NCBI GenBank assembly: GCA_045590435.1
Contig: JAZNQW010000171.1
Coordinates: 1-27,562 of the forward strand
DNA: 27,562 bases
DNA from: Alphaproteobacteria bacterium
GTDB taxonomy: Bacteria; Pseudomonadota; Alphaproteobacteria; RF32; CAG-239
Direction of reading: 5' to 3'
A program made the translations under genes and the position numbers. Shown here piece by piece: positions 1 to 27,562 of this stretch. The notes under the pieces are model-generated. The model had not been told where the DNA came from and made no database searches. It worked only from the letters and a program-made list of their open reading frames with translations. Within the stretch, counting starts at the first letter, position 1, and every line of letters starts with the position of its first letter.

Positions 1-1308
1 GAAGGACCGTCAATAGAAAAGGCCGAGGAAATTTTGGAAAAAATGTTGCAGGAAGGACTGGCCAAATTTGAGAATGAAACCTACCGTAAAAAATTCCATT
101 TTTTCCCATCATATACAGAATACGATTTATATGATCAGGCATACGCCTTTAACGAAGACGGAAAGCGCAAAGACGGCAAAGCCAAATTTACTTATACTTG
201 CAAATTATTTGTGCGGAAGAATAAAGATGGCAGTTTATGCTTCAGTTACCGTACGCCGAATAATAAAAAGGTTGATGAATCCATTATTGATGCATTGTGC
301 GGTGCCTTCAAAGACATGGGATATACGCACATTAATTTCCCTGTTGGAGTGCCGAATGCAGAGAAGGGTGTTTGGCGCAAAATGTTGGCAGAAAAAGGCA
401 TTGTGCCGAGGGGTATGGGACTTGATCGCTCTAAGGTGGAAGGCATGTTGGAAGCCGCTAAAAAGAAGCTGACAACAGAGCAATTGGCGGAATATAAATA
501 TCGTTTAGCGTTGGAAATGACAGCAGCCAATCAACGTAAAGGTAAAAAAGTTGATGATTCCGAGCAACAGTTTATTGACGGATTGATTAAGTCATACCAA
601 TATCGCGCATTTACCAACGGTTTTGCAATGTGTATGAAAGGCAAAATGACGCGGATTCTGCGTACTGAAAATCAAGATACCGGCGCTATTGATAAAATTG
701 CGGCTTTCCGTGCTATGCGCCGAGTGTTTGATGTTTATAAAAATGCCATTGACGGCAACGGCAATATAATGTCAAGCCCTGTATTAACGGCGGAAGAAAA
801 ACAAATGATGCAACAGCATCAGCCGCCGATAAGCGGTTTGGCGGAGAACTTGTCGCCGGAGCAAATGGGGGCTTTGTATGATATTTTGATGAAGCGTTGC
901 CAGAACGAAGCGAAAGAAAAGCTGTATAAAGAATTGATTGAAGTGCGTGAAAGTGCGGTGGTTGGTGCTAAGCGTGCGGATAAAATCATTATCGGTGATT
1001 TGTATAAAGCGGCACGCAACCAATGCAACAGTATTAATGACGATTTGCAAGCTGAAGGCGTGGATGAAATCGGATTACCAAAATCGTTTGACGTGCCGAT
1101 GGAATTTGATCAATTCAAGCGCGATTATGAGGAGCGTGTGCGTAACAATAATAACTCAAACAGTGGTAACAGAGGTAATGGCGGTAACAATAATAACGGT
1201 CCGCAAAACAGCAGTCAGAACAGAAATACCGGCAATGATACGGATTCGGATGCCAATAACAGCATGGGCAGCAGAGCCTCTCGTTCATTTGGGCGCACCG
1301 AGTATTAG
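1..1308 (+). CDS. Hypothetical protein, 5'-truncated by the window edge; possible LPD7-like segment; Asn/Gly/Ser-rich C-terminal tail
   Basis: Frame 1 is open from base 1 (EGPSIEKAEEILEKMLQEG...), so the TTG at 34 is not the true start. Stop TAG at 1306-1308, followed by a hairpin terminator. Confidence 0.8.
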   Translation, partial: EGPSIEKAEEILEKMLQEGLAKFENETYRKKFHFFPSYTEYDLYDQAYAFNEDGKRKDGKAKFTYTCKLFVRKNKDGSLCFSYRTPNNKKVDESIIDALCGAFKDMGYTHINFPVGVPNAEKGVWRKMLAEKGIVPRGMGLDRSKVEGMLEAAKKKLTTEQLAEYKYRLALEMTAANQRKGKKVDDSEQQFIDGLIKSYQYRAFTNGFAMCMKGKMTRILRTENQDTGAIDKIAAFRAMRRVFDVYKNAIDGNGNIMSSPVLTAEEKQMMQQHQPPISGLAENLSPEQMGALYDILMKRCQNEAKEKLYKELIEVRESAVVGAKRADKIIIGDLYKAARNQCNSINDDLQAEGVDEIGLPKSFDVPMEFDQFKRDYEERVRNNNNSNSGNRGNGGNNNNGPQNSSQNRNTGNDTDSDANNSMGSRASRSFGRTEY

Positions 1309-1331
1309 AACGCCGCAAGATTTAACCACTC

Positions 1332-1363
1332 ATAAACCCCCACAATTTATTGTGGGGGTTTAT
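1332..1363. terminator. Bidirectional intrinsic terminator between convergent ORF1 and recA
   Basis: Perfect 14-bp inverted repeat ATAAACCCCCACAA-ttta-TTGTGGGGGTTTAT, followed by T residues on + strand. Confidence 0.85.
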
Positions 1364-1389
1364 TTTCAATACGGTTTTGAAATTATTGA

Positions 1390-2418
1390 TTAATCAGCCT
1401 CATCCAAAGGTTCGTCATCACCAATCATTTCAGTGGTAAGATGACCGGCATCAGCACGAATTTTAGCTTCAATTTCATCAGCCACAGTTGGATTATCCTT
1501 TAAGAACTTCTTGGCATTTTCCCGACCTTGACCGATTTTTTCACCGTTATAAGAGAACCAAGCGCCTGCTTTTTCAATAATACCGGACTTCACACCCAAA
1601 TCAATCAACTCACCGGTTTTGGAAATACCTTCACCATACATAATATCAAAATCAACAGTTTTGAAAGGCGGCGCCACTTTGTTTTTAACAATTTTAACGC
1701 GAGTTTGCGAACCGATCACATCTTCTTTATCTTTAATAGCGCCAATGCGACGAATATCAATACGCACCGAAGCGTAAAATTTCAACGCATTACCGCCGGT
1801 TGTGGTTTCCGGATTGCCAAACATAACACCAATCTTCATACGAATTTGGTTGATAAAAATAATCAACGTATTTGAACGTGCGACAGTTGCGGTTAATTTG
1901 CGTAAAGCCTGACTCATCAGGCGCGCTTGCAAACCCATGTGCGAGTCGCCCATTTCTCCTTCCAGCTCTGCCTTCGGAACCAAAGCAGCTACCGAGTCGA
2001 CAACCATAACATCTATGGCGCCGCTACGCACCAATGTATCGGCAATTTCAAGAGCTTGTTCGCCGGAATCCGGTTGCGAAATAAGTAAATTATCTATATC
2101 TACACCGATTTTTTTGGCATAAGACGGATCCAGAGCGTGTTCTGCATCAATAAAAGCACAAGTACCGCCTTTTTTTTGAGCTTGAGCTACCACACTGAGA
2201 GCCAATGTTGTTTTACCGGAGCTTTCCGGACCGTAAATTTCAATAATTCGACCTTTTGGCATACCACCAATTCCAAGTGCAATATCGATTCCCAACGAAC
2301 CGGTCGAAACAGCCTCAATATCAATGTTTGTATTTTGCCCGAGGCGCATAATCGATCCCTTGCCGAAAGCCCGTTCAATTTGGCTGAGGGCCGCTTCCAA
2401 CGCTTTATCTTTCTCCAT
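1390..2418 (-). CDS. recA: Recombinase RecA
   Basis: GPESSGKTT Walker A, VVDSVAAL Walker [29 protein letters not shown] signature; AAGGA RBS upstream. Confidence 0.99.
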
Positions 2419-2509
2419 TTTTCAATCCTTAAAAAAGTTACTTCTCATTATATAATGCTTATTTTTTTGCAAAAACACAAATAAAGATTGTGTTTATCCG
2501 CTGAAATAT

Positions 2510-2538
2510 ATATTGTTCTAATTTTGTTCTAAAAGCAA
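2510..2538 (-). promoter_or_regulatory. Putative recA promoter (-35 TTGCTT, N17, -10 CAATAT)
   Basis: Minus strand TTGCTT(2538-2533)-17 nt-CAATAT(2515-2510); the LexA box lies in the spacer. Confidence 0.5.
2515..2529. promoter_or_regulatory. Alphaproteobacterial LexA (SOS) box GTTC-N7-GTTC
   Basis: GTTC(2515-2518)-TAATTTT-GTTC(2526-2529), about 100 bp upstream of recA; matches the established alphaproteobacterial direct-repeat LexA operator. Confidence 0.85.
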
Positions 2539-2691
2539 GAAAAAAATAACAGTAAGAACAAATTTTTTTCAGCAACGGTAAAATGTATTTTAGGAGCATA
2601 CGATACGAGAGCTATTATATTGTGAATAAAGTAGGAAAACAGCACAATGGAAACAGAAACATATGATATAAAAATATTAGGGGGAAAAACA

Positions 2692-3507
2692 ATGTTGAAA
2701 CATGCTTATCAATTATTAGCTTCCGAATATCAAAAATGTTGTCGAATTGTGCAGGGAGATGAATATTTAACACTTTATGCAAATGAAAAATATCGCCATT
2801 CGTTACAGGTGATGGGGGCCGCCAATTATTTGCTGCAACACATCAGTGAGGTGCAAGGCATATCGGCGGAAAAACTTGAAATTATTAAAACTGCAGTGCT
2901 TTTGCACGATATCGGTCGATTTACGGAAATTGCCCTTCATTTGAAATCACAAAAATGTGATCATGGGGTGGTAGGTGCGGAATTTTTGCAATCTTTGTCG
3001 CAATTTAATGAGATAAGGATTTGGTTACCTGTTAGACATCATGGGCATTTAATTGAGGAGTTATATGCCGACGAACAATTCAGACAAATAGAGAATAAGG
3101 CATTACAAAAGGAAGTTGAGCATATTTGTTTCATTATTCGTGATGCCGATAAAATAGCTAATATGAATATGTTGACGCACGAGGAGAATATTTTACCGTT
3201 ATTTTTGGGTATTAAAAAATATAATCCGCAAGTTGACGGAGTTCTTTCTCCGGAAGTTTTACAGGAGGCGTTTGAAGATCAAACAATTACACGCAGTTAT
3301 TTAAAAACAGCGGCTGATTTCAGTGTGTGGTATATATCATGGTTCAAGGATATAAATTATCAGATAGCGATTGATTTCTGTAAAAAACTTGATATTTTAC
3401 CGAATTTATTGAAAATTTTGGATAAATACTGTATGGATGAAAAATTCAAGCATGACTTTAATGCACATATATGGAAATATGCGGAAGAGCGTAAGTATTT
3501 ACCATAA
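2692..3507 (+). CDS. HD-domain metal-dependent phosphohydrolase
   Basis: Motifs RHSLQV, LLHDIGR, DHG, RHH, RDADKIAN. ATG at 2692 follows GGGGG; an alternative in-frame ATG lies at 2647. Confidence 0.85.
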   Translation: MLKHAYQLLASEYQKCCRIVQGDEYLTLYANEKYRHSLQVMGAANYLLQHISEVQGISAEKLEIIKTAVLLHDIGRFTEIALHLKSQKCDHGVVGAEFLQSLSQFNEIRIWLPVRHHGHLIEELYADEQFRQIENKALQKEVEHICFIIRDADKIANMNMLTHEENILPLFLGIKKYNPQVDGVLSPEVLQEAFEDQTITRSYLKTAADFSVWYISWFKDINYQIAIDFCKKLDILPNLLKILDKYCMDEKFKHDFNAHIWKYAEERKYLP

Positions 3508-3540
3508 TTAAGAGCACAAAAAGGTAATCAGAGAGACTAT

Positions 3541-3966
3541 TTAATGACCGAATTGGTGTGCAAATTCCAATTTTGAAATGTGATTAATGGTTTGAATTTT
3601 TGTATTTTGCAAAATAAGTGGAAGCTCAACGGAAACGAAAGTGCTGCGTGGATGGGCATTTTGTACAAATGCTGTAACGTTGCCGGATGCGGCCAGAATA
3701 AAACGTTTAGATGCAATAGCCCAAATTGCCATTATCTCCGCCGGCGGATTTTGGTTGCCGGTTTCCAGCCCCATAGCCATAAGTCGTTGGCCGCATGTTG
3801 TATTGTCCAACATATAAGATTCGGGGTGAGTTTGCATATATTGCAGAGCCGCGCGCTTATTTTCATCTGTCGGTTGATAGCTGATGCTGTAAAGCACAAC
3901 AGTGTCAGGTGGAGTGACAACGTCAGCGGTTAAGGCAATTTGCCGCGCTTGTTCTAATTTATTCAT
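3541..3966 (-). CDS. Stand-alone ADP-ribosyl cyclase/CD38-like NAD+ glycohydrolase-fold protein (predicted)
   Basis: VVLYS, YMLDNTTCG, IWAIASKRFILAASGNV and STFVSVEL parallel CD38 ILLWS, [26 protein letters not shown] and STFGSVEV in the same order. Start overlaps the HAD gene stop. Confidence 0.7.
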   Translation of the reverse strand: MNKLEQARQIALTADVVTPPDTVVLYSISYQPTDENKRAALQYMQTHPESYMLDNTTCGQRLMAMGLETGNQNPPAEIMAIWAIASKRFILAASGNVTAFVQNAHPRSTFVSVELPLILQNTKIQTINHISKLEFAHQFGH

Positions 3967-4639
3967 AAGTTTTTCCTTTTGTCGGTGTCATGGTTAAAAA
4001 AGGAGTTATGGCTTTAGACAACGTATTTTCAGCGCTGACCAATGAACCGTTCATACCGATTTTTTGTGCAGATTCAATATTCAGCAGAACATCATCAAAT
4101 AACATGGTTTCTTGAGGCTTAATATGAAAGCGGCGGCAAAAAAGACTAAGACCGTCTTCACTTTGTTTAGGGTGAAAATAACCATTGTGTAAAGAAGCCG
4201 TAATATCAAAAACTTGAATATTGCTTCGTTCAATTTCCGATAAAGAGCGATTGAAAAGTCGATTCGTAATTTGAGCCAAATGTGGGCGACTGTTGTTGCT
4301 TAGAATGGCTACATTATACTTTTGTGCCATATTTTGCAGATTTTGCCAGAGCGGTTTGTTCGGTTGAATACGACTGTAATCGATATTGGCCGTCATCTTT
4401 TCGCAGAAATGGTCAAAACTGTAGTTTTTATAACGGCAAATTTCCAAAATGTAATTAAACAACCCACGGTGATTATCGGCGACAGTGGCTTGCGATATTT
4501 CATTCTGCTCATCACCGCTGATTGCCAAATCTTCCCGATAAACCTTTTTCATAGCATCAATAATTTCTTTGGTAGGCAAAGCCGAAATCGGATACAGAAC
4601 ACCGTCACAATCAAAAATCAGGTTTTTAATTTCAGGCAT
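3959..4639 (-). CDS. HAD-superfamily hydrolase, pyrimidine 5'-nucleotidase (SDT1)-like
   Basis: Motif I FDCDGVLY, motif II LSNNS, motif III Lys (HPKQ), motif IV LFDDVLLNIESAQKIGM. ATG at 4639 overlaps the upstream stop by 8 nt. Confidence 0.85.
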   Translation of the reverse strand: MPEIKNLIFDCDGVLYPISALPTKEIIDAMKKVYREDLAISGDEQNEISQATVADNHRGLFNYILEICRYKNYSFDHFCEKMTANIDYSRIQPNKPLWQNLQNMAQKYNVAILSNNSRPHLAQITNRLFNRSLSEIERSNIQVFDITASLHNGYFHPKQSEDGLSLFCRRFHIKPQETMLFDDVLLNIESAQKIGMNGSLVSAENTLSKAITPFLTMTPTKGKTYE

Positions 4640-5237
4640 TAGATGCCTCGGCATCGGCCGTTGCCGCATCCGTATTTTTTTTCATTAACGGACGTCTGCC
4701 ACGGCGCGGTTTAGCCACCGATTCGTCAGTTGGCAGTTGTTCTTGCGGGGTTGAAACTTCAACCAAAGTAAATCCGCGTCGACGCATTCTCGGTTTATTT
4801 GTTTGATTGTCGGCAGATGCGGCAACTTCTTCTGTTGAAGCATTCTGTTTGGCATTCTGAGGAGTAGCTTCTGCAGGAGCCGCCGCCTCTGTTTCAACCA
4901 GCCCGTTATTAACCGGTGTTTCCTCGGTAGGGGATTGCTCTTTATTATCAGTGCCGCTTGCCGTGCGATTGTCACGATTTTGATTTTTACGCTCATTAAT
5001 TTCCGTTACGATCTTGCGATAATGCTCGGCATATTGACGGAACACTTCCATTTCCACATAATTACCATTGCTGTGTGCTTCTTTAGCCAGTTCATTATAT
5101 TTTTTTATTAAATCAAGTGCGGTGCCGCTAAACTTTCCGGCGGAACAAACACTGTCAAATTTATAATTCAATGAATAAATAGTATTGTTACTGTTGTTAT
5201 TGTTATGAAACTTTTGCCCGTTATTAATTTTTCTCAT
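4632..5237 (-). CDS. DUF4167-family protein with disordered C-terminal tail
   Basis: GTALDLIKKYNELAKEAHSNGNYVEMEVFRQYAEHYRKI resembles the alphaproteobacterial DUF4167 core (GTAQQIxEKYxxLARDAxxSGDxVxAENYxQHAEHY), followed by an A/E/T-rich tail. Confidence 0.75.
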   Translation of the reverse strand: MRKINNGQKFHNNNNSNNTIYSLNYKFDSVCSAGKFSGTALDLIKKYNELAKEAHSNGNYVEMEVFRQYAEHYRKIVTEINERKNQNRDNRTASGTDNKEQSPTEETPVNNGLVETEAAAPAEATPQNAKQNASTEEVAASADNQTNKPRMRRRGFTLVEVSTPQEQLPTDESVAKPRRGRRPLMKKNTDAATADAEASNA

Positions 5238-5320
5238 TTACAAACCATTCAAAAAAATAAGCCTGTTGGCTTCTATTAAAATTAAACCAAAATTGAGCGA
5301 CAAAAAACATGCTCAAGTTC

Positions 5321-5349
5321 TATATACGCATTTTTTTTAATTTCTGCAA
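5321..5349 (-). promoter_or_regulatory. Putative promoter of DUF4167-HAD-ARC operon (TTGCAG-N17-TATATA)
   Basis: Minus strand TTGCAG-AAATTAAAAAAAATGCG-TATATA; exact 17-nt spacer. Confidence 0.55.
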
Positions 5350-5403
5350 GGCTTTTTTTGTATTTATGATAAAATATAGATAAAGTGGTTAAGGACATAA
5401 AAT

Positions 5404-5432
5404 AAAGGCTGAAGCATATAGCTTCAGCCTTT
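5404..5432 (-). terminator. Intrinsic terminator of 5452-6135 gene
   Basis: 12-bp perfect inverted repeat AAAGGCTGAAGC-N5-GCTTCAGCCTTT, with T-rich run downstream on minus strand. Confidence 0.8.
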
Positions 5433-5451
5433 GTAAATCAAAGAGTTAATC

Positions 5452-6135
5452 TTACAAGCCACCTGTCATAAAGTAGCATTTCTGCTCGGTTTGATACAAG
5501 ATCTCCAACATGGCATAAAAACATTTAAAGTCGTTGACACAACTTGGTCTGGTGTAAGTCACGCTGTGATAGTTTCTATTTTCATCAATCGGCAAATTGA
5601 CTTCATCTCTGTTGCAAGGTAGGCCATGTTTCAACCGATAACGATATTCGGCGACCGTAATATCGGAATATTCGTCTTGTTTGGTCCAGCCGGGCATGTG
5701 TAACTTCAGAGATTTCTGCTGTTCTTTGGAAAGCGAGTTAACCAATTTTTGCGCCAAGAATACCAGATTGTTGCAAACAATGCTTAATCGCATCAAAACA
5801 GGAATCAGTTCCGTTTGAGCGGGTGGTTCGCACTTACACCACAATTTGGTCACCAAATCAAAACACGGCTCTTGCAGTTCTTCCAGTCGCCAATACATCT
5901 TGCAGAACACTTCCAGAAGGTTTAACGCGCCTTGGCTGTCAAGCACAACATTGCCTTTTAACAATTGCTGGCAATAATCAGCAAATTGGTGCGGTTGTAA
6001 ATACTTTAATAAGCATGAACCTTCATCTTCATTGAGGACACACTCGTGGTAATAAATGTCAGCAATAGTTGCATCAGGTCGTTTGTTTTTCAGCAACTGC
6101 GGACATCTTACCATAACATTTAAAATCTGAGTCAT
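5452..6135 (-). CDS. Hypothetical protein (227 aa, Cys/Leu-rich, probably helical)
   Basis: Long ORF bounded by its own promoter-like sequence and terminator; ATG 6135 (TTG 6141 alternative); no recognised motif. Confidence 0.7.
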   Translation of the reverse strand: MTQILNVMVRCPQLLKNKRPDATIADIYYHECVLNEDEGSCLLKYLQPHQFADYCQQLLKGNVVLDSQGALNLLEVFCKMYWRLEELQEPCFDLVTKLWCKCEPPAQTELIPVLMRLSIVCNNLVFLAQKLVNSLSKEQQKSLKLHMPGWTKQDEYSDITVAEYRYRLKHGLPCNRDEVNLPIDENRNYHSVTYTRPSCVNDFKCFYAMLEILYQTEQKCYFMTGGL

Positions 6136-6178
6136 AGGCAATTGTATTAAAATAAATAATTTTCATAATCATTATAAA

Positions 6179-6216
6179 TTAAGCCGCAGTCTAATAAACA
6201 TACGGCTTAAAGTCAA
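6179..6216 (-). promoter_or_regulatory. Overlapping hairpin (possible terminator of ftsH/helicase-like unit) and sigma70-type promoter TTGACT-N17-TAGACT
   Basis: Arms TTAAGCCG (6210-6203) and CGGCTTAA (6186-6179); -35 at 6216-6211 abuts the arm, -10 at 6193-6188 lies in the loop. Confidence 0.55.
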
Positions 6217-6237
6217 GAAAAATGTAGGTCGCCTCTA

Positions 6238-7059
6238 TTAAGAAGCCTCTTCTGCCAAGTCTATTTTCAAAAGCAAAAAGTCTGGTGTTTTGCGGCCGAA
6301 AGTATGATATTTTTTCATCAGACTTAAGGCTTCGCTGTCTTTAGTGCTGTAATCACGTTTCTTTTTTGCAGTCCCTCGATTGGTGCTTGCTTCGATTCCG
6401 GTATTTACCATGCTTCCTTCATCACTATTGTCTTCTGCTTGTTCTGTTTCTGCTTCCTTATCTTTATCGACTTTAATTTCAGCCGGTGTTTTCAGGATTT
6501 GATCCAGAATACTTTGCGTTTCTTTCGAGCGACGATTGGTAAATACAATATTTTGTTTATCAGCCGGCAATGCCGCCAAAACGGTTTCTAAATTTTTCAA
6601 CTGATGCAATTTTTTAATTAAATTAATGTCATCCACCACCAAAATATCGGTTTGCGATAAATCAACTTTACCTTCATTCATCAAATCAATTAATAAGTTT
6701 GGTGAGGCAATAATAACATTGGCTTCATCATCAATATTTTCTTGATCGTCGGTAATGGTATTTTCGTTAATTTCGTGATATTTATTAAATACGGCAAAGC
6801 GATCGGACACGCTGACAGATTGTTTCGAATTAGCAGTGATAATCAAAATGTTTTTAGCACTGCGGCGCGAAATAATATCAATCAACGGCAAAACATAAGA
6901 ACAGGTTTTACCGCACCGTGCCGGCGCAATTGTAAAAACATCTTTACCGGCTAAAATTGAAGGGATAACATCTGCTTGCACCGTAGTTGGCGCATTTAAG
7001 CCGGCCTCATTAATAGCTTTGATGGTTTTTTCACTTAATCCCAAATCTGTAAAATTCAT
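6238..7059 (-). CDS. DEAD-box helicase N-terminal-domain-only protein with degenerate motifs
   Basis: Q motif (FTDLGLS...PTTVQ), motif I APARCGKT, motif II position VVDDIN, motif III position FTN; no second RecA domain. True start ATG 7059 with AAGAAGGA RBS; the ORF-track extension to 7185 overlaps ftsH. Confidence 0.75.
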   Translation of the reverse strand: MNFTDLGLSEKTIKAINEAGLNAPTTVQADVIPSILAGKDVFTIAPARCGKTCSYVLPLIDIISRRSAKNILIITANSKQSVSVSDRFAVFNKYHEINENTITDDQENIDDEANVIIASPNLLIDLMNEGKVDLSQTDILVVDDINLIKKLHQLKNLETVLAALPADKQNIVFTNRRSKETQSILDQILKTPAEIKVDKDKEAETEQAEDNSDEGSMVNTGIEASTNRGTAKKKRDYSTKDSEALSLMKKYHTFGRKTPDFLLLKIDLAEEAS

Positions 7060-7081
7060 TTTTTTATCCTTCTTATAAGTC

Positions 7082-8947
7082 TTAGAATTCAGGCACCGAA
7101 GCCTTCGTCTGTTTTTCCGGAGCAACCGGTGTTTGTTCGGTGCGATCAATGGTTTTTCCGGCAATAATATCTTTAATCTCATCACCGGTCAATGTTTCAT
7201 ATTCTATAAGCGCTTGCGCTAATTTTTCCAAATCAGCATCATTTTCCCGCAAAATACGCATAGCTTCATCATGTGCCTCTGTTACCAAACGCTTAATTTC
7301 GGCGTCAACCAAACGTGCCGTATCTTCGCTCATATTCTTATTTTGCGTAACGGCACGACCCAAAAATACTTCATTGGAATTTTCTGCATAAAGAACCGGT
7401 CCGAGAACATCACTCATACCCCATTCGGTAACCATAGAACGTGCCAGATTCGTAGCCGCCGCAATATCCGAAGATGCGCCGGAAGTGACTTTACCGTAAC
7501 CGAATTTCAGTTCTTCACTGGCTCGACCACCCATACAAATAATCAATCGAGACAGCATCTTGGCACGCGTATAAGAATATTGGTCTTTTTCCGGCAACTG
7601 TTGCACCATACCCAGAGCGCGCCCGCGAGGAATAATTGTGGCTTTATGAATAGGGTCTGTTTCGGCCACATGTAACGAGCAAATGGCATGACCTGCTTCA
7701 TGATAGGCTGTCAATTTTTTCTCATTTTCATCCATGGCCATAGATTTACGTTCATTACCCATTAATACTTTATCTTTAGCGTTGTCAAAATCTTCAGCGG
7801 TTACCTTACGTTTGTTGCGTCGCGCTGCCAACAATGCGGCCTCGTTGACTAAATTGGCTAAATCTGCCCCCGAAAATCCAGGGGTGCCCCGAGCCACAAC
7901 GGACAAGTCAACGTCGCGTGCCAACGGAACTTTACGCACATGAACATTCAGAATGGCTTCGCGTCCTTTAACATCCGGATTGCTGACCGTAACTTGGCGG
8001 TCAAATCTACCCGGTCTAAGCAAAGCAGGATCCAAAACATCAGGACGGTTCGTTGCTGCAATTAAGATAACATTTTCATTAGCCTCAAAACCATCCATTT
8101 CCACCAACAACTGATTTAATGTCTGTTCGCGTTCATCGTTACCGCCACCTAAACCGGCACCGCGGTGACGACCAACCGCATCAATTTCATCAATAAATAA
8201 CAGGCAAGGGGCATTTTTTTTGGCTTGCGCAAACATATCGCGCACACGCGAAGCTCCTACACCGACAAACATTTCCACAAAGTCAGAGCCGGAAATGGAA
8301 AAAAACGGCACATTTGCTTCACCGGCAACTGCTTTGGCTAATAATGTTTTACCGGTTCCCGGCGGTCCGACCAAGAGAACCCCCTTCGGAATTTTACCGC
8401 CTAAACGTTGAAATTTTTGCGGATCTTTTAAAAAATCAATAATTTCTTCCAATTCTTGTTTGGATTCGTCGGCACCGGCTACATCCTTAAAAGTGACTTT
8501 TTTATTGCTTTCAATCAATCGTGCACGCGATTTTCCGAAGCTCATGGCTTTATTATTACCGGCGTTGGCCTGACGCATAAAGAATACCCAAACACCAATC
8601 AAAAGTACCATCGGAAACCACGAAATCAGAATGCTCCAAAATGTTTCACTGGAAGTATCTTGCGGCTCGGCATCTACTTTAACCCCATTATCCAGTAGTG
8701 TTTCAACTGTGGTCGGACTATACGGGGCATAAGTTAAAAACTTGTTGCCGTCGGTGGTTTGTCCGGAAATTTCCGCACCGCGAATGGTTACATTCAGAAC
8801 ATGCTTATCTTTAACGTTCTGCATAAATTCCGAATAAGCGACTTTGGTATAGCCGCTGTTTAAACTCTTATTTTCAGACCACCCCAAAAGGACGGTTAAT
8901 AAAACAAAAGCCGCCAACCAAATAATTATATTTCTACCGAATTTCAT
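7082..8947 (-). CDS. ftsH: ATP-dependent zinc metalloprotease FtsH
   Basis: Two N-terminal TM segments, [38 protein letters not shown] zinc motif. Confidence 0.99.
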
Positions 8948-9040
8948 TGATTTTTCCTAATTTATAAAATTTACCGCATAAAAATCATTCCTACTACTTA
9001 TATAATTTTAAATTTAAGAAAACTCAAGCATTTTTATTAT

Positions 9041-9970
9041 TTAATCACTTGAGCTGTTGCGGCTTTTAAAAATGCCGTTTTCATAACCTTGTATGGTTCT
9101 GTTTCGTTTGGCTGTTTCCAAGCGTTTCATTGTAAGAGCAACATATTTGCGTTCACGCTCAATGCCAAGAAAATGCCGCCCCAGTTTTTGAGCAGTGACG
9201 GCGGTTGTGCCGGAGCCGACAAACGGATCAAATATCAAATCTTCTTCATTACTGGAAGCCAGAATAAGTTTGGCCAGTAATTTTTCCGGTTTTTGTGTCG
9301 GATGCTCGGTGTTTTCAGCCATAGACCAGAAAGGTACGGTAATATCAGTCCAAATATTAGACGGTGCGGTAAAGCGAATTTTTTTACCGTTTGTTTCTTG
9401 CCAATCTTTTGGTGTGCCGTCGGTAGTGCGATAAGGCGCCAAAACCGCGCGTTGGATTTTTACGGAATCTAAATTGAATGTATATTGCGAACTGTTGGTA
9501 AAAAACCAAATATCTTCCAAGCAATTTTTCCAATTATTGCCGGCAGCGCGGCCCTTTTCCCGCTCCCATGAAATGCGATTTTGCAATAGAAAATATTGTT
9601 CGGCAATTTCCGGAATGGCAATAGATGTGCGCCAGTCCGAGCAAATATAAATACTGGCATTCGGTTTTAACAAGCGTTTGGTTTGTTTTAACCAGTCATC
9701 AAGCCATTTTTGGTAAGTAATGGTATCAGTTTGCCGAAAAACGGAAGTGCCGAAATTTTTAGTAAGATTATACGGCGGATCCACAATCATTAAATCAACA
9801 ATTTGTTCAGGCAAATAAGCCAAAGTTTCCATGGTATCTGCCCAAACAATTTGATCGGTATAATGTTGCCGCAATTGTGTTAAATCCGTAACCGCCTGCG
9901 CCGCATATTTTTTTTCTTGTGTCGGCGTTAACGTAATTGTTTTATTACGCGGAGCTGCTTTTTTATTCAC
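9041..9970 (-). CDS. Orphan amino-DNA methyltransferase (N6-adenine/N4-cytosine), beta class
   Basis: Motif IV DPPYN precedes HPTQKPEKL and motif I DPFVGSGTT; GTG start overlaps the HPr TGA (GTGA); no restriction endonuclease adjacent. Confidence 0.92.
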   Translation of the reverse strand: MNKKAAPRNKTITLTPTQEKKYAAQAVTDLTQLRQHYTDQIVWADTMETLAYLPEQIVDLMIVDPPYNLTKNFGTSVFRQTDTITYQKWLDDWLKQTKRLLKPNASIYICSDWRTSIAIPEIAEQYFLLQNRISWEREKGRAAGNNWKNCLEDIWFFTNSSQYTFNLDSVKIQRAVLAPYRTTDGTPKDWQETNGKKIRFTAPSNIWTDITVPFWSMAENTEHPTQKPEKLLAKLILASSNEEDLIFDPFVGSGTTAVTAQKLGRHFLGIERERKYVALTMKRLETAKRNRTIQGYENGIFKSRNSSSD

Positions 9971-10245
9971 TGTTCCTCACCAAAACGCGAATTAACTAAA
10001 AGGGTTAGGGCCTCAATAGCTTCGGCTGCTTGTTTGCCTTGTGCTTTGATTTTAATGGTGCTTCCTTTAGAAGCCGCCAACATCATCAAGCTCAGAATGG
10101 AACTTCCATCAACGATTTGTCCGTCTTTTTCAACCATAACTTCAGCATCTATATTGGTAATACATTTCACAAAAGACGCCGCCGCCCGCGCATGTAAGCC
10201 TTTCTGATTGCAAATGGTTAAATCTGTTTCTAAAACGTCGCTCAT
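9967..10245 (-). CDS. ptsH: Phosphocarrier protein HPr/NPr
   Basis: NQKGLHARAAA (His15 site) and VDGSSILSLMMLAA (Ser46 site). Confidence 0.95.
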   Translation of the reverse strand: MSDVLETDLTICNQKGLHARAAASFVKCITNIDAEVMVEKDGQIVDGSSILSLMMLAASKGSTIKIKAQGKQAAEAIEALTLLVNSRFGEEQ

Positions 10246-10649
10246 TTAGCGTTTCCGTTCAATAATTGAGAGGCAACATTAATGTGTTTTTTGCCGGCCT
10301 CTTGAGCACAGTCCACGCATTTTTGCAGAGGTGAATCTTTACGTGATGTTGCCAGTTTTATAACCATTGGCAAATTCATACCGGCAATCACATCATAATT
10401 ACCGTGACCGATAATTGACATGGCTAAATTAGATGGTGTGCCACCAAACATATCGGTTAAAAGCAAAACGCCGTCACCGCTGTCAACGCTTTTGGTTTTT
10501 TGCAAAATTTCCTGCCGACGAGCTTCCATATCATCTTCCGGACCGATACAAACAAAATCAACCTGTGTTTGTTTGCCGACCACATGCTCCATGGCTGCCA
10601 CGAATTCAAGCGCTAAATTGCCATGTGTCACAAAAACTAAACCAATCAT
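10242..10649 (-). CDS. manX: PTS EIIA component, mannose/fructose type
   Basis: MIGLVFVTHG phospho-His motif, LTDMFGGTPSN, GMNLPM; ATGA overlap with HPr, the usual alphaproteobacterial pairing. Confidence 0.93.
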   Translation of the reverse strand: MIGLVFVTHGNLALEFVAAMEHVVGKQTQVDFVCIGPEDDMEARRQEILQKTKSVDSGDGVLLLTDMFGGTPSNLAMSIIGHGNYDVIAGMNLPMVIKLATSRKDSPLQKCVDCAQEAGKKHINVASQLLNGNAK

Positions 10650-11062
10650 TTTTCACCGCTCGTCCACACTTTGATTGCCCCGAAAGATTTAAGCAGTTCT
10701 TCTTTGCTTTTGGCTTTAAACAACTCATCTGCGCGCGTGCGGCGGCCGTTCAAAATAATTTCTTCAACATTTTCAACCGGCACGGCATAAACGCGTTCAA
10801 CCATTTCGGCTTTAAGTTCCACAATCATCACCACTTCAGATTCGGCCAATACATTACAAGTCTCACTATCAATATGGTCTAAGATAATTGAGCGGCGCGC
10901 ATCACGGCACAACAAAGCTGTTTGTTTGCCATCAAATTGCAATACCGGCTCACTTGGGTTGCCGTCACGAGCATCAATAAAAATGGCCAATTCGCCGTAT
11001 TTATTCTCTATAATTTCGAAAAAGTCTTGCTTTTCCATTAATGTATAATATTGGTTTTCCAT
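10646..11062 (-). CDS. Hypothetical acidic protein coupled to manX
   Basis: ORF with GGGG RBS (ATG 11062 or GTG 11065); stop overlaps the manX ATG (ATGA). Confidence 0.8.
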   Translation of the reverse strand: MENQYYTLMEKQDFFEIIENKYGELAIFIDARDGNPSEPVLQFDGKQTALLCRDARRSIILDHIDSETCNVLAESEVVMIVELKAEMVERVYAVPVENVEEIILNGRRTRADELFKAKSKEELLKSFGAIKVWTSGEK

Positions 11063-11140
11063 CACATTTCCCCAACACTTGGTTTATATTTTGATGTATC
11101 TTACTCCATTTTTAAGTAATTGTCCATCCTAACTTTCAGA

Positions 11141-12094
11141 TTATCCGCGAACTTTATTATTTTTCCGTAAAGATTCTTGCAGAAGAGACTTCAGTTTCTC
11201 AGAATAAGACTTCTCTTTTTCTTGTTCCTGTTCTTTATTTTTTTGTGACTGTGGTGCATTCAGTTCAAAGTCCTTTTGATCAGCGCGCGGATTTTTATTC
11301 AGTTCTTTCGGCTTTAAGCCGTAAGCACTTTGCCTTTTAATTTCGGAAAGTTTGGCTGTTTGACCGGACTTACGCAAAATCAGTTCGGCTTTTTCGTTTT
11401 CGGTTAAGCTTTTTTTGCCTAAATCTTTAACGTCATTCATTTTAACATTTTTAACCTTATGGTTATCAGTCATCTTTTTTAGTTCTTTCACACCTTCAAC
11501 CACTTTACCTTCGGTGTGGAATTTAATTTCACCTTTTAATCCGACTTGTTTTGCAAGATTTTTTTCGAGCGATTCGGCACGAATACGCTTAGGATTATAA
11601 ATGGCATCCTGCATTTTTTCGGTTTGCTCGGAGGTTGTCATCTTTTTGATGCCGGCTTTACGGGCTAAAGTGTCTGCTTGTTCCATGGCATTTAAACGAC
11701 CGGCATTCTCCTGATGCCGAGTCACTTCAATATTTGTGCGCTGCTCAATCATCCGTTTTTCATTAGGTAACAAGGCGTCTATTAAAGTTGTATCACTGTT
11801 AGAGGCATCACTTTGGTTTAAACGTAATTCACGAAATGAGCGAATGACTTCTTCATCAGGACCATCATCCTCATCTTCATCCTCATCATACATTTGTTTA
11901 ACTTTTTTACTTATTTTGTTATTAGGTTTAGCGCGTGTTACTGAGGTTTGCATTTTGTTTTTGCGCGCCTGATATTTATCGGCCTCAATAGCGTCAATAC
12001 GCAACGTCAGACGCTCATCATCATCAACTTTCTTCTTTTTCCACTCCGGAACGGAACTGGGGCTTTCATCATCTGTGTCATCTGTTTGTGTCAT
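11141..12094 (-). CDS. Hypothetical highly charged (K/E/D-rich) protein
   Basis: ATG 12094 preceded by AAAGGA; 317 aa, acidic tract DEDEDEDDGPDEE, Lys-rich C-terminal half; no TM segment. Confidence 0.75.
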   Translation of the reverse strand: MTQTDDTDDESPSSVPEWKKKKVDDDERLTLRIDAIEADKYQARKNKMQTSVTRAKPNNKISKKVKQMYDEDEDEDDGPDEEVIRSFRELRLNQSDASNSDTTLIDALLPNEKRMIEQRTNIEVTRHQENAGRLNAMEQADTLARKAGIKKMTTSEQTEKMQDAIYNPKRIRAESLEKNLAKQVGLKGEIKFHTEGKVVEGVKELKKMTDNHKVKNVKMNDVKDLGKKSLTENEKAELILRKSGQTAKLSEIKRQSAYGLKPKELNKNPRADQKDFELNAPQSQKNKEQEQEKEKSYSEKLKSLLQESLRKNNKVRG

Positions 12095-12114
12095 TGATTT
12101 TCCTTTATGATAAA

Positions 12115-13779
12115 TTAGTTGCCGGTTGTTTTGGAGGCGCAAGGTTTGATTGAATATGTCAACATAACAGAGCCGTCATAAAAGATTTGCGGTGAAACGT
12201 TGATTTCGGCATTATCGTCGCGCGTTAATGTAAATTTCCGACCTTCCATAATCATGGAAAACATGGTTTGTCGAAAATTATTCCAATCAGGAATATTTGA
12301 AAAGAACAGTTTTTGATATGCGATAATATCTTCCATCTTCGGCTCATCTTGCATTTTATCATAATCCAAGCTCCAAAGTTTCAAATAAGCGCGATTATAA
12401 AATTTCAAGCGCTGATTCGGGCCGAAAATAATAACGGCGTCAGTTAAATTATCCAAAATACCTTGTTGCATTTCGGTTAAATCATTTAAGCGTCGCATAA
12501 CAGCCAACCTGTCGGAAACATCTTCGAATGCAAAAATAACACCGTTAGGGTGAGGCATTCTGAAGCGATGAATGGTGCGGCCATCCGGCAAATGCAACAT
12601 ATCTTCACGCGGTTTCCATAAGCCGCTGAAAACGCTCATCTCATCATTTTTAAAGGCCTTAAAATCCGGTGCCGACGGTAGCATTTTACGCTGTTGAATA
12701 GTCTCAATGAACTGCATATATGAAGGCTTTTTTTCTAAAAATTCAACATCCAAATTCCATAGCTGACGGAAAGACGTGTTATAAAAATATAAGTTTGTCT
12801 TTTCATCAAAAATGGCAAAAGCGGTGCCGAGAACACCCAGAATTTCCAGGTGGCTGTTCTGATTGAGCTCAAAGTTAAGTTTGGCGTTTTCAAGTTCCGT
12901 ATGGTCAATTAAATAACCGACGGTACCGATTTGATCCAGCGTATCGCCGGTAAAATACGGATTCTCATATAGAACGTAATGGTAAAGATTACCGGATCGC
13001 ACCATTTTAAACGGTTTTTTCTGAATTTTTTTGGTCTTTTGCGCTGTTGATGCCAAGGTGCGAGGAATTGCTTTGGTAATTTCGGTATTTTGGCGCAACA
13101 CATCTGTTTTGGTGTTTTTACCGGTATATTCAACGTACTTTTTATTGACAATTGCCAATCGTAAGTTTTCATCACGTAACCAAACAGGCGTATCAATACC
13201 GTCAATCATATTTTCATATTGTTTTAATGTGTTTAAAACCGTGTTTTTCTCGTTTTCCAATTTAACCATGTGTGCGGCTTCGGCTGAAACATCACGAAAC
13301 CATATAATATCGCCATACGAATTACCATCAGCACTTTGAATGCGATTCCCGTAAACACACATAAAGCGTTTTCCGCCTTTCATGCTGAGCATATCTTCAA
13401 AGGCCAACCCGTCTTGTTGCAACAGAGAAACATATTTTTTCAAGAGCTGCGCATCATCTTTGTAAAACGCTTCACAAACTTCGTTGAAATCGGCGGTTGT
13501 GCCATTTTTTAAATCAAGCAGAACGGCAAGTCGGCGCGAACATTTTCCCATTATTTTCTGAGTGTTTCGACTGAGCTTTTCATCCGGATAAATAAAGCAG
13601 AAGTAACCATCTTTGGTTGTCCACAGTAATTCATTGACACGATCCTTATCGCGTTTAATAAAATAAACTTTGCGTTTGTATTTGTAAATTTTGGTTTGCA
13701 ACCAAGCAATTGCCGTCATTAAACCCAAAATAACCAGCAAACTGACAATAACCGTCAACTTCAGCAAATCCATATTCAT
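12115..13779 (-). CDS. Membrane-anchored multi-PAS protein, DivL-like sensory region without kinase domain
   Basis: N-terminal TM helix; tandem PAS-like units; LHLPDGRTIHRFRMPHPNGVIFAFEDVSDRL...QQGILDNLTDAVIIFGPNQRLKFYN resembles DivL PAS segments; ends without DHp/CA motifs. Confidence 0.7.
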   Translation of the reverse strand: MNMDLLKLTVIVSLLVILGLMTAIAWLQTKIYKYKRKVYFIKRDKDRVNELLWTTKDGYFCFIYPDEKLSRNTQKIMGKCSRRLAVLLDLKNGTTADFNEVCEAFYKDDAQLLKKYVSLLQQDGLAFEDMLSMKGGKRFMCVYGNRIQSADGNSYGDIIWFRDVSAEAAHMVKLENEKNTVLNTLKQYENMIDGIDTPVWLRDENLRLAIVNKKYVEYTGKNTKTDVLRQNTEITKAIPRTLASTAQKTKKIQKKPFKMVRSGNLYHYVLYENPYFTGDTLDQIGTVGYLIDHTELENAKLNFELNQNSHLEILGVLGTAFAIFDEKTNLYFYNTSFRQLWNLDVEFLEKKPSYMQFIETIQQRKMLPSAPDFKAFKNDEMSVFSGLWKPREDMLHLPDGRTIHRFRMPHPNGVIFAFEDVSDRLAVMRRLNDLTEMQQGILDNLTDAVIIFGPNQRLKFYNRAYLKLWSLDYDKMQDEPKMEDIIAYQKLFFSNIPDWNNFRQTMFSMIMEGRKFTLTRDDNAEINVSPQIFYDGSVMLTYSIKPCASKTTGN

Positions 13780-13884
13780 TCTTTTCTCTGTTAAAAAATG
13801 TTTGCGCTTGCACTCATTTTATATTATATAGGCAACAATAAGCAATTTATTTTTTTAAATAATTGATAGTTTTTAGGAAAAAAT

Positions 13885-14544
13885 ATGTGGACATTGGCTT
13901 TTGATACAACTTCAAATTGTTGCGCGGCCGCATTGCTGCAAGATACGGAGATTAGGGCAAAATATGTTGAAGAGATGGAGTTTGGGCAAGCGGAGGCGTT
14001 GTTACCGCAAATTCGAAAAATGTTGAAAGAACAGAAGATTGAATTTGCCAATATCGGTTTATTGGGCGTTTGTGTGGGCCCCGGATCATTTACGGGAGTG
14101 CGCTCGTCGGTTGCCGCGGCACGAGCCATGAGTTTGGCACAACCGCAGATGGCAATTACCGGCGTAAATGCATTTGAGGCTTATTTGCAGGCAATTGATG
14201 ATTTCGATTTGGCGGCGCTTAATGCGGTGATTATTGAAACTAAGCGCGAAGATTTTTACTTTCAGGTGTTTAACGGTCGGCGTGAAAAGTTGTGTGATGC
14301 GGCAGCTATGCCGTATGAGCAGATAATAGATATGTTGAAAGGTAAAACGGTAACGCTGATCGGTAACGGTGTGGAACGTTTTTTAGATAAGCCGAGTGGT
14401 TTGGTGTTACATAGTGTAAATATGGAAAAAAATGTGCCGCTCAATTATTTGGCGGCTTGTGCGTTGCATAAATATAGGCAAAAGAAAATGAATTTTCCTA
14501 AACCTTTATATTTAAGAGCGCCGGATGTTTGTGTAAAATCGTAA
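13885..14544 (+). CDS. tsaB: tRNA threonylcarbamoyladenosine biosynthesis protein TsaB
   Basis: LAFDTT, GQAEALLPQI, VCVGPGSFTGVR, PLYLRAPD C-terminus. Confidence 0.95.
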   Translation: MWTLAFDTTSNCCAAALLQDTEIRAKYVEEMEFGQAEALLPQIRKMLKEQKIEFANIGLLGVCVGPGSFTGVRSSVAAARAMSLAQPQMAITGVNAFEAYLQAIDDFDLAALNAVIIETKREDFYFQVFNGRREKLCDAAAMPYEQIIDMLKGKTVTLIGNGVERFLDKPSGLVLHSVNMEKNVPLNYLAACALHKYRQKKMNFPKPLYLRAPDVCVKS

Positions 14545-14620
14545 AAATTATATAGATATCTGCAAAAGAAAAGTGTATTAGTGTAAAAAAAATAACTGAA
14601 TTTTATTTTGTGAGGATGAA

Positions 14621-14908
14621 GTGACTAGATCTGAATTGGTTGAAAGAATTGCGGCCAAAATGCCGAATTTGAAAATAAAAGATATTGATAATATCGTAGA
14701 TGTGGTGTTCGATAAGCTGACTAAAGCGTTGGCCGAAGGAAACAGAGTCGAAATCAGAGGATTCGGTGCCTTTTCCGTTCGAACCAGAAAGCCTCGTGTG
14801 GCGATTAATCCGAAAAATAAGAGTCGTGTGGAAGTGCCGGAAAAACACATTGTGCACTTCAAAACCGGAAAAGAATTGCATGAAAGATTAAATCCGGATT
14901 CTAAATAA
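14621..14908 (+). CDS. ihfB: Integration host factor beta subunit
   Basis: MTRSELVERIA, RVEIRGFGAFS, NPKN, HFKTGKELHERLN; GTG start after GAGGA. Confidence 0.9.
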   Translation: MTRSELVERIAAKMPNLKIKDIDNIVDVVFDKLTKALAEGNRVEIRGFGAFSVRTRKPRVAINPKNKSRVEVPEKHIVHFKTGKELHERLNPDSK

Positions 14909-14939
14909 AATCTCGTTTCTTAACCTCATGGAGGGTAAA

Positions 14940-15362
14940 ATGAAATTGTTGCACTATATTTTAGCATTACCGCTGATTGTGATTGCCGCGCTTGCAATTT
15001 ATTGCGCCGAATCAAATGAAGGAGTGTCGTTTGATTTCGGAACGTTTGGTAACACGCCCGGTTATAATACCAGATTGGTTTTGTTTTTGTTTTTACTGTA
15101 TGGCTATATATGCGGTCGTTTAGGTGCATGGTTTGCACATGCACCGGTGCGCCATGAATTACGTCGGCAGAAAAAAGCCAACAGAGCTTTATCAAAGGAG
15201 CAAAGCAAGCTCAATGAAACCGTGACCGGTTTGCAACAAAATGTGGCAACATTACAACAAGAAAAAGCAAAAGCTCAGGCCGCGGCGTCGGTTAATAAAG
15301 AGACCTTAGGTTGGGTAAATAAAGTAAAAGATAAATTTGCGGCGCCAAAGGGGGCAAAATGA
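14940..15362 (+). CDS. lapA: LapA-like (DUF1049) two-TM membrane protein with C-terminal coiled coil
   Basis: Two hydrophobic segments followed by RHELRRQKKANRALSKE coil; conserved position downstream of ihfB; GGAGG RBS before ATG 14940. Confidence 0.6.
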   Translation: MKLLHYILALPLIVIAALAIYCAESNEGVSFDFGTFGNTPGYNTRLVLFLFLLYGYICGRLGAWFAHAPVRHELRRQKKANRALSKEQSKLNETVTGLQQNVATLQQEKAKAQAAASVNKETLGWVNKVKDKFAAPKGAK

Positions 15363-16213
15363 ATTGGCTGACGGATATTGTGCGTCCGAAGATTCAGAAG
15401 ACGACACCGAAAGAAATTGCGGATAATTTATGGGTGAAGTGCCCGAATTGTAATCAGATGCTTTATGCGCAGGAATTAAAACAATCGCATTATGTGTGCA
15501 CATCTTGCGGACATCATTTGCGTTTGTATGTGGATAATCGTTTCAAATTACTGTTTGATGATGCCAAATGGACCGAAGTGACCTTACCGCCGATACAAGA
15601 TGATCCGCTGAAATTTAAGGATTTACAAAAATATACCGATCGGTTGAAAAGTAATCGCAAAAAAACCGAACATAATGACGCCATACAAGTGGCACGAGGA
15701 TTGATTGCCGGTATTAAGAGTGTTGTAGCCGCATTGCATTTTTCTTTTATGGGTGGCTCAATGGGTATAGCCGTGGGCGAGGGGATTGTGACTGCCGCTC
15801 GTTTGGCTTTGGCGAATAAAGAGCCGCTGATTACGGTGGCGGCTTCAGGTGGCGCACGCATGCAAGAAGGTATGTTTTCGTTAATGCAAATGGCGCGCAC
15901 AACGGCAGCAGTGAATGAGCTTAAAGAAGCCGGTATACCGTTTATTTCTATTCTGACCGATCCGACAACCGGAGGTGTCTCAGCCTCATTTGCAATGTTA
16001 GGAGATGTGAATATTGCCGAAAAAGGTTGCTTAATCGGCTTTGCTGGCCAACGCGTAATCGAACAAACCATTCACGAAAAATTGCCGGAAGGCTTCCAAC
16101 GCGCCGAATATTTGTTGGAACACGGCATGGTCGATATGGTGGTTGAGCGCGATAAAATGAAAGAAGAATTGGTAAAAGTTTTAAGAGTTCTTACCGCCAA
16201 CCTCAAAAAGTAA
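15359..16213 (+). CDS. accD: Acetyl-CoA carboxylase carboxyltransferase beta subunit
   Basis: LWVKCPNC...CTSCGHH zinc finger, FMGGSMG, SGGARMQEG, DPTTGGVSASFA, FQRAEYLLEHGMVD. Confidence 0.98.
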   Translation: MNWLTDIVRPKIQKTTPKEIADNLWVKCPNCNQMLYAQELKQSHYVCTSCGHHLRLYVDNRFKLLFDDAKWTEVTLPPIQDDPLKFKDLQKYTDRLKSNRKKTEHNDAIQVARGLIAGIKSVVAALHFSFMGGSMGIAVGEGIVTAARLALANKEPLITVAASGGARMQEGMFSLMQMARTTAAVNELKEAGIPFISILTDPTTGGVSASFAMLGDVNIAEKGCLIGFAGQRVIEQTIHEKLPEGFQRAEYLLEHGMVDMVVERDKMKEELVKVLRVLTANLKK

Positions 16214-16231
16214 AAATTTTCCGCCTTCGGA

Positions 16232-16260
16232 TTGCATTCAAAAAAAATGCTCCCTATATA
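16232..16260 (+). promoter_or_regulatory. Putative clpB promoter TTGCAT-N17-TATATA (CCCTATAT -10 is RpoH-compatible)
   Basis: TTGCAT(16232-16237)-TCAAAAAAAATGCTCCC-TATATA(16255-16260), 22 nt before the ATG. Confidence 0.6.
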
Positions 16261-16282
16261 CTTAAGTATAAGGAGTAAAGAG

Positions 16283-18790
16283 ATGAATTTGGAAAAATAC
16301 ACAGATAGAAGTCAAGGCTTTTTGCAAAATGCCGAAAAACTGGCGTCCAGAAACAATAATCAATATTTGGTGCCGTCACATTTGCTTAAAGTAATGCTTG
16401 AAGATAAAGAAGGAATGGCATCTAATTTACTGTCGCAAGCCGGCGCAAATCCGGATTTGATACGTTCGCAGGTCGACGAAGATATCAGCCGTTTGCCTGT
16501 AGTGGATGGGCAGAGTGTGCAATTAACATTATCGCAAGATACGGTAAAAGTTTTGGATTCGGCTGAACAGTTGGCCGAGAAAGCAAAAGATGCGTTTGTG
16601 AGTGTTGAACGGTTGTTGCAAGCTGTACTGATTTATAAATCATATGGCGTTGATGCGGCCAAACTTAATCAAGCAATTAATGAAATGCGACAAGGGCGCA
16701 CAGCGGATTCGGCTTCGGCGGAAGATAATTTTGAAGCACTAAAAAGATATGCCATAGATTATACCGAGCGTGCGGCACAGGGAAAATTAGATCCGATTAT
16801 CGGTCGTGATGAAGAGATTCGTCGCACCATTCAGGTTTTATCGCGCCGTACCAAAAACAATCCGATTCTGATTGGTGAACCGGGTGTTGGTAAGACAGCA
16901 ATTGTTGAGGGTTTGGCCCAACGTATTATTAACGGTGATGTTCCGAGTACTTTGGCACACAAACGCGTGATGGCGTTGGACATGGGGGCGCTGATTGCCG
17001 GCGCTAAATTCCGAGGCGAGTTTGAAGAGCGATTGAAGGCTGTATTACAAGAAGTGCAAAGCGCAAACGGACAAGTCATATTGTTTATAGATGAAATGCA
17101 CACGGTGGTTGGTGCCGGTGCTTCGGAAGGTTCAATGGATGCGTCAAACTTACTCAAACCTGCGTTAGCGCGCGGCGAATTACATTGTATTGGTGCAACC
17201 ACATTAAAAGAATATCAAAAATATATTGAAAAAGATGCGGCGTTTGCCCGTCGTTTTCAGACTGTTTATGTTGGTGAAACAGATGTGGCCGATACGGTAT
17301 CTATTTTGCGCGGTATTAAGGAAAAGTATGAGCTACACCACGGCGTTCATATTTCTGATGCGGCATTGGTAGCGGCGGCAGTGATGTCAAATCGCTATAT
17401 TACCGACCGCTTTTTGCCAGATAAAGCCATTGATTTGGTTGATGAAGCGGCAAGCAAACTGAAAATGGCTCTCGATTCGAAACCGGAAGAATTGGATCAG
17501 ATTGATCGTAAGCTGATTCAACTTAAAATTGAACGTGAGGCATTACGTAAAGAAACGGATGAATCTTCAAAAGAGCGTTTGACTAAATTGGAAACGGAAG
17601 TTGCCGAACTTGAAAAGCTGTCGGCGGAAAAAAATGAGCAATGGAATGCACATAAAAGCGCGGCGCAAGAAGCAAATAAGTTGCGCGAACGTATAGATAT
17701 GGCGCGTATTGAAGCTGAAAAAGCGCTTCGTAACGGTTTGTATGAACAGGCCGGCGAGTTACAATATAAGGAAATTCCGGATTTAGAGGCAAAGTTAAAG
17801 GCGTTGCAAGATAGTCGTGCAGTGGAAACTTCAATAGAAACCGTTACACCTGACATGATAGCATCAGTTGTTTCCAAGTGGACCGGAATTCCGGTTGATA
17901 AACTGGTTGGCGGTGAGCGTGAAAAACTGTTGCATCTGGAAGAAAATTTGGCCAAACGCGTGGTTGGGCAAGATGAAGCTATTAAATCCGTTGCCAACGC
18001 AGTGCGTCGTTCGCGTTCAGGGTTGAAAGATCCAAATCGGCCGATCGGCTCGTTTTTATTCTTGGGACCGACCGGTGTCGGCAAAACGGAACTGGCCAAA
18101 GCCTTAGCTGAATTTTTGTTTGACGAAGAAGCGGCATATATTCGTATAGATATGTCGGAATATATGGAAAAGCATTCGGTTGCGCGTTTAATCGGTGCGC
18201 CTCCGGGATATGTCGGCTATGATGAAGGTGGCGTTTTGACTGAAGCAGTGCGCCGTCGTCCCTATCAGGTGATTTTGTTTGATGAGGTTGAAAAAGCGCA
18301 TCCGGACGTATTTAATCTGCTGTTACAGGTGCTTGATGAAGGTCATTTGACTGATGGTAAAGGTCGCACGGTAGATTTCAAAAATACGTTCATCATTTTG
18401 ACATCAAATTTGATTACCGGTGCTGATCAAAACGTGATGGATACATTGCGCAACTTCTTTAAGCCGGAATTTTTGAACCGCTTGGATGAGATTTTAGTGT
18501 TCAATCCGCTCGGCAAAGATGCTATTCGTCGCATTGTCGATATTCAGGTGGAACGCTTGCAACAACGTCTGGATGAACGCCATATTACGTTATGGTTGGA
18601 TGAGAAAGCCAAAAATTGGTTGGCTGACAATGGTTATAATCCGGATTTTGGTGCCCGCCCACTCAAGCGTTTGCTGGTGCAAAATTTGGAAAATCCGTTG
18701 GCCATTATGTTGCTGGACGGTGCGGTTGATGATAATTCAAAAGTGGTCGTTTCAGCTGATGCTGACGGGCTGAAACTAACGCCGCAATAA
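16283..18790 (+). CDS. clpB: Chaperone/disaggregase ClpB
   Basis: Two AAA+ modules ([16 protein letters not shown]), coiled-coil M domain, GYVGY pore loop, GARPLKR; ATG 16283 with AAGGAG RBS. Confidence 0.98.
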
Positions 18791-18817
18791 AATATTTTAA
18801 TTTTTAAGCTGAGAACA

Positions 18818-18848
18818 TTAAGCCGTCGATTTTATATTGACGGCTTAA
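18818..18848. terminator. Bidirectional terminator between convergent clpB and deoA
   Basis: TTAAGCCGTC-N11-GACGGCTTAA 10-bp perfect stem, which includes the deoA stop codon. Confidence 0.8.
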
Positions 18849-20152
18849 ATTTTTAGCAAGATTGGGTTTTGCAAAGATGGCTTGTTTTCAGTGATTTTTA
18901 TGGCATTGATAATATCTTGCTCTGCCGCGGTAAATTGTTCTTCATCTTGATAATGCACTACGGCTAAAGGCGTTTTTTCATCAACATAATCACCGATTTG
19001 CGTAAATTGAGTAAATCCGGTAGCTAAGTCCAACTTCTCATCAGGTTGCCGGCGTCCACCCTTAAGTTTAATAATACTGAGGCCGACGGCGCGCGTATCC
19101 ATAGAGGAAACATAACCTTTACGCGGTGCAAAAATCGGCTTTTGATGAGCGGTGCGCGGTAGATAAACATCTGCTTTTTCAACAAAATCGCACGGACCTC
19201 CAAGGGAGGTAACCATTTGCGCAAATTTTTCCAACGCACGGCCGGAAGCCAATGTGTTGATAACCAGTTGTTCAGCTTCAGATATTGAATTGCAACGACC
19301 GCACTGACATAGAAGTTGCGCACAAAGACTTCGGGTGATTTGATTGAGGCGCGGATTAACATTTTTATTGTGCAGATAATCCAAAGCCTCTTGCACTTCA
19401 ACGGCATTACCGGCGCTATATCCCAAAACTTGGTTCATATCGGTCAGTAAGGCAGAAGTGTTGCAACCGGCACCGTTTGCCACCGTTACAATAGACTGGG
19501 CAAGGGCTTTAGCATCATCAAAACTGCTCATAAAAGCACCGTTTCCGCATTTTAAATCCATCACCAAATATTCCAAGCCGGCAGCCAGTTTTTTGGATAA
19601 AATAGAGGCTGTAATCAATGGAATGGACTCAATAGTGGCGCAAACGTCACGAATGGCATAGATTTTTTTATCGGCCGGTGCCAAGTCGGCAGTTTGTCCG
19701 ATAATGGCACAACCGACATTTTTAACAGTGTTCTTAAATAAATCCTTATCAGCTGCAGTGTTATAATTCGGAATGGATTCAAGTTTATCTATTGTGCCAC
19801 CGGTGTGTCCTAATCCGCGACCAGCAATCATTGGCACATAAACATCACAAGCAGCCAAAATCGGAGCTAACATTAAGCTGACTTTATCGCCGACGCCACC
19901 GCTGGAGTGCTTGTCAACAATCGGCTTATCAAAACCGTGCCAAGCCAAAACATTACCTGAATCACGCATGGCAAGAGTTAGAGCTACAGTCTCTGCCGCA
20001 TCAAGTCCGTTCAAGAAAATGGCCATAGTCATGGCAGCGACTTGTGAGTCAACCACTTCCCCGAGACCGATTCCGGCAATAAATTCATGGATTTGCGTTG
20101 CCGATAAGGTTTGTTTGTTACGTTTACAGCGAATAATTTCGGATACCAACAT
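18845..20152 (-). CDS. deoA: Thymidine (pyrimidine-nucleoside) phosphorylase
   Basis: DKHSSGGVGDK, GRGLGHTGGTIDKLESIP, ASILSKKLAAG, KCGNGAFM. Confidence 0.96.
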   Translation of the reverse strand: MLVSEIIRCKRNKQTLSATQIHEFIAGIGLGEVVDSQVAAMTMAIFLNGLDAAETVALTLAMRDSGNVLAWHGFDKPIVDKHSSGGVGDKVSLMLAPILAACDVYVPMIAGRGLGHTGGTIDKLESIPNYNTAADKDLFKNTVKNVGCAIIGQTADLAPADKKIYAIRDVCATIESIPLITASILSKKLAAGLEYLVMDLKCGNGAFMSSFDDAKALAQSIVTVANGAGCNTSALLTDMNQVLGYSAGNAVEVQEALDYLHNKNVNPRLNQITRSLCAQLLCQCGRCNSISEAEQLVINTLASGRALEKFAQMVTSLGGPCDFVEKADVYLPRTAHQKPIFAPRKGYVSSMDTRAVGLSIIKLKGGRRQPDEKLDLATGFTQFTQIGDYVDEKTPLAVVHYQDEEQFTAAEQDIINAIKITENKPSLQNPILLKI

Positions 20153-20155
20153 ATA

Positions 20156-20953
20156 CTAATCCTCTTCTAAAAATCGACTGATTAAAAAACTCATAGTTTC
20201 AATCGATTCGGCTACCGTAATCATAACGTCTTCATGATTTTGCGGAATATCGGTTAAGCCTGTGCCATAATTGGAAATGGATGAAATACCGATAACTTTA
20301 ATGCCTTGTTGAACGGCGGCCAAAACTTCCGGAACGGTGGACATACCGACGGCATCAGCGCCGAATTGGCGAAACAACTTAACTTCGCTCGGTGTTTCAT
20401 AATTCGGACCAAGCACCATAATATACACGCCTTCATACAGTTTGATGTTATTGCGAGAAGCAATGTTTTGCATTTTTTTGCGTAAATCAACATCATAAGC
20501 CGCACTCATATCCACAAAACTCGGAATTGCCGAAAATCCGATTAACGGATTGCGACCGGAAAAATTGATATGGTCTTTAATCAACATTAAACTGCCCGGT
20601 GGCATATTCTCATCAAGTGAACCGGCAGCATTTGTGATGAGCATTTGTTGAATACCCAGCTTTTTCAGCATGGCGACGATTTCGGCAATAATATTCGGTG
20701 CCAAACCCTCGTATAAATGAAAACGACCTTGCAAAAATAACACATTGTGCTTGCTTATTCTGCCGGCATAAAAACAACCTTTATGCCCAATTACCGTGGT
20801 TTGCGGAAAATTCGGCACATCTTTATACGGAATAACAATTGGGTCTTCAATTTCTGCAGTTAACAAGCCCAAACCTGAGCCGAGAATAATAGCGGTATCC
20901 GGCACAAAGCCGTTTAACTGCTGTTGCATATATTCAAAGGCACCTTCAAGCAT
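20156..20953 (-). CDS. punA: Purine-nucleoside phosphorylase (trimeric PunA/XapA type)
   Basis: IILGSGLG, GHKG, QGRFHLYEG, TNAAG, GPNYETPSE, GADAVGMSTVPE; ATG 20953 overlaps the cdd stop. Confidence 0.93.
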   Translation of the reverse strand: MLEGAFEYMQQQLNGFVPDTAIILGSGLGLLTAEIEDPIVIPYKDVPNFPQTTVIGHKGCFYAGRISKHNVLFLQGRFHLYEGLAPNIIAEIVAMLKKLGIQQMLITNAAGSLDENMPPGSLMLIKDHINFSGRNPLIGFSAIPSFVDMSAAYDVDLRKKMQNIASRNNIKLYEGVYIMVLGPNYETPSEVKLFRQFGADAVGMSTVPEVLAAVQQGIKVIGISSISNYGTGLTDIPQNHEDVMITVAESIETMSFLISRFLEED

Positions 20954-21350
20954 GATTAATATCCTTAGCTTTGAAATTTTGCGGCAATAATTCTGCCAAA
21001 GTGTGTGTTTTGACAATGTCGGTTACATTGGCACTGTATATAAAAGTATCTGCGTTACCAAACTCGGCAATTTTTTGCAGACAGTTACCGCATGGTAAAA
21101 TACACTCTGTATCCGCCAGAATTAAAATAGCTTGAATATGCCGATATCCATTGGCAACCATGTTGGCAATGGCTCCGGCTTCGGCACAGGTGCCGCAAGG
21201 ATAAGCAGCGTTTTCAACATTACAGCCGGCAAAAATTTGTCCTTCAACAGTTAAAACTGCGGCACCGACAGTAAAGCCCGAATAAGGTGCATAAGCATTT
21301 TTACGCGCTTGAAAAGCGGTGGTGAAAAGTTGTTTTTGAACAGGTGTCAT
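20946..21350 (-). CDS. cdd: Cytidine deaminase (homotetrameric type)
   Basis: AYAPYSGFTVGAA, GCNVENAAYP, CAEAGAI, PCGNC zinc ligands; ATG 21350 with GGAGA RBS. Confidence 0.95.
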   Translation of the reverse strand: MTPVQKQLFTTAFQARKNAYAPYSGFTVGAAVLTVEGQIFAGCNVENAAYPCGTCAEAGAIANMVANGYRHIQAILILADTECILPCGNCLQKIAEFGNADTFIYSANVTDIVKTHTLAELLPQNFKAKDINHA

Positions 21351-21383
21351 CAACGATTCTCCGATAACGAAATAATTTACTTC

Positions 21384-21413
21384 ATTGTAAACAGAGCCAG
21401 CATTAAAAGTCAA
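21384..21413 (-). promoter_or_regulatory. Putative promoter of cdd-punA-deoA (TTGACT-N18-TACAAT)
   Basis: Minus strand TTGACT(21413-21408), 18-nt spacer, TACAAT(21389-21384). Confidence 0.55.
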
Positions 21414-21440
21414 GTTCTGTCTTTATTTGCACGCAATAAA

Positions 21441-21472
21441 AAAACACGACATCATTGAAATGTCGTGCTTTT
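21441..21472 (-). terminator. Intrinsic terminator of 21489-21710 gene
   Basis: Minus strand G-CACGACAT-N7-ATGTCGTG-T followed by a T run; the closing G.U pair favours minus-strand reading. Confidence 0.8.
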
Positions 21473-21488
21473 AACAAAGTAAGGCAAT

Positions 21489-21710
21489 TTACAGTGCCTC
21501 AAGTTCTTTTGCAATTTGCTGTAAGTCAGCTTTTTCCTCGGCAGTAGCATTGTTATTAACCCAACGGCCGTTAATAAAAGCATAGACTTTTTCCAGCAAG
21601 GCATCACGCTTGGCGGCATTAAAGTTAGTTTTCAATTCAGCCAAACCAAGGGAAAACATCCACAGACGAAACGCCGTCTCACCGGTGGCATTAAGATACT
21701 TCTCTTTCAT
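21489..21710 (-). CDS. Small hypothetical protein (73 aa)
   Basis: ORF flanked by its own TTGACA promoter and terminator; amphipathic helical-looking sequence; no SD. Confidence 0.6.
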   Translation of the reverse strand: MKEKYLNATGETAFRLWMFSLGLAELKTNFNAAKRDALLEKVYAFINGRWVNNNATAEEKADLQQIAKELEAL

Positions 21711-21744
21711 AAGCAATACGCATTAGAGGTTAATAAAAATAGTC

Positions 21745-21782
21745 AAAATAGCTGTTATCAAGTTGAAGATAACAGCTATTTT
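21745..21782 (-). terminator. Terminator of MORN-ankyrin gene
   Basis: 15-bp perfect inverted repeat AAAATAGCTGTTATC-N8-GATAACAGCTATTTT, 19 nt after the stop. Confidence 0.8.
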
Positions 21783-21794
21783 CAATTTTGTCAA
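21766..21794 (-). promoter_or_regulatory. Sigma70-type promoter TTGACA-N17-TATCTT overlapping the terminator hairpin
   Basis: TTGACA 21794-21789; TATCTT 21771-21766 spans the arm and loop of the hairpin. Confidence 0.55.
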
Positions 21795-21801
21795 TACATT
21801 A

Positions 21802-24800
21802 CTATAGACGATAATCAGAGGCCTTTCTGTTATATTGGTCCTTCAAGTTAGGATTTATTTCGTGTAACAATAACATATTTTCCAGTGCTTCGTAATGCGG
21901 ATTAGACTGTTTGGCCAAACGAATCAATAATGTTTCGCCGTTAATGTTTTGTGAATTAATATTCAATCCGGCGCTTGTAAACAAAATAACGAATTTTTCA
22001 ACTTGTTCCACCAATTCTTGAGTAGGCATATCTTTATTTTTTTCTACGCTATCGGCCAACTGTAAAATCATGTTGTTACCGTCATAATCAGTTTTTTGAA
22101 AGTCAACTTTTGCAGTTAAGGCATATTCCGCCAAATCAGCATTCAAATTGAATAAAGCATGTTCCAAAAGATTTTTCTGCTCGGAATCAATATAATCCAG
22201 CTTAGCCCCATAGGCTAATAAGTCTTCCAAAATTCCGCTTTGTGCGGAGGTTAAGTTTGTCAGATACACTTTATCATTGATAACCATATTGGTATCAGCA
22301 TTATTTTGCAATAACGCGCGAACAATCGGTTCATTGTTTTGAGCAATTGCTAAAGCCAATGCTGTTTGCCCATTGGCATCCAGAGCATCAATTTCTAACC
22401 CTTTAACAGCCACGGCCGACAGATAATCTTTATCATATTTATTACGAATAATATAATGCAACAAAGAATCTTTTTGTTCATTACGGCTATTGACATCAGC
22501 ACCATGAGCAATCAGTTTTTGGAAGATCATTAAATTACGATTCTTCAATGCCTCCCACACATATTTATCATCAATTTTCTTCACATGATTTAAAGCAATA
22601 TCTACTAATTCCGGTTCAATATCTGCCGTTAAGATAAAGTGCAAAGGGACTTCATTACGACTATCCGGTTGGTTTAAATCAATTTTTTCGAATACATCAT
22701 CAAGTAAATCAGCGCGTTCCTGTAAAACCAAAACCATCCATAACGGCTTGTCTATTTTAGGAAGATAGCCTGTATAATCAGAATTATGCGCTAAAATTTG
22801 AGATTCGATTTCTTCTGGTACCTGATGTTGCAACACATAAGTTAAAGCACTTTCCTGTTCGGAATTGGTTAAATTAACATCAGCACCGTTTTGCAGTAAA
22901 GTAGTTACCATTTCATAATCTTGCGCCACCAATGCTTTCATTATTAAAGTTTGACCGACTTTATTGAGGGCGTTTACATTGGCACCGTTTTGTAAAATCA
23001 TGTGCAAAATAGGTTTCGGAATTTGGTGTGTGTAAGCATAGTCAAGCAAACTGTCGCCATTTGGTGATTGAGTGCTTAAATCGGCGTTAAATTCCAAAAA
23101 CAGGTTGATTAGGTCGGTATTTTGCTGTTTAATAGCCAGTAAAAAGGCGGAATTTCCTTGCTTATCTTTGGAGTTTACATCAGCACCGGCCATCAACAAA
23201 TCGCGAATAACCGGTTCCGGCATCTGTTCCTTTAAAGCCACAAGCAATACATTATTGCCCTGTTGATCACACGCATTTATATCGGCTCCTGCTTTAATTA
23301 AAGCCTGAATAATCGGTAATTGAACTTTTTCTTTAACAGCCGTCAACAGAATGGTATTACCGTTGGCATCCTTCTTCTTTACATCCGCATGTTGTAACAG
23401 TAAATATTTTACCATATCTGAATTATTGAGACGAACTGCTTCTTGTAATGCCGTGGTGCCGCGCGGATTAACTGCTTCAACCACCTCTTTCGAGGTAGCA
23501 AATTTTTGTATAATTTCAGTCGGTGCAGAAATATTAACGGCATAACTTAACGGATTTAGGCCGAAATATAAACTGCGATTTTGTTCCATAAATTGTGTCG
23601 GATTAATTTTTTGATACGTTTCCATATCGGCCATATCGGAAGCCAACATAGTCATTTGTTTTTCCAGTTCATTCAATATGTCCGTTTTACCGGTATTCAG
23701 GCCCAACCATAAAATGGTATACCACATATTGCGACGTTCGGCATATTCATTTAAGCGATTGTTTTTATAGGCCACAAAAACATCATTGATGCGTGGCGTG
23801 TGTGCAATGTTTGTTTGCGCCATTTCCACATCATCCATAAAATAACTGACCTGTTCTAATTCCCCGTCGGCTCCGAAAATGCGGGAAATACCGTCTTTTT
23901 TATCATTTCTGTAATTTTCAATCAGTTTTTGCGTGCATTTACAGTTCGGATCTTGTGGAGTGCGATTATACGTTTCGATATTTTCAATGGCGCCATTATC
24001 AATCCATTCGGCATGTACGCCGTTTTTCTTATCGTTCAAATAAGTGGTGCGTGTGGCAATACGTGTGGTTGGTGAAAAACTTTTGCCAACACCGGATTTC
24101 ATGTCATCAACATAAGGAATAATGGTAATACCGCCATCTTCGGCATAAATACGATGAGGCCCGTTGCGTTTGCCGTTTTTATAAGTAATTTCATCAGTTA
24201 AATATTTGCTATTATATTTTTTTGTAACACCGTTAAGTTGACCATTAACGTAATTATTTTCTTCCACAAGCATATTATTTTGAATAATGCGTTCAATACC
24301 GTTTTTGACGCCATTTTCATAATGTTCTATTCTGGTTAAATTACCATTGCGGTCAAAATAATTGGTTTCGCCGTTAAGTTTACCGTTTTCATAAAAACTG
24401 CGTTGTTGCGGTTTGCCGTTGTTGTAAAATAGAATAAACTCGCCGTCTAAGACATTATTTTTATAAGTTTTTTTATATTGAGGCTGACTGTTTTCATAAA
24501 ACATAATTTCTTCGCCGTTTTTCATGCCCTTACGATACGTAATTTCTAACTCTAACTTACCGTCTTCATAGTGTGATGTGGCCACCCCGTGTTTCAATCC
24601 GTTACGATAAAAATATGTTATTTGACGGCCTTCGCTATCCGGTATCACAACAGCGCCGGAAAAGATTTGCCCGTCAGTGATATAAGCAATTTCATGGCCG
24701 TTATCGGTTTTAAATTGTATTTCATCCGCATTATGAACCACAACACTTTCCGCCCAAACCGGCATAGAAAGCATAGTTGAAGTCAGTAAGCAAAAAACAA

Positions 24801-24816
24801 ATTTAGAACCAAACAT
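21802..24816 (-). CDS. Putative secreted MORN-variant (YwqK-like) repeat + ankyrin repeat protein
   Basis: Signal-peptide-like N-terminus (MFGSKFVFCLLTSTMLSMPVWA); repeats of Y-x-NG-x-K/L-x-G in the first about 330 aa; many GADVN/GNT-LL-A ankyrin repeats afterwards; AAGGAGAGG RBS. Confidence 0.85.
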   Translation of the reverse strand: MFGSKFVFCLLTSTMLSMPVWAESVVVHNADEIQFKTDNGHEIAYITDGQIFSGAVVIPDSEGRQITYFYRNGLKHGVATSHYEDGKLELEITYRKGMKNGEEIMFYENSQPQYKKTYKNNVLDGEFILFYNNGKPQQRSFYENGKLNGETNYFDRNGNLTRIEHYENGVKNGIERIIQNNMLVEENNYVNGQLNGVTKKYNSKYLTDEITYKNGKRNGPHRIYAEDGGITIIPYVDDMKSGVGKSFSPTTRIATRTTYLNDKKNGVHAEWIDNGAIENIETYNRTPQDPNCKCTQKLIENYRNDKKDGISRIFGADGELEQVSYFMDDVEMAQTNIAHTPRINDVFVAYKNNRLNEYAERRNMWYTILWLGLNTGKTDILNELEKQMTMLASDMADMETYQKINPTQFMEQNRSLYFGLNPLSYAVNISAPTEIIQKFATSKEVVEAVNPRGTTALQEAVRLNNSDMVKYLLLQHADVKKKDANGNTILLTAVKEKVQLPIIQALIKAGADINACDQQGNNVLLVALKEQMPEPVIRDLLMAGADVNSKDKQGNSAFLLAIKQQNTDLINLFLEFNADLSTQSPNGDSLLDYAYTHQIPKPILHMILQNGANVNALNKVGQTLIMKALVAQDYEMVTTLLQNGADVNLTNSEQESALTYVLQHQVPEEIESQILAHNSDYTGYLPKIDKPLWMVLVLQERADLLDDVFEKIDLNQPDSRNEVPLHFILTADIEPELVDIALNHVKKIDDKYVWEALKNRNLMIFQKLIAHGADVNSRNEQKDSLLHYIIRNKYDKDYLSAVAVKGLEIDALDANGQTALALAIAQNNEPIVRALLQNNADTNMVINDKVYLTNLTSAQSGILEDLLAYGAKLDYIDSEQKNLLEHALFNLNADLAEYALTAKVDFQKTDYDGNNMILQLADSVEKNKDMPTQELVEQVEKFVILFTSAGLNINSQNINGETLLIRLAKQSNPHYEALENMLLLHEINPNLKDQYNRKASDYRL

Positions 24817-24904
24817 AGGTGCCTCTCCTTAAAAATTATTTTTTTCAAACTTAGCACGAGCAACCTTAAAAATCAATTAATGTAATTTTTGAGACAAGGT
24901 ATTT

Positions 24905-25070
24905 AAAAAAGAGAAAGCTCAGGGGATTTCACAATCGCCTGAGCCCGAAATGTTTAATTTTTTTCACACAATCAGTCCAAGGGGTGTGCAACCGCTCGAA
25001 CCTCGTTAACTTATTGTTTTACCTTTTCAGTATGACCGGCACAAGGTGTTTCACAACCGCTTGAACCGAT
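24905..25070 (-). ncRNA. Candidate structured small RNA: three related hairpins, the last followed by a U-tract
   Basis: Hairpins at 25070-25035, 25001-24975 and 24944-24917 share GGYTCRRG-CG-RTTG; two carry a GUGA (GNRA) tetraloop; compensatory pairs differ between copies. Confidence 0.55.
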
Positions 25071-25153
25071 AATTATAAAAAAGATTTGATGATTTATATT
25101 GTTATTTATGTGGCTTAATAATTCAAATGCTAATTATAGAAAAATCAATTACT

Positions 25154-25181
25154 TTTATAAAAGAGTGAGTCTAAAAGTCAA
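25154..25181 (-). promoter_or_regulatory. Possible promoter for the candidate ncRNA (TTGACT-N16-TATAAA)
   Basis: TTGACT 25181-25176, TATAAA 25159-25154; back to back with the promoter at 25192. Confidence 0.4.
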
Positions 25182-25191
25182 GTAAAAAATA

Positions 25192-25220
25192 TTGACAAAA
25201 GAAAGTAAGTGTGGCAGAAT
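25192..25220 (+). promoter_or_regulatory. Sigma70-type promoter TTGACA-N17-CAGAAT with extended -10 TG
   Basis: TTGACA 25192-25197; TG at 25212-25213; CAGAAT 25215-25220. Confidence 0.6.
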
Positions 25221-25259
25221 AAATCTGATTTTCTTTATTATTAACTTAAATTGTATTGT

Positions 25260-26078
25260 ATGGTATTATTAGGAATAGTTGGGGCACAAAGCCCTATGGG
25301 CAAATTGGTGCTCGAGCTGTTACAACAGCACACGGAAAATTACAAGGTCATATTCACGGTTGATCGCAGTTACAAAGCATCGCACAATAAATCTGAATAT
25401 GCCGATTTGGAAGACGCTTTGTTGTCTCAGACTCCGACTATGGTGCTTGATTTCGGCGAGCCTAAGACGGCTTTTGAACGCACCAAGATTTACCGGTATT
25501 ACTTTGTGCCGGCCGTTATGTATGCGCCTGCCTTTACCAGAGATCAGTTGTCGCAATTGAGGGCCGTTCGTTCAGGTTCGCAACGTTCGATTCCGTCGCT
25601 GATTATAGAAAACGAATTGTCGCTCAGTCATGTATTGCTCCGAGAACAACTGATACAAACACTGCGTGTTTTTGCTTCTCAGGTAATGTTTGTTAAGATT
25701 TATCTGAAGGAAACGACAGATAACTATTTGGAACGCTATCTGCCGCTGTTGGAGCAAATCAATCGCGAGCTTAGAGTCAAAGAAAAGCCCGTCAAACATA
25801 TTAAGTACCGCGGTAACCAAGTTGAGTACGGCAGAGCCTATGTATATTTATTGTCGTCGAGAGAGGACCAAACTTCTGTTCAAGAAGAAATGAAAGTAGA
25901 AGTTTGCTTGGATCGAGGATTGGATGTTGTTCCGTTAACATACCAGTTTCCTAATCATCGGATGACAGTTTGGCAAGGGCTTGACCGGCTTTTGACGCAT
26001 TTGATAACCCGCTTATCAATTGTCAACGGTGAACTTGATGTGGATGTGTTGGCACAGATAGTGCGTCAATCTTATTAA
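25260..26078 (+). CDS. Divergent DapB (dihydrodipicolinate reductase)-like fold protein lacking catalytic motif
   Basis: LGIVGAQSPMGKLV, VLDFGEP, PAVMYAPAFTRDQL and IIENELSLS parallel DapB IAGAxGRMG, VIDFTxP, PxVIGTTGFxxEQ and APNFSLG; no EHH-x2-K-x-DAPSGTA. Confidence 0.5.
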   Translation: MVLLGIVGAQSPMGKLVLELLQQHTENYKVIFTVDRSYKASHNKSEYADLEDALLSQTPTMVLDFGEPKTAFERTKIYRYYFVPAVMYAPAFTRDQLSQLRAVRSGSQRSIPSLIIENELSLSHVLLREQLIQTLRVFASQVMFVKIYLKETTDNYLERYLPLLEQINRELRVKEKPVKHIKYRGNQVEYGRAYVYLLSSREDQTSVQEEMKVEVCLDRGLDVVPLTYQFPNHRMTVWQGLDRLLTHLITRLSIVNGELDVDVLAQIVRQSY

Positions 26079-26111
26079 CAAAATATGTGGTGAAAACGCC
26101 GCATCTTCAAT

Positions 26112-26150
26112 AAAAAATCCCCTTTGTAGCAGATACAAAAGGGATTTTTT
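26112..26150. terminator. Bidirectional terminator between DapB-like gene and lpxA
   Basis: AAAAAATCCC-C-TTTGTA-N5-TACAAA-A-GGGATTTTTT, with A/T tracts on both sides. Confidence 0.8.
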
Positions 26151-26172
26151 TATTGTTAATTCCGAGCTTATG

Positions 26173-26970
26173 TTAGTCAGCTGTGGTCACATTGCGTTTA
26201 CCGCCAAGTGATTCTTTAATGAACTCTAATTGTTCCATAACCATGGCATTGTCTTTATATTTTTCAAACGCTGCATTCACACGCTCTTCAAATGTACCTT
26301 CTTTGCCCTTAAATACAAACATAAAGGCGCGAGTGCAAGCCTTAATGGTTGATTCATCAATGCCGCTACGCTTTAAGCCGATAACATTTAGGCCGCGCAA
26401 ACGTGCCGGCATACCATTGGCAATACCGAACGGAATAATATCGCGAGCCACACCGGAAACGCCGCCGACCATAGCTTTGCGTCCGATATGAACGAATTGA
26501 TGCACGGCGCAGTTACCGCCTAAAATCACACCGTCACCCAAATGTACGTGTCCGCCGATAACGGCGTTGTTGGTCATAATGACGCCGTTGCCGATTACGC
26601 AGTCGTGTGCAATGTGTGAGTTAATCATAAACATACCGTCGTCACCGACCACGGTGGTAAAGTGTTCTTTCGGCGTGCCCGAATGCATTGTCACGTTCTC
26701 ACGAATGATATTATTTTTACCGATAATCAATTTAGCTTCCGGCTGAAATTCATTACCATGATCTTGCGGTCCGCAACCTAAGCGTGCCCCCGGAAATACG
26801 ATCGTACCTTCGCCAATGGTGGTGTTACCAAAAACGGTTACTTGACCTAAAAGTTTGACATTTTCACCGATTTTAGCTTGTGAGCTAATCCAACACATTG
26901 GGCCGATTTCGGCAGTTGCGGCGATTTGCGCGCCATCTTCAATAATTGCACTTGGATGAATTTTTGCCAT
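26173..26970 (-). CDS. lpxA: UDP-N-acetylglucosamine O-acyltransferase
   Basis: IHPSAII hexapeptide start, IRENVTMHSGT, MINSHIAHDC, GGHV, VHQF, MVGG, GLNVIGLKR. Confidence 0.95.
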   Translation of the reverse strand: MAKIHPSAIIEDGAQIAATAEIGPMCWISSQAKIGENVKLLGQVTVFGNTTIGEGTIVFPGARLGCGPQDHGNEFQPEAKLIIGKNNIIRENVTMHSGTPKEHFTTVVGDDGMFMINSHIAHDCVIGNGVIMTNNAVIGGHVHLGDGVILGGNCAVHQFVHIGRKAMVGGVSGVARDIIPFGIANGMPARLRGLNVIGLKRSGIDESTIKACTRAFMFVFKGKEGTFEERVNAAFEKYKDNAMVMEQLEFIKESLGGKRNVTTAD

Positions 26971-27073
26971 GAGATAATCCTTTCATAATTGATTTCGTTT
27001 TTATTCAGCATAAAGATTTACGTATTTGCGTGCAACACACAAAACGTTACAATTTGTTTCAGACAAAGCAAAT

Positions 27074-27562
27074 TTAAAACACTAATCGACTGAGAAGACC
27101 GCCGGTAACACCACAAGCATATAAAAGCGCCAAAATGTATAAGTTTTGCTTTAAGTGTCGGTTAACGCGGAACAAAATTAAAAGCCCAACACCGGCATTA
27201 ACCAAGCTGCCGCTGAGCAATGTGCTGACGTTGATGCAATTTTCCAAATATAATTGCGTAAGAATGACAGAGGCTGAGCAATTCGGCAACAAACCGAACA
27301 CCCCACTAATCAATTCACTTAAAATCGGTGTTTGCAAATAGATGGATAGGCGAGAAGGGTGAACAAAAGCAAAAACAGCATTTAAAATCAAAGTAATGAT
27401 AAATATAAATAAAGCAATACGTAAGGAGTGATGTAGTGCCGGTCGCCAAATACCTTCTTCGCAATGACAATTTTCATTGGCGCACAGCTCTTCCATATTA
27501 AACGCCGGCTGTGGGGTATATTTGCGCCACACAAAATCTATAATGTAGCCGAAAATCAGTCC
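27074..27562 (-). CDS. Putative manganese transporter/ArsP_2-type membrane protein, 5'-truncated by the window edge
   Basis: Frame open to the edge (GLIFGYIIDFVWRK...); FGLLPNCSASVILTQLY and AGVGLLILFR motifs; multiple TM segments; H/C/E-rich loop. Confidence 0.7.
   Translation of the reverse strand, partial: GLIFGYIIDFVWRKYTPQPAFNMEELCANENCHCEEGIWRPALHHSLRIALFIFIITLILNAVFAFVHPSRLSIYLQTPILSELISGVFGLLPNCSASVILTQLYLENCINVSTLLSGSLVNAGVGLLILFRVNRHLKQNLYILALLYACGVTGGLLSRLVF

Follow-up and report, generated by a model that had tools for sequence, protein, structure and literature searches.

The window analysed in this work is the whole 27,562-nucleotide stretch of contig C171, part of a 1.55-Mb metagenome-assembled genome (G000; 196 contigs, 40.8% G+C, 98.9% complete). 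It contains a 443-bp intergenic spacer flanked by two divergent genes, and within this spacer lies a region of three hairpins read on the minus strand. Two other copies of the region are referred to below, one in a sister species (G053) and one, near-identical, which was the only further copy found by a metagenome scan (L126). The features of the locus are as follows:

21802-24816, minus strand: gene for a MORN_2 and ankyrin protein of 1004 aa with a signal peptide (open reading frame and Pfam), the downstream neighbour
24848-24876, minus strand: the MORN-ankyrin gene's own promoter, TTGATT followed by TGC-TAAGTT (extended -10)
24905-25147, minus strand: predicted non-coding RNA of about 243 nt, from the predicted start to the U-tract
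24905-24916, minus strand: U-tract UUUCUCUUUUUU, which overlaps the final two G.U pairs of hairpin C
24915-24946, minus strand: hairpin C, with a 9-bp lower stem, C.C mismatch, GAUU/AAUC and GUGA loop; predicted terminator stem
24947-24973, minus strand: linker 2, A-rich, between hairpins B and C
24974-25002, minus strand: hairpin B, with an 8-bp lower stem, C.C mismatch, GGU/ACC and UGCAC loop
25003-25034, minus strand: linker 1, A-rich, with one change relative to G053 and one more in L126
25035-25070, minus strand: hairpin A, with lower stems, a 2x2 loop CG/AC (which includes C.C), GUU/AAC and GUGA loop
25071-25147, minus strand: A/U-rich 5' segment, 90-93% identical to G053, for which no stable fold is predicted
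25133-25138, minus strand: conserved TATAAT, identical in G053 and L126, either an alternative -10 box or part of the RNA 5' region
25154-25159, minus strand: -10 box TATAAA of the RNA gene, 17 nt past the -35 box (TATAAC in G053, TATAAA in L126)
25176-25181, minus strand: -35 box TTGACT of the RNA gene, also TTGACT in G053 and L126
25260-26078, plus strand: DapB_N-like gene (open reading frame and Pfam), the divergent upstream neighbour and a boundary marker outside the RNA element

A sequence-only reading of the window had described the three hairpins, linkers of 33 and 30 nt, a U-tail and both minus-strand promoters, and all of these were recovered. The hairpin sequences are as it wrote them, and each folds alone on the minus strand, with energies of -15.1, -11.3 and -17.9 kcal/mol and z scores of -2.9, -1.9 and -3.7 for A, B and C, respectively (9+4 bp in C). 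On the plus strand A and B fold poorly, and a 191-nt stretch scores z -4.15 on the minus strand vs. -1.72 on the plus strand. Hairpin A keeps the limits first proposed for it; B gains one G.U pair (25002-24974) and C gains two (24946-24915). The GNRA loop that had been assigned to both A and C is present in both, but the 2x2 internal loop thought to be common to them exists in A only (CG/AC), while B and C have a 1x1 C.C mismatch after which the next G pairs with C. The pair-preserving swaps noted between A and C are real (GUU/AAC vs. AUU/AAU, and CAAG/CUUG vs. CAGG/CCUG), and a third two-sided swap is found in the lower stem (U-A/U-G vs. C-G). When aligned, the three copies show 72% mean column identity and follow a common plan, in which 7-9 bp of lower stem lead to an invariant C opposite another invariant C, then to 3-4 bp of upper stem and a loop that is GUGA in A and C and UGCAC in B; several of the stem pairs are G.U. 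Searches were made with three covariance models, R1, which was built from the three copies, and the further models R2 and R3. The similarity between the hairpins is far beyond chance, as R3 finds A and C against the whole genome (E 2.1e-4 and 1.4e-6, respectively) and has no match at E ≤ 1e-3 in 139 genomes sampled from elsewhere in the class Alphaproteobacteria, with one genome per family. Hairpin B is missed by R3 and is found by R1 (E 3.7e-7).

The region stands out sharply in the comparison with G053. In 40-column bins the block 25143-24904 is 90-100% identical between the two species, while the flanking genes are 60-87% and the flanking spacer on both sides 60-68% identical; the products of the DapB_N-like and MORN-ankyrin genes are 72 and 78% identical to their G053 counterparts. 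The conserved block starts just after the TTGACT-N17-TATAAA promoter and terminates at the U-tract, which reads UUUUUCUUUUUUU in G053. The same three-hairpin arrangement is present in G053, where hairpin A is identical and the hairpins as a whole differ at one loop base and two stem bases. The loop change is in hairpin B, and the two stem substitutions, one in B (U.G to U-A) and one in C, both convert a G.U into an A-U pair and so keep the pairing. Between these two species the linkers are as conserved as the hairpins. The sequences of linker 1 and linker 2 are unrelated to each other.

Both hexamers of the RNA gene promoter are kept in G053 and in L126 with a varying spacer between them, and from the promoter boxes transcription is predicted to start at about 25147. 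The TATAAT at 25133-25138, where the high-identity block begins, was paired by the promoter scan with TTTATA at 25161. The same scan places a TTGACA beginning at 25192 in the promoter of the DapB_N-like gene. A simple terminator scan did not call hairpin C and its U-tract, a miss which we attribute to the C.C mismatch splitting the stem. No ATG was seen on the RNA strand of the conserved block when it was read by eye, and no tRNA or tmRNA was found in the predicted RNA. The sharply bounded block, the conserved promoter and the predicted terminator support the earlier suggestion of a stand-alone sRNA.

The RNA does not correspond to any family that we could find. A search of the whole window against Rfam 15 gave no match at gathering score, alpha-r8/suhB/MmgR, alpha-r14, 6S and riboswitches included, in line with the first impression that the element is not a known family. 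Within 24700-25350, searched up to an E of 10, the best hits had E values of 0.99-6.8, far below gathering, and were all to eukaryotic or plastid families; Rfam returned nothing for the related loci L011, L012, L016 and L045 either. No description of this hairpin module was found in the literature. We rate the predicted RNA as a new family absent from Rfam.

A BLAST-type search with the whole spacer against 40 relatives produced low-complexity A/T matches only, and homology of the RNA is detectable only with covariance models. Building such a model from the three copies, as had been proposed, did bring in further species. R1 gave weaker single matches in other species of the genus, and the loci concerned turned out on reading to be non-coding stretches in which consensus-type promoters, a terminator and several hairpins with GNGA loops could be recognised. 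At E ≤ 1e-3, R3 detected the module in 60 of the 149 other genomes of the same family, representing 11 of its 20 genera; none of the R3 matches inspected was in rRNA. With no match in the 139 genomes from other families, the module is specific to this one family of rumen Alphaproteobacteria. Across the family the arrays hold from one to six module hairpins per RNA. In the other genera the module forms part of promoter-plus-terminator units and is also seen 13-86 nt past the stop codon of ordinary open reading frames (125-320 aa), where it is followed by a U-rich tail; the comparison shows that in these genera the module caps what are predicted to be ordinary gene terminators. Module units are also located away from any MORN gene, and other units of the module family likewise have TTGAC(A/T)-N16-17-TATAA promoters. 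Some units are in tandem, as with two in G046 and three in G045. The three consecutive promoter-plus-terminator units of G045 lie in 1.1 kb of non-coding DNA (locus L012, C38:3840-6876, minus strand 1300-2400); units one and three share the terminator AAUCCCCUUGGUCGUGUACCUCGGGGAUUUU, and unit three has orthologs in G003 and G062. In a genome of another genus, G077, four module hairpins follow a tiny open reading frame (L120 on C34, plus strand, about 1150-1320), which encodes a very basic peptide of 46 aa (MKKNETRKASNKAKYNK...) and has its own TTGACA promoter.

Within the 1.55-Mb G000 genome itself, regular expressions, hairpin scans and R3 all place the module at the window locus only. A separate sRNA-like unit was observed at C52:3417-3690 on the plus strand (L045:618-891), with a TTGACT...TATAAA promoter, several hairpins and a strong terminator. 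It has one loosely similar hairpin, AAACAAAGG-C-GUUU-GCGA-AAAC-C-UCUUUGUUU, and a possible counterpart in G053 (R2 match at C5:83004).

The module consists of a variable lower stem, a pyrimidine-pyrimidine 1x1 mismatch (C.C in the window), a short upper stem and a GUGA tetraloop. The mismatch was not imposed by the search: the hairpin finder was set to a GNRA loop and 7 or more pairs, and in the RNA-bearing loci it returned mostly hairpins with 4 bp, a 1x1 mismatch and a long stem. Among 42 hairpins listed under stricter rules, 20 had C.C as the mismatch, nine U.C, three C.U and three C.A, and the apex consensus was Y-YRUU-GUGA-AAYR-C. The loops observed here are GUGA, GCGA or UGCAC. If the module is defined by a 4-bp upper stem with a GNGA loop, a Y.Y mismatch as position 5 and six or more pairs in the lower stem, it is seen complete in hairpin C and, with one extra G.A, in hairpin A; hairpin B deviates, its upper stem having 3 bp and its loop 5 nt. 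Two variants of the apex, UGUC-GUGA-GAYA and UGUU-GUGA-AAYA (e.g., 25046-25059 and 24924-24937), seem to resemble helix 36 of 16S rRNA in its two common versions, GUGUCGUGAGAUGU and GUGUUGUGAAAUGU.

Several lines of evidence bear on whether these inverted repeats matter as RNA or as DNA. In a set of 44 hairpins, 93.5% of the cells pair, 13 out of 13 pairs change on both sides, which was equalled in none of 500 shuffles, and slid partners pair at 36-53%; the pairing percentages are inflated because the hairpins were chosen for folding. Largely free of this bias are the G053 bins, the R2 scan of the MORN loci described below, the count of G.U against A.C, and RNAalifold. Run on nine orthologous upstream regions aligned simply with MAFFT, RNAalifold recovered a module of 9 bp, 1x1 mismatch, 4 bp and GUGA loop, with five pairs that show two-sided change and keep the pair in at least one sequence. 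Many of the compared species are close kin and the counts are thus not independent. In the stems G.U outnumbers A.C by 69 to 8 under a selection rule which is strand-symmetric, and this indicates that selection acts on the gene-strand RNA and not on DNA. Conservation and covariation in orthologous intergenic regions, which the original proposal called for, are thus found in the G053 block, in the arrays at the MORN loci and in the RNAalifold result. Taken together, the comparisons show the module and the predicted RNA to be under purifying selection at the RNA level.

It could be argued that the feature works at the DNA level, either as palindromes for a DNA-binding protein or as a REP-like or degenerate CRISPR-like cluster, since every unit is an inverted repeat and the period of 57-64 bp with unrelated spacers is superficially repeat-spacer-like. 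The one-strand bias of the G.U pairs and the far better folding of the minus strand speak against this, and we consider such an explanation most improbable. Dispersed palindromes of the REP/BIME type were rejected on the ground that the genome has a single locus, and a CRISPR array was rejected since the repeats are only 72% alike, the would-be spacers are conserved in G053 and L126, and the spacing is irregular in the relatives.

The position of the RNA with respect to the MORN-ankyrin gene was addressed by choosing loci by the MORN ortholog and not by the RNA. All 50 genomes of the genus have an ortholog, and 28 loci (about 100 kb, both strands) were scanned with R2 without filters. The scan gave 30 matches at E < 0.5 in 11 species, and all 30, their positions being read by eye, were 5' of the MORN ortholog and co-oriented with it. 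Together with G000 and G053, arrays of two to six hairpins thus precede the MORN ortholog in 13 of 30 species. The gene upstream of the arrays varies and is cold-shock-like in several species and DapB-like in G000; among the relatives checked, synteny via the DapB-like gene extends to G053 only. At two loci (L084 in G013 and L096 in G060) the TTGACA...TAnAAn promoter of the RNA is embedded in a hairpin with a U-tract, which is situated just 3' of a cold-shock-protein-like gene and resembles the terminator of that gene. A promoter within a hairpin was also observed upstream of the arrays of G064 (L093) and G012 (L091), where the upstream gene falls outside the stretch that was read. In these promoter-bearing hairpins the hexamers are kept and the sequence of the stem varies.

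This recurrent position invites the reading that the hairpins are a cis element of the MORN-ankyrin gene, being either a tandem attenuator in its leader, as one of the original suggestions had it, or a terminator array which shields the gene from upstream transcription. In 13 of 30 species it is found directly 5' of the MORN ortholog and co-directional with it, despite differing upstream neighbours, as such an element would predict, and the likeness of A, B and C does allow register-shifted pairings in this clade. The remaining 17 of the 30 orthologs have no such RNA, which is therefore dispensable for the MORN gene. The claim that this gene appears to have its own promoter held up well: the promoter is conserved across the genus, recurs whatever lies upstream, is situated 3' of the terminator and before the gene, and is kept also where the RNA is missing. 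In most of the upstream regions read (L078-L104 among them) TTGATTTT and then a GTGATA-like box (e.g., GTGATAttt) precede the ortholog. Since the MORN gene has its own conserved promoter, the RNA is a separate unit. Hairpin C, moreover, is always formed, with a pairing probability of 0.95-1.0 in the full RNA and no competing fold predicted, register shifts are impossible in other species where the lower stems differ between copies, and units with the same module stand alone elsewhere. A near-consensus promoter for the RNA would also be superfluous for a passive insulator. The attenuator is thus disfavoured, and control in cis as a whole appears improbable to us, if less so than a role as DNA.

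The folding of the complete RNA adds a complication. At equilibrium hairpins A and B are displaced by a nested helix (24974-25085, minus strand) in which the 5' arm of A pairs with the 3' arm of B and the 3' arm of A with the 5' arm of B; it is lengthened by about 12 A/U pairs from the flanks and is predicted at -58.9 kcal/mol, vs. -48.7 kcal/mol for the three local hairpins. This helix is the thermodynamic optimum because the lower stems of A, B and C are alike in the clade of G000; in other species the lower stems vary from hairpin to hairpin and do not allow it. The three-hairpin form may perhaps be only a kinetic state, and the modelled nested helix may be a switch or a by-product of recent duplication.

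The reading that we prefer is that the locus holds a stand-alone gene whose product is a structured non-coding RNA of some 240 nt, the modules of which form a multivalent platform for a trans factor. As a whole we hold this statement to be rather probable. It is very probable that the non-coding RNA gene is independent and belongs to a new module family, while the role of the RNA as a multivalent platform for a trans factor is proposed tentatively. Transcription would proceed from the RNA's own sigma-70-type promoter (TTGACT-N17-TATAAA), and the last module, hairpin C, would terminate it together with the U-tract, judging by the predicted structure. The RNA would then act in trans via the apexes of its modules, which would offer several binding sites for one factor. 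The apex is the likeliest working part because it is the only feature conserved across genera, the conservation of the linkers not reaching beyond the sister species. The factor would most likely be an RNA-binding protein which also meets the module on terminator hairpins: the presence of several apexes per RNA suggests titration or scaffolding, and the same apex capping ordinary terminators suggests that terminator hairpins are where the factor is normally met. The RNA would titrate or scaffold this factor as CsrB titrates CsrA. Shared control or plain inheritance may account for its position before the MORN-ankyrin gene, but a common transcript would not. The hairpins as protein-binding sites, whether in a sponge or in a processed array, as the sequence-only reading had proposed, are a plausible idea.

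The main competitor to the platform is a base-pairing sRNA dependent on Hfq, in which the A/U-rich 5' segment and the linkers would be the seeds and the hairpins would provide stability and the terminator. Hfq is encoded in the G000 genome (a ProQ gene was not found in it), the RNA ends in a hairpin and U-tail and has A-rich single-stranded linkers, and the 90-100% identity between the window and G053 covers both the linkers and the 5' segment. The distant orthologs, however, show the reverse of the pattern usual for seed-driven RNAs, as their linkers cannot be aligned but their hairpin apexes hardly vary. With the MORN 5' region as a target, duplexfold of the RNA gave -41.9 kcal/mol, an unremarkable value at the 17.5th percentile of 400 other genes; this is a crude comparison that ignores intramolecular structure and carries little weight for or against. 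Base pairing of this kind is in our opinion unlikely, although it is to be taken more seriously than control in cis. Were the RNA merely a lineage-specific base-pairing sRNA, it would still be new as an RNA family and missing from Rfam, but its interest would be ordinary.

Going further, the module could be the recognition site of a family-specific RNA-binding protein at terminator hairpins, for which the multi-module RNAs would be dedicated sponges. We regard this as a long shot, about on a par with the base-pairing sRNA. If true, there would be a global post-transcriptional circuit parallel to CsrA/CsrB but unrelated to it, by which 3'-end protection or termination would be controlled. The combination of promoter-driven RNAs and terminator caps does point to a sequence-specific reader of terminator hairpins, and to our knowledge nobody has described one for hairpins of this type. 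Conservation of the module extends over at least 11 genera in a single family of rumen Alphaproteobacteria, which are uncultured and have small genomes, and a covariance model and dozens of loci are supplied with which rumen metatranscriptomes can be searched.

Comparison with known systems places the RNA as follows. The boxB site of phage N protein is a hairpin with a GNRA fold, a pentaloop and no internal mismatch, and occurs in phage operons beside boxA. The module resembles it, as a lead only, in being a short hairpin with a GNRA-type loop and a candidate site for protein recognition on nascent RNA; it differs in having a tetraloop and a mismatch, and neither a phage context nor an N-like gene was seen here. 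Hairpin C agrees with an intrinsic terminator, being a stable stem followed by a U-tract. Hairpins A and B, in contrast, have no U-tract, the module is repeated in RNAs with a promoter of their own, and neither the conserved apex nor the destabilising mismatch is needed for termination. The cuckoo RNAs (alpha-r14/CcsR/NfeR1) have two to four adjacent hairpins with a common top motif and highly variable stems (PMC4615179). They are the closest architectural analogue, since the RNAs described here have one to six adjacent hairpins (three in the window) with a shared apex, variable stems and in some cases tandem units; the likeness is one of architecture only. The cuckoo loop motif CCUCCUCCC is absent from the window even with one mismatch allowed, and the window RNA is therefore not a member of that family. 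Moreover, the cuckoo motif is single-stranded, whereas the shared part here is a GUGA tetraloop closed by a 4-bp stem above a pyrimidine mismatch, an apex that cannot serve as an anti-Shine-Dalgarno seed.

Bacterial RNAs made of repeated hairpins with identical tops are few, the CsrB/Rsm sponges and the cuckoo RNAs being the main ones, and each has revealed a regulatory circuit. CsrB, RsmY and RsmZ are stand-alone sponge RNAs with many similar hairpins and a terminator, in which a GGA in the loop binds CsrA. The loops of hairpins A, B and C have no GGA, and the CsrA gene (PF02599) was not found in the 98.9%-complete G000 genome, while control genomes gave matches. What the two have in common is the presence of many similar hairpins along with a terminator and the proposed titration by several equal sites. 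By analogy, the predicted RNA would work most like a multi-site RNA of the CsrB type, with a different module in the place of the GGA hairpins.
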